Assembly: GCA_037443565.1 (NCBI GenBank)
Contig: JBBIOB010000008.1
Location: 3,166-67,165 of the forward strand
Source of the DNA: Armatimonadota bacterium
GTDB taxonomy: Bacteria > Sysuimicrobiota > Sysuimicrobiia > Sysuimicrobiales > Humicultoraceae
DNA: 64,000 bases
Direction of reading: 5' to 3'
Made by a program: the position numbers and the translations under genes. The notes under the pieces are model-generated. The model saw only the letters and a program-made list of their open reading frames with translations. It ran no database searches and had not been told where the DNA came from. Positions 1 to 64,000 of this stretch are shown here, in pieces (position 1 is the stretch's first letter; each line of letters starts with the position of its first letter).

Positions 1-908
1 TCCTCAATCAAGCGCCGCGCCTCGGCGGCGTCCACCTCTGGAACCCCGGCAGCCTCGACAGCCGCCGGCGCATGCTGCCGTCCCGGCAGTCCGCAGAAGG
101 CATCATAGTCGATGAGCTGCGTGATCGTCGGCTGATCACCGCACACCGGGCAGGCCGGGTTGCGCTGCCAGCGCAGCGTTCGCACTTCACCGCTTGACGC
201 GTCCATCATGAGCAGGCGGTTCGCGAGCGTCTGGCCTACACCCAGCAGGATCTTGACCGCCTCGACCGCCTGCAGGGATCCCATGAACCCGGCCACCGCG
301 CCGATGATCCCGCCCTCGGCGCACGACGGCACCGAACCCGGGGGCGGCGGGGTGGGGAACAGACAGCGGTAGCATCCCCGGCCCGGCAGGAACGCCGTCG
401 CTTGCCCCTCCCACTTCAGGATGCTCGCGTCGACCAGCGGCTTGCCCAGCAGCACACACGCGTCATTGACCAGATAGCGGGTGGGGAAGTTGTCGCTGCC
501 GTTTATGACCACGTCGTAGGACCCGATGATCTCGAAGGCGTTCTCCGAGGACAGCGTCGTCTGGTACGGCACCACCGTCACGTCGGGGTTTGTGTCCTCG
601 AGCGTCCGGCGCGCGGACTGCGTCTTCGGCCGGCCGATGTCGTGGGTGAAGTGGAGGATCTGCCGGTGGAGGTTCGATAGCTCGACCCGGTCGCCGTCCA
701 CGATCCCCAGCGTGCCCACCCCGGCCGCGGCCAGGTACAGCGAGACCGGCGAGCCCAACCCGCCCGCACCGACGACCAGCGCCTTGCTGTCGAGCAGGCG
801 GCGCTGGCCGTCCACGCCGACCTCTTCGAGGATGACCTGGCGGGAGTAGCGGGTGAGCTGTTCCTTGCTGAGCAGCGGCGCCGCCGGGCGCCGGGTGTCC
901 ACGGCCAT
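1..908 (-). CDS. ThiF/MoeB-family sulfur-carrier adenylyltransferase, with the start of a C-terminal rhodanese-like extension; the 3' end runs off the window
   Basis: Absent from the ORF track because it runs off the edge. My translation from the ATG at 908: [83 protein letters not shown]... It contains a Rossmann GxGxxG motif, ...PSCAEGGIIGAVAG..., and a CPVCG motif near the end. Confidence 0.85.
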   Translation of the reverse strand, partial: MAVDTRRPAAPLLSKEQLTRYSRQVILEEVGVDGQRRLLDSKALVVGAGGLGSPVSLYLAAAGVGTLGIVDGDRVELSNLHRQILHFTHDIGRPKTQSARRTLEDTNPDVTVVPYQTTLSSENAFEIIGSYDVVINGSDNFPTRYLVNDACVLLGKPLVDASILKWEGQATAFLPGRGCYRCLFPTPPPPGSVPSCAEGGIIGAVAGFMGSLQAVEAVKILLGVGQTLANRLLMMDASSGEVRTLRWQRNPACPVCGDQPTITQLIDYDAFCGLPGRQHAPAAVEAAGVPEVDAAEARRLIE

Positions 909-931
909 GCGAATCCCCCTAATAGACCACG

Positions 932-952
932 ACGGTCTGGCGTCCAGACCGT
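932..952. promoter_or_regulatory. Perfect 9-bp inverted repeat with a 3-bp spacer (ACGGTCTGG-CGT-CCAGACCGT) in a divergent promoter region; candidate operator
   Basis: Read directly. It lies 24-44 nt upstream of the adenylyltransferase ATG (908), between divergent genes. An extra AGACC half-site at 924-928 overlaps it. Confidence 0.4.
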
Positions 953-1121
953 ATTCCTAAGGTGCCATGGGACGCCCGGGGTGTCAACAAACGGCCGACG
1001 GATGATGCGGGCGCCCCGGGCAGGAAACAGCGCCCCGGCATGCGATATCATGGGCGCAGTGCCGGGGCGGCCGCGCCCTGGCGGCACCACGCAGGCGCAG
1101 CGAGGAGCGAGGAGGCGGGAG

Positions 1122-2201
1122 ATGGACCAGGTGTACGATATCACGATCATCGGGGGCGGCCCGTCTGGGCTCTTCGCAGCCTACTACGCTGGGTTCCGCG
1201 GTCTGACCGTGAAGATCGTGGACAGCCAGCCCGACCTGGGTGGGCAGATCACCGCCCTCTACCCCGACAAGTACATCTATGACGTCGCCGGGTTTCCCAG
1301 GGTCCTGGGGAAGGACCTGGTGGCGAACTTGGTCGAGCAGGCGATGCAGTACGAGCCCGATGTCGCGCTCCACGAGGAGATCCGCACGTTCGAACGGCTG
1401 GCCGATGGCTCGTTCCGGTTCGTGAGCACGAGCGGCGAACACCGCGCGAAGGTCGTGCTGATCACCGCGGGCATCGGCGCCTTCACCCCCAAGACCTATG
1501 GGCGGCCCGAGATCGACCGATACCTGGACCGCGGGCTCGCCTACGCGGTCCGCCGGAAGGAGGATTATCGGAACAAGCAGGTCCTCGTAGTCGGCGGCGG
1601 CGACAGCGCGCTCGATTGGACGCTCGACCTGGTGCCAGTCGCGCGCCACGTGACCCTCATCCACCGGCGCGACACGTTCCGGGCGCACGTCAACAGCGTG
1701 AAGAAGCTCCACGCCTCGCCGGCCGAGGTGAAGGTGTTCTACGAGCTCAAGGCCCTCAGCGGCGATGGGGCCGTGCGCGAAGCGGTGATCGTGAACAACC
1801 AGACGCAGCAGGAAGAGGTACTCCGGGTGGATGCCGTCCTGGCGTTCCTGGGCCTGGTCAGCAACCTCGGGGCCATCGCGACGTGGGGGCTGGAGCTGCA
1901 CGGCGATGCGATCCTGGTCAACACGCGCATGGAGACCAACATCCCGGGCATCTACGCGGCCGGCGATGTGGTGGAGTATCCGGGGAAGCTCAAGCTCATC
2001 GTGACCGGCTTCGGCGAGGCGGCCACGGCGGTCAACAACGCGGCCCACCACATCAACCCCGAGGCCTCGCTGTTCCCCGGGCACTCCTCGGCGATCATGG
2101 AGAAGAAGGAGAAGGCCGCGCGCGGTACCCCCGCACCGCCTGCGCCTGCACGTCGGCGCGGTACGACGACCGCACCAGCGGACCGGCCTCGACGTACATG
2201 A
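1122..2201 (+). CDS. Ferredoxin-NADP+ reductase, thioredoxin-reductase-like type (YumC-like)
   Basis: The ORF 981..2201 was trimmed to the ATG at 1122, which is preceded by GGAGGCGGGAG. N-terminus [24 protein letters not shown] (FAD GxGxxG), a second [11 protein letters not shown] dinucleotide motif, and a C-terminal ...FPGHSS motif. Confidence 0.85.
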
Positions 2202-2991
2202 AGCCCCGGCGCAGGCCCTCTTCGCGCAGCGCCGCGAACTCCTCGGGGGTGTAGTAGCGGGCGATCGGGTGGTGGTCGGCGCTCGGCCGCAGGTACTGCC
2301 CGAGCGTCAGCACATCGACGTCGACCGCCCGGAGGTCGTCCATCGTCTCCAGCACCTCATCGGTCGTCTCGCCCATCCCCAGGATGATGCCGCTCTTGGT
2401 GAACGAGGTGTACCCCCACTCCTTGGCCCGGCGCAGTAGCTCGATCGATCGGTCGTAGTTGCCGCCGCCCCGGACGACCTTGAAGACCCGAGGTGTGCTT
2501 TCGATGTTGTGCGCCAGGATCTCGGGATTGGCGTCGAGCACGACCCGCAGCGCGTCAGGATCGCCCTTGAAGTCGGGGATCAGCACCTCAACCGTGCACG
2601 AGGGCAGCCGCCGGTGGATCTGGCGGATGGCCTCCGCGTAGATGCCTGCGCCGCCGTCTCTCTGGTCGTCGCGGTTGACCGAGGTGATCACCGCGTGGCG
2701 CAGCCCCATGGCGACCACGGCGTCGGCCACCCGCGCCGGCTCGTCCAGGTCGAGCTCGGTGGGCAGCCCGTGCGCGATCGCGCAGTAGCCGCAGGCGCGC
2801 GTGCACACGTTGCCGAGGATCAGGAAGGTGGCGGTGCGGCGTTCCCAGCACTCGCCGATGTTGGGGCAGCGCGCCTCCTCGCAGACGGTGTGCATCTGCT
2901 GCCCGCGCATGATCGCCTTGAGATCGACGTAGTTCTGGCCCCCGGGCAGGCGGACTTTCAGCCATCCGGGGCGCCGGGTGTCAACGGCCAT
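2095..2991 (-). CDS. lipA: Lipoyl synthase
   Basis: 298 aa. Radical-SAM CTRACGYC motif plus the N-terminal [12 protein letters not shown] auxiliary-cluster motif, and ...VRSSYRA near the C-terminus. The ATG at 2991 overlaps the E2 stop by 11 nt. Confidence 0.95.
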
Positions 2992-4219
2992 CGCGAAACC
3001 CCTCGAACCATCCCTTCAGGTGATTCAGAAACTGCACCGCCGTCGCGCCGTCGAAGATCCGGTGGTCGAACGACAGGCCCAGGTGCATCATCGGCCGGAT
3101 CGCGATGGCATCGTCGCGCACAACCGCGCGCTTGACGATCGCGTCGGTGGCGAGGATGGCGGCCTGCCCGGGCACGACGATCGGCATGGACCAGATCGAG
3201 CCGAAGACCCCGGGGTTGGTGATGGTGAACGTGCCGCCCTGGATGTCGGCCAGGACCAGTCGGCCCGCCCGCGCACGGCCCGTCAGGTCGTCGAGCGCCC
3301 TGGCGACGCCGGCCAGGCTCAACCGGTCCGCATCGTGAATCACCGGCACGACGAGGCCCTCGTCCGCGGCGATACCGATGCCGATGTTGACTGCCCGCCG
3401 CATGATCACCCCGTCCTCGCTCCACGACGAGTTCACGATCGGATACGCCCGCAGCGCTTCGCAGGCGGCGGCCACGAAGAATGCGGTGTAGGTCAGCGGA
3501 ACCCCTTCGCGCGCGCGCCAGGCCTCCTTGTGTGCCTCGCGCCAGGTGACCACGGCGCGCATGTCCGTCTCGATGACCCCGTACGCGTGCGGAATCTCCC
3601 GCTTGCTCTGCGCCATCCGCTGCGCGATGGCGCGGCGGACCGGCGAGAGCTTCACTACGTCATCCCCCGACCGTGGCGCGACGAGGGGTGTCGGCTCCGT
3701 GTGCGCCCCGACGCGGTCCCGGTCGGCCACATAGTGCAGGATGTCCTCTTTGGTGATCCGGCCTCCGGCTCCGGATCCCCGCAGAGTCTCGAGCACGTGG
3801 TGGGGAATCCGGTGTTCCTCTGCCAGCCGGCGCACGAGAGGCGACAGCCTGACCCCTCGCACGGCGGCCGGGGGCGCCGCGCCAGCGTCCGCCGCGGCCA
3901 CGGGCCGCCCGGCCGCTGGCTCCGTGGTCGCCGGCTGGTCGGCCGCGGGCGCCTCGCTCGATCCCGCCGGCCCCTCGGGCACCGCGACATCGATGAGGGC
4001 GATCGGCGCGCCGACCGGTCGCGTCTCGCCCTCGGAGGCCAGCAGTTCGACCAGCACGCCGCCGAGCGGGGAGGGCATCTCCACGTTGACCTTGTCCGTC
4101 GTGATCTCGGCAAGCGGCTCGTACTTCTCGATCGAATCGCCGGGCTTCTTCAGCCACCTGGCGATCGTGCCTTCGTGGATGCTCTCCCCAAGCTGGGGGA
4201 GCTTGATCTCGACCGGCAT
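2981..4219 (-). CDS. Dihydrolipoamide acyltransferase (E2) of a branched-chain-type 2-oxoacid dehydrogenase complex
   Basis: ORF trimmed to the ATG at 4219, which has a GGAGG upstream. [28 protein letters not shown]...[13 protein letters not shown] (lipoyl domain), an Ala/Pro linker, an [11 protein letters not shown] subunit-binding domain, and a catalytic ...[10 protein letters not shown] motif. Confidence 0.9.
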
Positions 4220-4229
4220 AGCCTCCCTC

Positions 4230-5210
4230 TCAGTATGCCGCCAGCCGCCGCACCGCGTCGGCAATCTTCGTGGACGTGGGCATGAAGGCGGCCGCCAGGC
4301 TGTCGGCGTATGGGACCGCCGGCACATCGAGGCCCGCGACGCGGAGGATGGGCCCGTCCAGGGCGTCGAACGCCTCTTCGGCGATGAGGGCCGCGACCTC
4401 GGCCCCATAGCCGAGAAACCGGTTGTCCTCGTAGACGATCATCGCCTTGCTGGTCTTCCGCACCGACGCCAGGATGGTCTGGACGTCGAGCGGCCGGAGT
4501 GTGCGTAGGTCCACCACCTCGGCGTCGATGCCCTCCGTGACGACCTCCTCGGCGGCGCGCAGCGCCTCGTGGAGCATCATCCCGTAGGCGAACAGCGACA
4601 GCGTGCTCCCCGGTCGCCGGACCACCGCCGGGCCGATGGGGACCACGTAGTCGTCGTCGGGCACGTCGCCCCTGACCAACCGGTACAGCCGCTTGTGCTC
4701 CAGGAAGAGCACCGGGTCGGGGTCACGGATGGCGGCCTTGAGCAGGCCCTTGGCGTCGTAGGCCGTGTACGGCGTGACCACCTTGAGCCCGGGGATGTGT
4801 GCGAAGGTCGCCTCGATGCTCTGCGAGTGGTACAGCCCGCCGTGCACCTCGACCCCGCCTCCGTACGGCGCCCGGATGGTGATCGGGCAGCCGAACGTGC
4901 CGTTGCTCCGGTAGCGGATCCGCGCCGCCTCGCTGACGATCTGGTTGTACGCCGGGTGGATGAAGTCCGAGAACTGGATCTCCGCGATAGGGATCAGCCC
5001 GTTGGCCGCCATGCCGATCGCGGCGCCGACGATGGACGACTCGGCCAGCGGGGTATCGAGTACCCGAGCCTCGCCAAACTCCGCGTAGAACCCGTCGGTG
5101 CAGCCGAACACGCCGCCTTTCAGCCCCACATCCTCGCCAAGCACGAGCACCCGCTCGTCTCGGCGCATCTCCTCGTACATGGCGAGGCGGATCGCGTCGA
5201 TGTAGCGCAT
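4230..5210 (-). CDS. 2-oxoacid dehydrogenase E1 beta subunit
   Basis: ORF trimmed to the ATG at 5210 (an alternative GTG lies at 5219). MRYIDAIRLAMYEEMRRDERVLVLGEDVG...DTPLAESSIVGAAIGMA is typical of E1 beta. The substrate assignment is an inference. Confidence 0.9.
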   Translation of the reverse strand: MRYIDAIRLAMYEEMRRDERVLVLGEDVGLKGGVFGCTDGFYAEFGEARVLDTPLAESSIVGAAIGMAANGLIPIAEIQFSDFIHPAYNQIVSEAARIRYRSNGTFGCPITIRAPYGGGVEVHGGLYHSQSIEATFAHIPGLKVVTPYTAYDAKGLLKAAIRDPDPVLFLEHKRLYRLVRGDVPDDDYVVPIGPAVVRRPGSTLSLFAYGMMLHEALRAAEEVVTEGIDAEVVDLRTLRPLDVQTILASVRKTSKAMIVYEDNRFLGYGAEVAALIAEEAFDALDGPILRVAGLDVPAVPYADSLAAAFMPTSTKIADAVRRLAAY

Positions 5211-5224
5211 CTCAGCCACGGCCC

Positions 5225-6241
5225 CTACCCCTCGAAGAACACGTGGCGCGTCACCGTGGCGGGGTCGGGCGCCGGCCGCGACTCCGCGTAGTCGGTGGCA
5301 TCGGTGACCGCGTCCTTGATCCGGCCGTGGATCTCGGTGTACCGCGCTTCGTCGAGGAGGCCGATCTGTTCCAGGTAGTGCTTGAACACGACCAGCGGGT
5401 CCTTGCTGCGCGCGGCTTCGATGTCGCTGGTCTGCCGGTACTTCTCCTGACGGTCCTCCGAGGAGTGCGCCGTCAGCCGCTCCACCCGGCACTCGATGAG
5501 CGTCGGGCCTTCACCGGTCCGCGCCCGGCGCACGGCCTCGCGGGCGGCGCCGTAGACCTCGAGGACGTCGGACCCATCCACCGAGACGCCCGGGAATCCA
5601 TAGCCCGGAGCGCGCACCGCGACGCCGTCGGTGGCCATCTGGAGCCGCGTGGGCACGGAGATCGCGAACCGGTTGTTCTCGACCATGAAGACCACAGGCA
5701 GCCGATGGATACCGGCCAGATTCATCGCCTCGTGCCAGTCCCCCTGGCTGGTGCTACCCTCCCCAATGGACGTCACGGCGATCTCGCCGGTCCCGCGTAC
5801 CCTGGCGGCGTACGCGATGCCCACCGCGTGCAGGTACTGCGTGGCGACCGGACTGCTCGTCGTGAAGATGCGGTGTCCGGCGTGCGCCCAGTGCGCCGGC
5901 ATCTGACGGCCTCCGCTGGACGGGTCTCCCTCCCGCGCAAAGAGCCCGAGCATCAGGTCGCGCGGCGTCATCCCCTTGACCAGACACGCCGCCAGCGACC
6001 GGTAGTAGGGCACGAGCCAGTCGCGGCCCCGGTCGATCGCCCACATCACGGCCACCTGCGCGCCCTCATGCCCCTGCCCGGAGATCACGAACGGCACGAG
6101 GCCGGCCCGCTGCAGCACCCACATCCGCTCGTCGATCGCGCGGGCCAGAGCCAGATAGTAGTACATGTCGAGGAGATCGCTGGGGCCAAGCCCCAGCGCG
6201 TCGTGTCGCGCCGGCTGCACCCTGGTGTCTCGCACGGCCAT
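5225..6241 (-). CDS. 2-oxoacid dehydrogenase E1 alpha subunit (ThDP-binding)
   Basis: 338 aa. ...GEGSTSQGDWHEAMNLAGIHRLPVVFMVENN is the ThDP motif. ATG at 6241 with GGAGGGGGG upstream. Confidence 0.9.
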   Translation of the reverse strand: MAVRDTRVQPARHDALGLGPSDLLDMYYYLALARAIDERMWVLQRAGLVPFVISGQGHEGAQVAVMWAIDRGRDWLVPYYRSLAACLVKGMTPRDLMLGLFAREGDPSSGGRQMPAHWAHAGHRIFTTSSPVATQYLHAVGIAYAARVRGTGEIAVTSIGEGSTSQGDWHEAMNLAGIHRLPVVFMVENNRFAISVPTRLQMATDGVAVRAPGYGFPGVSVDGSDVLEVYGAAREAVRRARTGEGPTLIECRVERLTAHSSEDRQEKYRQTSDIEAARSKDPLVVFKHYLEQIGLLDEARYTEIHGRIKDAVTDATDYAESRPAPDPATVTRHVFFEG

Positions 6242-6294
6242 CGATCCCCGCCCCCCTCCGGAGAGATCCGGCTCTTGAGACGTTCGTCTGCGTT

Positions 6295-7692
6295 CTATAT
6301 GTGCAGGACTCTCCCCAAGGCGTCAAGCACAGCCTCGCGCACAGCCTCGGACAACGTGGGATGCGCGTGTACCGCAAGGCCCAGCTCCGCTGCGGTGCCC
6401 TCGAGGAACTTCGCGACCACCCCTTCGGTCAGCAGCTCGGTCACGGCCGGCCCCAGCATGTGGATGCCCAGGATCTCTCCGGTCCGCGCCTCGGTGACGA
6501 CCTTCACAAACCCGTCGCGCTCACCCTCGATAGACGCCTTCGTGTTTGCCGAGAAGGGAAACCGCCCGACCTTGACGGTGTAGCCTTGCTCGACCGCCTG
6601 CTGCTCGGAAAGTCCCAAGGTCGCGACCTGGGGAATCGTAAACGTGGGCCTCGGGACCGTCAGGTAGTCCAACGGGGTGGTCTCGACGCCGGCCATGGCC
6701 TCCACCACATGGATCGCCTCGTGCGAGGCCACGTGCGCCAGGCGCCAGGGCTTGCCGATCACGTCGCCGACGGCGAAGATGCCCGGGACCGTCGTCTGGA
6801 ACTGTGGGTCGACCTGCACCGCGCCGCCCTCGACGGCGACGCCGACGGCGTCCAGCCCAAGCCCGTCGATGAGCGGACCGCGGCCGACCGCCACCAGCAG
6901 GTACTCCGCTTCTACCGTCAGCGTCTCCTCGCCGCGCTCCACGGACAGCGCCACGCCGTCCGCACCGACCGTCACGGCTCGAGCCGTTGCGCCCGGATAG
7001 ACCCTCATGCCCTTGCGCGTGAAGACGCGCTCGAGCGCCTTGCCGATCTCCTGGTCCTCCAACGGCAGGAGGGTCGGCAGCATCTCGATGACCGTCACCT
7101 CGCTGCCGAGCGCGCGGAAGAGGCTGGCGAACTCCACGCCCACGGCCCCCCCGCCGAGGATGGCAATGGAGGTGGGGAGGTCGGACAGCGCCAGCGCGCC
7201 GGTGCTGTCGAGGACCCGGGCGTTGTCGATGGTCACGCCCGGGATGGTGCGGGGCCTGGAACCGGTCGCGATCAGCGTGTGCCTGGTCTCGAGCTCGGTC
7301 TGCGATCCATCGTTCAGCGCGACGCTCACGCGCGCGCGGCCCAGCAGGCGGCCCGCGCCCTCGAAGACGTCGATCTTGTGCTTGCGCATGAGGTACTGGA
7401 CCCCGCGGTGGCCCTTCTCGACCACCTGGGCCTTGCGCGCCTGCATCCGCGCGAAGTCGACCCGCACCGGACCGGTCTCGACGCCGATGGTCGCGGCGTC
7501 CTTGAGGCGCTCCACGAGCTCGGCAGCGTGGAGCAGCGCCTTGGTCGGGACACACCCGACGTGCGTGCAGACGCCTCCGAGCTTGTCACGCTCGACCACC
7601 GCGGTCCGCAGGCCCAACTGCGCGGCGCGGATCGCACCGACGTATCCGGCGGGTCCTCCGCCGATGATCACCAGGTCATACGGAGACGGCAC
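6295..7692 (-). CDS. lpdA: Dihydrolipoyl dehydrogenase (E3)
   Basis: 465 aa, GTG start with GGGAGG upstream. DLVIIGGGPAGY FAD motif, GGVCTHVGCVPTK redox-active disulfide, and a C-terminal HAHPTLSE motif. Confidence 0.95.
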   Translation of the reverse strand: MPSPYDLVIIGGGPAGYVGAIRAAQLGLRTAVVERDKLGGVCTHVGCVPTKALLHAAELVERLKDAATIGVETGPVRVDFARMQARKAQVVEKGHRGVQYLMRKHKIDVFEGAGRLLGRARVSVALNDGSQTELETRHTLIATGSRPRTIPGVTIDNARVLDSTGALALSDLPTSIAILGGGAVGVEFASLFRALGSEVTVIEMLPTLLPLEDQEIGKALERVFTRKGMRVYPGATARAVTVGADGVALSVERGEETLTVEAEYLLVAVGRGPLIDGLGLDAVGVAVEGGAVQVDPQFQTTVPGIFAVGDVIGKPWRLAHVASHEAIHVVEAMAGVETTPLDYLTVPRPTFTIPQVATLGLSEQQAVEQGYTVKVGRFPFSANTKASIEGERDGFVKVVTEARTGEILGIHMLGPAVTELLTEGVVAKFLEGTAAELGLAVHAHPTLSEAVREAVLDALGRVLHI

Positions 7693-7776
7693 CTCGACCT
7701 CCCTGGGCGGTCACGATCCGGCATGGGCTGTGAGGTCACGCGTGCGCGCGACGAAGGATTCCCATGGGTGTGGAGT

Positions 7777-7818
7777 GGGGCATGCGCCCCGATGAGGTTC
7801 GGGGCACGCGCCGGCCCC
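7777..7818 (-). terminator. Two short GC hairpins (GGGGC-ATGC-GCCCC and GGGGC-N8-GCCCC) downstream of the molybdoenzyme gene; possible terminator
   Basis: Read directly. There is no U-tract, so this is weak. Confidence 0.25.
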
Positions 7819-7833
7819 TCCTGCCCGCCGCGA

Positions 7834-9420
7834 CTACCGCCGCACACGGACGCGGATCGTGTGATGCCCCGTGGCACCGTCAGGTAGCGGCGGCGATTCG
7901 CGGGCCGTCTGGGTCACCCCGGTGCCGTCCTGCGCGCGTACCTTGAGCGCGTATTCCCCGGGAGCCGCCGGCTTCCAGATCGCGGCCCAGAGCACCCAGG
8001 TGTGCGGACCCAAGGCCGGCTTGACCTCGGCCTTCGACCAGGTCCTGCCGCCGTCGGTGCTGACCTCGACCACGGTGATGCCGCGGTCGCCGCTGTACGC
8101 CCACCCGCCCAGCTCGACCTCGCCCAGCGGAACACCCCCGGCGGGCGTGGTGAACGCCGACATGGTCTGCACGACCGCCTCGTCGCTCCAGCCCGAGGCC
8201 TGCCAGTACCCGGTGAAGTGGGTGGAGACGGCCTCGATCCGCGTGAGCCACTTCGGGTTCTTCATCCCGAACAGGCCGGGAATCAGCATCCGTACCGGAA
8301 AGCCGTGCTCGGGCGGCAGCGGCTCGCCGTTCATCTCGTAGGCCAGCATCACCTCGGACTGCATCGCGTCGGCGACAGGGATGCCCTCGCTGTACCCATC
8401 GGCGCAGCGCAGCGCGAAGCGGACCGCCCGCGGGTTGACCCCGCCGGCCCGCGCGATCAGGTCGCGAAACCGCACGCCCTTCCACATGGCGTTGCCGATG
8501 AGGTCGCCGCCGACCTCGTTGCTGATGCACTCCAGCGTGTGGTACCGCGAGAACGAGGGCATCGCTTTGATCTCGTCATAGGTCAGCCTGACGGGACGGC
8601 TCACGAGCCCGGAAATCTCCAGGCTCCATCTCGCGGCGTCGAGGCGTGGGTCGAGGCCGGCCGCGTTCTTGCTGATCACGTAGAACTGGCTGTTGGGCGT
8701 GATCTCCGGGGGCAGGCCCTGCACGCGCTGGAAGATCGCCGGCACGGCGGCCGCGGCCTGGGCGGCGACCGTCCGCGTCCACTGCCACAGCGCGCCGACT
8801 CCGGTCCACGCTGCCGCGAGGACTACCGAGCGGGCCATGAACTCGCGGCGGTCCACGCCCCCGGCGGCGGCCTCCGGCGCGCCCGTGGAACTCTGGGGTA
8901 CGGCGGAGGCGCCTGCCGGCGGGCGCCGCAGGGGAAGCAGGCGCAACCCCAGGACGAAGGCCAGCCCGGCCAGAGCCGCATGGCCGGCGATGGCGCCGGC
9001 CAGCAGGCGCAGGGCCTGCGCCTCGGGGTGATCGGCTCCCTGCGCACCCAGGATCGCCTCCAGGTACTGCAGCGCTGGACGTCCGGCGACTGCCGCCAGC
9101 CCCACGCCCGCGGCAATCGCCGCGCCGAGCCCCATCGTCACGGGGTGACGGGACCGCGCGCCCCAGAGTCCGCCGAAGGCGGCGGCGACGAGCGCGACCG
9201 CCGCCATGCTGGTCCAGAGGCCCACCGGCTTGGCGGCGAACTTCAGCCGCACGATGAGGAAGCTCATGACCTCCAGCGGTAGCAGGCCACGCGCCCGCTC
9301 GGCGATCCCCGCCGCCAGCACGAGGCCCGCGGGCAGCACGTTGGCGACCATGACGGCCGCAAGCACCGCGCCGGCGAACCCTCCGACCACCGCCGCGCGC
9401 CACGAAAGGGCCTGCTGCAT
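7834..9420 (-). CDS. Sulfite-oxidase-family molybdopterin oxidoreductase with an N-terminal polytopic membrane domain
   Basis: ORF trimmed to the ATG at 9420 (GGGGGAG upstream). About 230 aa of hydrophobic helices is followed by DRREFMARSVVLAAAW (twin-arginine-like). The SO/YedY catalytic core then follows: ...YHTLECISNEVGG...GFPVRMLIPGLFGMKNPKWL... plus an Ig-like C-terminal domain. Confidence 0.8.
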   Translation of the reverse strand: MQQALSWRAAVVGGFAGAVLAAVMVANVLPAGLVLAAGIAERARGLLPLEVMSFLIVRLKFAAKPVGLWTSMAAVALVAAAFGGLWGARSRHPVTMGLGAAIAAGVGLAAVAGRPALQYLEAILGAQGADHPEAQALRLLAGAIAGHAALAGLAFVLGLRLLPLRRPPAGASAVPQSSTGAPEAAAGGVDRREFMARSVVLAAAWTGVGALWQWTRTVAAQAAAAVPAIFQRVQGLPPEITPNSQFYVISKNAAGLDPRLDAARWSLEISGLVSRPVRLTYDEIKAMPSFSRYHTLECISNEVGGDLIGNAMWKGVRFRDLIARAGGVNPRAVRFALRCADGYSEGIPVADAMQSEVMLAYEMNGEPLPPEHGFPVRMLIPGLFGMKNPKWLTRIEAVSTHFTGYWQASGWSDEAVVQTMSAFTTPAGGVPLGEVELGGWAYSGDRGITVVEVSTDGGRTWSKAEVKPALGPHTWVLWAAIWKPAAPGEYALKVRAQDGTGVTQTARESPPLPDGATGHHTIRVRVRR

Positions 9421-9554
9421 GTGGTCTCCCCCCATTCGGCCGTTCACCAGACAAGAACCTCTCAGGGGGATGCAAAGATTCCGTGCGGGACCTCCCGGTG
9501 GGGACGGGAACGCGGCAGATCGGGGAGCCAGGGTTGCCCGGGGTCGATCGCAGA

Positions 9555-10154
9555 TCAGGCCCGCTCGCCCAGCCCCAGCCCCTCGATCTCGCGCTGGCGC
9601 TGCGCGGCGAGCTCCACCAGCCACTCCGGCTCCTGGTAGACGTAGTCCTTGCGCAGCGGGTGGCCCTGCCAGTCCTCGGTCATCATGATCCGGCGCAGGT
9701 CGGGATGCCCCTCGAAGGTCACGCCGAGCAGGTCGAAGGTCTCCCGTTCGTGCCAGTTCGCGCCGGCCCAGATCCCGGTGACACTCGGCACGCGGGCGTC
9801 GTCCCGCGGCACCCGTACCTTCAGCAGCATCTCGTGCCGCGCTGCCATGGAGAACAGGTGGTAGACGACCTCGAGCTGGCCCTGCGCGGGCCGATCCACG
9901 GCCGAGACGAACGAGCAGTAGTCGAGGTGGAAGGGCGCCTCGTCGCGCAGCACGCCACAGATCTCCGGCAGCCGGCCGGCCGGGACAAACGCGCCGGGAA
10001 CGTGAAAGGTCGGACCCTTCGCCTCGTGCCGGCCCCCTCGGCCGCCGGCGGCCGGCGCGGCATGCGCGTCCTCCGGCGGCTCGCTCGCGTGGGGGAATGG
10101 CTCGACCACCCCGGGAAACCGCTGCCGCAGCTGCTCGACGAGCTCCCAGCTCAT
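9555..10154 (-). CDS. nuoC: NADH-quinone oxidoreductase subunit C (30-kDa subunit)
   Basis: The ORF 9555..10709 was trimmed to the ATG at 10154 (MSWELVEQL...). It carries the ANWHERETFDLLGVTFEGHPDLRRIMM signature. The start overlaps the nuoI stop (ATGA). Confidence 0.85.
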   Translation of the reverse strand: MSWELVEQLRQRFPGVVEPFPHASEPPEDAHAAPAAGGRGGRHEAKGPTFHVPGAFVPAGRLPEICGVLRDEAPFHLDYCSFVSAVDRPAQGQLEVVYHLFSMAARHEMLLKVRVPRDDARVPSVTGIWAGANWHERETFDLLGVTFEGHPDLRRIMMTEDWQGHPLRKDYVYQEPEWLVELAAQRQREIEGLGLGERA

Positions 10155-10630
10155 GAGAGGCCTCGCATCTTGATGACGCCGTGCGCGATCGGCTCCTTGG
10201 GCGCGGCGCGCCGCAGGTCTTCGAGGGAGTAGAGCAGGCTCGCGCGGTTGTAGGTGCTCGTTTCGTAGTGCGGCACGAAGACGATGGCCTCGGTGGGGCA
10301 CACCTCCACGCACAGCCCGCAGTAGCAGCACTTGTCCATTTCGATGTCGAAGCGGGTCAGCAGGCGGTCCTTCCCCTTGCCCGCGGCCTCGATGTGGATG
10401 CAGCGATCGGGGCACACGCGCTCGCACTGGAAGCAGATGATGCACCGGTCGCTGCCGGTCTCGGGATCGATCGGCAGGGCCAGCAACCCGTGCCATCGGG
10501 GTGAGACGTCCACCTTCTCCAGCGGGTACTTCACGGTGATCTTGCGCGCGAGCAAGGCCCGCCATGTCACCCGGAGCCCGGCGTAGAGCCCGGCGACCGC
10601 CTGCCATGCCTGCGCCGCCAGCGTTGCCAT
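10151..10630 (-). CDS. nuoI: NADH-quinone oxidoreductase subunit I (2x[4Fe-4S] ferredoxin)
   Basis: 159 aa. CIICFQCERVCP and CCYCGLCVEVCP motifs, and GGAGGGGG upstream of the ATG. Confidence 0.9.
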   Translation of the reverse strand: MATLAAQAWQAVAGLYAGLRVTWRALLARKITVKYPLEKVDVSPRWHGLLALPIDPETGSDRCIICFQCERVCPDRCIHIEAAGKGKDRLLTRFDIEMDKCCYCGLCVEVCPTEAIVFVPHYETSTYNRASLLYSLEDLRRAAPKEPIAHGVIKMRGLS

Positions 10631-10639
10631 TGCCCCCTC

Positions 10640-11743
10640 CTACCGGTCGACGTCCGAGAGCACGATATCCACGCTGCCGAGGATGGCGACCACGTCCGCC
10701 ACCTTCCACCCCCGCATCATCTCCGTGAGCGCGAACAGGTTGGAGAACGACGGCGCCCGGATCTTGACCCGGTACGGGGTGTCATCGCCCTCGCTCAGGA
10801 GGTAGATCCCGAGATCGCCGCGCGGCGACTCGGTGCGGGCATACGCCTCGCCCTTCGGCAGCTTGACGTTGACCGGCACCTTGGCGCGGATCTCCCCGGC
10901 CGGCAGGCGCTCAATCGCGTGGCGGATGATCCGCACGCTCTGCCGCATCTCTTCCATACGCACCTGGTAGCGGGCAAAGCAGTCCCCGACCTCGGAGGTC
11001 GGGACGTCGAAGTCGAGCTCGCCGTAGGCCTCGTACGGGAACGCCCTGCGCACATCGAAGGGCACGCCGGACGCCCGCAGGACCGGCCCGCAGGCACCCA
11101 TGTTGATGGCGAGATCGCGGGGCAGGATGCCCACGCCCTGCACGCGCGCCAGGAAGATCGGGTTTCCCGTCAACAGCTCGTGGTACTCGTCGATCCGGAT
11201 CAGCATCTCGTCGCAGAACTCCAGTGCCCGGTCGGTCCAGCTCGCGGGCAGGTCCTCGTAGACGCCGCCAGGACGGAAGTAGACGTGGTGCAGACGGCCG
11301 CCGGTCACCTGTTCGAAGAGGTCGAGGATCCGCTCCCGCTCCCGGAAGCAGTACAGGAAGACCGTCGTGGCCCCCAGGTCGAGCCCCCAGGTCCCCACCC
11401 AGACCAGGTGGCTGGAGAGCCGCTGCAGCTCCAGCATGATTGTCCGCAGATACTTCGCCCGGGGCGGGACCTGAATGCCGCCGATCTTCTCGACGGCCAG
11501 GAGGTACCCTTCTTCGTTGGCGAGCGCGGTCAGGTAGTCCATGCCGCGGTCGGTCAGCGCGACGTTCTGGAGGTAGGTCCGGTACTCCATCATCTTCTCG
11601 ACGGACGAGTGCAGGTACCCGATGTCGGGCTGGATGTCGGTGATGTTCTCGCCGTCGAGCGTCACGACCAGGCGCAGCACGCCGTGGGTGCTGGGATGTT
11701 GCGGCCCCATGTTGAGCATGAGTTCTTCGGTGCGAAGCGCCAC
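10640..11743 (-). CDS. nuoD: NADH-quinone oxidoreductase subunit D (49-kDa subunit)
   Basis: 367 aa, GTG start. NMGPQHPSTHGVLRL near the N-terminus and ...SVDIVLSDVDR at the C-terminus. There are no NiFe-ligand cysteine pairs, so it is complex-I type and not a hydrogenase large subunit. Confidence 0.9.
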   Translation of the reverse strand: MALRTEELMLNMGPQHPSTHGVLRLVVTLDGENITDIQPDIGYLHSSVEKMMEYRTYLQNVALTDRGMDYLTALANEEGYLLAVEKIGGIQVPPRAKYLRTIMLELQRLSSHLVWVGTWGLDLGATTVFLYCFRERERILDLFEQVTGGRLHHVYFRPGGVYEDLPASWTDRALEFCDEMLIRIDEYHELLTGNPIFLARVQGVGILPRDLAINMGACGPVLRASGVPFDVRRAFPYEAYGELDFDVPTSEVGDCFARYQVRMEEMRQSVRIIRHAIERLPAGEIRAKVPVNVKLPKGEAYARTESPRGDLGIYLLSEGDDTPYRVKIRAPSFSNLFALTEMMRGWKVADVVAILGSVDIVLSDVDR

Positions 11744-11761
11744 GGTGCGGCTCCTGAGCGA

Positions 11762-12322
11762 CTAGGCCTTCGCCGGGAGTGCCCGGCGGAGGAACGGTTC
11801 GGCCTTGATCTTCTCCTGCAGCTTGAGGATGCCCTCGATCAGCGCCTCGGGCCTTGGCGGGCATCCCGGCACGTAGACGTCCACCGGGACGATCTGATCG
11901 ATGCCCTTGAGGATCGAGTAGTTGTCGTAGTAGAATGGTCCACCACACGTGGCGCACGAACCCATCGAGATCACGTACTTGGGCTCAGGCATCTGCTCGT
12001 AGAGCCGCCTGACGATGGGCGCCATCTTGATCGTACAGCGCCCGGCGACGAGCATGCAGTCGGCCTGACGGGGTGTCGCGCGGAAGATCACGCCCATCCG
12101 GTCGAGATCGAACCGGCTCGCGCCCGCCGCCATCATCTCGATGGCGCAGCACGCCAGCCCGAAGGTCAGGGGCCACATGCTGGACGCCCGGCCCCAATTG
12201 AGCAGCGTCTCGGTCTTGGCCAGGACGACGCTGCCGCCCGGCAGGACATCGAGGATCTCGATGGCCGAGTCGATCGGCGCGATCCGAGACGGCGCTGGCG
12301 TGAGCGGTGGCTGTGTGGTCAT
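11762..12322 (-). CDS. nuoB: NADH-quinone oxidoreductase subunit B (N2 cluster subunit)
   Basis: 186 aa. [20 protein letters not shown] and VPGCPPRPE motifs, and GGGGAGGAA upstream of the ATG. Confidence 0.92.
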
Positions 12323-12482
12323 CAGTTCCTCCCCGACCCATCGGCCGGTGTCCGTCCCATGAGTTACGACGGCGGCGGGAGCACGTCCTCTGTCGCGCCG
12401 TCCTTCGAGCGATCCGCGCCGCCGGCCGCGCGCCCACCCATGACGACGCCCGACGGAAGGCGCCTATTCCGCCGGAACCCCA

Positions 12483-12809
12483 TCACTCTCGGAACGGCGT
12501 GATCGTCTTCACCCAGTAGAGCCGCGCGATCTCCCGCACCCGGCCAGGCGGCACGCCTCGGACCTCGATGGTCTTGCCCTCGATCCCAGAGACCCTCCCG
12601 AAGCGCTGGAACATCAGGACGTGGAACCGCTCCGGCGCAAAGGGCAGCGTGACCCGCAGATCCACCGTGCCGCGCTCGGAGACATAGGCGTCGAGGTCGC
12701 CGGGAGTCTTGAACGCGGCCTGGTGCGCCAGCCAGGCCTGCCAGGCCAGGATGCCCACCAATGTGATCAGGCCGATGCGGCCTGCCCGCGAGACTAGCAG
12801 CCGACGCAT
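12483..12809 (-). CDS. Hypothetical membrane-anchored protein (108 aa), translationally coupled to the ABC ATPase
   Basis: MRRLLVSRAGRIGLITLVGILAWQAWL... is one N-terminal TM helix followed by a domain of about 80 aa. Its ATG shares one base with the TGA of the upstream ATPase gene (TGATG). I recognised no family. Confidence 0.5.
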   Translation of the reverse strand: MRRLLVSRAGRIGLITLVGILAWQAWLAHQAAFKTPGDLDAYVSERGTVDLRVTLPFAPERFHVLMFQRFGRVSGIEGKTIEVRGVPPGRVREIARLYWVKTITPFRE

Positions 12810-13582
12810 CACGACGGCGATGTCCGGACCAGGGAGAGCACGCGTGCCACCAGGCCCTTGAAGGCGGCGTCTTCGACCAGACGGTGCCAGCTCCTGGGGC
12901 GGGGCAGCGCCACGTCGATCGTCTCGCGGACGCGGCCGGGCCTCGCTGAGAGCACTATGACGCGGTTCGCCAGGAAGACGGCCTCCTCGACATCGTGGGT
13001 GATGAACAGGATCGTCGGCCGCCGGTCTTCCCAGATGCGGGTGAGCTCCTCCTGCAGGGTCATGCGGGTCTGTGCGTCGACGCTGGCAAACGGCTCGTCC
13101 ATCAGGAGGAGCTCCGGGTTGTTGGCCAGCACCCGGGCCACGCCCACACGCTGCTGCATGCCGCCGGACAGTTCGTGGGGATAGCGGTCCTCGAACCCTT
13201 CCAGGCCGACCAGGGCAATATACTCCCGCGCGATCCGGTCGCGCTCGGGCTTGGGCACGCCGCGCATCTTGAGCCCGAAGCCGACGTTGTCGAGCACCGT
13301 CTTCCACGGGAAGAGGGCGAAGGTCTGGAACACCACTCCGCGGTCGGGTCCCGGCCCCTGGATGCGCCGGCCGTTGAGCAGGATCTCCCCGCGCGTGGGC
13401 GCGATGAACCCGGCGATGATGTTCAACAGCGTGGTCTTCCCGCAGCCGCTGGGGCCGAGGATCGAGACGAACTCTCCGTTGTGAATCTCCAGCGAGACGT
13501 CCTCGACCGCGGCCACGTGCTGCCCGCTGTAGAGGTCGAAGTACGTCTTGCTGAGGTCGCGGATCACCAGGCCGTCGGTCAT
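12809..13582 (-). CDS. ABC transporter ATP-binding protein, NitT/TauT (sulfonate/nitrate/taurine) family
   Basis: Trimmed to the ATG at 13582. GPSGCGKTT Walker A, LSGGMQQRVGVAR signature, LLLMDEPF Walker B. Confidence 0.9.
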   Translation of the reverse strand: MTDGLVIRDLSKTYFDLYSGQHVAAVEDVSLEIHNGEFVSILGPSGCGKTTLLNIIAGFIAPTRGEILLNGRRIQGPGPDRGVVFQTFALFPWKTVLDNVGFGLKMRGVPKPERDRIAREYIALVGLEGFEDRYPHELSGGMQQRVGVARVLANNPELLLMDEPFASVDAQTRMTLQEELTRIWEDRRPTILFITHDVEEAVFLANRVIVLSARPGRVRETIDVALPRPRSWHRLVEDAAFKGLVARVLSLVRTSPS

Positions 13583-13589
13583 CGGCCGC

Positions 13590-14420
13590 CTAGCCCTCCC
13601 TTCGGGTGAGGCCCCACCGCTCGATCGTGGCGCGCTCCACGGGGCCGAGTAGCCCGGCGTCCACCACGTACCACAGGATCCCGAGCACAATCATCCCCAG
13701 GATCATCTCGACGACGCTGCCGGCCCTCCGCGCGTCGAACATCATGAAGCCGATCCCGCTGGTCCCCACGATGATCTCGGCGGCGATCAGCGCGCGCCAG
13801 CCGTATCCCAGGCCGTTGCGCAGGCCGGTGATGATGTTCGGCAGCGCCCCGGGGATCATCACCTCCCAGAGCACCCGGGCGGGCCGTGCGCCCAGGCTCA
13901 GGGCAGCGCGCAGCATGTCTGCGGGAATCATGCGCACGCCCAGCGCGGTGTTGAAGATCACGGGGAAGATTACCGTGTACACGATCACGAAGGTCATCGT
14001 GGTCAGCGTGAACCCGAACCAGATGAGCAGGATCGGCAGCCAGGCGATGTCGCCGATCGCCTGGAAGAAAATGACGACAGGCCAGAAGAACCGGTAACTG
14101 GCCGCATGCAGGCCGACCAGCAGCCCGAACGGCACCCCAATCGCGATGCCCACACCTGCGCCCACCACCAGCCGCGTGACGCTGTCCTGCAGGTAGGCCG
14201 GCAGGATACCCTTGTAGGTCAGGTCGCCGAACGACCAGACGACCTCGAGTGGTCCAGGGAAGAAGGCGCGCGGGAAGACCCCCATCTCGACGACGATCCA
14301 CCACGCGGCAACGATGGGCACGAACGGCCCCAGCGTACGGACGGCGGGCGTCGCGGCGACCCAGCGCGCCACCCGGCCGATGGCCGTGGGCGCGGTTCCC
14401 GCCGGGACCGCCGCGCTCAC
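13590..14420 (-). CDS. ABC transporter permease (NitT/TauT family)
   Basis: Trimmed to the GTG at 14420, which overlaps the upstream stop (GTGA). Multi-TM protein with an EAA-like loop ...LSLGARPARVLWEVMIPGALPNI... Confidence 0.85.
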   Translation of the reverse strand: MSAAVPAGTAPTAIGRVARWVAATPAVRTLGPFVPIVAAWWIVVEMGVFPRAFFPGPLEVVWSFGDLTYKGILPAYLQDSVTRLVVGAGVGIAIGVPFGLLVGLHAASYRFFWPVVIFFQAIGDIAWLPILLIWFGFTLTTMTFVIVYTVIFPVIFNTALGVRMIPADMLRAALSLGARPARVLWEVMIPGALPNIITGLRNGLGYGWRALIAAEIIVGTSGIGFMMFDARRAGSVVEMILGMIVLGILWYVVDAGLLGPVERATIERWGLTRREG

Positions 14421-15253
14421 ACCGCCCTCCGGGTCAGACCCCAGCGCTCGATCGTCCGGCGCTCCAGCGGCGCAAGGACCAGCCGGTCGATCGCCACCCA
14501 GATCGCGCCGATCAGGATCATGCCGAGCACGATGACCTCGGTGCGATAGAAGTCCCGCGCCAGGAAGACCATATAGCCCAGCCCGGCGTTCGTGGCGATG
14601 ATCTCCGCGGCGATCAGGCCCCGCCAGGCGAACCCCATGCCGGTGCGTATGCCGGTCACGATGTTCGGCAGCGCCCCGGGCAGCAGGACCTCGGTGAGAA
14701 TCCGCCACCGCGTCGCGCCAAGCGAGCGCGCCGCATCACCGAGGGCCCGCGGGATGCTGGTCACGCCCAGGATCGTGTTGTAGATTACCACAAAGAAGAC
14801 TGCGTTGAAGATTATGAACGTGATGGCGCCGAAGCCGTAGCCGAACCACAGGGTGGCGAGCGGGATCCACGCGATACCTGCCAGCACCGCGAAGAACCGG
14901 AGAATCGGTGAGAAGAACCCCGCCACGGCCCGGTTCGTGCTGATGACGACGCCGAGCGGGATGCTCGTGAGCACGGCCAGCGTGCCGCCGACCAGGACGC
15001 GCTGCATGCTCTGCCAGACGTGGTCGGCGAGATCACCGGTACGAAGCTGCGCGCCGAAGGCGGCTACGACGTCTACGGGGGCAGGGAACACCCGCAGCGG
15101 GATGTCGTAGACGCGGACGACCACCGTCCAGACAACGACCAGGGTGACGAAGGGGGCGGCGAACCAGAGCGCCGCCCCCAGGATCCTGGCCGCCCGCTCT
15201 GCCGCTCGATGCGGTGCGCGCGGCGCGGCGGTCGTCATCCCGCCATGCCCCAT
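14417..15253 (-). CDS. ABC transporter permease (NitT/TauT family), paralogue of the adjacent permease
   Basis: 278 aa. ...ARSLGATRWRILTEVLLPGALPNIVTG... The start could instead be the Met at 15238. Confidence 0.85.
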   Translation of the reverse strand: MGHGGMTTAAPRAPHRAAERAARILGAALWFAAPFVTLVVVWTVVVRVYDIPLRVFPAPVDVVAAFGAQLRTGDLADHVWQSMQRVLVGGTLAVLTSIPLGVVISTNRAVAGFFSPILRFFAVLAGIAWIPLATLWFGYGFGAITFIIFNAVFFVVIYNTILGVTSIPRALGDAARSLGATRWRILTEVLLPGALPNIVTGIRTGMGFAWRGLIAAEIIATNAGLGYMVFLARDFYRTEVIVLGMILIGAIWVAIDRLVLAPLERRTIERWGLTRRAV

Positions 15254-15262
15254 CCCTGCCCG

Positions 15263-16366
15263 CTAGCGAGGCGGGGTGAAGGTGAAGCCAGCCGCCACCT
15301 GCGCCGCCCGCGGGATCGGCGGGAGATCGTCGAACAGCTCTGGATGCCGCGCCATGACGTTGAGAATCGGCCCGGGCATGAAGACCCGGTTCACGTCGAA
15401 CGTCCCGGGGAGGAACCCCAGGCGGTTCAGGCTGGTCACCGCATTGTGCAGCGCCAGGTAGTTGTAATACGAGATGCGGATGTCCAGCGTCGGCAGGTTG
15501 TTGCGCACACCCTGCAGCGCGACCTCGGGCGTCCGCTGGAGCCCCGGGAGCCACCGTACCGCGATCTCGGCGGTCCGGACCGGGTTCGCCCGCATGAACT
15601 TGTCCGCCTCGGCACGCGCGGCCAGGAAGCGCTCGATCGTCTCCTGGTTGCGCTCAGCCCAGCTCCTGAGCGCCACGTTGAAGCCCATGAACCCGATGAA
15701 CCCTCCTCCGCGGACGACCTCATAGGCGTTGGGCACCTCGCGGAGCGCGATCACCGGGAACGGGTCCCAGGTCGCAAACGCGTCCACCGCGCCGCCGCGC
15801 AGCGCCACAGGCATCTCGCCGGGCGGCGTGTTCACGAGCGTCACATCGCGCACGGCCAGCCCGGCCCTCTCGAGGACCCCCAGGACGTAGAGGTGGCTGA
15901 TCGTGCCGAAGGATGCGGCGATCCGCTTGCCGCGCAGGTCCTGGATCCGGCGGATGCCGCTGCCCTCGCGGGCGACCAGCGCCATGGTGTCATCCCCGCC
16001 CAGCTTCACCGAACTGCCGCTGTAGTTGCCGAGAATCACCAGGTCCATGCCGCGCAGCACCGCGCCGATCATGGGCACGCCGACCTGACCCATCTGGATC
16101 TCGCCGGCCTGCAGCGCGTTCAACAGGTCCACGCCGGTGGGGTACGGTGTGGCGATGGTGACGTTCAGCCCCCATTTCTCAAAGAACCCGCGGTCGAGCG
16201 CCACGGGCACCCCGAGCTGGTCAATGGCGCCGACAATGCCAACCCGTATCGCCACCGGCGCGGGCGCCGCGGTCCCGGCCAGGGGCATCAGGCTCAGAAC
16301 CAGGCCGGCAATGACCGCCAGCGCAAGGTACCGGGGTGTCTGTCTGTCTCCTCCTCGAGGCTGCAT
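15263..16366 (-). CDS. ABC transporter periplasmic substrate-binding protein (NMT1/THI5-like, NitT/TauT family)
   Basis: Trimmed to the ATG at 16366, which has AAGGGAGGAA upstream. Signal-like N-terminus MQPRGGDRQTPRYLALAVIAGLVLSLMPLAGTAAPAP. Confidence 0.8.
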   Translation of the reverse strand: MQPRGGDRQTPRYLALAVIAGLVLSLMPLAGTAAPAPVAIRVGIVGAIDQLGVPVALDRGFFEKWGLNVTIATPYPTGVDLLNALQAGEIQMGQVGVPMIGAVLRGMDLVILGNYSGSSVKLGGDDTMALVAREGSGIRRIQDLRGKRIAASFGTISHLYVLGVLERAGLAVRDVTLVNTPPGEMPVALRGGAVDAFATWDPFPVIALREVPNAYEVVRGGGFIGFMGFNVALRSWAERNQETIERFLAARAEADKFMRANPVRTAEIAVRWLPGLQRTPEVALQGVRNNLPTLDIRISYYNYLALHNAVTSLNRLGFLPGTFDVNRVFMPGPILNVMARHPELFDDLPPIPRAAQVAAGFTFTPPR

Positions 16367-16391
16367 CACGTTCCTCCCTTCTGCTGTCGGC

Positions 16392-16448
16392 ATGGATTCA
16401 TCCCGTCTGTATGGATTCATCCCGTCTGTATGGACTCACGTCCGCTGC
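16392..16448. repeat. 19-bp tandem direct repeat: two perfect copies of ATGGATTCATCCCGTCTGT plus a degenerate third copy
   Basis: Read directly at 16392-16410 and 16411-16429. The third copy, ATGGACTCACGTCCGCTGC, overlaps the kdgK stop codon. The repeat sits 26-64 nt upstream of the binding-protein start codon. Confidence 0.9.
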
Positions 16449-17386
16449 AGCATGAACTGTTCCACCTGGTCGCGCGTGGGGATCGGCATGACCGCGCCGG
16501 GTCCGAGCGTCGTGAGCGCACCCACGGCATTGGCGAACCGGGCCGCGGCCTCCGGCGACGCGCCGCGCAGCCACTCGAGCACGAATCCGGCGTTGAAGGC
16601 GTCGCCCGCACCGGTGGCATCGACCGCCTCCACGCGCCAGCCGTCCACATGGACCCGCCTCCCGTCGCGCGTCGCAACGGTGCAGCCCCGCGGGCCCTGC
16701 CGGAGGACCACGATCGTCGGGCCGCGTTCCAACACCCGCGCGACCACCTCGTCGGCGGCCAGCGGGCCGAAGAGGTGGCTGGCATCCTCGCTGCTGAGGA
16801 AGACGAGGTCGGCCCGCCCGAAGGCGTCGGTGACGATCTCCCGCAACTGCTCCACCGCCATCAGACCGGGCCGCACGTTGGCATCGTAGCTCACCGTCAC
16901 CCCGCGGGCGCGGGCGATGGCCATCGCCGCGACCGCAGCGTCGCGCGCCGACGCAGAGATCGCCTGCGTGATGCCGCTCGTGTGCACGAGGCGCGCCGCG
17001 CCGAGGTATGTGGCGTCGAGGTCCGCCGGCCCCAGCCGGCTGGCCGGCGACCCGGCCCGGTAGTAAGTGAAGCTATGCCTGCCGTCCTGGTCAAGCGCGA
17101 TGAAGTACACGGCGGTTCGCCCCTCGGGTTCCACGATGACCCGCGACGCATCCACACCTTCGCGACGCCAGAGGTCGAGGAACGACCGGCCGAACTCGTC
17201 GCCACCCACCCGCGTCATATAGCCGCACGAACCGCCCAGGCGCGCCGCGGCGACGATGAAGTTCGAGGTGTCGCCGCCCCACCCCCGGTGGAAGGTGCGG
17301 ACCGTCGACAGCCGGCCCCGCTCGGCCGCCGCGAACTCCGCCATCGGCTCGCCCAGCGCAATGATCTCAGGCACGGTGCTCCCCAT
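16436..17386 (-). CDS. kdgK: PfkB-family sugar kinase, 2-keto-3-deoxygluconate kinase-like
   Basis: 316 aa. GGDTSNF near the N-terminus and the DATGAGDAFNAGF PfkB signature. Confidence 0.8.
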   Translation of the reverse strand: MGSTVPEIIALGEPMAEFAAAERGRLSTVRTFHRGWGGDTSNFIVAAARLGGSCGYMTRVGGDEFGRSFLDLWRREGVDASRVIVEPEGRTAVYFIALDQDGRHSFTYYRAGSPASRLGPADLDATYLGAARLVHTSGITQAISASARDAAVAAMAIARARGVTVSYDANVRPGLMAVEQLREIVTDAFGRADLVFLSSEDASHLFGPLAADEVVARVLERGPTIVVLRQGPRGCTVATRDGRRVHVDGWRVEAVDATGAGDAFNAGFVLEWLRGASPEAAARFANAVGALTTLGPGAVMPIPTRDQVEQFMLQRT

Positions 17387-18043
17387 CTAGATCCGCGCGA
17401 ACTCGTCCAAGGCCTTGAGGATCGATCCCGTGCGCCGGATGGCCTCGGCCATGCGCTGCTCGGTCTGTTCGATTTCGGTCGCGACCCGCAGCACCTCGGC
17501 GGCGTGGTTCCGCGGGACGACTACGACGCCGTCCGCATCGCCCACGATGATGTCGCCCGGGTGTACCCTGACGCCGCCGCAGGTGACCGGGACGTCGCGG
17601 CCGACGGTGACGAATCGGCCGACGGTGGTCGATGGGATCACCGTACGCGAGAACACCGGAAAGCCCATCTGGCGGATCTCCTCGACGTCGCGAGCTCCGG
17701 CGTCGAGCACCGCGCCGGCCAGCTTGCGCGTCACCGCCGCGGTGGTCATCAGCCCGCCCCAGCAGGCCACGTTCCGACTCGCATCCGCGTCTTCCATCCC
17801 GATGACGACCACCGCACCGGCCGGCGCGCCGTCGATCGTCTCCAGAGCATGCGTCGGGGGGTGCGCCTCCAGGGCCTGCCGCTCGAGCACGGTGACCGCC
17901 GGGCCCACAAGCTTGGCGGCAAGGATCGGCTTGATCTCATGGGTCATGAAGCCGGGGCGTCTGACCACGCGATCGACCGCGTCGGCCACCGAAGCCGTCG
18001 CCACATCCCGGAAGCCCTCGATGATCGTGCGGAGATCCTCCAT
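17387..18043 (-). CDS. RraA-family protein / 4-hydroxy-4-methyl-2-oxoglutarate aldolase-like
   Basis: Trimmed to the ATG at 18043 (GAGGAGG upstream). ...ACWGGLMTTAAVTRKLAGAVLDAGARDVEEIRQMGFPVFSR... is typical of the RraA/HMG-aldolase fold. Confidence 0.75.
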   Translation of the reverse strand: MEDLRTIIEGFRDVATASVADAVDRVVRRPGFMTHEIKPILAAKLVGPAVTVLERQALEAHPPTHALETIDGAPAGAVVVIGMEDADASRNVACWGGLMTTAAVTRKLAGAVLDAGARDVEEIRQMGFPVFSRTVIPSTTVGRFVTVGRDVPVTCGGVRVHPGDIIVGDADGVVVVPRNHAAEVLRVATEIEQTEQRMAEAIRRTGSILKALDEFARI

Positions 18044-18073
18044 ACGGCCCGCACCTCCTCTGTGTCCGGATGT

Positions 18074-18093
18074 CCGCTTTGTGGACAAAGTGG
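18074..18093. promoter_or_regulatory. Imperfect 20-bp palindrome CCGCTTTGT-GG-ACAAAGTGG in a divergent intergenic region; candidate operator
   Basis: Read directly; 8 of 9 arm positions are complementary. It lies between the RraA-like/kdgK operon (minus) and the transketolase operon (plus). Confidence 0.35.
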
Positions 18094-18252
18094 CCTTATC
18101 GTGAGATCCACGGCAATCGTGGCACACGCCCGGCGCACCGTCAAGGCGCCGCGCCGCCCGGCGCGGCAGGGTAGCCGTTCACCAGCACAGAACCCACACA
18201 CTGTTCGTGGCCGTTCATCCTGGTACAGTGCTGCAACCGCGAGGAGCCCCTG

Positions 18253-19098
18253 ATGGATCCGTCGGTTGACGTGCGCGCGCTCGAAGCCCGCGCGCGCGAG
18301 TTCCGCAAGACCATCTTGAAGATCATCACCCGGGCCGGCTCCGGCCATCCCGGCGGATCGCTCTCGGCCATCGACATCCTGACCGTCCTCTACTTCCACC
18401 ACATGCGCCACGACCCGGCGAATCCCACGTGGCCCGACCGAGACCGCTTCGTCCTGAGCAAGGGCCATGGGTGCCCGGCCTGGTACGTGGTCCTGGCCGA
18501 GGCGGGGTATTTCGATCCGCGGCACCTGCAGACGCTGCGCGAGCTCAACAGCATCCTGCAGGGCCATCCCGACATGACGCGCACGCCGGGCGTGGACATG
18601 TCCACCGGCTCGCTGGGCCTGGGCTTCTCCGCGGCCATCGGCATGGCGATGGCCGGCAGGCTGGACGGCCGCCCCTACCGGGTGTACGCGATGCTCGGCG
18701 ACGGGGAGTCGCAGGAAGGGGCGGTCTGGGAGGGAGCGTTGCTGGCGGCGCACTACGGCCTCGACAACCTGACGGCGATCACCGACCGCAACGGGCTGCA
18801 GCAGACCGGCCGCACCGAGGAGCGGATCCGCCTGGATCCGCTCGCCGACAAATGGCGCGCGTTCGGCTGGGACGTGCAGGAGATCGACGGGCACGACCTG
18901 GCGGCCATCGCCGGCGCGCTGGAACGCGCCGGGACGGTCCGCGGCCGGCCGCAGGCGATCATCGCGCGCACGGTGAAGGGCAAGGGCGTCTCGTTCCTTG
19001 AGGGGGTGGTGGGCTTCCACGGCAAGGCCCTGACACCCGCGGAACTCGACCGCGCGCTGACAGAGCTCGACGGGGCGCCGGCGGGCGGACGGAGGTAG
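18253..19098 (+). CDS. tkt: Transketolase, N-terminal (ThDP-binding) subunit of a split enzyme
   Basis: 281 aa. ...SGHPGGSLS..., GDGESQEGAVWE ThDP motif, GAGGAG upstream. Confidence 0.9.
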   Translation: MDPSVDVRALEARAREFRKTILKIITRAGSGHPGGSLSAIDILTVLYFHHMRHDPANPTWPDRDRFVLSKGHGCPAWYVVLAEAGYFDPRHLQTLRELNSILQGHPDMTRTPGVDMSTGSLGLGFSAAIGMAMAGRLDGRPYRVYAMLGDGESQEGAVWEGALLAAHYGLDNLTAITDRNGLQQTGRTEERIRLDPLADKWRAFGWDVQEIDGHDLAAIAGALERAGTVRGRPQAIIARTVKGKGVSFLEGVVGFHGKALTPAELDRALTELDGAPAGGRR

Positions 19099-19102
19099 CA
19101 GG

Positions 19103-20071
19103 ATGGCGATCCGGCTCGCGCAGACATCCGCCTCACAGGCCACCCGGGACGCCTACGGCGAGGCGCTGGTGGCCGTCGCCCGGAACAACCCGCGCATCGT
19201 GGCGCTCACCGGCGACCTGCGTGACTCCAACCGTCTGGAGGCGTTCGCGGCCGCCTACCCTGACCGGTTCATCGAGTGCGGGATCGCGGAGCAGAATATG
19301 GCCGGGGTCGCGGCGGGCCTGGCCACATGCGGGAAGATCCCGTTCGTGAGCTCGTTTGCCGCGTTCTCGCCCGGGCGGTGCTACGACCAGATCCGCGTGC
19401 TCATCGCGCAGCCCCGCCTCAGCGTCAAGCTGGTCAGCACGCACGGCGGGATCACGGTGGGCGAGGACGGCATGAGTGCGCAGGCCGTCGAGGAGCTCGC
19501 GATGATGCGCGCGCTGGCCAATATGACAGTCCTCGTCCCGGCCGACGCGGTCGAGACCGCACAGGCCATCGGGGCGCTGACAGAACACGTCGGCCCGGCG
19601 TACATGCGCCTGGGCCGATCCGCCGTGCCGGTCCTCTTTGATGACGGCTATCGCTTTGCCATCGGCACCGCGCCGGTGCTCCGCGACGGGGACGACGTTG
19701 CGATCGCGGCGTGCGGGGTCATGGTCAGCCGGGCCCTGGCCGCCGCGGACACCCTGGCCGCCGAGGGGATCTCGGCCAGGGTCCTCAACTGTTCAACGCT
19801 GAAGCCGCTCGACGCATCGGCGATCGTCGCGGCCGCGCGGGAAACGGGCGCCATCGTCACCGCGGAAGAGCACACGGTCTACGGTGGCCTTGGCGGCGCG
19901 GTGTGCGAGGTCGCGGCGGCGCATCATCCGGTGCCGGTCGAGCGCGTGGGCTTGCAGGACTGCTACGGCGAGTCCGGATCCCCTGAGGCGCTGCTGGAGA
20001 AGTACGGGCTCACCGCCGCGGCGATCGCATCGGCCGCCCGCCGCGCGGTCAGTCGGAAGACGCGCCCCTAG
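19103..20071 (+). CDS. tkt: Transketolase, C-terminal (pyrimidine-binding/C-terminal domain) subunit
   Basis: 322 aa. ...FIECGIAEQNMAGVAAGLA..., starting 4 nt after the N-terminal subunit gene. Confidence 0.9.
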   Translation: MAIRLAQTSASQATRDAYGEALVAVARNNPRIVALTGDLRDSNRLEAFAAAYPDRFIECGIAEQNMAGVAAGLATCGKIPFVSSFAAFSPGRCYDQIRVLIAQPRLSVKLVSTHGGITVGEDGMSAQAVEELAMMRALANMTVLVPADAVETAQAIGALTEHVGPAYMRLGRSAVPVLFDDGYRFAIGTAPVLRDGDDVAIAACGVMVSRALAAADTLAAEGISARVLNCSTLKPLDASAIVAAARETGAIVTAEEHTVYGGLGGAVCEVAAAHHPVPVERVGLQDCYGESGSPEALLEKYGLTAAAIASAARRAVSRKTRP

Positions 20072-21981
20072 TCCCCCCGGAGCCCGCGTGCGATGGACGG
20101 CGCAGTCTTGGGCCGCCGACGGGCCGCCACACGGTAGGCAGGAACCGGCGCGGCCGGGCGCGCCGCCGCTCCCCACTCACGGCCGAGCCTCAGCCTGGCC
20201 CCCGGCGAGTATGTCGGCGGCTTGGGCCGGCTGAGACTCTGGGCCAGCGCGCCGAACGCCCAGGCCGAAGCCGCCAGGAACACGGTCGGAAACGCGATCA
20301 GCCACCAGTCTCCGCGGTGCATGGCTTCACGTGCGCGCCACAGCAGCGTCCCCCAGCTCGGCGTGGTCGGCGCGACGGTGAACCCAAGAAAGCCCAGCGT
20401 GGCCTCCAGCAGGATGAAGCCCGGCACGAGCGCGAGCGCCGCCCCAAGCACCGGCCGCGCCAGGTGTGGGAGCAGGTGGCGCTCGCCGATCCAGAGTCGC
20501 GCCGCGCCGGAGGCCCGCGCCGCCTCGACGAACGACCAGCGCCGCGCGTCGGCCAGGAGCGCCGCCAGCGGCCCGATCAGCGTGGCACAGCCGATCACCG
20601 CGAGCCACGCCGCGATAAACGCTGGTTCGCGGCCCGCGGTGGCGATCGCGGCCAGCAGGACGCCCAGCGACGGCACGGCCAGCGCAACACGGCCTGCTCC
20701 GTGCAGCGGCGCCTGCCATTCCGGACGCGCGCTCACCGCGGCGGCGAGCCCCGCGGCGGCGAGCCCCGCGGCGACGGCGGCGCCGAGCGCCATCCCCAGG
20801 CTCGTACGTCCCGCGTACAGGAGACGGCTGAACAGATCGCGGCCAGAGGCGTCGGTCCCCATCCAGTGCCGGAGCGAGGGCGGCATGTTGATCTCGTCGA
20901 GCAGCACCTGGTCCGGCGGGAACGTGGCGACAAGCGGAGCCGCTGCCGCACCCATGACCACGAGCGCGGTGATCGCCATGGCCACACGGGCTCGGAGGTC
21001 CGGCGGGGTCAGTGGCGCCGGCCGACGCACGACGGTCCGGCGCGCGGCACCGATCGCCGCAGGATCGGTCCCCAGACGCCCCGAGGCCAGGCGGAGGACG
21101 ATCTCGCCTGCGACGGCGATCGCGGCGAGCACGAGCAGGACCGCCTGCATCACCGGGATGTCGCGCTGCCCGACGGCGCGCGTGAAGCTGCGCCCGATGC
21201 CGGGCCAGTTGAAGATCTCCTCCACGACCAGGAGTCCGGAGAGCAGCACCGACAGGGCCGGGAGAGGGCGTGCCAGCACGGTCTTCGCCGCCACGCCGGC
21301 CGCGTGCCGCCACAGCACCCGTCGCTCCGAGAGGCCCCTGGCGCGGGCCGCTTCGAGAAACCGCGCCCCGAGCACCTCGGAGAGCTCGCCGCGGAGCTGC
21401 TGCGCCATCCAGGCCGCCACGGGCAGCGACAGGCTGATCGTCGGCAACAGCAGCCCCAACCAGAGCGCGGCGTCGAACGGATTCAGCTCAAACGGCGGGA
21501 GAATGGGGATCAGCGTCAGCCGCACGGCGAAGGCGTACACCGTCGCGGACGCGACCAGGAACACCGGTATCGCCACACCGAGGGCGATGACCCCGCGCCC
21601 GGCCCACGAGAACGCCCCCCGGCAGGCGGCGGCGACCGCCAGGGGGACGGCCAGCAGCCAGGCCGCAGCAGCCGCGGACGTCGCGAGCAGGAGCGACCAC
21701 GGCAGGCGCCTCCAGATCTCCGGCCCGATGTCCCGGCGCGTGGCCAGCGACGTGCCGAACTCCCCCCGGACGGCCCGCCCGGCCCACAGCGCGTACTGGA
21801 ACGGGATCGGGGTGTCGAGGCGGTACCACTCGCGCAGCCGGTGGATCTGCTCCTCGCGCACTCCCTGGCGAAACCCGATCATGAAGCGGGCCGGATCCAT
21901 CGGCGCAAGGTGCATGAACCCGAACGCCACAAACGACGCGCCGAGCAGGGTCAACAGGCCGGCGGCGAGCGCCCGGCGCAT
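20068..21981 (-). CDS. Fused ABC transporter permease (DppB/OppB-like N-terminal half plus DppC/OppC-like C-terminal half)
   Basis: 637 aa and polytopic. The N-terminus MRRALAAGLLTLLGASFVAFGFMHLAPMDPA is typical of DppB/OppB. It starts 7 nt after the sufU stop. There is no cognate ATPase or binding-protein gene adjacent. Confidence 0.7.
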   Translation of the reverse strand: MRRALAAGLLTLLGASFVAFGFMHLAPMDPARFMIGFRQGVREEQIHRLREWYRLDTPIPFQYALWAGRAVRGEFGTSLATRRDIGPEIWRRLPWSLLLATSAAAAAWLLAVPLAVAAACRGAFSWAGRGVIALGVAIPVFLVASATVYAFAVRLTLIPILPPFELNPFDAALWLGLLLPTISLSLPVAAWMAQQLRGELSEVLGARFLEAARARGLSERRVLWRHAAGVAAKTVLARPLPALSVLLSGLLVVEEIFNWPGIGRSFTRAVGQRDIPVMQAVLLVLAAIAVAGEIVLRLASGRLGTDPAAIGAARRTVVRRPAPLTPPDLRARVAMAITALVVMGAAAAPLVATFPPDQVLLDEINMPPSLRHWMGTDASGRDLFSRLLYAGRTSLGMALGAAVAAGLAAAGLAAAVSARPEWQAPLHGAGRVALAVPSLGVLLAAIATAGREPAFIAAWLAVIGCATLIGPLAALLADARRWSFVEAARASGAARLWIGERHLLPHLARPVLGAALALVPGFILLEATLGFLGFTVAPTTPSWGTLLWRAREAMHRGDWWLIAFPTVFLAASAWAFGALAQSLSRPKPPTYSPGARLRLGREWGAAARPAAPVPAYRVAARRRPKTAPSIARGLRGD

Positions 21982-21988
21982 CGGCGCA

Positions 21989-22450
21989 CTACCCCTCGGT
22001 CTCGGTCGTCGACAGAGACGGCGTACGTCCCGCGGCGTGATCGTCGAGGCCCTGCTCGAGCGCCACCCACGACAGGGTCGCGCACTTGATCCGCACGGGG
22101 AACTTCCGGACGCCCTGGAGGGCGACCAGGTCGCCCAGGGCCTCGGGCGGCTGGTGCCCGCGCATCATCTCCTTGAAGGCGTGGATGAGATCGCGCACCT
22201 CGGCGATCGTCTTGCCCCTGATGGCCTCGGTCATCATCGAGGTGGACGCCTGACTGATCGAGCAGCCGCGGCCCTCGAACCGGACGTCGTCCACGCGGCC
22301 CTCGCGAAGACGCACGTACAGCGCCAGCTCGTCGCCGCAGAGGGGGTTGGCGCCCTCGACCGCGATGTCGTTGGGTTCCAGCCGGCCGCGGTTACGCGGG
22401 TGCGCGTAGTGGTCGAGAATCACTTCGCGGTACAGGTCGTCAAGGGCCAC
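21989..22450 (-). CDS. sufU: Fe-S cluster assembly sulfur-transfer/scaffold protein SufU
   Basis: 153 aa, GTG start. ...NPLCGDELALY..., GRGCSISQAS, RIKCATLSW conserved cysteines. Confidence 0.9.
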   Translation of the reverse strand: MALDDLYREVILDHYAHPRNRGRLEPNDIAVEGANPLCGDELALYVRLREGRVDDVRFEGRGCSISQASTSMMTEAIRGKTIAEVRDLIHAFKEMMRGHQPPEALGDLVALQGVRKFPVRIKCATLSWVALEQGLDDHAAGRTPSLSTTETEG

Positions 22451-22465
22451 AGCGCGGTCCCCGCA

Positions 22466-22927
22466 TCAACTCCACAGCGCCGGCTTCGCCACCATGAGGA
22501 AGACGATGACCACGACGATGCCGGCCAGGACGATCCCGATGGTCTGCGCCCGGTTCGACAGCGCCCGGAACTCGACGGAATCGGGACCCCGGGCCTCGAG
22601 CGTCTCGATCTGACGACGGAGCGTGGGCGTGTAGCCGAGGAGCCCGAGCACGACGATGAGGGCATAGAGGACGAGCGAGGTCAGCATCCAGGGCGCGCGC
22701 CAGCTGATCTCGCCGAGGTGCAGCATCGCCAGGCCGGTCACCAGCACCAAGACGTACGCGGGGTTGGCAAGACGGTCGTCGAGCACCTTGATGCCGCGCA
22801 GGGTGAACGCGAGGTATCGCGGATCGCGCGCCGCCCGCGACAGCCACACGCCGTACGTCACGTTAGCGCCAACCGCGACGATGGCAAGCAGGACGTGGGC
22901 GACCTTCAAGAACGTGTACAGGGTCAT
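22466..22927 (-). CDS. Small integral membrane protein (DUF2269-like, 4 TM) embedded in the suf operon
   Basis: The ORF 22466..23524 was trimmed to the ATG at 22927: MTLYTFLKVAHVLLAIVAVGANVTYGVWL... The family call is from memory and tentative. Confidence 0.6.
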   Translation of the reverse strand: MTLYTFLKVAHVLLAIVAVGANVTYGVWLSRAARDPRYLAFTLRGIKVLDDRLANPAYVLVLVTGLAMLHLGEISWRAPWMLTSLVLYALIVVLGLLGYTPTLRRQIETLEARGPDSVEFRALSNRAQTIGIVLAGIVVVIVFLMVAKPALWS

Positions 22928-22974
22928 GCGCGCCTCATTCGGGGCGGGAGGGCGGGCTCCCTCTTCCGACACCC

Positions 22975-24228
22975 CTAGCGGTGCTCGACGACGGGGCGCG
23001 CCTTCCGGTCGAACACCCTGCGGACATGCAGCAGCCCGTCGACCAGCGCGTCGATGTCCTCGGGGATGCTGTACAGGTGCAGGCTGGCCCGCGCCGACGC
23101 CGGGATCCCGAAGCGCCGGTGCAGGGGCTGGGTGCAGTGGTGGCCGGCGCGGACCGCGATGCCGTCCCCGTCGAGCACCTGGGCGATGTCGTGCGGATGC
23201 GCCACGTCCAACGTGAAGCTCAGCGCGCCGCCGCGGTCGCGGGCCTCGAGAGGACCGTAGATGCGCAGGCCAGGGACCTCCTGCAGCCGCCGGAGCCCAT
23301 ACGCGGTGAGGTCGTGCTCGTGCGCCGCGATGGCCTCGAGCCCGATCCGCCGCAGGTAGTCGACCGCCGCGCCCAACGCGATGCTGTCGGCGATGTTGGG
23401 CGTCCCCGCCTCGAACTTGTGCGGCGGCCCTTTGTAGGTCGACCGGTCGAGACCCACGTGCATGATCATCTCGCCGCCGCCGTGGTAGGGCGGCATGGCA
23501 TCCAACAGGTCGTATCGGCCCCACAGGCCGCCGCTGCCGGTCGGGCCGAGCATTTTGTGGCCGGAGAACGCCAGGAAGTCCGCGCCGAGCGCCCCGACGT
23601 CGACCGCTTGATGCGGCACGCTCTGCGCGCCGTCCACCACGACCACCGCGCCTGCGGCATGGGCCCGGTCGGCGATCTGGCGGACGGGGTTGACGGTCCC
23701 GAGCACGTTGGACTGGTGCGTCACCGCGACCACCTTCGTGCGGTCGCCCAGCAGCCGGTCGAAGCCCGCAAGGTCGAGCCGGCCGTCATCGGTGATCGGG
23801 ATGTAGCGGAGCGTCGCGCCCCGCTCGGCCGCAAGCAGCTGCCAGGGCACGATGTTGCTGTGGTGCTCCATCTCGGTGAGCACGATCTCGTCACCGGCGC
23901 CCACATGCGCGCGGCCCCAGGACGCGGCCACCAGGTTGAGCGCCTCCGTGGTCCCGCGGGTGAAGATGATCTCCTCGGGCCGCGCGGCGCCCAGGAAGGC
24001 GGCGACGTTCGCCCGAGCGGCCTCGTACCGCGCCGTGGCTTCCTCGGCAAGCCGGTACACCCCGCGGTGCACGTTGGCGTTGTACTCGTGGTAGTAGCGG
24101 ATGAGCGCGTCGAGCACCTCGCGGGGTTTCTGCGAGGTCGCCGCGCTGTCCAGGTAGACCAGCCGCCGGCCGCCGACCGTCTGGTGGAGCAGCGGGAAAT
24201 CGTCCCGGACGCGATGGCCGAGCGTCAT
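22975..24228 (-). CDS. sufS: Cysteine desulfurase SufS (class II aminotransferase V)
   Basis: 417 aa. ...FSGHKMLGPTGSGGL (PLP lysine) and RAGHHCTQPL active-site cysteine loop. Confidence 0.95.
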   Translation of the reverse strand: MTLGHRVRDDFPLLHQTVGGRRLVYLDSAATSQKPREVLDALIRYYHEYNANVHRGVYRLAEEATARYEAARANVAAFLGAARPEEIIFTRGTTEALNLVAASWGRAHVGAGDEIVLTEMEHHSNIVPWQLLAAERGATLRYIPITDDGRLDLAGFDRLLGDRTKVVAVTHQSNVLGTVNPVRQIADRAHAAGAVVVVDGAQSVPHQAVDVGALGADFLAFSGHKMLGPTGSGGLWGRYDLLDAMPPYHGGGEMIMHVGLDRSTYKGPPHKFEAGTPNIADSIALGAAVDYLRRIGLEAIAAHEHDLTAYGLRRLQEVPGLRIYGPLEARDRGGALSFTLDVAHPHDIAQVLDGDGIAVRAGHHCTQPLHRRFGIPASARASLHLYSIPEDIDALVDGLLHVRRVFDRKARPVVEHR

Positions 24229-24241
24229 GGGTTCGCCCCCC

Positions 24242-24586
24242 TCAGGGCTTGTGCGGCATCCCCTGCCCGGGCCGGGCCTCCAGCGACAGCAGGATATCCT
24301 GGCCCTCCACCCTGACCGGATAGGTCCGCACCGGCCGGACCGCCGGGAACGACATGACGCGGCCGGTGGCCAGGTGAAAGCGCGAGCCGTGCTTGGGGCA
24401 CACGATCAGCTCGCCTACCACCGGCCCGGCAGAGAGCGACTCCTCTTCATGCGTGCACGTGTCGTCAATCGCGTAGATCGTCCCCCTGGAATTCACGACA
24501 GCGATCTTGCGGCCGTCGATGACGACCTGCCGTGCCGCCCCGGGCGGGAGGTCGCCGAGCGCGGCCACCTTCACGAACTCTGCCAT
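24242..24586 (-). CDS. Rieske [2Fe-2S] ferredoxin-like protein
   Basis: 114 aa. CTHE...(17 aa)...CPKHGSRF Rieske motif. Confidence 0.9.
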   Translation of the reverse strand: MAEFVKVAALGDLPPGAARQVVIDGRKIAVVNSRGTIYAIDDTCTHEEESLSAGPVVGELIVCPKHGSRFHLATGRVMSFPAVRPVRTYPVRVEGQDILLSLEARPGQGMPHKP

Positions 24587-24587
24587 C

Positions 24588-25922
24588 TCAGATCATCTTC
24601 TCGGCGATGCGGGCCTCCAGGTAGGTCCGCACGCGCTCCATCGGAATCCGGTCGAAGATGTCGGCGAAGAACCCCTCGACGATCGCGAACGTGGCCTGTG
24701 TTCTGGTCAACCCGCGGCTCATCAGGTAGAAGATGTGCTCCTCGTTGAGCCGGCTGGTGGCCGATCCGTGCGTGCAGCGCAAGTCGTTGGCCATGATCTC
24801 GAGCTTCGGGATCGAATCCGACCGCGCGCCGCCGGAGAGGATCAGGTTCCGGTTCGACTGGAAGGCGTTGGTCTTCTGCGCCCCGGGGGCGACCCGAATG
24901 AGCCCCGCGAACACCGACCGCGCCTCGTCGCGCACCGCACCCTTGTACAGCAGGTCGCTCGTCGTACTCGGCGCCCGGTGCTCCTGCAGCGTGTGCAGGT
25001 CGACGTGCTGGCCGTCGTGGCCGAAGTACAGACCGAGCATCTCACACGTGGCCCCGGGCCCCAGCAGGTGAGATTCCACGTCGGCCTTGACGAGCCCCCC
25101 TCCCAGCGAGACCACCAGGCTGCGGAGGGTGGCGTCACGGTCGAGGTGGCCTCGAATCAGGCTGCCGACCTCCCACATCGGCGGCCCCCACTCCTGTACC
25201 GACGCGTAGCGCACCTGCGCACCCCCGCGCAGGATCAACTCCACGGTCCTGGTGGCCAGGGTCCTCGGGCCGGCTGGCACCGAGGCGAAGACCTCCACCA
25301 GGGTGACCACGCTCTGCCGGTCGGCCACGACCAGCGTGTGCGGGAAGACGGCCGCGCCGGCGGCGCCCAGCCAGGTCTGCGTGAGCAGTGGGAGCGCCAC
25401 CTCGACCCCTTCCGGCACGTACAGGAAGGTCCCGCCGGACCACAGCGCCGCCTGGAGCGCCCGGAAGCGGTGCTCCTCGGGCCGGGCCACGGTGGTGAGC
25501 AGGTGGTCGCGGACCAGATCCGCGTGGTCGCGGACCGCGGTCTCCAGATCGGTGAAGATCACGCCCCGGCTGCGGGCCGCGTCCTCCGCCACCGCCGACA
25601 CGGCGCGCCCATCGACGTGCGTGATGAGGCCGGCGCGCTCCGAGCCATCTCGGGTAATCGTCCCGACGTGCAGCGGGCCGTGGGGCGCCTCCTCGGGCTC
25701 GGGCAGCACGAGGGCGCCGAGATCGAGGCCGCCCACATCCGTCCGCCGCCACTCCTCGGGGCGGGCCTCCGCGGGATGGGGCAGGCGCTCAAAGAGGTCC
25801 CAGGCCTCCACCCGCCGCTCCCGCAGCCAGGCCGGCTCGCCGCGTCGGGCGCTGGCCGCCGCGACGGTCTCCCGGGTCACGCCTCCCATGATCGCGCGCG
25901 TTGCTGCGTTCTGGATCGCCAT
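24588..25922 (-). CDS. sufD: Fe-S cluster assembly protein SufD
   Basis: 444 aa. The C-terminal beta-helix region resembles SufB (...NDLRCTHGSATSRLNEEHIFYLMSRGL...). It lies between sufB and the Rieske gene. Confidence 0.9.
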   Translation of the reverse strand: MAIQNAATRAIMGGVTRETVAAASARRGEPAWLRERRVEAWDLFERLPHPAEARPEEWRRTDVGGLDLGALVLPEPEEAPHGPLHVGTITRDGSERAGLITHVDGRAVSAVAEDAARSRGVIFTDLETAVRDHADLVRDHLLTTVARPEEHRFRALQAALWSGGTFLYVPEGVEVALPLLTQTWLGAAGAAVFPHTLVVADRQSVVTLVEVFASVPAGPRTLATRTVELILRGGAQVRYASVQEWGPPMWEVGSLIRGHLDRDATLRSLVVSLGGGLVKADVESHLLGPGATCEMLGLYFGHDGQHVDLHTLQEHRAPSTTSDLLYKGAVRDEARSVFAGLIRVAPGAQKTNAFQSNRNLILSGGARSDSIPKLEIMANDLRCTHGSATSRLNEEHIFYLMSRGLTRTQATFAIVEGFFADIFDRIPMERVRTYLEARIAEKMI

Positions 25923-25924
25923 GG

Positions 25925-28345
25925 TCAGCCGACCGACCCCTCCATCTCGAGCGCGATCAGCCGGTTCAGCTCGACGGCGTACTCCAGCGGCAGCTCCTTG
26001 ACGATGGGCTCGATGAACCCGCGCACGATCATGTTCATGGCCTCGTCGCCCTTGACCCCGCGGCTCATCAGGTAGAAGAGCTGCTCGTCGCTGACCTTCG
26101 AGACGGTGGCCTCATGGGTGATCGACACATCCTGCTCTTCGATCTCCATGTACGGGTACGTATCCGACCGGCTGTGATCGTCGAGGATCAGCGCGTCGCA
26201 GCGCACCGCGCACTTGCTCCCCACGGCCCCAGGGTAGATCTTGACGAGCCCGCGGTAACCGGCGCGGCCGCCGTCTTTGCTGATGGACTTGCTCACGACG
26301 CTCGACTGGGTGTGCGGCGCGGCGTGCACGACCTTGCCGCCGGGATCCTGGTGCTGGCCCTTGCCGGCGAACGCCACCGACAGGATCTCGGCCTTGGCGC
26401 CCGGCTCGACCATGTAGACGCTCGGGTACTTCATGGTGATCTTGCTGTTGTGGACCACGAATCCGTTCGCCACGAAGTTGTGGCTGTTGGCGATCTCCAA
26501 GTCCCAGGTGTCTTCCACACCTTCAGGCTCGACGGTGGCGACCTTCGTGAAATGTACTGGATGATCGTGTGCGCCTTCCCCGAAGTACAGGAAGTAGTGC
26601 GTGTACTGCTTCGCCTCGCGGGAAAGGGGCTTTCGCTCCAGCCGAGACCACCGGCTGATCTTCCTGGGATCCAACCCGCAGGAGATCGCCAGGGCCTTCA
26701 CGTCCTCAAGAAGGTCCCGGTTGACGCTCGTGATCGACAGGTTGGTATGGTTGGCGCGGCGATGCCCGTCGGCCGCGATGTACCCCTCGATGAACGCCAG
26801 GCGCTGCGACTTCGGGAGCCGGTACACCCACCGGGGAACCCGCTTCTGCCTGGCGTTGCCCGCAAGCCCCAGCGACGTGATGAAGTCGCGGAGATGGACA
26901 GAGTTGATGCGGACGACGCCGCCCCGCAATTCGACGTCTACGCCGAACAGCGCCTCCAGGAGCTCGACCAGTCGGGTGTGCATCCGGTCCGGCGGGGGGA
27001 CCGCGAAGTAGACCCGGTTGCGGTCCACATAGCCGTCGCCGAGATAGACGCCGAGCACCCACATCAGATCGTCGGTGCTGACATCAGGAAGCAGGATCCG
27101 CTTTGTCCCGCGGATGGGAATCGGCTCGAAGACCCTGGCCACGCCGCTGTCCGGCACATCGCCGGCGATCGCGACGTAGTCAGTAGATGTCAACTGATCC
27201 AGCCGCTTCCATCCCAGGGAGAGCCGCCGGCCGCGCTTGGACAGCGTCAGGAACGGGTGGCTTGCAGTGGCGCGGATCTCACGGTGGTTGGCGGCCCGCA
27301 GACGGTACACCGGCTGCCTGCCGCTGTACTTCTTGGCCACGACCTTGTGCCTGGTCAGCTTCAGCTCGCCATCCACGGAGTAAACGGTATCGCCCGGCTC
27401 GACGACACTGATGGGCTTGACGTCGTTGTTGAGCAGAACCTGGCTGTCGCCCGTCAGGCACCCCAGGTTTCCGTCGACCCACTCCATCGTGGCGTCGCGA
27501 TACGCGACCGCGCGCTTCGTCACCAGGTTGTACGTATTGGTGGACCAGTTCTGGATCGTGGTGTAGCGGCATCGGGCGCCTTCCTTCACGATGATCTCGA
27601 CCACCGCCGAGTGCAGCGAGTCGGTGGTGTAGATCGGCGCCGTGCACCCCTCGACGTAGTGCACGTAGGAGCCCGGCTCGCAGATGATGAGCGTGCGCTC
27701 GAACTGGCCGGCCTTCTCGGCGTTGATCCGGAAGTAGGCCTGGAGCGGGATGTCGACCTTCACGCCCTCGGGCACGTAGACGAACGACCCGCCCGACCAC
27801 ACGGCCGTGTTCAGGGCGGCCAGCTTGTTATCCTCGGGCGGCACCACCGTCCCGAAGTACTGCTGGAAGATCTCCGGGTGCTTCTTGAGGGCGGTGTCGG
27901 TGTCGAGGAAGACGACCCCGAGCTTCTCCCACTCTTCCTTCAGGTTGTGGTAGACCGACTCGCTCTCATACTGCGCCCCCACGCCGGCCAGGTACTTCTT
28001 CTCGGCTTCGGGGATGCCCAGCCGGTCGAACGTTCGCTTGATGTCCTCCGGCACATCCTCCCACGTGCGGCCCTTCCCCTCGGTCGGCTTCAGGTAGTAG
28101 TAGATGTCGTTGAAGTCGATCTGCGAGAGGTCGGCGCCCCAGGTGGGCAGGGCCCGCGCCCGGAAGTGCTCGAGGGAGTGCAGCCGGATCGCGCGCATCC
28201 AGTCCGGCTCGCTCTTCATGTGCGAGATCTCCTCGACGACCTCGCGGTCGAGCCCTTTGCGCGCCTTGAACACGTAGTTCTCGGGGTCGCGAAATCCCCA
28301 CTTGTAAGTGTCGAGATCGATGCCCAGCGGATTTGTCGTCGCCAT
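25925..28345 (-). CDS. sufB: Fe-S cluster assembly protein SufB, interrupted by an in-frame intein (806-aa precursor, about 468-aa extein)
   Basis: The N-extein ends ...YRDATMEWVDGNLG and the C-extein resumes SKITMKYPSVYM... The tail ...DEQLFYLMSRGV...IVRGFIEPIVKELPLEYAVELNRLI is typical of SufB. Confidence 0.95.
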   Translation of the reverse strand: MATTNPLGIDLDTYKWGFRDPENYVFKARKGLDREVVEEISHMKSEPDWMRAIRLHSLEHFRARALPTWGADLSQIDFNDIYYYLKPTEGKGRTWEDVPEDIKRTFDRLGIPEAEKKYLAGVGAQYESESVYHNLKEEWEKLGVVFLDTDTALKKHPEIFQQYFGTVVPPEDNKLAALNTAVWSGGSFVYVPEGVKVDIPLQAYFRINAEKAGQFERTLIICEPGSYVHYVEGCTAPIYTTDSLHSAVVEIIVKEGARCRYTTIQNWSTNTYNLVTKRAVAYRDATMEWVDGNLGCLTGDSQVLLNNDVKPISVVEPGDTVYSVDGELKLTRHKVVAKKYSGRQPVYRLRAANHREIRATASHPFLTLSKRGRRLSLGWKRLDQLTSTDYVAIAGDVPDSGVARVFEPIPIRGTKRILLPDVSTDDLMWVLGVYLGDGYVDRNRVYFAVPPPDRMHTRLVELLEALFGVDVELRGGVVRINSVHLRDFITSLGLAGNARQKRVPRWVYRLPKSQRLAFIEGYIAADGHRRANHTNLSITSVNRDLLEDVKALAISCGLDPRKISRWSRLERKPLSREAKQYTHYFLYFGEGAHDHPVHFTKVATVEPEGVEDTWDLEIANSHNFVANGFVVHNSKITMKYPSVYMVEPGAKAEILSVAFAGKGQHQDPGGKVVHAAPHTQSSVVSKSISKDGGRAGYRGLVKIYPGAVGSKCAVRCDALILDDHSRSDTYPYMEIEEQDVSITHEATVSKVSDEQLFYLMSRGVKGDEAMNMIVRGFIEPIVKELPLEYAVELNRLIALEMEGSVG
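26447..27460 (-). mobile_element. Full-size class-1 intein with a LAGLIDADG homing-endonuclease domain (338 aa) inside sufB
   Basis: Begins CLTGDSQVLL (Cys1, TGC at 27460-27458). Block B is ATASHPFL (TxxH). LAGLIDADG motifs are LMWVLGVYLGDGYV and LAFIEGYIAADGH. It ends NFVANGFVVHN (AAC at 26449-26447), followed by Ser at +1. Confidence 0.9.
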
Positions 28346-28360
28346 CGATGGCCCCCCTGC

Positions 28361-29191
28361 CTAGTGCGCGACCCAGAAGACCTTGCCGGCACGGCGGACC
28401 GCGCCCTCTTCCTGGACCTCGGCCGCGATGACCTCGAACTGCTGCCGGATGCCCTCGTAGCCGCGCTCCTCGAGTTCCTCGGCCAGTTCCGGTCCGCCCG
28501 AGACCACGATCCGCCCGTCGTACATGATGTGGACGTGGTGGGGCTTGATGAACTGGAGGATCCGCGAGTAGTGCGTGATGACCAGGACGCCCATCTGGCC
28601 CTTCGCGCCTTCGTACATCCGCACGATGCCGTCGGCGACGACCTTCAGCGAATCGATGTCGAGGCCCGAGTCGGTCTCATCCATGAACGCGATCGTGGGC
28701 TCCAGGAGCGCCATCTGGAGAATCTCGGCCCGCTTCTTTTCTCCACCCGAGAAGCCTTCGTTGACGTAGCGGCCGACGATCGTGGGGTCGATCTTCAAGC
28801 TGTCGATCTTCTCGCGCATCAGCTTCTGGAACTCGCCGACGGGCATCAGCTCGTGCTCGTACCCGCGGCGCATGGAGACCGCGGTGCGCAGGAAGCTCGC
28901 CATGGTCACGCCCGGGATGCTGACCGGGTACTGGAAGGCGATGAAGAGCCCTTTGCGCGCGCGCTCGTCCGGCGGCATGGCCAGCAGATCTTCCCCCTGG
29001 TAGAGCACGTCCCCCTGGGTCACCTGATAGAAGGGGTTGCCCATGAGCACGTTGGCCAGCGTGCTCTTGCCCGAGCCGTTCGGGCCCATGACGGCGTGGA
29101 TCTCGCCTCGGGACAGCTCGAGGTTGACCCCCTTCAGGATCACCTTTTCCTCGACCTGGACGTGCAGGTCGCGAATCACCAGATCTGCCAT
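28361..29191 (-). CDS. sufC: Fe-S cluster assembly ATPase SufC
   Basis: Trimmed to the ATG at 29191 (GGTAGGAGGGACGGG upstream). GPNGSGKST Walker A, FSGGEKKR signature, IAFMDETDSGLD Walker B. Confidence 0.95.
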   Translation of the reverse strand: MADLVIRDLHVQVEEKVILKGVNLELSRGEIHAVMGPNGSGKSTLANVLMGNPFYQVTQGDVLYQGEDLLAMPPDERARKGLFIAFQYPVSIPGVTMASFLRTAVSMRRGYEHELMPVGEFQKLMREKIDSLKIDPTIVGRYVNEGFSGGEKKRAEILQMALLEPTIAFMDETDSGLDIDSLKVVADGIVRMYEGAKGQMGVLVITHYSRILQFIKPHHVHIMYDGRIVVSGGPELAEELEERGYEGIRQQFEVIAAEVQEEGAVRRAGKVFWVAH

Positions 29192-29279
29192 CCCGTCCCT
29201 CCTACCGGCAAGCCTCGTGCACAGCCACTTCGCCGCGCCACGCGCCCGTGCCACAACGCGACGCCAGCGTCCGAAGTGT

Positions 29280-29308
29280 ATTCTAGAGTAATTAGGTCAA
29301 GAAAGCAA
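29280..29308 (-). promoter_or_regulatory. Sigma-70-like promoter for the suf operon: -35 TTGCTT, 17-nt spacer, -10 TAGAAT
   Basis: The minus strand reads ccTTGCTTtcttgacctaattactcTAGAATacac. It sits in an AT-rich patch about 90 nt upstream of the sufC ATG and contains a TCTAGA palindrome. Confidence 0.5.
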
Positions 29309-29326
29309 GGCGCGCGTCCCGCCCGG

Positions 29327-30355
29327 TCATCCGGCCCGCAGCGGCGCGGACCGGATCTGGCGTTCAAGCGCCTGACGCGAGGCCGCCGGCAGGAATGCGG
29401 CGCGCGCCGCGGTCGCCATCAGCGTGATCAGGTCGTCACATTCCAGGTGATGGACCCGCTGCACGGACGCCAGTTCCCGTGTGATGGACGTCCCGAGCAG
29501 GATCGGGTCATCGCTGTTGACCGTCACCGCGACCCCGCAGTCGAGGAACCTCCGAATGGGATGCGCGGCGATCGTCGGGATCAGGCCCAGGCGGACGTTG
29601 CTGGTGGGACAGAGCTCGAGGGTCACCCCGCGGTCCCGGAGGCGCTCAAGCAGTCGGGGATCCTCGACCGCGCGAATGCCATGGCCGATGCGGGTCGCGC
29701 CGAGATGGTAGACGGCGGTCCAGATCCCGGCCGGCCCGGTGAACTCGCCGGCGTGGACGGTAATCCCCAGCCCCGCGTCGCGCGCGCGGTCGACCGCGGC
29801 CGCGAACAGCGCCGGCGGGTAGTTCGCCTCGTCACCGGCGAGGTCCACCCCGACCACACCGCAGTCCCGACAGGCGATGGCGTCGCGGATCAGCCGGTCG
29901 GCCTCCTCCGGTCCGCGCTCGCGCACCACCGTCACGATGAATCCGTAGGAGAGCTTCGGGATGGCGGCGGCCGCTGCGCCTTCCGCCATCGCCTCAAACA
30001 CGCCGCGCACCCCCAGGACCGTGAACGCGCGCCGCCCGCCCACCCGGATCTCGACGTGCCTGACTGATTGCGTCGCGACCTCCGCCAGCAAGCCAGCGGT
30101 GATCGCTGCGATGTTCGCCCGCGTGTAGGCGGCATCGGCGATCCGTCCCGCCCGACCCGCATAGCGCAGCCGGCGCAGGCGATCGTACCCTGCGAACAGG
30201 GACGGATCAGCAACCAGGTGGGGTCTTTCCACCGGGACCGGATCCCCGTCGCGACGCTCGATCAGACGGCGCAGGCGCAGCGAGGTCTCCAGATGGAGAT
30301 GCAGTTCCGCTTTGGGAAGATTCGCGATGTCCGGGGACGTTGACTGTTCGACCAC
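29327..30355 (-). CDS. add: Adenosine/adenine deaminase-family metallohydrolase
   Basis: LPKAELHLHLE (HxH metal site), ITVHAGEF, VNSDDP motifs. Start chosen at the in-frame GTG at 30355 (GGAG lies 6 nt upstream). The track ORF extends to 30517, which would invade the pdhA promoter. Confidence 0.8.
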   Translation of the reverse strand: MVEQSTSPDIANLPKAELHLHLETSLRLRRLIERRDGDPVPVERPHLVADPSLFAGYDRLRRLRYAGRAGRIADAAYTRANIAAITAGLLAEVATQSVRHVEIRVGGRRAFTVLGVRGVFEAMAEGAAAAAIPKLSYGFIVTVVRERGPEEADRLIRDAIACRDCGVVGVDLAGDEANYPPALFAAAVDRARDAGLGITVHAGEFTGPAGIWTAVYHLGATRIGHGIRAVEDPRLLERLRDRGVTLELCPTSNVRLGLIPTIAAHPIRRFLDCGVAVTVNSDDPILLGTSITRELASVQRVHHLECDDLITLMATAARAAFLPAASRQALERQIRSAPLRAG

Positions 30356-30376
30356 GATCGACTCCGCTGTGTCGCC

Positions 30377-30406
30377 ATTATAGCCGGAGGATGCGCCTGC
30401 GGGCAA
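30377..30406 (-). promoter_or_regulatory. Candidate promoter for the deaminase gene: -35 TTGCCC, 18-nt spacer, -10 TATAAT
   Basis: The minus strand shows a perfect TATAAT at 30382-30377, 21 nt upstream of the proposed GTG. Confidence 0.4.
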
Positions 30407-30460
30407 TCGAACGGGCCCGCGGGGGGCCGAGCTCCCGGCGGGGCCGGGGCGTATGGGATT

Positions 30461-30469
30461 TGCTATAGT
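30461..30469 (+). promoter_or_regulatory. Extended -10 element TGCTATAGT upstream of pdhA
   Basis: Read directly, 51 nt upstream of the pdhA ATG. There is no good -35. Confidence 0.35.
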
Positions 30470-30519
30470 AGATGGGAATGCCGACGCCCGGTCGAACGCG
30501 CAGAGGAGTGACCGCACGC

Positions 30520-31575
30520 ATGGCTGATCGCGCTACCCGTACGAGCAGCAATGAAGGCGTCGCCGCCGGGTCAGTGGCCACGACCGATCGCACCGGGATC
30601 GACCTGACCGACGCCGTGGCCTGGTACCGCCAGATGGTGATCGGCCGACGGTTCGAGGAGGAGACCGAACGGGCATTCCGGCGGGGGAAGATCGGCGGCT
30701 ACCTCCATGTGTACTCGGGCCAGGAAGCGGTCGCCGCAGGCTTCCTGGCCGAGCTTCGCGCCGACGACATCTTCTTCACCGCGTACCGCGACCACGCGCA
30801 CGCGCTCTTTCGCGGGTCGCCGCCGGGCGCGGTCATGGCCGAGTTGCTCGGCAAGGCGACCGGCGTGGCCCGCGGCAAAGGTGGGTCGATGCACCTGTTC
30901 GATGTGTCGCGCGGGTTCTACGGCGGTTACGGCATCGTCGGCGGTCACATCCCGCTGGCGGTCGGGGCCGCGTACGCGCTGCGCTATAAGGGCGGCGATC
31001 AAGTGTGCCTGTGCTTTCTGGGCGACGGCGCGATGAACAGCGGGGGGTTCCATGAGCCGATGAACATGGCCGGGCTGTGGGGCCGGGAAGGCCTGTGCCC
31101 GCTGGTCGTCATCGTCGAGAACAACCAGTTTGCCATGGGGACGCCGGTGTCGCAGTCGTCCGCCGTGCCCAATTTGGCCGCGCGGTTCTCGGCCTACGAC
31201 ATCCCGGCCGAGCGTGTTGACGGGATGGACTTCCTCGCGGTGCGCGACGTCGCCCGCCGCGTGATCACCCAGGTCCGGGCGGGCGGACGGCCACAAGCCG
31301 TCGAGGCGCTGACCTATCGGTTCGCCGGACACGGCGCCGCCGACGTCTTTCAGCCCTACCGCACGAAGGACGAAGTGGAGACCGCGCGTGCCCGGGACCC
31401 GTTGGCGATCTTGGAGGCGCGTCTGCGCGAGGCCGGCCTGCTCGACGACGCCCGGGTGGCCTCGATCGGCGAAGAGGCCGACGAGATGGCACGGGAGGCA
31501 ATGCGCTTCGCCGAGGAGAGCCCCCCGCCCCCTCCGGAAGACCTGTACAAGGACGTGTACGGGAACGGAGCCTAG
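30520..31575 (+). CDS. pdhA: Pyruvate/acetoin-type 2-oxoacid dehydrogenase E1 alpha subunit
   Basis: Trimmed to the ATG at 30520 (AGAGGAG upstream). ...GGYLHVYSGQEAVAAG..., GDGAMNSGGFHEPMNMAGLW ThDP motif. Confidence 0.88.
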   Translation: MADRATRTSSNEGVAAGSVATTDRTGIDLTDAVAWYRQMVIGRRFEEETERAFRRGKIGGYLHVYSGQEAVAAGFLAELRADDIFFTAYRDHAHALFRGSPPGAVMAELLGKATGVARGKGGSMHLFDVSRGFYGGYGIVGGHIPLAVGAAYALRYKGGDQVCLCFLGDGAMNSGGFHEPMNMAGLWGREGLCPLVVIVENNQFAMGTPVSQSSAVPNLAARFSAYDIPAERVDGMDFLAVRDVARRVITQVRAGGRPQAVEALTYRFAGHGAADVFQPYRTKDEVETARARDPLAILEARLREAGLLDDARVASIGEEADEMAREAMRFAEESPPPPPEDLYKDVYGNGA

Positions 31576-31578
31576 CCG

Positions 31579-32589
31579 ATGCCTGAGCTCTCATATCGCG
31601 ACGCGATTCGCTCCACGCTCATCGAAGAGATGGACCGGGATCCGGCTGTGGTCTTGCTGGGCGAAGACATCGGCCAGTACCAGGGGACCTTCCGCATCAC
31701 CGCCGACCTGCTGAACCGGTACGGCTCCAGACGGGTCATCGACACGCCGATCTCTGAGCTGGGGTTCGTCGGCGCGGCGATCGGGATGGCGATGCTGGGC
31801 CTGAGGCCCGTGGTCGAGATGATGACGTGGAACTTCTCCCTGCTGGCCTACGACCAGATCGTGAACAACGCCGCCAAGATACGGTACTTCTCGGGGGGAC
31901 AGGTGAACGTCCCGCTGGTCATTCGCGGACCAAACGGCGCCGGGGTGCAGCTCTCGGCGCAGCACTCGCAGAGCCTCGAGGCCATCTATGCGCATGTCCC
32001 GGGGCTCGTCGTCGCGATGCCGGCCACGCCCACCGAAGCCAAGGGGCTGCTGCGGACGGCCCTGCGGGGGAACGATCCCGTGATCTACATGGAGCACGCG
32101 GCGCTCTACAGCCTGAAGGAAGAGGTCCCCGACGGCGAGTTCATGATGCCGTTCGGCGTCGCCGAGATCGCGCGGCCCGGCCGCGATGTTACGATCGTCG
32201 CCTACAGCCGGATGCTGCACATCGCGCTGGAAGCCGCTGAGATCCTCGCCGAGGACGGCATCGAGGCGGAGGTCCTGAACCCGCGCACGCTGCGTCCGCT
32301 CGACCGCCAGACGCTGGTCGCGTCGGTCGGCCGCACGCACCGGGCCGTGGTCGTGCAGGAGCAGTGGCGCCCGTTCGGCACGGCCGCCGAACTCGCCGCG
32401 GCGATCACCGAGGGCGCGTTCGACCTGCTCGACGCTCCCGTGGAGCGCGTGACCGGCGCGGACGTGCCCATGCCGTATGCAAGAAACCTGGAACTGCTGG
32501 CCCTGCCGCACGCCGAGGACATCGTCCGCGCGGCCCGGCGCACGCTCTATCGCGAGACGGCGGAGACGGGAGGGCGCGCCGATGGGTGA
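31579..32589 (+). CDS. pdhB: Pyruvate/acetoin-type 2-oxoacid dehydrogenase E1 beta subunit
   Basis: 336 aa. ...VIDTPISELGFVGAAIGMAMLGLRPVVEMMTWNF... Confidence 0.9.
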   Translation: MPELSYRDAIRSTLIEEMDRDPAVVLLGEDIGQYQGTFRITADLLNRYGSRRVIDTPISELGFVGAAIGMAMLGLRPVVEMMTWNFSLLAYDQIVNNAAKIRYFSGGQVNVPLVIRGPNGAGVQLSAQHSQSLEAIYAHVPGLVVAMPATPTEAKGLLRTALRGNDPVIYMEHAALYSLKEEVPDGEFMMPFGVAEIARPGRDVTIVAYSRMLHIALEAAEILAEDGIEAEVLNPRTLRPLDRQTLVASVGRTHRAVVVQEQWRPFGTAAELAAAITEGAFDLLDAPVERVTGADVPMPYARNLELLALPHAEDIVRAARRTLYRETAETGGRADG

Positions 32590-33859
32590 CGTCATCATGC
32601 CCAAGATGGGCGACGCCATGACCGAGGGCCGCGTGCTCCGGTGGATCAAGCAGCCCGGAGAGACGATCAAGAAGGGCGAGCCCCTTGCGGAGATCGAGAC
32701 CGACAAGGTCAACGTGGACCTGGAGTCCGAGGAGGACGGCACGCTGGTCGAGATTCTGATCCCGGAGGGCGAGGCTGCGGCGGTGGGTGTGCCCATTGCG
32801 CGGCTTGCTAGGCCGGGAGAAGGCGAGGCCGGGAGACCAACCGGGGGGGAGACACGGCCCGCGGCGACCGCGGACCAGGCAACCGCCGACCGGGCGGCGG
32901 CCGCAAAGCCCCCGCGCGTGAAGCCCGCACCCGCCACCGACGCGGGGGCTGCGGAGCCCGTCCGGGCCTCGCCGCTGGCGCGCCGCCTGGCGGAGCAGTA
33001 CGGGATTCCCCTCTCCTCGATTGCGGGCACTGGGCCGGACGGCCGGATCACCAAAGAAGACGTCGAGGCCGCGCGGGCCGGACGGCGTCAGGCGCCGGCG
33101 GAACAGGCCCCCCGACCTGCCGCGGCGACACCGCCGCCTGCTCCCGCCGCCGGAGACGTGCCGCTCTCGCGCATGCGTCAGACCATCGCGAGGCGCATGA
33201 CCGACAGCAAACAGCACGCACCGCACATCTACCTGACCGTATCGATCGACATGGACCCAGCGCTGGCCCTGCGAAGGCAACTCAACGACGGGGCTCCCGA
33301 CGATGCGAAGATCTCGGTCAACGACATGGTCGTCCGGGCCGCGGCGCTGGCGCTGCGAAAGGTTCCGGCGCTGAACGCAACGTTCACCGGTGAGGCGGTC
33401 CGGCACAACGCGGACGTCAACATCAGCATCGCGATCGCGCTGCCCGACGGTCTGATCGCGCCCACCGTGTACCACTGCGACCGCAAGAGTCTGTGGGAGA
33501 TCGCGGTCGACGCCAGAGCCTTGGCCGAACGTGCCCGCGCCGGGCGGCTGCGCGCCGAGGACCTGATCGGCGGGACCTTCACCATCAGCAACCTGGGGAT
33601 GTTCGGCGTCGAGGTGTTCTCCGCGATCATCAACCCGCCGCAGGCGGCGATCCTGGCCATCGGGGCGGCCAGGCCGCAGCCGGTCGTGCGCGACGGGCAG
33701 ATCGTGGCGGCGACGATCATGCAGGTGACATGCTCTGCCGACCACCGCGTGACCGACGGCGCCGAGGTGGCGAACTACCTGGCCGAACTGAAGCGGCTGC
33801 TCGAGCACCCGGTCTGGCTGGTGACCAGTCCGCCCGCAGCAGGGCGCGCGGACGCCTGA
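32582..33859 (+). CDS. pdhC: Dihydrolipoamide acetyltransferase-type E2
   Basis: Trimmed to the ATG at 32582 (8-nt overlap with pdhB). MGDVIMPKMGDAMTEGRVLRW...EIETDKVNVDLES lipoyl domain, SPLARRLAEQYG binding domain, ...SADHRVTDGA catalytic motif. Confidence 0.9.
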   Translation: MGDVIMPKMGDAMTEGRVLRWIKQPGETIKKGEPLAEIETDKVNVDLESEEDGTLVEILIPEGEAAAVGVPIARLARPGEGEAGRPTGGETRPAATADQATADRAAAAKPPRVKPAPATDAGAAEPVRASPLARRLAEQYGIPLSSIAGTGPDGRITKEDVEAARAGRRQAPAEQAPRPAAATPPPAPAAGDVPLSRMRQTIARRMTDSKQHAPHIYLTVSIDMDPALALRRQLNDGAPDDAKISVNDMVVRAAALALRKVPALNATFTGEAVRHNADVNISIAIALPDGLIAPTVYHCDRKSLWEIAVDARALAERARAGRLRAEDLIGGTFTISNLGMFGVEVFSAIINPPQAAILAIGAARPQPVVRDGQIVAATIMQVTCSADHRVTDGAEVANYLAELKRLLEHPVWLVTSPPAAGRADA

Positions 33860-33877
33860 CCCGCGCGCAGCCGCGGG
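33860..33877. terminator. Short GC hairpin (CCCGCG-N6-CGCGGG) between convergent genes
   Basis: Read directly. It starts immediately after the E2 stop and lies 7 nt from the Nfu stop. There is no U-tract. Confidence 0.3.
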
Positions 33878-33883
33878 GAGCCG

Positions 33884-34165
33884 CTACCCGCCGGCGAAAT
33901 GCTCTCGGATCGCCGCCTCGGCCGAGGCGGCGATGGCATCCCACCCCGCTCCGGGGTCGCGGGTCACGGTCACGAAGTCGTTCAGCGCGAACACCTGGAC
34001 GACGCCGGGAATGGCGAACAACTTCGCCGCGAGTGGATGCGCCGCAGCCTCCTCGGCCGATCGAAACGTCTGGCTCCGGCCCTCGGTGATCCGCTGGTTG
34101 ACCACGAACTTCAGCGCGTTGATGTTCGGCGTCGGCTGAATCTCAACGCGCACCTGCTCTGCCAC
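33884..34165 (-). CDS. Nfu/NifU N-terminal-domain (Nfu_N) Fe-S scaffold-like protein
   Basis: ...VEIQPTPNINALKFVVNQ... is typical of the Nfu_N domain. Start moved to the internal GTG at 34165 because GGGAGGAGG lies 5 nt upstream. The track ORF starts at the GTG at 34192. Confidence 0.7.
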   Translation of the reverse strand: MAEQVRVEIQPTPNINALKFVVNQRITEGRSQTFRSAEEAAAHPLAAKLFAIPGVVQVFALNDFVTVTRDPGAGWDAIAASAEAAIREHFAGG

Positions 34166-34221
34166 GACTTCCTCCTCCCTGCTCCTGGACACCCGCGACG
34201 ACGCCGCCCCGCCTCGAGGGG

Positions 34222-35124
34222 TCAGTGGACCTTCGCGTCGCCGCGCCCGCCCGGCATCTCACAGTACCAGGCCGCCAGCCGCGCGAACATGATGAAGTGC
34301 GGGAGCGCCCCGCGGATGCCCGTGACGATGCGATCCGCGGCCACCAGGCCGCTGGCCGACAGCAGCTGCCATCGGAGCTCGACCTGGGCCGCCAGCGAGA
34401 GCCCCAACTCCATTGGGATCAGCCCGGCGTCCGCGAGCGGCACGAACACCTGCCAGCGCCTCGGAGGTCGTTCCATCTCGAAGATATTCAGCATCGCTTT
34501 CGCGATGCCGGTGGCCGCGCCGGCCGCGTTGCTGAACCACCCGATGGCCTGGCCGAGGCGTTCGGGACTACGGCCGAGCGCCTCGGCGTCGCGGGCCGAC
34601 GCCTCCAGCACGGCCACCGACGCGAGCACGCGGCCCAGCCGCCAGCCGATGCGGATCGGGTCGAGGAACCTCGGCGGCTGTGGTAGGACGTATCCCGAGG
34701 TCCCGGCCACGGCCAGACCCAGCGAGCGGGCCTGGGTGATCGCCTCCCGCGCGTCGTCCAGCAGGCTGGCGCGCTCGGACTCGATGCGCTGGCGCGCCGC
34801 CTCGACAAAGGCGATCCGCGCCCGCGGCTGCACATCGACGAGCAGCGACCCGCCGGTGAGCACCTCGTGCACGACCGGCAGGATGTGCAGGTTCAGGGCG
34901 AACGGCATGAGGATGCCGGGTTCATCACCCAGTGGGTTGGCCTCCGAGATCCGCTCCAGGTACTCGCGGATCTCCTCTTCATCGGTCCCCTCGGGAAAGA
35001 CCAGGCCCACTTCGATGTCCGTGTCAGGATAGCTCGACCCTTCGCGGTAGCGGCCATAGAGGTAGACCGCGGCCAGCTCCGATGATCCCGCGAAGAACTC
35101 CTTGAGGACCTCGATGGCCCTCAT
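34222..35124 (-). CDS. Fused minimal nucleotidyltransferase (MNT/Pol-beta superfamily) plus HEPN/DUF86-like protein (300 aa)
   Basis: Trimmed to the ATG at 35124 (GGAGG upstream). The N-terminal LYGRYREGSSYPDTDIEVGLVF matches hG[GS]x9-13DhDh, with R in place of S. The C-terminal ...PLADAGLIPMELGLSLAAQVELRWQLLSAS... aligns by eye with the HepT ...L.e.giI..el...l..m.gfRNxLVH region, but His is replaced by Ser. Confidence 0.5.
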   Translation of the reverse strand: MRAIEVLKEFFAGSSELAAVYLYGRYREGSSYPDTDIEVGLVFPEGTDEEEIREYLERISEANPLGDEPGILMPFALNLHILPVVHEVLTGGSLLVDVQPRARIAFVEAARQRIESERASLLDDAREAITQARSLGLAVAGTSGYVLPQPPRFLDPIRIGWRLGRVLASVAVLEASARDAEALGRSPERLGQAIGWFSNAAGAATGIAKAMLNIFEMERPPRRWQVFVPLADAGLIPMELGLSLAAQVELRWQLLSASGLVAADRIVTGIRGALPHFIMFARLAAWYCEMPGGRGDAKVH

Positions 35125-35177
35125 CGGCTTGCCTCCAAGGGGAATGCCTGTGGCTCCGTGCCTGTCGGGCGGAGTGC

Positions 35178-35459
35178 CTACCGGCTCCTGCGCCTCCTGG
35201 CCTCGATGAGGTTGACCAGGGCCAAGACCCAGCGGTTCTGCCTCAGGGCGGCCCTGTGCTCCTTGCGGGCTGCTGTCAACCGGTCGCGCTCGGCCTGCAA
35301 GACCGCGCGGTGGCCGACGCGCGCCCCGCGCAACTGCTGGCGTTGACGCTTCCACCGTGAGCGTTCGATGGACAGCGCGCCGCGGTGCGCCGAGGCCGCG
35401 AGCCCCGCCGACCGACGCTGTTCTCCCATGACCCGGTGGTGCTCGAATCGCGCCAGCAT
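35178..35459 (-). CDS. Hypothetical Arg/Gln-rich helical protein (93 aa)
   Basis: MLARFEHHRVMGEQRRS...RSRWKRQRQQLRGARVGHRAVLQAERDRLTAARKEHRAALRQNRWVLALVNLIEARRRRSR. GAGGAG lies 10 nt upstream of the ATG at 35459. It could be a spurious GC-rich ORF. Confidence 0.3.
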   Translation of the reverse strand: MLARFEHHRVMGEQRRSAGLAASAHRGALSIERSRWKRQRQQLRGARVGHRAVLQAERDRLTAARKEHRAALRQNRWVLALVNLIEARRRRSR

Positions 35460-35533
35460 GCAGACGTCACTCCTCGTGGTGCTGGGGCACGATCTCAGTG
35501 TACCAGATGGTGACTCGACGCGGGAGCGCGCCT

Positions 35534-35896
35534 CTACCGCATCTGGAGCGTGTGGAGGCCGTCCGGAATTAGCGCAAAGAACAGGATGACACCCAACACC
35601 ATCGGCACCAGCACGGTGTAGATGAAGCTGATCCGTTCCATCCTCACGTGCATGAAGAAGGCGATGATGAGCCCGGCCTTCATGCCGGCCAGGATCACCA
35701 GCAGAAGGGTCAACATCCATCGCGGCATGGGGACGAAGACGACCCCGACCTCGAGTAGGGTGATGAGCAGGAGCCACCCCCAGGTGACCCAATAGACCCG
35801 GTAGCCGCCGTGAGCGGTGCCGGCGTGTTCCGGGGCGCTGGCCTGGTGTCCGGCGACATCCGTCGTCTGCGTGTGGTGACCCTCTCCGCTACCCAC
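35534..35896 (-). CDS. Cytochrome c oxidase subunit IV (prokaryotic small subunit)
   Basis: 120 aa, GTG start with GAGGAGG 7 nt upstream. Three TM helices, ...LLVILAGMKAGLIIAFFMHV... typical of the family. Confidence 0.75.
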   Translation of the reverse strand: MGSGEGHHTQTTDVAGHQASAPEHAGTAHGGYRVYWVTWGWLLLITLLEVGVVFVPMPRWMLTLLLVILAGMKAGLIIAFFMHVRMERISFIYTVLVPMVLGVILFFALIPDGLHTLQMR

Positions 35897-35917
35897 CTTG
35901 GAGCCTCCTCATGTCGC

Positions 35918-36544
35918 TCAGAGCAGGTACTTGATCGTAAAGATGAACACCCAGACCAGGTCGACGAAGTGCCAGTATAACCCGGCGATCTCCACGCTCT
36001 CCGGCTTGATGCGGCCGGCGGCCTGGCGCGCGATCGTGATCAACAGGTAGATGACCCCGGCGAGCACGTGGGCGCCGTGGAACCCGGTGATGACAAAGAA
36101 GCTGGCGGAGAACAGCGGCACGCCCCAAGGATTTGTGGCGAGCCGCGCGCCCTCGGCGATGAAGTGCGTCCATTCATAGGCCTGCAACCCGAGAAACGTG
36201 ACCCCGCCCAGCACCGTGAGCCAGAGAAACCGGCCGGACAGCCGTCGGTGGCCTCGCGCTGACGCCGCGACCGCGACGGCCATCGTGGCGCTGCTGCAGA
36301 TCAGCACGAAGGTCATGAAGGCGACCAGGTACAGGTCGAAGATCTCGTATTGCGGCGGCCAGTCGACGGTGGCGATGCGCAGCATCCAGTAGCCGGTGAG
36401 CAGCGCCGCAAAGGTCAGGGTATCCTGCAAGAGGAACAGCCACATCATGAGCTTCGGCCAGTTGAAGCCGAACGGCGACCGGCCGCCTCCCCATTCGGAG
36501 GCGAGCGCGTGGTCCTGGGTCATGGTCTCCGCTGACGTTGTCAT
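35918..36544 (-). CDS. coxC: Cytochrome c oxidase subunit III
   Basis: 208 aa. ...SFFVITGFHGAHVLAGVIYL... and ...GLYWHFVDLVWVFIFTIKYLL signature. Confidence 0.88.
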   Translation of the reverse strand: MTTSAETMTQDHALASEWGGGRSPFGFNWPKLMMWLFLLQDTLTFAALLTGYWMLRIATVDWPPQYEIFDLYLVAFMTFVLICSSATMAVAVAASARGHRRLSGRFLWLTVLGGVTFLGLQAYEWTHFIAEGARLATNPWGVPLFSASFFVITGFHGAHVLAGVIYLLITIARQAAGRIKPESVEIAGLYWHFVDLVWVFIFTIKYLL

Positions 36545-36592
36545 CCCCTCCTTGCGGACCGGTCTCCACTGGCCACCGGTCTGGCCTCGGTC

Positions 36593-37165
36593 CTACGCGA
36601 CGAAGAGCAGCGCGAAGACATACAGCCACAACGCATCGACGAAGTGCCAGTAGATCGCTACGGGCGTCACCACCCGCGCCGCCGACGCGGCCACCAGCGC
36701 CCGTCGCGCCCGCACGAGGGCATAGAACAGCGCGCCGACGCCCCCGAGCACGTGGAGGGCATGGGCGCTGGTCAGGAGATAGAAGAAGGCGCTGTGCGGA
36801 CCTGCCGCGAGCGAAACGCCGGCGGAGGTCAACTGGCGCCAGGCGATTACCTGACCGGCGAGGAAGGCGGTCCCCAGCACGGTAGTGACCGCCAGCCCAG
36901 TTCGCAGATGATCCAGGTGGTCGGCGCGGCCCCTGGCCCGGGCCCACTCCATCGCCACGCTGCTCGCCAGCAGCACGGCAGTGTTGATCCAGAGCAGTGG
37001 GGGGATCGGTCCCGCGCGCCAGTCGGACTCTGCGCGGCGCACCACCAGGGTGCTGGTGAACGAGGCGAACAGGATGACCGTCGCCCCGACCAGCAGCCAG
37101 GTTGCGACAACCGATGTGGCGGCCGATGCCGGGCGGTCGTCTACGGCCCGCGTCGCCCGGCTCAC
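36593..37165 (-). CDS. Cytochrome c oxidase subunit III-like paralogue
   Basis: 190 aa. The GTG start overlaps the coxA stop (GTGA). ...FYLLTSAHALHVLGGVGALFY... and ...AIYWHFVDALWLYVFALLF. Confidence 0.8.
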   Translation of the reverse strand: MSRATRAVDDRPASAATSVVATWLLVGATVILFASFTSTLVVRRAESDWRAGPIPPLLWINTAVLLASSVAMEWARARGRADHLDHLRTGLAVTTVLGTAFLAGQVIAWRQLTSAGVSLAAGPHSAFFYLLTSAHALHVLGGVGALFYALVRARRALVAASAARVVTPVAIYWHFVDALWLYVFALLFVA

Positions 37166-39147
37166 GAGGTCACCGGCTCCTCTCCGCCGCCGCCCGCGAC
37201 CGGCGCCAGCGTCGGTGAAGTCTGCGGGACGTAGTCATCCGCGGCCCCGGGCACGCTGTAATCGTACGCCCACCGGTACACCCTGGGCTCGGTCGGCCCG
37301 AAGTTACCGTGCGGCGGGGGCGAGGGGGTCTCCCACTCGAGCGTGGTCGCCCGCCACGGGTTGCGCTCCGCGCGAGGCCCCCACCGGAGGCTCATGACGA
37401 AGTTGTACGCGAAGATGAGCTGCGCGGCGCCGAGCCCGAACGCCGCCAGCGAGATGAATGCGTTGAGCGGACCGAGGCTCTGGAGGTGCTGGTAGAGCTG
37501 GGTTTCATAGATCCGTCGCATCATCCCGGCGAATCCCGCGAAGTGCATCGGGAAGAACGTCGCGTAGATGCCGACGAACGTCAGCCAGAAGTGGATCTTG
37601 CCCAGGCGCTCGTTCATCATCCGGCCGAACATCTTCGGGAACCAGTGGTAGGTACCCGCAAACACCCCAAAGAGGGCCGCCGAGGCCATGACGAAGTGGA
37701 AGTGCGCGACGACGAAGTAGGTGTCGTGCATGTACGTGTCCACGGGCGGCTGCGCCAGGAAGATCCCGGTGAGTCCGCCGGTCACGAACAGCGAGACAAA
37801 CCCGATGGCGAACAGCATCGAGGTGGTGAACTCGATGCGCGCCCGCCACAGCGTCGCCAGCCAGTTGAACGTCTTGATGGCCGAGGGCACCGCGATGGCG
37901 AGCGTGGTGGTCATGAAGGCCATGGCGACTAGGGGGTGCATCCCGCTTGTGTACATGTGGTGCGCCCACACCAGGAAGCTCAAGATGCCGATCGCCGCGA
38001 TCGAGCCCACCATGAAGCGGTAGCCGAAGATCGGCTTGCGGCCGTGGGTGGCCATGATGTCGGAAACCAAACCCATCGCCGGCAGGATAAGCACGTAGAC
38101 CTCGGGGTGGCCCAGGAACCAGAACAGGTGCTGCCAGAGCAGGGGATTGCCTCCGGTGTGGTCGAGCACCCGCCCGGCGACGTAGATCCCCTCGGGCAGG
38201 AAGAAGCTCGTCCCGGCCAGGCGGTCGAAGAGCAACATCACCGCGGCCGCGAACAGTACGGGAAACGAGAGGAGCATCAGGATGGCGGTAACAAACAGCC
38301 CCCAGATCGTCAGCGGCAACCGCATCATCGACATGCCCTTCGCGCGCATCTGGAGGATGGTCGTGATGTAGTTCAACGAGCCGAAGAGCAGCGCAATGAT
38401 GAGGATGGCCAGGGCCACGAGCCATAGCGTCTGCCCGAGCCCGGAGCCGGGCGCGGCCGCCGGGATCGCCGACAGCGGCGGGTAGGCGGTCCAGCCGCCG
38501 CCGGCGGCGCCGCCGGTCACGAAGAACGACGCCATGAGCACGACGATGGCCGGCACCACGAGCCAGTACGACATCATGTTCATCCATGGAAACGCCATGT
38601 CGCGCGCGCCGATCTGCAGGGGGATGAGGAAGTTGCCGAAGCCGCCCGACAGGATCGTGGTGAGCACGAAGAAGATCATGATCGTCCCGTGCATGGTCAC
38701 CACGGCCAGGTAGAAGTCGGGCTTCATTTGGCCGGCCGCGAACCCTCCGGGGAACAGCCAGGCCGCCACCTCCCACCGGGTCCCGGGCCAACCCAGCTGC
38801 ATCCGGATGAGCATGGCGAGCGTCCCGCCCACCAACGCCATGAACAGCGAAGTCAGCATGTACTGGATGCCGATGGTCTTGTGGTCGAGGCTGAAGATGT
38901 ACTTGCGGATGAAGCGCTCCTCGTGCGCGTGCTCAGGTCCTGCAGGGACCTCTTCGAGCACCTCGACGGTTGACGCCCGCACCATGCGCTCGTTCTTGCC
39001 CGTCCGGGCCTCGACGAGGATCGTCAAGACGCCGTACTCGGGGTCGACGCGCCCCACGGTGCCCTCGAGGTCGCCGCTGCGGACGCGCGCACCAGGGGCG
39101 ATCAGGCGGCCCTGGCCGTCGCGCAGTTCCGTGCTTACCTGTGCCAT
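37162..39147 (-). CDS. coxA: Cytochrome c oxidase subunit I (heme-copper oxidase, A-type) with an N-terminal extension of about 75 aa
   Basis: 661 aa. ...FSLDHKTIGIQYM..., WFLGHPEVYVLILPAMG, HHMYTSGM and VVAHFHFVM motifs. The extension MAQVSTELRDGQGRLIAPGARVRSGDLEGTVGRVDPEYGVLTILVEARTGKNERMVRASTVEVL is in frame and shows strong GC3 bias. GGGAGG lies upstream of the ATG at 39147. Confidence 0.92.
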   Translation of the reverse strand: MAQVSTELRDGQGRLIAPGARVRSGDLEGTVGRVDPEYGVLTILVEARTGKNERMVRASTVEVLEEVPAGPEHAHEERFIRKYIFSLDHKTIGIQYMLTSLFMALVGGTLAMLIRMQLGWPGTRWEVAAWLFPGGFAAGQMKPDFYLAVVTMHGTIMIFFVLTTILSGGFGNFLIPLQIGARDMAFPWMNMMSYWLVVPAIVVLMASFFVTGGAAGGGWTAYPPLSAIPAAAPGSGLGQTLWLVALAILIIALLFGSLNYITTILQMRAKGMSMMRLPLTIWGLFVTAILMLLSFPVLFAAAVMLLFDRLAGTSFFLPEGIYVAGRVLDHTGGNPLLWQHLFWFLGHPEVYVLILPAMGLVSDIMATHGRKPIFGYRFMVGSIAAIGILSFLVWAHHMYTSGMHPLVAMAFMTTTLAIAVPSAIKTFNWLATLWRARIEFTTSMLFAIGFVSLFVTGGLTGIFLAQPPVDTYMHDTYFVVAHFHFVMASAALFGVFAGTYHWFPKMFGRMMNERLGKIHFWLTFVGIYATFFPMHFAGFAGMMRRIYETQLYQHLQSLGPLNAFISLAAFGLGAAQLIFAYNFVMSLRWGPRAERNPWRATTLEWETPSPPPHGNFGPTEPRVYRWAYDYSVPGAADDYVPQTSPTLAPVAGGGGEEPVTS

Positions 39148-39183
39148 TCGTGCTCTGGCCTCCCGTTCACGTCGCCCGCGATC

Positions 39184-40029
39184 TCACCGCGGCGCCAGGG
39201 CCGGCCGCTGCTGCGCCAGCCACTCGTCGAACGCCTGCTGCGACTGCACGACCACCCGGCCCCGCATCGCGTAGTGGCCGATACCGCATAGCTCGGCGCA
39301 GGCGATCTCGAACACCCCTTCTCGGGTAGGAGTGAACCGCGTCTCGATCGTCACGCCGGGGACCGTGTCCTGCTTGACCCTGAACTCCGGAATGAAGAAG
39401 CTGTGGATCACACTGGTCGCGGTCAGGCGCACACGCACCGGCCGGTCGACCACCAGGCGCAGCTCCGACGTGACAATATCATCGGCCGCCGCCGGATCGG
39501 CTGCATCCAGTCCCCACGGGTTGGTGCGGGGGTCGATGAACCTCGGACCGACGCGGCCGAACACACCGTCGGGTCCTGGGTAGCGTGCGCGCCAGGCGAA
39601 CTGCTCCCCCCGAACGTCCACCACCATCGCGTCGGCGGCGGCTGGCACGAGGTGGATCCGTGCCCACACCACCCCGCTCATCGACACCATGATGGCCAGG
39701 GCGATCGTCGGGATGATCGTCCAGGTCAGCTCGAGCCGGCGGTCGTCGTGCCAGTGCGCGGCCTTGCGATCCCCGTGGGCCGCGAAGCGCCACACAAACA
39801 GCGCCAGCAGGACGTGCACCAGCACGAAGACGATCCCGGTGATGATCAGCGTCGAGTAGAAGAGCCGGTCGATCATGCCGCCGTGGACCGAGGCCAGGGG
39901 CGGCAGCCACCAGCGGCCGCGGGCGAACAGCGTGAGGCCCACCCCGCCGACGACCACCATGCCCAGGATCACCAGTCCGAGCAGCAGCCCTGTCCGTCGA
40001 GCGTCAACCTGTTGCGGCGCCTTCGTCAT
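39184..40029 (-). CDS. coxB: Cytochrome c oxidase subunit II (CuA), without a fused cytochrome c domain
   Basis: 281 aa. Two N-terminal TM helices and the CuA site HSFFIPEF...CAELCGIGHYAM. Confidence 0.92.
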   Translation of the reverse strand: MTKAPQQVDARRTGLLLGLVILGMVVVGGVGLTLFARGRWWLPPLASVHGGMIDRLFYSTLIITGIVFVLVHVLLALFVWRFAAHGDRKAAHWHDDRRLELTWTIIPTIALAIMVSMSGVVWARIHLVPAAADAMVVDVRGEQFAWRARYPGPDGVFGRVGPRFIDPRTNPWGLDAADPAAADDIVTSELRLVVDRPVRVRLTATSVIHSFFIPEFRVKQDTVPGVTIETRFTPTREGVFEIACAELCGIGHYAMRGRVVVQSQQAFDEWLAQQRPALAPR

Positions 40030-40159
40030 GCGCTCTGACCTCTGTTCCGCCTTCTCGAGGGATGGTTGTGGCTTCCGACTCCTGCCTAACGCTCTGACCC
40101 GCGGTAATTAGTCCCCACAGACCCGCACTCCTTCCGCCTGCGCCTCTGAGCAGACCGGA

Positions 40160-41980
40160 CTATGCCAGAAGCCGGTCCACCGCCATCGAGACGAAGAGCA
40201 GCCCCAGATAGACGATCGAGTAGCCGAACAACGCCAGCGCGGTGCGGTCGCTGACCTGGCGGGCCAGGCGCGCCACCAGCCAGACGAACGGCACCGCCAG
40301 CGCAACGGCGGAGACCAGGTAGACGCGGCCGAGCACGCCCACACCGGCCAGCAGCAGTGTGCACGTGACGAGGGCGATCGTGTACAGTATCATCTGCCGG
40401 ATCGTCTCGCCTTCGCCGCGGATCACGGGGAGCATGGGGACCCGCGCCGCCCGATAGTCCGCGGTTCGGTTGAGCGCCAGCGCCCAGAAGTGCGGCGGAG
40501 TCCAGAGGAAGATCACCGCGAAGAGGAGCAGCGCCGGCACGCTGAGATCCCCGGTCACCGCCGCCCAGCCCACCAGCGGCGGGATGGCGCCGGCCGCGCC
40601 GCCGATGACGATGTTCTGCGCCGACGTCCGCTTGAGCCACATCGTGTAGATCCCCACATAGTAGACGATGCCGGCGAGCGCCAGGCCCGCGGCCAGCCAG
40701 TTTACCGCCAGGCCCAGGACCAGGACCGAGGCCAGGGCGAGTGCCGCTCCAAAGGCAAGCGCGCGGCCCGGCGCCACGCGCCGGGCCGGGATCGGCCGGC
40801 CTCGCGTCCGGGACATGAGCGCGTCGATGTCCCGGTCCCAGTAGCAGTTGATGGCGTTGGCCGCGCCGGCCGCCAGTGCGCCGCCGAGCAGCGTGTAGGC
40901 GGTGAGCGTCCAGGCGACCGGACCACCCGCGGCAACGATCATGGCTGTGGCGGTGGTCAGCAGCAGCAGGACGATGATCCGCGGCTTGGTCAGCGCCATG
41001 TAGTCGGCCGCGGACGCGAGCGTGCTCAACCGAGGGTCGCCGGCGCCGCCGGCTCCCACCGTAACGCCAGAACGGGCCAGACGCCCGCGGACCACAACCG
41101 CAACGAGCGTGGCGAGCAGCGCGGCGGCCCCGCCCAGGTGGGCGATCCGCACCGGCATCCACAGGCGCGTCCAGACATTGAACGCGCCAAGGGTGATCTG
41201 GACGATGACGATCAGGACCGCTAGCGCCGCGACGGCGCGAACGAACCGGTCGTGACTCGCCCGGGCCCGCGAGGCGACGACCGCCACCGCGACCGCCACG
41301 CCAAGGCCGAGCATTCGGTGCAGCACCTGCAGCACCGCCCGCGGCTCAGCCGGCGGGACCACGCTGCCCCGACAGAGTGGGAAGTCCGGACAGGCCATCC
41401 CGGCGCCGAACGCGCTGACGTACCCGCCCAGCGCGATCTGCGCGAAGACCAGCGCCAGCGCCAGGTGGGCGGCACGGGTGAGCCCCTCGGGCGGCGCCGG
41501 GATCGGGTCTCGCGCCCCGACCGCCCAATGGGCGCGCGCGGTGAACAGCACCAGGACGGCCAGGAACGACATGGCCATGAGGTGGTGCGTCCCCTTGATG
41601 GCCGGGGTGAGCATTGAGAGGACCGTGGCGCCGCCGAGCCCGACCTGCACCGCCAGAAGCCCGAGGAGCACCACCATGAGCCGACCCAATCCGACCCGGG
41701 CCGAGTCGAGCCGCCACACGAGGACGGCGAGGACGAGCATCATGGCGCCGACCGCCGAGGCGAGCAGCCGGTGGCCGTACTCGATGAGCACCAGCCCATC
41801 CAGCGGCGGGATCAGCCGGCCGTGACAGAGCGGCCAGTCCGGGCACGCCAGCCCCGCGCCCGTGGCGCTGACCGTCACGCCGACCAGGAGCAACACAAAG
41901 GTCGTGGCGCTGGCGGCAAGCGCCAGGCGCCGGATCCGCCGCATCGTGCGGTCGCGCCGCGTGCTATCCCACGGCACCAT
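40160..41980 (-). CDS. ctaA/ctaB: Fusion of heme A synthase (CtaA/COX15) and protoheme IX farnesyltransferase (CtaB/COX10)
   Basis: 606 aa. The N-terminal half has ...GAGLACPDWPLCHG... and ...GAGMACPDFPLCRG... (paired Cys loops and His residues of CtaA). The C-terminal half has ...ALTKPRII...NCYWDRDIDALMSRTRGRPIP... (the UbiA-type motif of CtaB). Confidence 0.88.
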   Translation of the reverse strand: MVPWDSTRRDRTMRRIRRLALAASATTFVLLLVGVTVSATGAGLACPDWPLCHGRLIPPLDGLVLIEYGHRLLASAVGAMMLVLAVLVWRLDSARVGLGRLMVVLLGLLAVQVGLGGATVLSMLTPAIKGTHHLMAMSFLAVLVLFTARAHWAVGARDPIPAPPEGLTRAAHLALALVFAQIALGGYVSAFGAGMACPDFPLCRGSVVPPAEPRAVLQVLHRMLGLGVAVAVAVVASRARASHDRFVRAVAALAVLIVIVQITLGAFNVWTRLWMPVRIAHLGGAAALLATLVAVVVRGRLARSGVTVGAGGAGDPRLSTLASAADYMALTKPRIIVLLLLTTATAMIVAAGGPVAWTLTAYTLLGGALAAGAANAINCYWDRDIDALMSRTRGRPIPARRVAPGRALAFGAALALASVLVLGLAVNWLAAGLALAGIVYYVGIYTMWLKRTSAQNIVIGGAAGAIPPLVGWAAVTGDLSVPALLLFAVIFLWTPPHFWALALNRTADYRAARVPMLPVIRGEGETIRQMILYTIALVTCTLLLAGVGVLGRVYLVSAVALAVPFVWLVARLARQVSDRTALALFGYSIVYLGLLFVSMAVDRLLA

Positions 41981-41994
41981 GCTCCTCCACGGTG

Positions 41995-43410
41995 TTACCC
42001 GGCAGACGCCGGCAGGTCGGGCAGGGACCAGCCGATGGCCGCCTCGACCAGGCGCGCCGCGGCCAGCAGGGCACCTTCGGCAAACGGGGCTGCCGCCAGT
42101 TGTATTCCGACGGGAAGCCCGTCCGTGGTCAGCCCGGCGGGCACGGCGATCGTGGGCAGGCCTGTGGCGTTGAAGATCCTGGTGAAGCGGGCCACCTTGC
42201 GGCGGACCTCGGGCCAGCGGGGGCCGCGCGGATCTGCGTCGGCAACTGACGGAGCGCCACCAGGTGCCGCGGGCGCCAGGAGCAGCGTGAGATCGCCGAG
42301 CGCGTGGTCCACCTCGGCGCCAAACTCCTCGAGCACCGCGCGGGCGGCGGCCACACCCTGTGGGGTCGTCGCCCCGCCCTGCTCGAGGAGGGCGCGCACG
42401 TCCGGGTTGTACTCTGCGAGCCTCCCGGGAAACGCCGTCTGGTGGAAGGCATGTGCCTCCGCGCGCAGCACGACGAGCTGGGCTTCGTGCACGGCCTCGA
42501 CGCCCCTCAGCGAGAGAGGCCGGACACGGAGCCCGCCACCCTCGAGGGCCCGGGCCGCGCGGTCGAGGGCGGACTCCACCGCCGGATCGAGGTCGGCCTC
42601 GAAGAACGGACCCGTCAGGCGGCCCACACGCAGGCCCGCAAGGTCGGCGGTCATCTCCTGGCGGTACCGGCCCACCGGCACCTCCACGGTGTGCGGATCC
42701 CGAGGGTCACGGCCAGCCATGACCTCCAGCATCAGCGCGGCATCCTCGACGGTCCGCGCCATGGGCCCCACGGTATCGAAGGAGTCGGCCAGCGGGAGCA
42801 CGCCGCGCCGGCTGACGCGGCCGAACGTCGGCTTGAGCCCGACGATCCCACACAGCGCCGCGGGGATACGGATCGAGCCGCCGGTGTCTGTCCCCACGGC
42901 GAGCGCCGCCAGCCTGGCGGCCACAGCGGCGCCAGATCCGCTGCTCGACCCGCCGGTGATGCGCTCGAGGTTCCAGGGATTCCGCGCGGTCCGTCCGTGC
43001 GGATTGACCCCGCTTGTGCCCAGCGCGAACTCGTTGAGGGCGGTGACGCCGAGCACGATCGCGCCCGCCCCGCGCAGCCGCCGGACGACCTCCGCGTCCT
43101 CGGCCTCCGGCTGCTGTCCCAGGAACGCGGCGCCGGCGGTCATCGGCACGCCGCGGACGGTCATCAGATCCTTGATGGCCACGGGGACACCGTGCAGGGG
43201 GCCGGCCAACGTCCCCGTGCGGGCCTCGGCCTCCCGCGCGCGGGCCTCGGCCCGCGCGTCATCGGCGAGGATCCGTATGTAGGCCGCCACGTGCGGGTCG
43301 AGGGCGCCGACGCGTGCGAGGTAGGCCTCCACGACGTCCACGGGTGACCAGCGGCGGCGGCGGACGGCGGCCGCGAGGGCGACCGCCGACAGCTGGAGAA
43401 TCTCATCCAT
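41995..43410 (-). CDS. Amidase (amidase-signature family, GatA-like)
   Basis: Trimmed to the ATG at 43410. GGSSSGSGAAVA signature and ...GTDTGGSIRIPAALCG... Confidence 0.88.
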   Translation of the reverse strand: MDEILQLSAVALAAAVRRRRWSPVDVVEAYLARVGALDPHVAAYIRILADDARAEARAREAEARTGTLAGPLHGVPVAIKDLMTVRGVPMTAGAAFLGQQPEAEDAEVVRRLRGAGAIVLGVTALNEFALGTSGVNPHGRTARNPWNLERITGGSSSGSGAAVAARLAALAVGTDTGGSIRIPAALCGIVGLKPTFGRVSRRGVLPLADSFDTVGPMARTVEDAALMLEVMAGRDPRDPHTVEVPVGRYRQEMTADLAGLRVGRLTGPFFEADLDPAVESALDRAARALEGGGLRVRPLSLRGVEAVHEAQLVVLRAEAHAFHQTAFPGRLAEYNPDVRALLEQGGATTPQGVAAARAVLEEFGAEVDHALGDLTLLLAPAAPGGAPSVADADPRGPRWPEVRRKVARFTRIFNATGLPTIAVPAGLTTDGLPVGIQLAAAPFAEGALLAAARLVEAAIGWSLPDLPASAG

Positions 43411-43472
43411 CCGTGTAGGACTCCTCGACGGGCGGCTTGAATACACCCAGCATCTCAGCCGGGAGGACGCGT

Positions 43473-45428
43473 ATGTCGACCCGCCCGATCGAATCCCTGC
43501 TCGCAGAGGACCGCACCTTTGCACCCTCCGAAGCCTTCCGCGCCCACGCCACGGTCACCGACGCGACCATCTACGAGCTGGCCCGCGAGGACCCAGAAGG
43601 CTTCTGGGAGGCCGCGGCCGCGGACCTCCACTGGTTCAGACGGTGGGACCGGGTGCTCGAGTGGACCCCGCCGTACGCGCAGTGGTTCGTCGGCGCGCGC
43701 ACCAACATCGCGTACAACTGCCTCGACCGGCACCTGCGCGGCGTCCGGCGCAACAAGGCGGCCATCATCTGGGAAGGCGAGCCCGGCGACACCCGGGTAC
43801 TAACCTACTGGGATCTGGCCCGGGAGGTCAACCGGTGCGCGAACGCGTTGCGCTCGCTCGGCATCCAGCGGGGCGACCGGGTCGCCATCTACATGCCGAT
43901 GATCCCGGAGCTGCCCATCGCGATGCTGGCCTGCGCTCGGATCGGCGCGGTGCACACGGTCGTCTTCGGCGGGTTCTCGGCTGAGGCGCTGCGCGATCGG
44001 ATCAACGACGCGCAGGCCAAGCTGGTGATCACCGCGGACGGGGGATACCGCCGGGGGCAGATCGTGCCCCTCAAGCGCAACGTCGATCACGCAGTGGCCG
44101 AGACCCCTACGGTCCAGCACGTCCTGGTCGTGCGCCGGATCGGCGACGCGGCCGCGGTTCACGTGGTGGAAGGCCGCGACCGATGGTGGCACCGGGCGCT
44201 CGACGGGATGCGGCTCGACTGCCCGGCCGAAGAGATGGAGAGCGAGGACGTGCTCTACATCCTCTATACGAGCGGCACGACAGGGAAACCGAAGGGCATC
44301 GTGCACACCACCGGCGGCTACATGGTCGGCACGTACCTGACGACCAAGTGGGTGTTCGATCTCAAGGAAGACGATGTCTACTGGTGCACCGCGGACATCG
44401 GCTGGGTGACCGGCCATTCGTACATCGTCTACGGCCCGCTGGCGAACGGTGCGACCGTCGTCATGTACGAAGGCACGCCCGACTGGCCGGAGAAGGACCG
44501 CTTCTGGGAGATCGTCGAGAAGTACGGGGTGACCATCCTCTACACGGCACCAACGGCGATCCGCACGTTCGTCAAGTGGGGACCGGACTGGCCGGCACGC
44601 CACGATCTCTCGTCCCTCCGCCTGCTCGGGACGGTCGGCGAGCCGATCAACCCGGACGCCTGGACCTGGTACCGCAGCCACATCGGTGGCGACCGGTGCC
44701 CGGTTGTGGACACGTGGTGGCAGACCGAGACCGGGAGTATCCTCATCACCCCGCTGCCGGGGATCACGACGCTCAAGCCCGGATCGGCCACGCGCCCGTT
44801 CCCCACGATCGACGCGGCGGTCGTCGACGAGCGCGGGACGCCGGTCCCGCCCAACACCGGCGGCTACCTGGTGATCCGCCGGCCGTGGCCGTCGATGCTT
44901 CGAGGCATCTATGGCGATCCGAAGCGGTTCCAGCAGGTCTACTGGGATCGGATCCCCGGGGTCTACTTCACCGGTGACGGAGCCCGCGTGGATGGGGACG
45001 GTGACTTCTGGCTACTCGGCCGGGTGGACGACGTCATCAACGTCGCCGGCCACCGGATCGGCACCATGGAGGTGGAGTCCGCCCTGGTCTCCCATCCGAT
45101 GGTCGCTGAGGCCGCGGTGATCGGGATGCACCACGAGATCAAGGGGCAGGCGCTCGCCGCGTTCGTGACCCTCAAGGAGGGCGGCGTGGGTGACGACGCG
45201 ATGCTGGACGAACTGCGCGAGCACGTCGCAGAGAAGATCGGCGCGATCGCCAAGCCCGACCGGATCATGTTCAGCGCGGAGCTTCCGAAGACGCGGAGCG
45301 GCAAGATCATGCGGCGGCTCCTCCGCGACATCGCCGAGGGCCGTGTGTTGGGGGACACGACCACGCTCGCCGATCCATCGGTCGTCCAGAGCCTGCGGGA
45401 ACGGTACGAGGAGGACGCGCAGGGTTGA
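43473..45428 (+). CDS. acs: Acetyl-CoA synthetase (AMP-forming)
   Basis: Trimmed to the ATG at 43473 (GGGAGGA 5 nt upstream). [18 protein letters not shown], ...[12 protein letters not shown] motifs. Confidence 0.95.
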
Positions 45429-45442
45429 CCGGGTCGGATCGG

Positions 45443-46231
45443 TCAGACGCGCTCGGCGGCTGACGGGGCGGGCATCAGGATCTCGCGCAACCGGTGGAGG
45501 GTCGAGGCCAGGACGCGCGAGACGTGCTTCTGCGAGATGCCAAGGCGCGCCGCAGCCTCGGCTTGCGTCAGGTCCGTAAAGAAGAGGTAGAACACGACCG
45601 CGCGCTGGAGGGGGTTCACGCTCTCCAGCGCGCTGAGCAGGACGATGCGGTCTTCGGCGAGAGAGGTCGACGGGTCATCCGACCGACATCGGGTCCGGTC
45701 CAGGTCGACCGTGGACTGGCCCTCTTCATCCGCGGCATCGAGGGAGAGCGTCCGAACCACGCCGCGAGTGCGTAGGATCTCCGTCACCGCATCGACGGCG
45801 AGCCCAAGGGTCGAGGCCAGATCGTCCACCCCAGGATACCGACCGTGCTCGTCCAGGTGCTCCCCCACCGCCTGCTCGATCAGACCGCTGGCGCGCTCCA
45901 GCCACCGTGGCCGTCGCACCAGACTGTGGTGGTCCCGCAGGTAGTGCCGGATCTCACCCCGCACGTAGTGACGGGCAAAGGGCAGGAACGGCGTGCCGCG
46001 CGATGGGTCATAGTGCTCGATCGCGTTCAACAGGCCCAGGAATCCCACCTGCGCGAGATCGTCGTCATGGGATCCATTGCGGTACCCTGACGCAATGCCC
46101 CGCACCAGGGCCTCGCACCGCCGTACGAGGACGTCCTGGACGTTGGGATCGCGCGTCGCCGCATAGCGCCGGGCCAACACGTCAAGGTCGGTGGTCGCTG
46201 GGACCGCTGGTGTGAAGGAGGAAACTGCCAC
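45443..46231 (-). CDS. Group-3 sigma-70 family factor (SigB/SigF/SigG-like)
   Basis: 262 aa, GTG start with uncertain position. Region 2 DDLAQVGFLGLLNAIEHYDP...FARHYVRGEIRHYLRD and region 4 LTQAEAAARLGISQKHVSRVL. No anti-sigma genes are adjacent. Confidence 0.8.
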   Translation of the reverse strand: MAVSSFTPAVPATTDLDVLARRYAATRDPNVQDVLVRRCEALVRGIASGYRNGSHDDDLAQVGFLGLLNAIEHYDPSRGTPFLPFARHYVRGEIRHYLRDHHSLVRRPRWLERASGLIEQAVGEHLDEHGRYPGVDDLASTLGLAVDAVTEILRTRGVVRTLSLDAADEEGQSTVDLDRTRCRSDDPSTSLAEDRIVLLSALESVNPLQRAVVFYLFFTDLTQAEAAARLGISQKHVSRVLASTLHRLREILMPAPSAAERV

Positions 46232-46325
46232 GGTGGCCTCTGTGGACGGTGATTACTGTATTCACATGCAGAGCGGTCGGGCAGGAGAGATTGTTCCCCA
46301 CGTCGTCACGTCTTCCCAGTCCGCG

Positions 46326-47546
46326 CTAGCGAAGCGTGTCGAGATTGAAGGCCCGGTGGACTGCCCGCACGGCGGTCTGGATGTCGTCGGTGGGCACGAC
46401 GCACGAGATCTTGATCTCCGACGTGCTGATCATCTGGATGTTCACGCCCGCGGCGGCCAGGGCGCCGAACATCGCCGCGGCCACGCCGGGGTTGCTGGCC
46501 ATGCCGGCGCCGATGACCGAGATCTTCGCCACTCCTTCGCCCGCCGCGACCTCGCCGCCACCGATCTCGCGGCCGACGGTGCGCACCGCCTCCTCAGCCG
46601 CAGCGGCATCGGGCTTCGTCACGGTGAACGAAATGTCGGCCCGCCCCCCGCGGCTGGCAGTCTGGACAATCATGTCCACGTTGATGTGCCGGTCCGCCAG
46701 AGCCGAGAAGATCCGGTGGGCGACACCCGGGATGTCCGGGAGATCGCGGATCGTGATCTTGGCCACATTGGTATCGTGGGCCACACCAGTGACGAGCCGT
46801 GTGCGTTCCACCTCCGTCCCCTCCTCCACGATCGTGCCGGGCGCATCAGTCCAGGTTGACCGCACGTGCAGACGAACCCCGTAGGCTTTGGCGTACTCGA
46901 CCGAGCGGGTCTGCAGGACGACCGCGCCGCCCGAGGCCAGCTCCAGCATCTCCTCGTAGGACAGCCGGCTGAGCAGGCGGGCCTCGGGCACGATCCGCGG
47001 ATCGGCGGTGAAGACCCCGGACACATCGGTGTAGATCTCGCAGGAATCCGCGCCCAGGGCCGAGGCCAGGGCGACGGCCGAGAGATCGGATCCCCCGCGG
47101 CCCAACGTCGTGATCTCGTGATCGGGGGTGACCCCCTGGAATCCGGCGACCACGACAATCCGCCCTCGCGCCAGTTCCTCGTCGATCCGCCGGCGGTCGA
47201 CTTCCAGGATCCGGGCCTTGGTGTGGACCCCGTCGGTCAGGATCCGAACCTGGCTCCCTGTCAGCGAGATCGCCGGCTCGCCGATGACCTGGAGCGCCAT
47301 CGACAGCAGGGCGATCGAGACCTGCTCGCCGACCGCCATGAGCATGTCCAGTTCGCGCGCGGGCGGCTGCGGCGCGATCTCTCGGGCGCGGGTGATCAAT
47401 TCGTCGGTCATGTCCCCGGGTGCAGACACCACGACCACCATGCTGGCGCCGGTCCGCCGGGTGGCGGCCACACGCTGGGCGACGTGGCGCAGCTTCTCCG
47501 TCGTGGCCACCGAGCTCCCGCCGTACTTCTGCACAATCAGTGCCAC
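46326..47546 (-). CDS. lysC: Aspartate kinase
   Basis: 406 aa, GTG start with AAGGAGG 6 nt upstream. [13 protein letters not shown]..., then C-terminal ACT domains. Confidence 0.95.
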
Positions 47547-48589
47547 CGTCGGCCTCCTTCGTCCAGAACCGCGCGGACTGCCTCAAGCGTAGCCGGAGTC
47601 TGCACCGGCTCGGGCCCTCTCACCACGTCGGGGTCCTTCAGTCCGTGACCGGTCAGCACGCAGACGACGTCGCCGTCCGGAAGCGCGGCCGCATCCACGC
47701 GGGCCAGCCCGGCCACCGCCGCCGCAGAGGCCGGCTCAACAAAGATCCCCTCGGCGGCCAGGGCACATTGTGCCTCCAAGATCTCTCCGTCGGTCACCTG
47801 CACGAACCCGCCGCCCGATGCCTTCGACGCCTCAATCGCGCCCTCCCAGCTGGCCGGCCGGCCGATGCGAATCGCCGACGCCACGGTCTGCGGCCGCACG
47901 ACCGGCTCCCCGCGAAGCAGGGGGTTCGCGCCTTCGGCCTGTACGCCGACCACCCTAGGCAGACGCTCGATGCGGCCGGCCTCGAGGTACCGCCGGAATC
48001 CCTGCCAGTACGCGGTGATGTTCCCTCCGTTCCCGACCGGCAGCACGAGCGCCGCGGGAGTGTCGCCCAGCGCGTCGCAGATCTCATAGGCGGCCGTCGC
48101 CTGGCCTTCGAGCCGAAGCGGGTTTAGCGAGTTCACGAGCACGAACGCGTCGCTGGCCACCGCCCGCACCAATCCGAGGGCATCTTCAAAGCGGCCGTCG
48201 ACCGCCACCACACGCGCGCCGTGGGCCGCTGCCTGCGCAAGCTTGCCTCGCGCCACAACCCCTGCCGGCAGCAGCACCCAGCAGGACAGGCCGGCGCGGC
48301 CCGCATAGGCGGCCGCCGACGCGGCCGTGTTGCCGGTCGATGCGCAGAGCACGCCGCGGGCTCCCGCGGATGCCGCCTGACTGACCGCCACGGTCATTCC
48401 GCGATCCTTGAAGGAGCCGGTCGGGTTGCTGCCCTCAACCTTCAACCAGACCGGCCGGCACAGGAGCCGGCTCAACCGCGCCGACGGGACCAGGGGGGTG
48501 CCGCCCTCGTGCAGCGTGATCACGCGGTCGAGCGGAGGCAGGAACTCTCGATACGCGTCGATGATCCCGGGCCACGGCACGAACGTCAC
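47537..48589 (-). CDS. thrC: Threonine synthase
   Basis: 350 aa, GTG start. ...[15 protein letters not shown]... PLP-lysine motif. Confidence 0.93.
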
Positions 48590-48607
48590 TGGCAGACTCC
48601 CGCGCGG

Positions 48608-49891
48608 CTATGCCGCAATACGAAGGACCGCGTGCACCGCAGCCACCGCGTCGAGCGCCTTCAGGCGGGCCAGCACACGCTGCATCGAGGCTTCCCGCGC
48701 CTCATGCGTCACCAGCACCGCGTCCGCGGTGACCCCGCGACTCTTCTGCACGATCGACGCGATACTGACTCCTTCGTCGCCGAAGGCCCCGGCCACCTGC
48801 GCGAACACGCCGGGCCGGTCCGATACCTCGAGGAGGACACAGTACGGAACGACGATGTCGGCGATCTCGCGGATCGGGCGGCGAGGGAATTCCTGACGGC
48901 CGAGGCGACCTCCTGCTCCCCTCCGGATGTTGCGGGCCGCATCGATCACATCGCCGACCACGGCGCTCGCGGTCGGGCCCCCTCCCGCGCCGCGGCCCTC
49001 GAGCACGATGGGGCCGACCGGATCGCCGTCGATCATGACGGCGTTCAGCTCATCGGCGACACTAGCCAGAGGGTGTGCCATCGGCAGCAGGCCGGGATGC
49101 ACTCGAGCCTCGACCGCGCCGCCCTCGCACCGGGCGATGGCCAGCAGCTTCACGGCGTATCCCAGCTCCCGGGCATACGCGATGTCGCGCTGCGTGAGCC
49201 CGCTGATCCCCTCGCGGTAGACGTCGTCTCCGGCCACCCGACAGCCGAACGCCAGGGAGGCGAGGATCGCGAGCTTCGCCGCCGCGTCATGACCGTCCAC
49301 GTCATCCGTAGGATCGCTCTCGGCAAATCCGCGCTGCTGCGCGGCCACCAGCGCCTCGGCGAACCCCACACCGTCGTGGGCCATTCGTGTGAGAATGAAG
49401 TTCGTCGTGCCGTTGAGGATGCCAACAACCTGCCGGATGGCATTGGCCGCCAGCGACTCGGTGATGGCCTTGACCACCGGAATGCCGCCGCCGACGCTCG
49501 CCTCGAAGAACAGGTCTGTCCCGGCGCGGGCGGCCGCGGCCAGCAGTTCGTCGCCTCGCGACGACATCAACTGCTTGTTTGCGGTTACGACGGCCTTGCC
49601 GCGGGAGAGCGCGGCCATGATGTACGAGCGGGCGGGTTCGATCCCGCCGATCACCTCGACGACAACGTCGACCGCAGGATCCTCGACGAGTGCGCGGCCG
49701 TCGCCTCCAATGAGGCCGGCTGGCAGGGTCAGGGGGCGAGGGCGTTCAGGATGCGCGACGGCGACGCGCTGCAGGACGACCGGAATCCCGGCGCGGCCAG
49801 CGATCTCGCCGCTGCGATGTATGAGCAGATCAGCGACGGCTGTCCCCACCGTTCCCAGTCCCAGCAGCCCAATGCGACAGATCCCCTCCAC
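48608..49891 (-). CDS. hom: Homoserine dehydrogenase
   Basis: Trimmed to the GTG at 49891 (GGAGGGAGG upstream): VEGICRIGLLGLGTVGTAV... NAD motif, with a C-terminal ACT domain. The track ORF extends to 50071 with an implausible N-terminus. Confidence 0.9.
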   Translation of the reverse strand: MEGICRIGLLGLGTVGTAVADLLIHRSGEIAGRAGIPVVLQRVAVAHPERPRPLTLPAGLIGGDGRALVEDPAVDVVVEVIGGIEPARSYIMAALSRGKAVVTANKQLMSSRGDELLAAAARAGTDLFFEASVGGGIPVVKAITESLAANAIRQVVGILNGTTNFILTRMAHDGVGFAEALVAAQQRGFAESDPTDDVDGHDAAAKLAILASLAFGCRVAGDDVYREGISGLTQRDIAYARELGYAVKLLAIARCEGGAVEARVHPGLLPMAHPLASVADELNAVMIDGDPVGPIVLEGRGAGGGPTASAVVGDVIDAARNIRRGAGGRLGRQEFPRRPIREIADIVVPYCVLLEVSDRPGVFAQVAGAFGDEGVSIASIVQKSRGVTADAVLVTHEAREASMQRVLARLKALDAVAAVHAVLRIAA

Positions 49892-49923
49892 TGAATCCTC
49901 CCTCCGGCCTGAGCAACGCCCCA

Positions 49924-49953
49924 CGCATACCAGACGGCCGGAGGTGGTGTCAA
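49924..49953 (-). promoter_or_regulatory. Candidate promoter for hom-thrC-lysC: perfect -35 TTGACA, 18-nt spacer, weak -10 TATGCG
   Basis: The minus strand reads cTTGACAccacctccggccgtctggTATGCGtgggg, about 35 nt upstream of the hom GTG. Confidence 0.35.
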
Positions 49954-49993
49954 GGCGACCCAGAGGCGGGCGACGGCGGGGCGGCACACGCCG

Positions 49994-50022
49994 TTGACGG
50001 TGACCGACCGGTGGGCTATCGT
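49994..50022 (+). promoter_or_regulatory. Sigma-70-like promoter for the plus-strand HTH-TPR gene: -35 TTGACG, 17-nt spacer, -10 TATCGT
   Basis: Read directly: TTGACGgtgaccgaccggtgggcTATCGT, ending 38 nt upstream of the ATG at 50060. Confidence 0.45.
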
Positions 50023-50059
50023 CGGGACGACGGGTGGCCGGTCGGCCGAGCGACTTCCC

Positions 50060-51292
50060 ATGGGTCGTCATCCATCACGCAGGCACACGTCGCCGGAAGA
50101 GGCGCCCGCCGGCAGGCGTATCCGGCAGCGCCGGCGGGATCTGGGGCTGACGCAGGCGGACTTGGCCGGGTCGGACTACACCAAGAGCTTCATCAGCCAG
50201 ATCGAAGGCGGGCATGCGGATCCGTCGCTCGATACCCTGCGCCTCTTCGGCCGCAGGCTTCACCTGAGTCTCTCGACGATCGCCGGCGACGACGCCGACC
50301 GGCGCCTCGCCCTCCTGGCCGGGCTTCTGGCGTGGGCTGAGTCCCGCGCCGAAGCCGGCCGCTTGGATGCCGCCCGCCAGGCGGCGGCGCTGGTCCGTGA
50401 GATCGCGTCAGAGTCCGCGGCACCGCTGTTCGAAGCCGACGCCCTGCTGATGCTCGCGCACCTGGACACTGCGGCGGGGGACGTCGACGCCGCGCAGCGT
50501 GCGCTTGACGCGGTGGCCGCTCTTCCATTGAGGTCGGGGTCGCGGGTGAGCGTGCGGGCTGCGCTCGCACGGGGGGAACTGGCTCTGCGAAGGCGTGATG
50601 TGACGTCCTCCATCGAGGCATTCCGCCACGTCGCACGCTCGGGCCCTCATACTGCTCGCCATCCCGATCTGCGGGCACAGGCACTCATCGGGCTGGCCGC
50701 CACCGCGGACCGGTCCGGGGATCGACGGCGGGCCCGACGGAGGCTCGAATCGGCCCTCGCGCTGACCGCGCGCCAGGGTCTCCACAGCCTGCGCGGCGAC
50801 GTTCACCTTCGGCTCGCGGCATTGGATGGTCTCGAGGGTCGACACGATTCTGCCCTCCGGCACCTCGAGGAGGCCGCGCAGATGCTCCCCGCCCACCCCC
50901 GGACGAGATTGGCGACTCTGCTTGCCCTGGCGCAGGCAGCTCTGGCGTCGGGGGACCTACCCCTTGCTGAGCGGGCGGCGCAGCACGCCGGTCGGCTGAC
51001 CGAGACCATTGACGATGCGGTCGCCCGGGCAAGGACCGGGGCGCTGATCGGACGGGTGCTGGCCGCGCAGGGCCGCCACGCGGATGGGGCGGCGCGGCTC
51101 TCCGAGGCCGCCTCGCTGATCCGCGGAGAGGCCGCCCCCGTCGAGGTCGTGCAGGCCGCAAGAGAGTTCGGGGAGTTCTACCAGGCGGTGGGCGATCGCG
51201 ATGCGGCGGCGCGCTTCCTTGCGATAGCCTCCCGGCCCACACTGCCGACGACGGCAGACGGCAGTACGCCTGGAGCCGCCGCTCCCTGGTGA
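50060..51292 (+). CDS. XRE-family helix-turn-helix plus TPR-repeat protein (410 aa)
   Basis: RRIRQRRRDLGLTQADLAGSDYTKSFISQIEGGHADPSLDTLRLFGRRLHLSLSTI (HTH_XRE), followed by about 350 aa of Ala/Leu-rich TPR-like helical repeats. The start is set to the ATG at 50060 because the predicted promoter overlaps the track start (TTG at 49994). Confidence 0.8.
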   Translation: MGRHPSRRHTSPEEAPAGRRIRQRRRDLGLTQADLAGSDYTKSFISQIEGGHADPSLDTLRLFGRRLHLSLSTIAGDDADRRLALLAGLLAWAESRAEAGRLDAARQAAALVREIASESAAPLFEADALLMLAHLDTAAGDVDAAQRALDAVAALPLRSGSRVSVRAALARGELALRRRDVTSSIEAFRHVARSGPHTARHPDLRAQALIGLAATADRSGDRRRARRRLESALALTARQGLHSLRGDVHLRLAALDGLEGRHDSALRHLEEAAQMLPAHPRTRLATLLALAQAALASGDLPLAERAAQHAGRLTETIDDAVARARTGALIGRVLAAQGRHADGAARLSEAASLIRGEAAPVEVVQAAREFGEFYQAVGDRDAAARFLAIASRPTLPTTADGSTPGAAAPW

Positions 51293-51298
51293 GTCGGC

Positions 51299-51314
51299 CC
51301 CGGCCTGCGCCGGG
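51299..51314. terminator. 6-bp GC hairpin (CCCGGC-CTGC-GCCGGG) in the 24-nt gap between the convergent HTH-TPR genes
   Basis: Read directly. It is short and has no U-tract. Confidence 0.25.
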
Positions 51315-51316
51315 CG

Positions 51317-52618
51317 CTATGTGACTCCGGCCTCCTGGACGCGGAACGCCCTGGCGAAGAGATGGGCCGCCTGCCCTTCCTCGCCGCGCTCCAAGAGCAG
51401 GAACCCGTAGTCGCGGCTGACCCGCGCCACCTCACCGACAGCCCCGAGGCGTTCGAACTCGTGAAGGGCGTACGCATAGCGATGCACGGCTTCGTCCAGC
51501 TTGCCTTCACGGTGACAGACGGCTGCCATGACGGTCTCGGCGCGCGCCGCCTCCGCCGGATCCTGCAGCCTGACCGCGAGTCGAATTGCTTCCTCGGCCC
51601 GGGAGCGTGCCGCCTCGGAGTCGCCGCGCAAGAATGCGGCGCGCGCCAGTTCGGTCAGGGTCTGCGCTCGGCCGGCGTCGTCCGCGAGCCGGCTGGCCAG
51701 GACGAGGCTCTGCTCGAGCGCAGCCACGCCCTCCTCGGGCTGACCGCGGTTGAGCAGCAGTATGCCGATGCTGCGCTTGACCGTGCCCAGGGCCAGCAGG
51801 TTCTCCTGGGTCTCGAAGAGCACCGCGGCCTTCTCGAGATGCACCCGTGCGAGATCAAATGACTGCTCCCGCTCGTAGGCGACGCCGAGGTTGAAATGCA
51901 ACGCCCCGAGCGACATGAGATCTCCAAGCGGCTCAAGCCGGTCGAGCGCAGCGCGAAAGCACTCGAGGGCCTGGGCCGGCAACCCAAGGTCAGAGTACGT
52001 CCGGCCGAGATTGGCCAGCACGCTGCCCTCGAATTCGGTGTCCGGCGGAGAGGCGGACCGCGCCGCCAACAGCGCCCGCGTGAAGGCGTCTCGGGCGGCC
52101 GGGAAGTCGCGCTTCCGGAGGGAGAGGAACCCTGTGGCGCTTGCCACCCGTGCGACTAAGTCCGGCCGCCCGAGCGCACCTGCGATCTCGCGCGCGCGGT
52201 CAAGATGCTGCTCAGCCAGGTCGAACTGCCTCAGCCCGGTCAGCGCCTGCCCCAGTCCGACCTGAATGCGAAACATGATCTCAGGCGGCGTGTCAGATCC
52301 ACCATGCCGCTCCGCCGCATGATAGGCTTCCACCGCCTCGGTGTGGCGGTGCTGCCGCAAGAGCGCCGCGCCCAGGTTGATCTTCAGGGACATCTGCCGG
52401 GCCAGCGGGGGCTCAGCATCGAGGAGGTGAGAGACCGGAACGCCGAGCCGCCCGGCGAGCAGCCGCAGGCTGTCCAGCGAAGGCCGCACCTTGTCGTGCT
52501 CGAGCATGCTGATGAAGCTCTCCGAGAGCTCCTCGCCGGCGAGCGCGCGCTGCGTCAGGCCGCGGTCTCGGCGAGCGCGGCGCACTTTCTCTCCAAGCGT
52601 CACAACGGTTCCCCCCAA
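51317..52618 (-). CDS. XRE-family helix-turn-helix plus TPR-repeat protein (about 433 aa), paralogue of the convergent neighbour
   Basis: EKVRRARRDRGLTQRALAGEELSESFISMLEHDKVRPSLDSLRLLAGRLGVPVSHLL (HTH_XRE), then multiple TPR-like units (...EAVEAYHAA..., ...ALECFRAALD..., ...RVHLEKAAVLFE...). TTG start at 52618 with GGAG 5 nt upstream. An alternative GTG lies at 52603. Confidence 0.8.
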   Translation of the reverse strand: MGGTVVTLGEKVRRARRDRGLTQRALAGEELSESFISMLEHDKVRPSLDSLRLLAGRLGVPVSHLLDAEPPLARQMSLKINLGAALLRQHRHTEAVEAYHAAERHGGSDTPPEIMFRIQVGLGQALTGLRQFDLAEQHLDRAREIAGALGRPDLVARVASATGFLSLRKRDFPAARDAFTRALLAARSASPPDTEFEGSVLANLGRTYSDLGLPAQALECFRAALDRLEPLGDLMSLGALHFNLGVAYEREQSFDLARVHLEKAAVLFETQENLLALGTVKRSIGILLLNRGQPEEGVAALEQSLVLASRLADDAGRAQTLTELARAAFLRGDSEAARSRAEEAIRLAVRLQDPAEAARAETVMAAVCHREGKLDEAVHRYAYALHEFERLGAVGEVARVSRDYGFLLLERGEEGQAAHLFARAFRVQEAGVT

Positions 52619-52711
52619 GAGATCTCCGGCCCGCGGCCAGGACTGTCAGCCCTGCAGCGGCTTCGTGATCTCGTGACCTGCGGCCAGGCGAAAGGCGCCT
52701 TGATGTGTGCG

Positions 52712-52870
52712 CTACGCCCAGCCGCCCAGCGCTTCGATGTCGCCGTGCCCGGCCCAGCCGCCCAGCGCCTCGATGTCGCCATGTCCGCCCATGAGAGTCG
52801 CCGTGCTACGCAGGTTTGCGCATGAAACGCCGAGCAACACGGCAAGGGCGATCACGACCATGGTTCTCAT
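52712..52870 (-). CDS. Small secreted/lipobox pre-peptide (52 aa) ending in a tandem 12-aa repeat; below the ORF-track length cutoff
   Basis: My translation: MRTMVVIALAVLLGVSCANLRSTATLMGGHGDIEALGGWAGHGDIEALGGWA*. GGGGGGAG lies 7 nt upstream of the ATG at 52870. The N-terminal signal peptide has an LLGVSC lipobox-like site. The two 36-nt repeat copies differ at 4 positions, all third-codon and synonymous in this frame only. Confidence 0.7.
   Translation of the reverse strand: MRTMVVIALAVLLGVSCANLRSTATLMGGHGDIEALGGWAGHGDIEALGGWA
52715..52786 (-). repeat. 36-nt x 2 tandem repeat encoding GHGDIEALGGWA twice
   Basis: Copy 1 (52786-52751): ggacatggcgacatcgaggcgctgggcggctgggcc. Copy 2 (52750-52715): gggcacggcgacatcgaagcgctgggcggctgggcg. 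Confidence 0.95.
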
Positions 52871-53146
52871 CTGATTCTCCCCCCTCAGGGTTCGGGCTGC
52901 GGATCGTCCAAAGGCAGGCTTCGATCTGGGAATGCCCGACGTTTCGACACCTGCCGGTGAAGTTCCTCCATTGGAAGGCTCTCACTTCATCAATACTGAA
53001 GTCCGATGCCCGGTGGCCGCTGAACTATCGTTTGGGAGGCCGATTTCTTGCAGTTCCCGGCAGGAACCGAAGAGCAATGGCAAAAATCACTCTGTCTGAA
53101 CTGGCGGGTTCTCCACGCGTTCACCGCCACGCGCGGAAGGGTCGGT

Positions 53147-53227
53147 CCTGACACCAGGTCAGGTCGGGGGCGGCACCTCCGGACCGACGAGGCCGGAGGG
53201 CGTCGTTCCGGTAGCCGCCCCCCGACC
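53147..53227 (-). terminator. Compound GC-rich stem-loop structure downstream of the dioxygenase gene; possible terminator or insulator
   Basis: Outer stem GGTCGGGGGCGGC (53162-53174) pairs with GCCGCCCCCCGACC (53214-53227) with one bulge. Inner hairpin CCTCCGG-N10-CCGGAGG (53176-53199). Adjacent hairpin CCTGAC-N5-GTCAGG (53147-53163). There is no U-tract. Confidence 0.4.
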
Positions 53228-53263
53228 TCTCTCCTGGACTGCAAGCGGATCTCTGGGTTCGCC

Positions 53264-54253
53264 CTACGTCACGACGGACGGCCTGTCGCGCAGTGTCGCG
53301 TCTCGGATCGGGCGCGGATCGCCGGTGGTGATGTCCTCCACCGCCGATGCCTCGTCGAACCAGCTTCTGGGAGCCACGTGACCCCAGAACGTCTGGCGTC
53401 GCGGGTCGTTGACACTCCACCGCAGCGGAGGCCGATCGGGATCGGCGGTCAGGTAGTCCCCGGTGTAGAGCTCGATGCGGTGGCCGTCGGGATCGCGCAG
53501 GTAGACGAACAGCGCATTGGAGATGCCATGCCGTCCCGGTCCGCGCTCGATCGCCGCGTGCATTCCGGCGCCGGCCAGGATGTCGCACGCGCGGATCACG
53601 TTGACGGTCTCCGGCAGCCAGAACCCGACGTGGTGTAGGCGCGGGCCGGTCCCGTTCATCAACGCGATGTCGTGCACGGTCTGCTTGCGGTGCAACCAGG
53701 CAGCCCACAATCGCGGGGGCGAGTCCTCGGTCTCGGTGTATTCCGAGCATCGGAACCCCCAGGCGGTCGTGTACCACTCGTAGGCCGGCTCGATGTCCGG
53801 CACCTGGCAGTTGAAGTGGTCGATGCGCATGATGTGCGGGCCTCGGTAGTGGTCGAACTGCCGCAGCATCCCGCCGACGCGCTCCATTGCGGCATAGAAC
53901 TCGACGGGCAGCCCTGCCGGATCCTGGACGCGCAGGCCGCGCCCCATGCCGGGCTCCTCGCCCTCGGCGACCCGGCGCACCGGTAGGTCCGCCCGGCGCG
54001 CGATCGTCTCCAGGTGGTCGAGATCCTCGGTGGACGCCACCTTGAACGCCAGGTGCGAGGCCCCGGCGGACGGGGCCAGGCGCAGGATGAGGCTGTGGTG
54101 CTCGGTCTCTTCGAGCCCCCGCAGATACAGGGCTCCTCCCCGGTTCTCGGTCTCCGTGAAGCCGAGAAGGTCCACGTAGAACGCCCGGGCCCTCCCGAGG
54201 TCGGTGACGCGGAGCGCTGCATGGCCCGCCCTGATGATGTTCGGCGCGCTCAT
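53264..54253 (-). CDS. hpaD: Type I (VOC-fold) extradiol ring-cleavage dioxygenase, homoprotocatechuate 2,3-dioxygenase-like
   Basis: Trimmed to the ATG at 54253 (ATGA overlap with hpaC). Two VOC modules, ...RIDHFNC..., ...LHHVGFW..., ...GHRIELYTGDY... metal-ligand contexts. Confidence 0.8.
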   Translation of the reverse strand: MSAPNIIRAGHAALRVTDLGRARAFYVDLLGFTETENRGGALYLRGLEETEHHSLILRLAPSAGASHLAFKVASTEDLDHLETIARRADLPVRRVAEGEEPGMGRGLRVQDPAGLPVEFYAAMERVGGMLRQFDHYRGPHIMRIDHFNCQVPDIEPAYEWYTTAWGFRCSEYTETEDSPPRLWAAWLHRKQTVHDIALMNGTGPRLHHVGFWLPETVNVIRACDILAGAGMHAAIERGPGRHGISNALFVYLRDPDGHRIELYTGDYLTADPDRPPLRWSVNDPRRQTFWGHVAPRSWFDEASAVEDITTGDPRPIRDATLRDRPSVVT

Positions 54254-54882
54254 TCGCCGATGTCCCTGGTCCCTGCCGGCTCCTGGCGGGGGCCCGCACC
54301 CCACTCCTCGTAGTAGATCGACACCCCGTCAGGACCCCACCGCTCAGGGGGCGCCGCCGGCACGGCGAGCGGCGCCAGGCGACGGTAGCGGCCGGCAAAG
54401 AACAGCAGCGGGTTGCCGGGCGATCCCCCCTCATGGAGGTCGAGCACGCGGCCAATGACGATGTGGTGATCGCCACCATCGTACAAACGGGCGACCGCGC
54501 AGCGGACCGTGGCGAGCGCGCCGACCAGGCGCGGCGCGCCGTCCCACGCCTCGAAGCGGAACTCGGGTGTCGGCAGATCCCGCCAGCCGCCCGAGAAGTA
54601 CCGGGACAGCACCTCCTGGTCGTCGCGGAGGATGTTGATCGAGAACGGCACGCCCTCGACGAGGTGTCCGGCCAGGCGCGCCTGACGGTCCACGCAGACC
54701 AGGACGAGCAGCGGGTCGAGCGAGAGGGAGCACACGGCGTTGGCCGTCATCCCCAGCACGTCATCCGCGGTGTACACGGCGACCACCGTGACCCCGGTCG
54801 TGAACAGGCCCATCGTTCGTCGATACGCCCGGGGATCTGGCCCGGCGGGGACAGGAAGGGAAGCCCCAAGCGGTCCACTCAT
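54250..54882 (-). CDS. hpaC: Flavin reductase component of a two-component monooxygenase (HpaC-like)
   Basis: 210 aa. ...FTTGVTVVAV...GMTANAVCSLSLDPLLVLVCV... flavin_reduct fold. ATGA overlap with the hpaB stop. Confidence 0.85.
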   Translation of the reverse strand: MSGPLGASLPVPAGPDPRAYRRTMGLFTTGVTVVAVYTADDVLGMTANAVCSLSLDPLLVLVCVDRQARLAGHLVEGVPFSINILRDDQEVLSRYFSGGWRDLPTPEFRFEAWDGAPRLVGALATVRCAVARLYDGGDHHIVIGRVLDLHEGGSPGNPLLFFAGRYRRLAPLAVPAAPPERWGPDGVSIYYEEWGAGPRQEPAGTRDIGE

Positions 54883-56390
54883 GGCTCCTCCCCCGCCGGC
54901 CGCCGTCGGGACCCCGCGGCGGCGGACGCCGCCGCCTCCTCCTCCTCGGCCCGGGCGAGGAACGCCCTTATCCGTTCCATGTACGGCGCCTTGTCATAGC
55001 CGGCAAACATCGCGCCGGCCATCCGCACCGGATCGCCGAAGAAGAACCGCTCGTACAGCACCTGGCGTCCGCCGAAGGCCGAAAGTGCCACGTCCCAGGC
55101 CAGGCGGAACAGCCGGATGCGGTCGCGCGCTCCTGCCCGTGCCGCCTGATAGTACTGCTCGATGACGGGCGCCAGGGGACCGGCGAGGTCCGCTGCGGTG
55201 GGCATCGCCATCAGGCCGCTGGCTCCGAGCTGGTGGACGATCTCGACCATCCGTGGGTACATCCTCGGGAACATGTTCCTGGCGGCATCCAGGGGCGGCC
55301 AGGCCGGCGTCATGACGCCCCACCGGTCGAGGGCGGCGTCGGCCTCGGCCGCGCGGAGGAAGGCGCGCATGGCCTCGAGCGTCTGGATGACCTCCGCGAC
55401 CTTCTCCTGCACGTGCTGGAACGACTCGATGGCGATCGCGTCGACCATCAGACAGACGAGCCCGAGGATGAACTCGGTCTTGGCGATGTTCTTGACCACG
55501 ACCTGGTGGGCCATGTGGATGACCGCCCGGGTCTCGGCGAAGGCCCGGTTGCAGCGCTCGACGTCGCCGAGCAGGAACACCCGCTCCCACGGCACGCGCA
55601 CGTCGTCGAACACGACCACCGCATCCATCTCCTCGAAGCGGCTGCCGAGCGGGTGGTCGTGCCGGGTCCGCCCGTAGTCGAACGACTCGCGGCAGATGAA
55701 ACGCAGTCCCGGCGTCGCCGTCGGGATAGCGAACGCGAACGCATAGGGCGCATCCTCGGCCTGGCCCCGCAGCACCGTCGAGGGAAACACCATGATCTCG
55801 TCGCTGACCGGCAGCGTGGCCAGCATGCGCGCGCCGCGCACCACGATGTCGGCATCGGTCTCCTGCACGACCGCCGCCGCCAGGTGGGGATCGGCCTGCT
55901 TCGACGGACCGACCGACCGGTTGGCCTGCGGGTTGATCAGGGTATGCGTGAGGCAGAGGTCGCGCTCGCGCACATACTCGTAGTACCGTCGGGCGTTCTC
56001 GCCGAACCGCGGATCGTTGGCCGCCATGTAGTCCGCGGCCGCCGCGTACGCCATGACCGCCCGGTTGAGGTAGTCGGGCGACCGGCCCAACATGCCGCCG
56101 GAGAACTCCGCCCAGCGCTTCATCATCCCGCGGACGCGGGCCAGGTCCTCGTGGGTGCGCGGGGTCAGGAAGGAGAGCCCGACGCGCTCGCCCGAAGACG
56201 GCGAGATGTACGTCATCTCGTCCCGCAGATCCGGGTCGTGCTGCATGTCGTACAACGACGCCACGCTGCGGATCACGCGGCGGAACGCCGGATGCGCGGT
56301 CGGATCGCCGACGCGTTCGCCGCCGATCCAGATCTCCTGGGGGTGAGCCCGCAGGCCATCGATGAACTGCTGTCCCGTCCGCGCTCCCAT
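54879..56390 (-). CDS. hpaB: 4-hydroxyphenylacetate 3-monooxygenase, oxygenase component (HpaB family)
   Basis: Trimmed to the ATG at 56390 (GGAGG 8 nt upstream). MGARTGQQFIDGLRAHPQEIWIGGERV...LTHTLINPQ... is typical of HpaB. Confidence 0.88.
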   Translation of the reverse strand: MGARTGQQFIDGLRAHPQEIWIGGERVGDPTAHPAFRRVIRSVASLYDMQHDPDLRDEMTYISPSSGERVGLSFLTPRTHEDLARVRGMMKRWAEFSGGMLGRSPDYLNRAVMAYAAAADYMAANDPRFGENARRYYEYVRERDLCLTHTLINPQANRSVGPSKQADPHLAAAVVQETDADIVVRGARMLATLPVSDEIMVFPSTVLRGQAEDAPYAFAFAIPTATPGLRFICRESFDYGRTRHDHPLGSRFEEMDAVVVFDDVRVPWERVFLLGDVERCNRAFAETRAVIHMAHQVVVKNIAKTEFILGLVCLMVDAIAIESFQHVQEKVAEVIQTLEAMRAFLRAAEADAALDRWGVMTPAWPPLDAARNMFPRMYPRMVEIVHQLGASGLMAMPTAADLAGPLAPVIEQYYQAARAGARDRIRLFRLAWDVALSAFGGRQVLYERFFFGDPVRMAGAMFAGYDKAPYMERIRAFLARAEEEEAAASAAAGSRRRPAGEEP

Positions 56391-56424
56391 CACACCGCCT
56401 CCATCGCGGGGTGTCGTGCCGCCG

Positions 56425-57195
56425 TCATGCCCCTCCGGCGCCTGTGCCGCCGCCGGTATCATCGCCGACCACGGGGCTTTCGAGTGCGCCCAACCTGTCG
56501 ATCTCGATCCGCATGCGGTCGCCCGGATAGACGTGCGAGATCCCCCTGGGGGTCCCGGTCAGGATGACGTCATCGGGTTCGAGGGTCATGAACTCGCTGA
56601 GGAAGGCAATGAGGTCCCAGACGCTGTGGGCCAGGTCTGCGGTCGTGCCCTCCTGCCGGAGTTCGCCGTTGACGTACGCGCGCAGGCCGAGCCCGTGCGG
56701 ATCGCCGATCTCGCCCTCCACGAGGACGGGGCCGATCGGGCAAAACGTATCCCATCCTTTGGCCTTAACCGGCGGCCGGTAGAAGTTGGTGATGAAGTCA
56801 CGGACGGTCACGTCGTTGGCGATCGTGTACCCACGAATGGCGTCGGGCGCCTGCTCGGGGCGCAACCGCCGGCTCCGCCGCCCGATGACCACGGCCAGTT
56901 CGGCCTCGTAGTGCAGGTACCGGACCCCGGCCGGGGAGACGACCGCACCGCCGTGTCCGATCAGGCTGCTCGCCGGCTTGAAGAAGACCGCGGGCTCCGG
57001 CGGCGCCTCGATGCCCAGCTCGCCCGCGTGCTCGCGATAGGTGAGCGCAAACCCGATGATCTTGCTCGGCGCCACCGGCGGCAGCCACGCCACCTGATCC
57101 AGACGATGGGATCCGCCCTGTTCATCCACCAGCACGTCACCGTCGATCCGACCGCGGCGCACGCGGCCATCCGCGATGAAGCGCGCGGTTCTCAT
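56425..57195 (-). CDS. Fumarylacetoacetate hydrolase (FAH) family protein (HpaG-type isomerase/decarboxylase-like)
   Basis: The ORF 56425..57612 was trimmed to the ATG at 57195 (ATGA overlap with the upstream stop). ...YEAELAVVIG..., ...DVTVRD..., ...KGWDTFCPIGP..., ...ILTGTP. Confidence 0.85.
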   Translation of the reverse strand: MRTARFIADGRVRRGRIDGDVLVDEQGGSHRLDQVAWLPPVAPSKIIGFALTYREHAGELGIEAPPEPAVFFKPASSLIGHGGAVVSPAGVRYLHYEAELAVVIGRRSRRLRPEQAPDAIRGYTIANDVTVRDFITNFYRPPVKAKGWDTFCPIGPVLVEGEIGDPHGLGLRAYVNGELRQEGTTADLAHSVWDLIAFLSEFMTLEPDDVILTGTPRGISHVYPGDRMRIEIDRLGALESPVVGDDTGGGTGAGGA

Positions 57196-58136
57196 CGAGG
57201 ACCGGGCTGCGGAGTTTCGTCGGGGCCCTGCACGGCCCGCGCGGACCGCTGCGCGTCCGCGCGGGGCAGCAGGCCGTACTCGCCGAGCAGCGCCCGCAGC
57301 CGGGCCTCGTTCTCGGGTCGCAGCGGCGCATGCGGCGGCCTGACCTCGGCCGCACACTTGCCCATCATCGCCAGCGCCGCCTTGGCCGGTACAGGGTTGG
57401 TCTCCATGAAGAGCGCATCGTTCATGGGCAGCAGGGCGTAGTGGAGGTCGCGGGCCTCCTCCCACCTGCCGGTGGCCGTCAGGTCGTACAGCCGCGCCAC
57501 CTCCCGCGGCATGACGTTCCCGGTGGCGCTCACGTGGCCTGCGCCGCCGAGCGCCAGGATGGGGAAGCACAATAGCTCGATCCCCGAGTAGACCAGGAAC
57601 TGCCGGCCGCACCGGTGCATGACGCGGCAGACGTGCTCGAGATCCTTGTTGGACTCTTTGATGCCGATGATGTTGCGGCAGTCGCGCGCCAGCCGGGCCG
57701 TCGTCTCGACCTCGAGGTTGACCGCGGTCCGGCCCGGGATGTTGTAGAGCACGATCGGAATGTCCACGGCGTCGGCGATCGACCGGAAGAACCGGTACAG
57801 CCCCTCCTGGCCGGGCCGCGTGTAGTAGGGGGTGACGACGAGGGCGGCATCGGCGCCGACCCGTCTGGCAAACGTGGTCAGGCGCAGCGTCTCGTCATAG
57901 TTCACCGAGCCCGTCCCGGCCAGCACCGGCACGCGCCTGCGCGCGGTGCGCACCGCCAGCTCGATGACGTGCTCGCGCTCCTCGATCGACAGCGCCGCAG
58001 GCTCGCCGGTGGTTCCGGTCACCCCGATCCCGTGGCTGCCGCTGTCGATCTGCCACTCGATCAGGTCGACGAGCGCGCGGTCGTCGACCCGGCCGTCCCG
58101 AAACGGCGTGACCAGAGGGACCAGAGACCCTCGCAG
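57192..58136 (-). CDS. DapA/DHDPS-family class I aldolase; the N-terminus extends upstream of the only canonical start, so a CTG start is proposed
   Basis: The track ORF starts at the GTG at 58022 (GVTGTTGEP). The same frame is open up to the TGA at 58145-58143 and encodes the conserved N-terminus LRGSLVPLVTPFRDGRVDDRALVDLIEWQIDSGSHGIG. That stretch has no in-frame ATG, GTG or TTG. The CTG at 58136 has GGGAG 9 nt upstream. The active-site context is ...YNIPGRT.... Confidence 0.7.
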   Translation of the reverse strand: MRGSLVPLVTPFRDGRVDDRALVDLIEWQIDSGSHGIGVTGTTGEPAALSIEEREHVIELAVRTARRRVPVLAGTGSVNYDETLRLTTFARRVGADAALVVTPYYTRPGQEGLYRFFRSIADAVDIPIVLYNIPGRTAVNLEVETTARLARDCRNIIGIKESNKDLEHVCRVMHRCGRQFLVYSGIELLCFPILALGGAGHVSATGNVMPREVARLYDLTATGRWEEARDLHYALLPMNDALFMETNPVPAKAALAMMGKCAAEVRPPHAPLRPENEARLRALLGEYGLLPRADAQRSARAVQGPDETPQPGPR

Positions 58137-58142
58137 GGCTGC

Positions 58143-58444
58143 TCACTCCCGACGACGCGTGTCAAAGTCGAAGGGGGGTTCGCTCCACCGGCGGAGCCCT
58201 CCTGCCCTCTCCGCCTTTGCCCTGACTGGGGCCGGATGCGATGGGGGGCCACCGCTCCGGCCTCGGCAAGCCGGGCGCGGACCATCACCGTGCGCGACGC
58301 CAGCTCCATGTGCCTGACCATAGACCAGGTCGAGTACACCGGGTGGACGAGGCCCAGATGCTCGAACTGCGCCGACATCTCCTCGGTCGCCCTGACGGTC
58401 ACGGACGCCTCAGCACCGGGTTCAAGCCCGGGTCGCATCGTCAC
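58143..58444 (-). pseudogene. Hotdog-fold thioesterase-like gene remnant (N-terminal half intact, C-terminal half frameshifted and truncated)
   Basis: MTMRPGLEPGAEASVTVRATEEMSAQFEHLGLVHPVYSTWSMVRHMELASRTVM resembles the N-terminus of small hotdog thioesterases (from memory). The frame then degenerates into low-complexity sequence. Weak family-like residues (SHPAPVRAKAE..., FDFDTR) reappear in another frame after a C6 run and end at the TGA at 58145. Confidence 0.35.
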
Positions 58445-58471
58445 CCCTCCCTGTGGGCTTGCCCACCGGGA

Positions 58472-60364
58472 TCAGGGAAGCTTGCTTGTCGTGGGCGCTC
58501 CCCCGACCTCGTGCCCCGCTGTGCCCGACACACGGCGACTCAGCAGCCGGAGAGCCGTAACAGCCCCGCAGATGCCCAGGCCTACCGCCGAGGCCATCAC
58601 CCCCGGATAGAAGAGGAGCGCCGCGCCCGCGATGAGCAGGACGCGCTCGATCGGGTGCAGCATGCCCGCAAAGTACCCCATGACCCCCGCGGACAGGAAC
58701 ACCACGCCGATCATCGCGGTGGCAATGTGAAGCGCCGCGTCCATCGGGTCGCCGCGCAGCAGGAGCGTCGGGATGAAGACGAAGCCAAAGGGCACCAGGT
58801 ACCCAGACAGCGTGAGCTTCATCCCTTTGAATCCCGTCTCGAGCCAGTTCGACCCCGCGATCGCAGACGCGGTGAAGAGCGCCATCCCTTCCGGTGGCGT
58901 GATCGTGGCCAGTACCGAGTAGTAGAAGATGAACATGTGCGCGTGGATCGTGGGGACGCCCACCGCCTCCAGCGCCGGCGCCACAGTGGCCGCGGCGATG
59001 AGATACGCGGCCGTGGTCGGCAGGGCCAGCCCCAGCACCAGGGTCGCCCCCACCACAAAGAGCAGAATGATGAACAGGCTCCCACCCGCGGCCTCGACGG
59101 CGAGCGCCGAGAACTTCAGACCGATGCCGGTGAAGACGATCATCGAGTAGATGAGCGCCGAACACGCGGTGCCCATCGCGGCTTCCAGCGTCCGCGTGCC
59201 GCCGTCGGCCAGGGCGTGCGCGATCGCGCGGGGACCCATGCGCGTCCCCCGGTGGAGCATCGCGATGCCGATGGTGAGCACGACGATCATCGCCGCCGCC
59301 CGAGGAGGGTTCATCCCGCCGACGACGAGCACGACCAGCGCGATCAGTGGGATCAGCATGTGGCCGCGCGTCAGCACGGCGTCGCGCATGGGCAGGAAGC
59401 CCGCGCGCAGCTCATCCGCGGTCAGGGCCCGGAGCCCCAGGCGCCCGGCCCCGAAGTAGACCGAGGAGCCGACGCCCAGGTAGTAGAGCACGGCCGGGAC
59501 CACGGCGGCGACGACGATGTGCGCGTACGGGATGCGCGTGAGCTCCGCCATGATAAACGCGGCAGCGCCCATGACCGGGGGCATGAGCTGACCGCCGGCG
59601 GAGCTCGCCAGTTCAACGGCCCCCGCCATCGCTGGCGGGAACCCGTACTTCTTCATCATCGGGATGGTGACCGACCCGGTGATGGCGACGTTCGCCGGGG
59701 CCGATCCGGACACGCTGCCGAAGGCCATGCTCCCCATGACCGAGACCTGCGCCGGGCCGCCGCGGATGTGCCCGGCGGTGCGCATTGCCACGCTGTTCAG
59801 CAGGTCGGCGAGCCCCGACTTCATCATCACCTGCCCGAGCACGATGAACACCAGGATGTAGGTGGCCGCGACACCAACCGGCAGGCTCCACATGCCGTCG
59901 GAGGTCAGGTACAGATATCCGAGTACATCCGTGAGTCCGAACCCGGCGTGGCCCCAGCTGCTCGGGATGTAGCGCCCGCCGATGGCGTAGGCGATCATCA
60001 CCAGCACCAGGATCGGCAGGGTCCAGCCGATCGTCCGGCGTGTGGCTTCGAGGATGACGACGAGCGCGACGACGGCCAGCCACACCTGCCCCCCGCGCGC
60101 GATTCCCGCCTGGTAGGCGACGTCTGCATGATGGAGGATGATGTACCCGACGGTGAGGATGGTCAGCGCGACGAGCGCCACCTCTGTCAACCGCACGCGG
60201 CCGAGGCGGGCGAGCGTCTCGAGAAAGATCAAGACGAGCGCGAAGAGCACGAACAGGGGCCGCTGGACGAACAGGTCGAGCCCGCCCCGCCAGGCCTCCA
60301 CCAGGAAGGTCACGGCGAATAGCAGGGCGGCGCCCCGGTAGATGTGCGTCAGCCACTGCGCCAC
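58472..60364 (-). CDS. TRAP transporter fused permease (TAXI-type, 4TM/12TM fusion)
   Basis: 630 aa, GTG start, highly polytopic. ...GSVSGSAPANVAITGSVTIPMMKKYGF... is typical of the DctM-like domain. Confidence 0.88.
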   Translation of the reverse strand: MAQWLTHIYRGAALLFAVTFLVEAWRGGLDLFVQRPLFVLFALVLIFLETLARLGRVRLTEVALVALTILTVGYIILHHADVAYQAGIARGGQVWLAVVALVVILEATRRTIGWTLPILVLVMIAYAIGGRYIPSSWGHAGFGLTDVLGYLYLTSDGMWSLPVGVAATYILVFIVLGQVMMKSGLADLLNSVAMRTAGHIRGGPAQVSVMGSMAFGSVSGSAPANVAITGSVTIPMMKKYGFPPAMAGAVELASSAGGQLMPPVMGAAAFIMAELTRIPYAHIVVAAVVPAVLYYLGVGSSVYFGAGRLGLRALTADELRAGFLPMRDAVLTRGHMLIPLIALVVLVVGGMNPPRAAAMIVVLTIGIAMLHRGTRMGPRAIAHALADGGTRTLEAAMGTACSALIYSMIVFTGIGLKFSALAVEAAGGSLFIILLFVVGATLVLGLALPTTAAYLIAAATVAPALEAVGVPTIHAHMFIFYYSVLATITPPEGMALFTASAIAGSNWLETGFKGMKLTLSGYLVPFGFVFIPTLLLRGDPMDAALHIATAMIGVVFLSAGVMGYFAGMLHPIERVLLIAGAALLFYPGVMASAVGLGICGAVTALRLLSRRVSGTAGHEVGGAPTTSKLP

Positions 60365-60390
60365 GGTGGGTCCTCTACGGCCCCGAGGCG

Positions 60391-61380
60391 CTATCTCGGC
60401 AGGCCTGCCGGCGGCTGCATCTCAGGCGGAATCCGAATCCCCACCTCGCGGTAGTACCGAAGGGCGCCGGGATGCACGGGGTACTTGGTCTGCAGCACCG
60501 TCTGTGGAGTCATCCCTTCGGCTTCCTTATAGATCCTCACCACCGTGCTGAAGTTGTCGAACACAGCCTTGGTGATCTGGTAGACCAGGTCGGGCTCCAG
60601 GTCGTGGCGGGCGGCCATGACCGCCCACGGCGCCAGGACCCATGCCTTGCCGGCCCCTCGATAGGACGGACCGAAGTCGGCCTCGGCAATCGGGAGCTGC
60701 GGCATCCGCTCCCTGACGAGCTCCAGTTCCTCGGCGGTGAACGAGAGGATCCGGAGCGGCTCCCGCAGCGAGATCTCGTAGTAGGCCGGCGCGATGGCGC
60801 CGGCCACGGCCACGTCGACGTCTCCATTCTGGAGCGCCGTGGCCGCATCGCCGTGCGGATAGTGGTAGAGCCGGCTGGGCCGGAGGCGCAGGATCTCAAG
60901 CAGACGCGTCCCCACCTGATCAGCCAGCGAGCCGCGCGTCAGCATGTTGAGCCGCTTGCCGTTGAGGTCCGAGAACCTGGTGATCCCGGAGCTCTGCTTC
61001 ACGATGAAGTGCACGTACTGGGGCGGCACCGTTGGATACATCTGCAGTGGGAACTTTCTGGCCTCGGCAAACTGACCTTGCCGCTGGAGGACCTGGAACC
61101 CGTCGACGGTGACCACCACGGCAATGTCCCCAAGCCCACTGGCCAGCCTGACGGCGTTGGCACCAAGGCCGGGAGTCGCCTGCACCGTCGCCGCAGCCAC
61201 GCCCCGCAGGTGTTCAGACAAGACCTGGCTCATCCCGGCCGCCTGGAGATACGGTCCGCCGCCGATGACCCCACCGAGCACGGTCAGACGGACTTGGGCG
61301 TGGCTCAGCCCCACAAGCGACAGCCCCAGCACCGCCACAAGGGTCGTGACCACCAACCATCGAGTCCCATGCGCGCGCAT
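60391..61380 (-). CDS. TAXI-family TRAP transporter solute-binding protein
   Basis: Start moved to the ATG at 61380 (AGGAGGAGGGG 8 nt upstream); the track start is the TTG at 61386. Signal peptide MRAHGTRWLVVTTLVAVLGLSLVGLSHAQ, and C-terminus ...VHPGALRYYREVG typical of TAXI receptors. Confidence 0.85.
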   Translation of the reverse strand: MRAHGTRWLVVTTLVAVLGLSLVGLSHAQVRLTVLGGVIGGGPYLQAAGMSQVLSEHLRGVAAATVQATPGLGANAVRLASGLGDIAVVVTVDGFQVLQRQGQFAEARKFPLQMYPTVPPQYVHFIVKQSSGITRFSDLNGKRLNMLTRGSLADQVGTRLLEILRLRPSRLYHYPHGDAATALQNGDVDVAVAGAIAPAYYEISLREPLRILSFTAEELELVRERMPQLPIAEADFGPSYRGAGKAWVLAPWAVMAARHDLEPDLVYQITKAVFDNFSTVVRIYKEAEGMTPQTVLQTKYPVHPGALRYYREVGIRIPPEMQPPAGLPR

Positions 61381-61382
61381 GC

Positions 61383-62378
61383 TCAACCCCTCCTCCTGTG
61401 CAGTGATGTTGACTCGCGAACCTTCAGCGTACAGGGCAGCACGACCGACGACACGCGCCTGCCCGAGAGGACATCGAGCAGGAGCCGGACGGCCGTCCGG
61501 CCTAGGTCATACGTCGGGACCGCCACGGTCGTCAGTGACGGGACGGTGTACGACGCGACCGGCGTGTCATCAAACCCCACGACCGAGACGTCGTCGGGCA
61601 CCCGCAGGCCCAGGTCGTGCAGGGCCCGGATGACCGCGATGCCGACCTGGTCGTTGGCGGCGACGGCCGCAGTCGGCCGTGCCGCTCTCCCGAACAACGT
61701 CACTACAGCGTCCCCGGTTCGCACCGGCGTGAACCCGACCTCAATGACCAGGTCGGCCTCGACCGTGATCCCCGCCGCATCCAGCGCCCGCCGGTACCCC
61801 TGCACACGATCGGCGGAGGTGAGCGAGATCGCCGGCCCGGCCAGGCAGGCGATCCGCCGGTGGCCCAGCTCCACGAGATGCTGTGTGGCCATGGCGCCCG
61901 CCGCGACGTTGTCGATGCCCACCGACGGGAGCCGGGCGCGGTGCCGGCCGATCATCACCACCGGCAGCGCCCGGCCGGTGATCGCCTGCTCGGCGCGGCC
62001 GAAGACCCCACCGGCGATGATGATCCCGTCCACGCGGCGTTCCATGAGGGCCCGCAGGTAGAGACGTTGCTTGTCGGGCCGGCGGTCGGTGTTGCCCAGA
62101 ATCACGGTCCGGCCCGAGGGTCCCACGGCGTCCTCGATGCCGCGAAGAATCGCGGCGTAGTAGGGATTGGACACGTCGGGGATCAGGACGCCGATCGCCT
62201 CGGTCTCCTGGGTGAGCAGGCTGCGGGCCAGTAGGTTGGGGATGTACGAGAGCTTGCGCGCCGCGGTCAGCACGCGCCGGCGCCCCCGCTCGCTGACCGG
62301 GTGGCTGCTGCGGTTCAGGACGCGGGACACGGTGGCCGGCGAGACCCCGGCGTGGCGCGCCACGTCCCGAATGGTCAT
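61383..62378 (-). CDS. LacI-family transcriptional regulator
   Basis: Trimmed to the ATG at 62378. MTIRDVARHAGVSPATVSRVLN HTH, then a periplasmic-binding-protein-like sensor domain. Confidence 0.9.
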   Translation of the reverse strand: MTIRDVARHAGVSPATVSRVLNRSSHPVSERGRRRVLTAARKLSYIPNLLARSLLTQETEAIGVLIPDVSNPYYAAILRGIEDAVGPSGRTVILGNTDRRPDKQRLYLRALMERRVDGIIIAGGVFGRAEQAITGRALPVVMIGRHRARLPSVGIDNVAAGAMATQHLVELGHRRIACLAGPAISLTSADRVQGYRRALDAAGITVEADLVIEVGFTPVRTGDAVVTLFGRAARPTAAVAANDQVGIAVIRALHDLGLRVPDDVSVVGFDDTPVASYTVPSLTTVAVPTYDLGRTAVRLLLDVLSGRRVSSVVLPCTLKVRESTSLHRRRG

Positions 62379-62392
62379 GACCCGCCGGCGAA

Positions 62393-63307
62393 CTATGCGA
62401 GTGCCCACGCCTCCTCCATCACGCGCTTGGCGTTGGCCACGATCAGCTCGGACCGCTCGCCGGCCACGAGCGGCCGCACCTCGGCGCTGCACACCGGCCG
62501 GGTGACAGGATTGAAGAACCCCTGGTCCACCAGCAGCCGGAAGAACGCGCGCACGTCGTCGGTTGTGACCTCGCTGTCCGGGAAGTCAAATCGCGGCTGC
62601 AGGTCGCCGTAGGCGACGTGTCGCCGGTCCTTGATGTACGCGTTGCCGATGTGCACGTGTGTGAGGTACGGGAGCAACATGGGGATCGTCACCGCGGGGT
62701 CTTCCCTGAGCAGCGGGAAGTGCGAGAGATCCACCAGGACCCCAAACGACGGGTATGACCGGCGGACCGCCTGCACAACGTCCAGCGCGTCCTGGACGTG
62801 CCCCACCAGGAACTCCTTGTCGATGTCGCGATCGAAGATCTTCAGGGTCAGGCCCGGATCGTTGTGCTCCTTGGCGAACTCGCAGATCTGCAGCAGCGAG
62901 TCGACCAGGATCTGCTTGGCCTCCTCGCGGCGCTCCGCCCCGGGATCCTTGCCGGAAAAGACCCGCACCCACCGGGCGCCGAGGTGCGCGGCCTCGCGGA
63001 TGCAGTTCCTCATCTGGTTGAGCGCCCGCCGGCGCGCCTCGGGATCCAGCGCGTTGATGCTGAGCTTCTGGCTGAACATCGCGGGCTGGGCCGCGTAGCA
63101 CACTTCGAGGTGGCTCTGCTCCAGGATCCGCCTGGCCTCGTCACGAACCAGAGGTTCTTTCATCCAGCCAACCTCGATCGCCGCGAAGAAGGTGTCCTCG
63201 CAGATCTTCAGGAGGCTCTCGATGATCGGTCCGGTGCCCTGCTCGAGAGGGAACGCCTTGAACAGGACGATCCCCGGCCGCATGTAGCGCTTCATCGGTG
63301 CATCCAT
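62393..63307 (-). CDS. Sugar phosphate isomerase/epimerase (xylose-isomerase-like TIM barrel)
   Basis: 304 aa. The ...GARWVRVFSG..., ...LTLKIF..., ...VLVDLSHF..., ...THVHIGNA... pattern matches the AP_endonuc_2/TIM-barrel family. Confidence 0.75.
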   Translation of the reverse strand: MDAPMKRYMRPGIVLFKAFPLEQGTGPIIESLLKICEDTFFAAIEVGWMKEPLVRDEARRILEQSHLEVCYAAQPAMFSQKLSINALDPEARRRALNQMRNCIREAAHLGARWVRVFSGKDPGAERREEAKQILVDSLLQICEFAKEHNDPGLTLKIFDRDIDKEFLVGHVQDALDVVQAVRRSYPSFGVLVDLSHFPLLREDPAVTIPMLLPYLTHVHIGNAYIKDRRHVAYGDLQPRFDFPDSEVTTDDVRAFFRLLVDQGFFNPVTRPVCSAEVRPLVAGERSELIVANAKRVMEEAWALA

Positions 63308-63347
63308 CTCGTCAACCCCTCCGGAGGATGAGCCCGCCGCTCCGCGG

Positions 63348-64000
63348 CTACGGCATCACCACCACCTTGATCGCATCGTCGATCCGCTTCTCGAATGTCT
63401 CAAGCGCCGTGGGCAACTCGTCCAACCTAAAGGTGTGGGTGATGAACGGGCGGCCTGAGATCTTGCCCTGCGCCATGAGTGCCAGCCCGCGCTTCGTGGC
63501 GCCCCGGCCTTCGCCGCGGATGCCGTAGAGGTAGAGGTTGTTGCGCACCACGTGCGCCGCGTCGAACGGCACCATGTCGCTGGAGAAGGCCGCCAGGCAC
63601 ACACGGCCGCCTCGCTTGCAGCAGTAGACCGCCTGATTCACCGCGTCCGGCGCGCCGGAGCACTCCATGACAAGGTCGACGCCCAGGCCGCCCTCGGAGA
63701 GCCCGCGCACGGTCTCGACCAGCGGCTGCTGCCGGACGTTGATCACGTGATCGGCACCCAGCTCGCGGCCCAGGTTCAGGCGGCTCTCCCGCGTCCCGGC
63801 CAGAATGACCTCGGCGCCCAGCGCCTTGCCGCACGCCACCGTCATCAGCCCGATCGGTCCAGGCCCGATGACCAGCAGCGACTCGCCGGCGATCAGGCCG
63901 CCCAGCACGTCGAGGCCGTAGATCGAGGTCCCGGCGGTGACCACGAGCGTGGCCTCATCGAACGGAATGTGGTCCGGCAACTTGAATGCGGTGTTGATGT
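63348..64000 (-). CDS. Zinc-type medium-chain alcohol/polyol dehydrogenase; the 5' end runs off the window
   Basis: ...LLVIGPGPIGLMTVACGKALGA... NAD(P) Rossmann motif. The reading frame stays open to position 64000; the track M at 63980 is an internal TTG. Confidence 0.85.
   Translation of the reverse strand, partial: INTAFKLPDHIPFDEATLVVTAGTSIYGLDVLGGLIAGESLLVIGPGPIGLMTVACGKALGAEVILAGTRESRLNLGRELGADHVINVRQQPLVETVRGLSEGGLGVDLVMECSGAPDAVNQAVYCCKRGGRVCLAAFSSDMVPFDAAHVVRNNLYLYGIRGEGRGATKRGLALMAQGKISGRPFITHTFRLDELPTALETFEKRIDDAIKVVVMP

Follow-up and report, generated by a model that had tools for sequence, protein, structure and literature searches.

Positions 50060 to 52870 of the 64-kb window, i.e., of the whole stretch of DNA that was analysed, raise the question whether bacteria outside Bacillota may signal by short exported peptides that bind a cytoplasmic TPR receptor. 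The literature treats cytoplasmic TPR-receptor peptide signaling as characteristic of Bacillota and the mobile elements they carry, and RRNPPA systems are described as a Bacillota trait (PMC9765709, PMC10075063, PMC12700828). The source lineage of the window is the candidate phylum CSP1-3 (Ca. Sysuimicrobiota), and its relatives are MAGs, often labelled Armatimonadota. The locus therefore does not match the described RRNPP(A) host range of Bacillota, their plasmids, and phages, and our literature search found no paper linking RRNPP with Armatimonadota. An earlier note had read the locus as an RRNPP-like module of two paralogous HTH-TPR proteins, here called A and B, and an exported repeat peptide. 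All three ORFs were found at the coordinates it gave (Table 1). The stop codons of A and B lie 24 nt apart, and the peptide gene is separated from B by 93 nt if B starts at the TTG and by 108 nt if it starts at the GTG.

Table 1. Coordinates of genes and DNA elements at the peptide-B locus (positions in the window).
Feature	Position	Strand	Description
Regulator A	50060..51292	+	410 aa; XRE-HTH and degenerate TPRs; convergent with B, divergent from hom
Regulator B	51317..52603 (GTG) / 52618 (TTG)	-	XRE-HTH and ~9 TPR-like pairs; candidate cytoplasmic peptide receptor
Pro-peptide gene	52712..52870	-	52 aa; signal-peptide-like N-terminus and two identical 12-residue units
Repeat unit 1	52751..52786	-	Residues 29-40, GHGDIEALGGWA; Tandem Repeats Finder
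Repeat unit 2	52715..52750	-	Residues 41-52, GHGDIEALGGWA; protein end coincides exactly with unit end
Palindrome CTTCAGTATTGATGAAG	52985..53001	-	Core TTCA-N7-TGAA; candidate operator of B (dimeric XRE-HTH)
Conserved box GGAACTTCA-N9-GTCGAA	52943..52966	-	73-96 nt upstream of peptide start
Sigma-70-like promoter of A	49994..50022	+	TTGACG-N17-TATCGT; promoter scan

Because the DNA of the window has a GC content of 69% and its ORF listing holds dozens of ORFs of this size, a 52-codon ORF is not significant by itself. Its significance comes from conservation in approximately 40 orthologous loci that we compared within Ca. Sysuimicrobiota, with B identities from 92% down to 44%. In these loci the sole constant neighbour of B is a small gene on the same strand, 6-149 nt upstream, whereas the remaining neighbours differ fully by clade: hpaB and hom operons are found in one clade, and other clades have csp, histidine kinase/response regulator, or cytochrome oxidase genes. 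The earlier note had suggested checking whether the small ORF accompanies HTH-TPR orthologues in other genomes; for the minus-strand regulator B the outcome is strongly positive. Gene order shows that the peptide gene and B form a two-gene unit that is kept together phylum-wide, and the cassette is apparently single-copy and is chromosomal and vertically conserved in Ca. Sysuimicrobiota.

The same comparison bears on the reading of the small ORF as a chance ORF or untranslated leader, with A and B in the role of ordinary regulators that serve the hom-thrC-ask and hpa operons flanking them. Such ORFs are abundant in DNA of this composition and A is divergent from hom in all close-clade loci, but the frame, the ribosome-binding site, the signal-peptide pattern, and the motif are conserved in the ~40 loci, the differences show a synonymous excess, and B of the distant clades retains the peptide gene without hom or hpa. 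Conservation and synonymous excess rule out a chance ORF, and we give this reading as a whole practically no weight.

The 52-aa pro-peptide consists of MRTMVVIALAVLLGVSCANLRSTATLMG followed by GHGDIEALGGWA and GHGDIEALGGWA, and its ATG is preceded at 7 nt by the Shine-Dalgarno sequence GGGGGGAG; orthologous small genes have AGGAGG/GGGAGG ribosome-binding sites in essentially every locus. Tandem Repeats Finder reported a period of 36 and 2.2 copies, the 36-nt repeat encoding GHGDIEALGGWA twice. The two copies in the window differ at four codons, all four synonymously. Successive repeat units of all multi-copy precursors compared show 81 synonymous vs 37 non-synonymous differences, and within the 8-9-residue core the unit-to-unit changes are nearly all synonymous (9/0 in locus L006, 7/0 in L039, 5/0 in L031, and 4/0 in the window). 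Judged by these codon differences, the repeated peptide core is shown to be under selection.

Peptide orthologues contain the motif A-G-(H)-G-(D/G)-x-(E/D)-x-(L/F) one to five times, and A-G-x-G is nearly invariant in the first copy. The element common to the loci is 8-9 residues long, conserved at positions 1, 3, 4, and 6 and variable at positions 2, 5, 7, and 8; in L035 and L039 it appears as GHGGAELL three times back to back. The peptide classes track the receptor tree. For a pheromone the core is unusually conserved, and there seems to be one copy of the cassette per genome. All 38 database relatives of the pro-peptide are annotated as 'hypothetical protein'.

Judged by rule only, the precursor N-termini combine K/R near the start, a 12-20-residue hydrophobic segment, and an AxA-like site, which in the single-copy clade directly precedes the motif (VFA|GHGGGELL, ALA|GHGGGELL, AFA|GSGDFDSFG). 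We discarded a lipoprotein reading, since the lipobox Cys is not kept: Cys17 of the window (LLGVSC) corresponds to LLGISG in the closest orthologue and is absent in nearly all others. The hydrophobic segment could instead be a signal anchor, and control of cytoplasmic regulators by small membrane proteins has precedents; the small protein would then stay uncleaved and, as a single-pass membrane protein, tether or titrate B (or A) in a partner-switching or anti-regulator device. However, the N-terminal positive charges would place the repeat motif outside, away from the cytoplasmic TPR domain, AxA-type sites are conserved directly before the motif, and identical tandem units under purifying selection fit a multi-product precursor better, so that we hold such an anchor to be improbable.

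Tandem identical cores are also typical of several RiPP classes, and B gave a weak match, far below threshold, to the NCBIfam model of the RiPP-associated TPR protein HaaT (40 bits vs a cut-off of 1125). The small ORF might accordingly be a multi-core RiPP precursor whose tailoring enzymes are encoded elsewhere and whose pathway is regulated by B. This is very improbable in our judgement: no tailoring or modifying enzyme, protease, transporter, or export gene is conserved beside the peptide-B pair in any clade compared, the N-terminus resembles a Sec signal peptide rather than a RiPP leader, and single-copy forms are common.

Regulator B comprises 433 aa from the TTG at 52618 and 428 aa from the GTG at 52603. 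The GTG appears to be the likelier start because of a GGGGGG Shine-Dalgarno sequence 7 nt upstream and the match to the 428-aa orthologue P0001; orthologues across the phylum have 426-436 aa. Pfam detects HTH_3 (1e-6) and TPR_12 (1e-30) as well as TPR_1, TPR_2, and TPR_8. The HTH occupies about residues 8-66 and is followed by 18 helices forming ~9 TPR-like pairs. The AlphaFold2 model is all-helical (pLDDT 92.7), and we infer from it that the superhelix has a groove of the peptide-binding type.

Using this model, Foldseek matched B to LGN/Pins, PlcR (3u3w), Rap (4gyo and 4i1a), and NprR (5dbk). The alignment with 3u3w, a structure of PlcR in complex with PapR7 and DNA, covers nearly the whole 280-residue chain including the HTH (278 alignment columns, E 2.5e-8). 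The TPR superhelix superposes on NprR 5dbk, RapJ 4gyo, and RapI 4i1a with TM scores of 0.61-0.79 (0.67/0.79 for RapI, 0.61/0.73 for NprR), at structural-alignment identities of 11-14%. LGN/Pins ranks above every RRNPP protein, and the TPR part of B finds its best matches, both by structure and by profile, in LGN/Pins-type TPR_12 domains. In these eukaryotic scaffolds the inner groove of the superhelix takes up extended peptides, but unlike B they have no DNA-binding domain and no associated peptide gene; the match therefore says that B has a canonical TPR superhelix and nothing beyond that. A profile search of the PDB likewise matched the TPR part to generic TPR proteins, PlcR through the HTH only, and Rap3T weakly over 60 residues. 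The HTH domains of PlcR, ComR, SinR, and DdrO are profile matches as well. None of the RRNPP-specific Pfam or NCBIfam models, including those for NprR and Rap, matched B. The RRNPP-like reading is thus partly supported: architecture and fold are compatible with PlcR, NprR, and Rap, but with no family-specific HMM match and with generic TPR proteins ranking higher, homology to the established RRNPPA subfamilies is conjectural.

The peptide-B cassette, with its signal peptide putative and judged by rule, fits the RRNPP_detector definition of a 250-500-aa TPR receptor adjoining a secreted peptide of 10-100 aa (PMC10075063). The upstream position of the peptide gene and the repeated unit had been considered oddities; both are already described in RRNPPA systems, multi-copy pro-peptides being known from Rap, NprR, PlcR, and AimR systems (PMC9765709). 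A close parallel in layout is PlcR-PapR of the Bacillus cereus group, which likewise has an XRE HTH fused to a TPR domain, an adjacent ~50-aa Sec-exported pro-peptide with a short C-terminal signal (here putative), and a palindromic box with autoregulation of the cassette (here proposed). The two differ in that PlcR has 285 aa and 5 TPRs vs 428 aa and ~9 TPRs in B, papR lies downstream of plcR whereas the peptide gene lies upstream of B, PapR contains one mature unit vs one to five in Sysuimicrobiota precursors, PlcR-B sequence similarity is confined to the HTH, and the host of PlcR-PapR belongs to Bacillota. NprR resembles B in its length of ~420 aa and in combining an HTH with 9 TPRs. Both nprX and phr follow their receptor genes, unlike the peptide gene, which precedes B. 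Rap-Phr systems are multi-copy, mobile, and fast-evolving, in contrast to the peptide-B cassette, and AimR-AimP diversifies rapidly, unlike the conserved Sysuimicrobiota core. With RRNPP(A) systems the B locus shares a TPR superhelix domain (5-9 repeats), an XRE-type HTH, and an adjacent small gene with a signal-peptide-like N-terminus. An XRE-type HTH effector domain is found in all RRNPP(A) subfamilies except Rap, whose proteins, unlike B, have no HTH.

Regulator A starts at an ATG that is supported by the conserved N-terminus MGRHPSRRH of its orthologues, and contains HTH_3 (3e-6) and a weak TPR match (2e-7) in Pfam. BLASTP aligned A and B over the HTH only (47% over 57 aa), whereas hhalign of the two families gave a colinear match over 392 columns (probability 99.9%, E 5e-36); their description as paralogues therefore stands at the profile level but not at the pairwise level. 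A is present only in loci with a B identity of at least 68%, i.e., in the close clade. Its orthologues vary in length between 241 and 450 aa: their HTH is highly conserved, and their C-terminal TPR region varies and is often truncated. The sigma-70-like promoter of A is kept in L001, L002, L006, L009, L020, and L023. A is an old, lineage-specific paralogue of B with a decaying TPR region and is outside the conserved core unit. The restriction to the close clade, the separate promoter, and the variable TPR region argue against a two-receptor module that includes A, as had been proposed. A could serve as a second regulator whose targets are related DNA sites or the neighbouring hom-thrC-ask operon.

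The palindrome TTCA-N7-TGAA lies 115-131 nt upstream of the peptide start codon and has this single match in the window. Of 38 orthologous loci, 22 have it in the 330 nt that precede the peptide gene; the 401 kb of flanking DNA contain only three further matches, and ~0.0025 are expected per 330 nt. This distribution shows the palindrome to be specific to the peptide-B module. At a fixed distance of ~20 nt follows the conserved box, which is unique in the window; in an anchored alignment, 20 or more loci, drawn from both deep clades, have it as AGGAACTTCA(G/C)-N9-10-GTCGAA(C). The box may be either a promoter element of a non-sigma-70 type or a second binding site. Canonical TTGACA-N17/18-TATxxx promoters serve the neighbouring genes, unlike the peptide gene. 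Both palindrome and box are absent upstream of the peptide gene of L001, the closest relative.

On balance we lean towards the peptide gene and B being a self-contained peptide-signal/receptor cassette that works like PlcR-PapR and NprR-NprX. The 52-aa precursor would be exported via Sec by its putative N-terminal signal peptide, and cleavage after Ala at the A|G junctions would yield two copies of a short peptide of ~8-13 residues with the conserved core GHGDIEAL(G). As it accumulates, the peptide would re-enter the cell, bind the concave groove of the TPR superhelix of B, and change the placement of the B dimer on TTCA-N7-TGAA, which closely precedes the peptide-B promoter region. In this way the cassette would regulate itself and presumably further targets elsewhere in the genome. 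Peptide binding, export, processing sites, uptake, the sign of regulation, co-transcription, and the regulon are all things that we infer. In RRNPP(A) systems an oligopeptide permease (Opp/App) brings the peptide back into the cell. The ORF at 20068..21981, previously taken for an Opp/Dpp-like permease, has only a generic ABC permease domain (BPD_transp_1) and lies 30 kb from the locus; no oligopeptide importer was identified within the window.

A related arrangement exists in Chloroflexota (Ca. Limnocylindria), where an HTH-TPR family of ~430 aa is colinear with B (hhalign E 3e-36 over 416 columns) and with RapJ (5e-8), and some members are named 'quorum sensing regulator NprR' by the JGI pipeline. 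As in Sysuimicrobiota, the regulator adjoins a small gene encoding a signal peptide and repeats, here two tandem short ones such as LPEDPGI x2, IQPEDPG x2, or PVDPGYPQ x2. The Limnocylindria cassette differs in that the peptide gene is divergently transcribed, the motif (P-E/V-D-P-G) is unrelated, and the genomic context (dtd and polX) is unrelated too. This HTH-TPR family is likewise uncharacterised.

The Limnocylindria cassette also helps to weigh the possibility that the small gene encodes a secreted peptide with an effector or structural role (for example metal-binding, antimicrobial, or surface-active) and that B is its dedicated transcription factor sensing another ligand, such as a protein partner or small molecule, so that the linkage would join a regulator and its target rather than a ligand and its receptor. 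A single-copy cassette with a peptide core strongly conserved phylum-wide is in keeping with a fixed role outside the cell, the Gly-His and HGGG stretches are similar to known Cu(II)-binding motifs, TPR domains commonly bind proteins, and the window lacks a recognisable importer. On the other hand, entire clades have S, R, P, D, or V in place of the motif His, which excludes metal binding as a function common to all, and processing, modification, or export genes do not accompany the pair. Furthermore, a second phylum, whose peptide motif is unrelated, shows strict one-to-one pairing with an HTH-TPR protein of ~430 aa again, which is a prediction of the ligand-receptor reading and would be an odd coincidence for unrelated effectors. 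We consider the effector reading unlikely, at roughly one chance in a few.

More tentatively, and with somewhat more doubt than confidence, we suggest that HTH-TPR receptors with Sec-exported, often multi-copy short peptides are an old signaling system, widespread in non-Bacillota Terrabacteria, core-genomic and vertically inherited in Ca. Sysuimicrobiota, and represented by the sister family in Limnocylindria. If so, RRNPP-type peptide communication would not be a Bacillota invention and would also be at work in uncultured lineages that abound in soil and hot springs, with a conserved G-H-G-D/G-x-E-x-L octapeptide signal. A cassette of like logic is in any case a conserved chromosomal single-copy feature of an uncultured phylum, with a counterpart in Chloroflexota. 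Were the peptide the ligand, the known range of TPR-receptor communication would widen, a defined ligand/receptor/operator triple could be tested in a heterologous host without culturing, and the social or density-dependent behaviour of CSP1-3 bacteria would become accessible to study. The unusually conserved core in precursors of one to five copies offers a natural series for the evolution of signal dosage and specificity. Ca. Sysuimicrobiota (CSP1-3) reaches high abundance in soils and hot springs.

The small ORF, the XRE-HTH/TPR regulator B and the convergent HTH/TPR protein A, whose presence in the window we confirmed, lie in DNA of about 69% G+C between an hpaB/flavin reductase/extradiol dioxygenase operon and a hom-thrC-ask operon; the domain labels of these flanking operons were transferred from orthologous loci. 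Pfam places HTH_3 at the N-terminus and TPRs in both A and B, with a strong TPR signal in B and a weak one in A, and no NCBIfam model reached its cut-off. The small protein consists of MRTMVVIALAVLLGVSCANLRSTATLMG followed by two copies of GHGDIEALGGWA. Since the GTG at 52603 within the B reading frame is preceded by a GGGGGG Shine-Dalgarno sequence and the 92% identical orthologue P0001 has 428 aa, the true length of B is most likely 428 aa as well. As the earlier note had stated, the small ORF and B share a strand, with the small ORF upstream, but the spacer of 93 nt that it gave becomes 108 nt if B starts at this GTG. Several loci of the close clade (L009, L011, L014, L020, L012, L013, and L022) hold 1.3-2.7 kb of extra DNA between B and A, showing that the tight convergent layout of the window is not universal.

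Features of the window and of related loci (L numbers, fetched relative loci; a slash within a peptide marks the predicted A/G cleavage)
Feature	Position	Strand	Description
Small ORF (peptide gene)	52712..52870	-	52 codons; GGGGGGAG 7 nt before ATG
B ORF	TTG 52618 to 51317	-	433 aa; same strand as small ORF, downstream
A	50060..51292	+	410 aa; converges on B, 24-nt gap
Palindrome	52985-53001		core TTCA-N7-TGAA; reads CTTCAGTATTGATGAAG
Second box	52943-52966		AGGAACTTCA(G/C)-N9-10-GTCGAA(C); ~20 nt downstream of palindrome
hom promoter	49924-49953	-	TTGACA-N18-TATGCG; sigma-70-type, conserved across loci
A promoter	49994-50022		TTGACG-N17-TATCGT; sigma-70-type, conserved across loci
637-aa ORF	20068..21981	-	single BPD_transp_1 match, residues 112-296
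Second small protein, Chloroflexota	L054 748..954; L055 909..1115; L056 920..1093; L057 926..1132	-	57-68 aa, after repeat-peptide gene
Peptide unit, window			GHGDIEALGGWA, 2 copies
Peptide unit, L006			AGHGDLEVLGGSQ, 4 copies
Peptide unit, L009			AGHGDGPVLDREM, 5 copies
Peptide unit, L022			AGHGDGELLNGGW, 4 copies
Peptide unit, L035, L039			GHGGAELL, back to back, 3 copies
Peptide unit, L033, L036, L041-L044			FA/GHGGGELL + short tail, 1 copy
Peptide unit, L028, L038, L046			AFA/GSGDFDSFG, 1 copy
Peptide unit, L024-L026			AGRGDMDSFG, 1 copy

Linkage was analyzed in 46 fetched loci encoding relatives of B. Wherever the sequence upstream of B was available, it contains a small gene in the same orientation, 6-149 nt from B. 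This gene is preceded by AGGAGG or GGGAGG as ribosome-binding site, and its product has Lys/Arg in the N-terminus and a hydrophobic stretch, followed by one to five copies of a motif; the first copies align as A-G-(H)-G-(D/G)-x-(E/D)-x-(L/F/I). The co-occurrence of the small ORF with HTH-TPR orthologues that the earlier note had proposed is thus borne out for B, and the peptide classes mirror the receptor tree. A, hom and hpa are neighbors only in loci with a B identity of 68% or more; in deeper clades (B identity 44-51%), the flanks are formed by a cold-shock protein, a histidine kinase plus response regulator, or cytochrome oxidase genes, so that the peptide gene and B represent the unit of conservation. 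A conserved regulated neighbor sought across the loci was not found, the neighbors varying between clades. This comparative evidence supports the peptide/receptor interpretation for the peptide gene and B, with export, uptake and peptide binding as predicted properties, whereas it does not support A, originally counted as part of the module, as a member.

Searched by profile against 5.8 billion proteins, the small protein had 38 relatives (36-52 aa), all annotated as 'hypothetical protein' and all from the same lineage. Comparing successive repeat units within single genes, we counted 81 codon differences that are synonymous and 37 that are non-synonymous. Within the core, the 8-9 residues common to all units and all clades, nearly all differences are synonymous (synonymous/non-synonymous 9/0 in L006, 7/0 in L039, 5/0 in L031, and 4/0 in the window). 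This synonymous excess shows that the repeats are not fresh duplications and that the amino-acid sequence of the unit is being maintained. Judged by these codon comparisons, selection acts on the small gene, and it is translated. An AxA-type site stands immediately before the motif in the single-copy clade. As Ala precedes each unit in multi-copy precursors and the C-terminus of the window precursor is the exact end of its second unit, A/G cleavage would yield two identical 12-mers, and we infer A/G processing sites from this arrangement. A lipoprotein reading of LLGVSC was rejected since the Cys is not conserved in orthologues. A metal-binding reading of GHG/HGGG was also considered; the His varies across clades.

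The AlphaFold2 model of B, built from a 30-sequence alignment (pLDDT 92.7), consists of a five-helix XRE HTH followed by 18 helices forming about nine TPR-like pairs. Family-invariant residues include N203, N243, N273, R168, R170, and R206 (433-aa numbering). In a Foldseek search of the PDB, the TPR domains of LGN/Pins ranked first (E about 3e-11), followed by PlcR with PapR7 and DNA (3u3w, E 2.5e-8), with nearly the whole PlcR chain matched, and then by the Rap proteins 4gyo and 4i1a (4i1a TM 0.67/0.79) and NprR (5dbk, TM 0.61/0.73). The structural part of the comparison suggested in the earlier note gave fold matches to PlcR and NprR, and also to Rap, although not as the top match. The sequence-profile search of the PDB returned generic TPR proteins and PlcR via the HTH only. 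The modeled fold and layout of B thus fit RRNPP receptors, a likeness of fold and layout and not an established family homology.

The paralogy of A and B proposed earlier depends on the level of comparison: pairwise BLASTP aligns the HTH alone, whereas the family profiles are colinear over 392 columns (probability 99.9%, E 5e-36), most A proteins having one repeat pair fewer. Since TPR profiles align easily, this is good evidence, not proof, of old paralogy. In A, the first 90 residues hardly vary and the C-terminal region is variable (total length 241-450 aa). A lacks its own peptide gene. In our view, A is a duplicate specific to its lineage, and its ligand-binding part is relaxing. Its target could be the palindrome upstream of the peptide gene or the hom promoter. 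The hom ORF is listed as 48608..50071 (-), 487 codons, and encloses this promoter, which puts the real start near 49850-49900, with no overlap with A; hom orthologues have 413-434 aa.

Using regular expressions with flexible spacing, we located a pair of elements ahead of the peptide gene that most loci share in a fixed order. Of 38 loci, 22 have the palindrome at most 330 nt ahead of the peptide gene, and the 64-kb window contains it once; elsewhere in 401 kb there are only three matches, i.e., about 0.0025 expected per 330 nt. The palindrome probably serves as operator for an HTH dimer, positioned like an activator site. The peptide gene lacks a sigma-70-type promoter of the kind seen at hom and A. 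We considered GGAAC...GTCGAA as an ECF-sigma promoter, but its elements stand closer together (AAC-N13-GTC, or N15 if counted to CGAA) than the 16-17 nt usual for ECF promoters. The second box could be a promoter of alternative-sigma type or one more binding site. In L001, which is the closest relative and whose B is 92% identical, both genes of the cassette persist but the palindrome and the GGAAC box are absent (L001 4564..4733 compared with 52871..53140 in the window); as the upstream dioxygenase gene is also reduced to fragments, a local rearrangement has taken place.

An Rfam search of 49700-53400 revealed no RNA family, a terminator scan detected none, and the predicted fold of the peptide-B spacer is no more stable than that of shuffled sequence (z 0.11). 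A long GC-rich inverted repeat, GGTCGGGGGGCGGC...GCCGCCCCCGACC (53150..53230, -), is located just past the dioxygenase stop at 53264 and is also found in L001. The hpa operon may end at its predicted RNA hairpin (-60.6 kcal/mol, z -1.75), which has no T tract.

The first B search had P0120 (30% identity) as its most distant match. This protein is one of a family with more than 360 members, about 427 aa long, from Ca. Limnocylindria (Chloroflexota), some of which are named 'quorum sensing regulator NprR' by JGI. Aligned over 416 columns (E 3e-36), this family is colinear with the B family, and it has a weak but colinear match to RapJ in the PDB. Each of the four Limnocylindria loci examined has a small gene, transcribed divergently, whose product combines a signal peptide with ASA at its end and then two tandem short repeats (LPEDPGI, IQPEDPG, PVDPGYPQ, or VPEDPPPV). 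The recurrence of this theme with an unrelated peptide motif in a second phylum argues that the pairing of a secreted peptide gene with an HTH-TPR protein is functional rather than accidental. A second small protein in these loci is conserved (...FLFQHGYRFGKVTYITRLPL..SMTVFAPGHL...VVRGDNPWML), precedes dtd and has no Pfam match.

All B homologues come from MAGs labeled Armatimonadota or 'bacterium'. The named genomes among them (Ca. Fervidifonticultor, Geohabitans, Calidihabitans, and the original CSP1-3 bin) belong to candidate phylum CSP1-3 = Ca. Sysuimicrobiota, families Humicultoraceae and Kaftiobacteriaceae (PMC11604079); this paper also describes chemoautotrophic enrichments of CSP1-3 and does not mention quorum sensing. 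Published descriptions of RRNPP(A) systems assign them to Bacillota and to the plasmids and phages of Bacillota (PMC9765709, PMC10075063, PMC12700828). Our literature search found no paper joining RRNPP with Armatimonadota, and a search on other Terrabacteria phyla had no RRNPP paper among the matches listed. The upstream peptide gene and the tandem mature unit, which the earlier note had considered unusual, are not new in themselves, as receptor-upstream peptide genes and multi-copy pro-peptides have already been reported for RRNPP(A) (PMC9765709). What is new is the lineage of the host, the family of the peptide, and a conservation that is vertical, single-copy and phylum-wide, in which the core is strongly conserved.

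Elsewhere in the window, the ORF previously described as an Opp/Dpp-like permease proved to carry a generic BPD_transp_1 domain only. It has no Opp/Dpp-type marks and no solute-binding gene among the neighbors scanned, and with no peptide-binding protein seen nearby, a tie between this ABC permease and the cassette is not supported. A SufB/SufD-type Fe-S assembly gene (25925..28345, -) is interrupted by an intein, its Intein_splicing and LAGLIDADG_3 domains splitting SUFBD_core into two halves.

Follow-up and report, generated by a model that had tools for sequence, protein, structure and literature searches.

A small gene is linked to the gene of an HTH-TPR regulator across the phylum Sysuimicrobiota. 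Our preferred explanation, held with somewhat better than even confidence, is that the small gene encodes an exported multi-copy pro-peptide, which would serve as the ligand of the adjacent regulator in an RRNPP-like arrangement outside Bacillota. To the broader proposition, RRNPP-type signalling beyond Bacillota with HTH-TPR receptors of ~430 aa and poly-pheromone precursors across Sysuimicrobiota and with a sister family in Limnocylindria, we give about even chances. The pair lies on the minus strand of a 64-kb window (the whole stretch of DNA analyzed), which is assigned to Ca. Sysuimicrobiota (CSP1-3) and contains the following features.

52712..52870, minus strand: pro-peptide gene, 52 codons plus stop, translation MRTMVVIALAVLLGVSCANLRSTATLMGGHGDIEALGGWAGHGDIEALGGWA
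52817..52870, minus strand: predicted signal peptide, approximately codons 1-18, with a probable signal peptidase I site after residue 18 (between SCA and N)
52787..52816, minus strand: pro-region, codons 19-28
52751..52786, minus strand: repeat unit 1, GHGDIEALGGWA, with proposed mature core GHGDIEAL(G) and linker GGWA
52715..52750, minus strand: repeat unit 2, GHGDIEALGGWA, with four synonymous third-position changes relative to unit 1
52877..52884, minus strand: Shine-Dalgarno-like sequence GGGGGGAG, 6 nt 5' of the ATG
52943..52966, minus strand: box 2, GGAACTTCACCGGCAGGTGTCGAA, a promoter-like or second-operator element 72 nt 5' of the ATG
52985..53001, minus strand: inverted repeat CTTCAGTATTGATGAAG, 17 bp, candidate operator
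51317..52603, minus strand: HTH-TPR regulator, the proposed cytoplasmic receptor, 428 aa from the GTG at 52603
50060..51292, plus strand: second HTH-TPR gene (Pfam, gene call), convergent with the first and distantly paralogous to it, not accompanied by a peptide gene

The first-pass annotation had described a 52-codon minus-strand ORF at 52712-52870, and translation between the start ATG (52870) and the stop (52712) confirms it, the product having the layout MRTMVVIALAVLLGVSCANLRSTATLMG-GHGDIEALGGWA-GHGDIEALGGWA. Tandem Repeats Finder detects a 36-nt period at this ORF (2.2 copies, score 124). As had been stated, there are exactly four differences between the two 36-nt units (gga/ggg, cat/cac, gag/gaa, gcc/gcg), all of them synonymous and at third-codon sites; the chance of such a placement is (1/3)^4, or ~0.012, for a pre-specified frame. 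The same differences alter amino acids in two longer ORFs crossing this DNA, 52600..52845 on the minus strand and 52205..52825 on the plus strand, and here too our translations agree with the earlier description. The G+C content of the small ORF by codon position, 0.66/0.53/0.81, is a coding pattern like that of real genes in a window of ~70% G+C. A ribosome-binding site had been placed 7 nt upstream of the ATG; the site is present, and its spacing is 6 nt, not 7. Two independent public gene-calling pipelines call the ORF as a gene and assign no function to it, a homologue carries the JGI label 'hypothetical protein', and an Rfam search of the region gave no match.

Since a homology search with the 52-aa peptide matched only the peptide itself and one relative, the peptide family was traced via the receptor. 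We compared loci from the genomes of 33 species and from 21 metagenome contigs, together with that of the closest relative, L040, whose receptor is 92% identical; receptor identities in the whole set span 43-100%. The receptors fall into clade A, which includes that of the window (68-100% identity), clade B (~50%), and clade C (43-48%). In the species-level genome collection every relative of the receptor comes from a MAG that carries the label Armatimonadota, 'bacterium', or Candidatus Fervidifonticultor/Geohabitans; NCBI places the last two names in Candidatus Sysuimicrobiota, an uncultivated phylum of Bacillati formerly known as CSP1-3 (PMC11604079). CSP1-3 has been reported to be prevalent, in the title of a paper, and to be abundant in hot springs and deep soils.

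At every locus with upstream DNA on the contig (>50 relatives), a small ORF lies directly 5' of the receptor gene on the same strand, and in some relatives the gap between the two genes is as short as 6-14 nt. The first-pass annotation had suggested looking beside the HTH-TPR genes of relatives for small ORFs with similar C-termini, and small ORFs are present at all these loci. For 34 loci a start could be assigned, and in all but one case a Shine-Dalgarno-like site (AGGAGG/GGGAGG type) precedes it by 5-9 nt. We assessed signal peptides with our own feature counts (K/R n-region, uncharged core, A-x-A); by these counts, the n-region of each of the 52 distinct peptides contains one to three K/R, and its hydrophobic core is an uncharged stretch of at least 14 residues. 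With one exception, the same 52 peptides carry tandem copies of A-G-x-G-(D/G)-x-x-x-(L/F/I/V), from one to five per peptide; the exception, without a core repeat, belongs to a 43%-identity homologue and has the divergent tail AEGDDDGLP. Peptide length is 52 aa in the window and 36-92 aa in the relatives. Copy number, another property that had been proposed for comparison, varies even among close relatives, and every change keeps the frame. Examples are provided by GHGDGPVLDREMA in 4-5 copies, GHGDGELL(N/S)GG(G)WA in 2-5 copies, and ARHGDGE(I/V)LGGxx in 3-4 copies; by AGDGNIEVI (2 copies) and AGAGDLDIV (5 copies), which abut without a linker; and by the single-copy AGRGDMDSFG, AGSGDFDSFG, and AGHGGGELL. 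The core His is variable, with AGRGD, AGSGD, AGPGD, AGDGN, AGVGD, and AGAGD variants.

The proposal of purifying selection on the small frame is borne out by the differences between repeat copies. In the 9-residue cores of 22 multi-copy loci, 236 codon differences are synonymous and 33 non-synonymous, and the nucleotide differences at codon positions 1/2/3 number 50/10/233, all counts being pairwise within a locus and thus non-independent. Such a synonymous excess indicates that the repeats are old and that their amino-acid sequence has been maintained. Between the window and L040, the two GHGDIEALG cores (18 codons) show five synonymous and no non-synonymous changes, codons 15-28, from late in the signal peptide through the pro-region, show 10 non-synonymous changes, and the linker GWA is replaced by ERA/GRA. 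To judge from these comparisons, the amino-acid sequence is preserved in the core, whereas it diverges in the pro-region and linkers. High-G+C DNA yields many spurious ORFs, several of which overlap this region, and the possibility that a non-coding tandem repeat had yielded this frame by chance had therefore to be weighed. It is refuted by the comparative data from >50 loci, namely the in-frame copy changes, the overwhelming synonymous bias, and the conserved Shine-Dalgarno sites, which leave it a probability of practically nil; that the 52-codon ORF is a real gene is close to certain.

The anatomy of the precursors suggests where the mature peptide would begin and end. Ala stands directly before 99 of the 107 cores. 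In 18 single- or double-copy members, mostly single-copy, A-[FL]-A or V-F-A comes right before the core; in one example, the signal end ..AAPAALA is followed directly by GHGGGELLRAETKR. Because an A-x-A motif abuts the core in many single-copy members, signal peptidase I would itself make the peptide N-terminus there. Some precursors terminate exactly at GHGGGELL. Taken together, the Ala before the cores, the A-x-A abutment, the linker-free units, and the ends at GHGGGELL point to an active unit of ~8-9 residues, which in the window would be GHGDIEAL(G) with GGWA as a linker. This comparative evidence favours the initial suggestion of an exported pro-peptide with its active unit at the C-terminus, export and processing being predicted steps.

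The fallback offered with that suggestion, a small repeat lipoprotein anchored via Cys17 of the lipobox LLGVSC, fares worse. The window sequence does fit the permissive lipobox pattern (PROSITE PS51257). However, the closest relative has Gly in place of Cys17, and a lipobox is absent from all the other peptides of the 52, one of which has an unrelated Cys within its hydrophobic core. Since the Cys of LLGVSC is not conserved, the lipoprotein reading is ruled out as a family property, and we give it hardly any credence.

The regulator encoded next to the peptide is 428-433 aa long in the family and has no membrane segment; in the window the longest ORF starts at a TTG at 52618. Pfam assigns it HTH_3 (XRE-type) and TPR_12 domains (E 1e-30). 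The AlphaFold2 model, built with 46 homologues, has a mean pLDDT of 93 and consists of a five-helix HTH followed by 18 helices forming nine TPR-like pairs. The top Foldseek matches in PDB are the generic eukaryotic TPR proteins LGN/Pins (E ~1e-11; LGN 2e-11). Below them stand the PlcR-PapR-DNA complex (3u3w, E 3e-8) and, also below LGN, the RapJ-peptide complex (4gyo, TM 0.63/0.75), Rap of pLS20, and Rap of phage phi3T. In the PDB sequence searches, the best match to the TPR part is AfsR (E 3e-8), only the HTH links the receptor to PlcR/ComR, and NprR gave no match. Matches to the Rap TPRs are weak (phmmer E 0.13-0.47 for the window protein; 1.7e-7 when the family profile is used) and come after those to generic TPR proteins. 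The Pfam and NCBIfam matches of the window receptor and the precomputed domains of 120 homologues include no RRNPP-specific model. RRNPP membership by sequence was thus rejected, since Pfam, NCBIfam, and PDB gave only HTH and generic TPR matches, and for the same reason we do not file the receptor as a member of the RRNPP protein family. Its architecture is RRNPP-like and its fold class may be so as well, without demonstrable homology.

In 25 receptors of the window clade, the A helices of the TPRs vary less than the B helices do (entropy 0.62 vs 0.81, p 0.03). The A helices presumably form the concave, groove-lining face, as in TPR proteins generally. A diversifying peptide-binding groove was considered and rejected, because the A helices are the more conserved ones, though the peptides differ between species. 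The conserved A helices fit a conserved contact with G-x-G-D and give no sign of pherotype-specific pockets.

The only genes kept beside the peptide gene are the receptor gene and, for clades B and C, a short gene of the GerE/LuxR HTH type that overlaps the receptor stop; the other neighbours vary by clade. The GerE/LuxR-type gene is absent from the window, so the output side may differ between clades. The second HTH-TPR gene is kept downstream in the window's clade (41-57% identity); its part in the peptide-receptor system is uncertain. Upstream of the pair, on the same strand, lie 4-hydroxyphenylacetate-type catabolic genes for a dioxygenase, a flavin reductase, and HpaB. Among 20 candidate window genes scanned, none encodes an Opp-type transporter; oligopeptide and peptide/nickel transporters have been reported in CSP1-3 genomes (PMC11962464).

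The gene content around the pair bears on another possible explanation, that the small gene encodes a RiPP precursor with several core peptides acted on by dedicated modifying enzymes. RiPPs include multi-core precursors with conserved repeats, and the receptor has a weak NCBIfam match to the RiPP-associated TPR protein HaaT (E 1e-10, far below its cut-off). However, no gene for a modifying enzyme, protease, or exporter is kept beside the pair, and the N-terminus of the peptide is a Sec-type signal, not a leader peptide. We regard this explanation as very improbable, though less remote than the lipoprotein.

A candidate for the regulatory site of the pair is found upstream of the peptide gene. 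The pattern CTTCA-N5-9-TGAAG has a single match in the 64-kb window (0.06 expected), which is the CTTCAGTATTGATGAAG site, and box 2 starts 35 bp past this inverted repeat. In most members of clades A and B, CTTCAs-N5-sTGAAG is found 35-36 bp from GGAACTTCAG-N8-10-GTCGAA; a subset of clade C has a variant spacing of 26 bp, one helical turn shorter. When the composite of inverted repeat and box 2 was scanned in one genome per species (185,579 species), 44 matches were obtained. Ten come from Sysuimicrobiota, all at peptide loci, and the remaining ~32 look like chance, as five of five spot-checked ones had neither GTCGAA nor a peptide gene. Judging by position and conservation, the inverted repeat and box 2 would be a candidate autoregulatory operator and promoter. 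No further target genes were found via the inverted repeat in the window or via the composite in the Sysuimicrobiota genomes scanned. L040-L042 have neither the inverted repeat nor box 2 as a result of a ~190-nt deletion; along with its operator region, L040 has lost parts of the catabolic genes upstream, and its peptide-receptor pair is intact. A terminator or attenuator between the two genes was considered and rejected: the fold there is no better than that of shuffled sequences (z 0.27), and consensus scans gave neither a sigma-70 promoter nor an intrinsic terminator.

The next-nearest homologues of the receptor allow a comparison at greater distance. They are represented by P0122 (30% identity), which stands for >360 protein clusters and whose family is named Candidatus Limnocylindria/Limnocylindrales (Chloroflexota) in NCBI records. 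Some proteins of this family are labelled 'quorum sensing regulator NprR' by JGI, a label that the PDB search does not support. At all four loci examined, a divergently transcribed small gene lies beside the sister receptor gene, and its product ends in ASA before the repeats; the three complete gene calls have a full signal peptide. The products carry two tandem C-terminal units unrelated in sequence to the Sysuimicrobiota core: LPEDPGIA and LPEDPGIN, IQPEDPGT and IQPEDPGF, VPEDPPPV twice, and LTPVDPGYPQ and VIPVDPGYPQ. The inverted repeat of Sysuimicrobiota was not found in the Limnocylindria intergenic regions, in which other conserved blocks are present.

The sister family is informative for two further alternatives. 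According to one, the small gene is an upstream ORF, or encodes a small membrane-anchored or periplasmic protein, that tunes the downstream regulator without an extracellular signal. The small gene is indeed 5' of the regulator gene and co-oriented with it, and the gap of 6-14 nt in some relatives would allow translational coupling. In the sister family, however, such coupling is impossible, as the small gene is transcribed divergently; moreover, a regulatory upstream ORF needs neither a canonical signal peptide nor amino-acid conservation of a repeated unit. This leaves the alternative improbable, slightly less so than a RiPP precursor.

The more serious competitor is a secreted effector, such as a metal-binding, matrix, or antimicrobial peptide, with the HTH-TPR protein regulating its gene and sensing something else. 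Gly, His, and Asp are abundant in the core, and cleavage would yield a peptide starting with Gly-His or Ala-Gly-His; N-termini of this type are Cu(II)/Ni(II)-binding motifs (GHK, ATCUN). Furthermore, the conserved candidate operator speaks only for regulation of the gene, and re-import of the peptide is a conjectured step. On the other hand, the His is not conserved in the core, TPR grooves typically bind extended peptides, and peptide-binding TPR proteins are among the Foldseek matches of the receptor. The strongest argument comes from Limnocylindria: the sister receptors are paired with chemically unrelated Pro/Glu/Asp-rich repeats, which suggests that the constant element is a receptor-ligand relation and not a particular chemistry, and that the peptide is kept as the ligand of the receptor and not for a property of GHGD. 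A secreted effector is therefore unlikely in our view, while remaining the most probable of the alternatives.

For the preferred reading, a peptide ligand of the HTH-TPR regulator, the following scheme can be proposed. The precursor would be exported and cut by signal peptidase I, and cuts after Ala before each unit would release two copies of the 8-9-residue GHGDIEAL(G). The tandem copies would give more signal molecules per translation. The peptide would build up outside the cells and be brought back in by an oligopeptide permease; an outer membrane, if present, would complicate both release and uptake. Inside the cell, the peptide may be bound by the cytoplasmic regulator in its concave TPR groove; in the peptide-bound state, the regulator would act differently at the inverted repeat 5' of the peptide gene, resulting in autoregulation, and may also act at other targets. 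The first-pass annotation had already set the small gene beside an HTH-TPR gene; the linkage throughout the relatives supports a functional tie between the two, binding of the peptide by the receptor being the putative part.

The reviews and surveys consulted cast peptide quorum sensing via cytoplasmic TPR receptors as a speciality of Firmicutes. If a similarly built cassette does operate in two more phyla, both poorly known, this would change the Firmicutes-only picture and provide the first handle on social regulation in CSP1-3/Sysuimicrobiota and Limnocylindria. Given the receptor-peptide pairing in both groups, the system would be either ancient in Terrabacteria or invented again. The locus also supplies reagents for experiments: short unmodified peptides that can be synthesized, a soluble receptor, and a 17-bp candidate operator. 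Synthetic cognate peptides might aid enrichment and cultivation. The multi-copy precursors, with old repeats diverged at synonymous sites, would also be a natural case for studying the dosage and turnover of signal units.

The published RRNPP signature combines a pro-peptide of 10-100 aa, a Sec signal, a receptor of 250-500 aa, TPRs, and gene adjacency (PMC10075063), and all five features are found at our locus, the Sec signal by feature counts. The survey that used this signature covered only Firmicutes and viruses, and the structural and evolutionary studies consulted treat RRNPPA as a Bacillota family (PMC9765709, PMC12700828). The hosts here, Ca. Sysuimicrobiota and, for the sister family, Ca. 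Limnocylindria, are outside Bacillota. Our literature search gave no report of Armatimonadota, Chloroflexi, or Actinobacteria hosting RRNPP systems, nor any paper about quorum sensing in CSP1-3; the CSP1-3 genomic papers found make no mention of it.

The natural counterparts among known systems come from the Bacillus cereus group and are NprR-NprX and PlcR-PapR. NprR is a protein of ~420 aa with nine TPRs. As in these systems, the gene of an XRE HTH-TPR regulator stands beside that of a Sec-type pro-peptide, and a short mature part would be the ligand and a palindromic operator would allow autoregulation. The similarity to PlcR extends to the matches of the window receptor, which include 3u3w in Foldseek and the PlcR HTH in sequence. 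The differences are that the host belongs to Sysuimicrobiota, that no RRNPP-specific profile matches the receptor, and that the peptide gene in the window is 5' of the receptor gene, whereas those of NprR and PlcR are downstream. In addition, the peptide is Gly-rich and acidic and occurs in one to five tandem copies, and in many relatives its N-terminus would be made by signal peptidase.

Tandemly duplicated pheromones within one pro-peptide have been described for the Rap-Phr systems of Bacillus phages phi3T and phi105 (PMC11343458). As there, one pro-peptide contains several putative mature copies, the number of which varies between relatives, and Rap-type TPR folds are among the structural matches of the receptor. 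However, Rap has no HTH and acts on protein partners, and its peptide gene is downstream of rap. The copies described here are mostly identical in amino acids and strongly diverged at synonymous sites, unlike those of Rap-Phr. The divergent order of receptor and peptide genes in the Limnocylindria sister family resembles that of Rgg-SHP and PrgX-PrgQ; yet the SHP and PrgQ peptides leave via PptAB without a Sec signal (PMC10075063), whereas the peptides considered here have classical signal peptides, as predicted.

More distant likenesses are of two kinds. AfsR/SARP and LGN/Pins give the best sequence and structural matches to the TPR part, respectively, and differ in architecture and biology, so that this is a generic TPR similarity. 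The yeast alpha-factor precursor contains tandem pheromone copies with short spacers, its maturation depends on Kex2/Ste13, and the receptor of the pheromone is a surface GPCR; it shares with our family the principle of a secreted multi-copy precursor with spacers, by analogy only, since alpha-factor is eukaryotic.

The DNA upstream of the peptide gene contains a structural element that is conserved within the clade of the window (clade A).

53162..53227, minus-strand reading: GC-rich hairpin of ~66 nt, GGTCGGGGGGCGGC...GCCGCCCCCGACC

The hairpin is 97% identical between the window and its closest relative (contigs L040, L041 and L042), and the DNA flanking it has diverged. About ten further clade-A loci carry it at 84-94% identity, in every case upstream of the peptide gene, and it occurs in one copy per genome, confined to the peptide-gene locus. 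Three compensatory pairs are found in the outer stem, and the inner part is invariant in sequence. In the window, the element lies just past the dioxygenase stop codon (53264). The hairpin has no match in Rfam and may represent an sRNA, a leader or a binding site for a protein.

The closest relative, whose receptor is 92% identical to that of the window, keeps both the peptide-receptor pair and the hairpin intact. Compared with window positions 52885..53080, ~190 nt are absent from this relative, and the missing part holds the inverted repeat (a candidate operator) and the conserved box 2. Among the upstream catabolic genes of the same relative, hpaB is truncated and the dioxygenase is present only as fragments.

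The peptide gene itself also differs between these two genomes. The synonymous codon patterns of its two repeat units appear to be swapped between window positions 52715..52786 and positions 8085..8156 of L040: unit 1 of the window (GGA CAT..GAG) is the same as unit 2 of the relative, and unit 2 of the window (GGG CAC..GAA) is close to unit 1 of the relative. The swapped codon pattern suggests that repeat units were turned over by unequal exchange, rather than inherited by simple vertical descent. In a metagenome variant of the GHGDGELLNGGWA precursor (L063:1136-1486), the first unit has lost its beginning to an in-frame deletion, which fuses the pro-region directly to ..LLNGGWA.

In clades B and C, whose receptors are more distant from that of the window, a GerE/LuxR-type HTH gene encoding 100-150 aa overlaps the receptor stop codon (L012-L014 and L019-L034; e.g., L013:7299-7682). 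Thus, the peptide, HTH-TPR and GerE genes form a three-gene unit in these clades. The window and its clade have no GerE-type gene after the receptor, and a convergent HTH-TPR paralog is found there instead.

50060..51292, plus strand: second HTH-TPR regulator, convergent with the receptor gene, 24 nt between stop codons
25925..28345, minus strand: elsewhere in the window, SufB with an intein bearing a LAGLIDADG homing-endonuclease domain (Pfam SUFBD_core, Intein_splicing, LAGLIDADG_3)

The second HTH-TPR regulator shares ~30% identity with the first and is conserved in clade A. It lacks a dedicated peptide gene and may represent an "orphan" receptor.

A sister receptor family with divergent secreted repeat peptides is found on contigs of the Ca. 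Limnocylindria type (L118-L121). There, the peptide gene adjoins a conserved gene of 57-68 aa (..FLFQHGYRFGKVTY.TRLPL..GDNPWML.), after which comes a D-tyrosyl-tRNA deacylase gene.

In clade B, a near-consensus sigma-28/FliA sequence, CTAAAAA-N12-15-G[TC]CGATAA, precedes the peptide start by ~30-60 nt and lies just upstream of the ribosome-binding site (e.g., L013, L012, L020, L033 and L034; a regex scan matched only two of these relatives). The window lacks this sequence. In those clade B lineages, the putative sigma-28/FliA site may tie the signal to the motility regulon.
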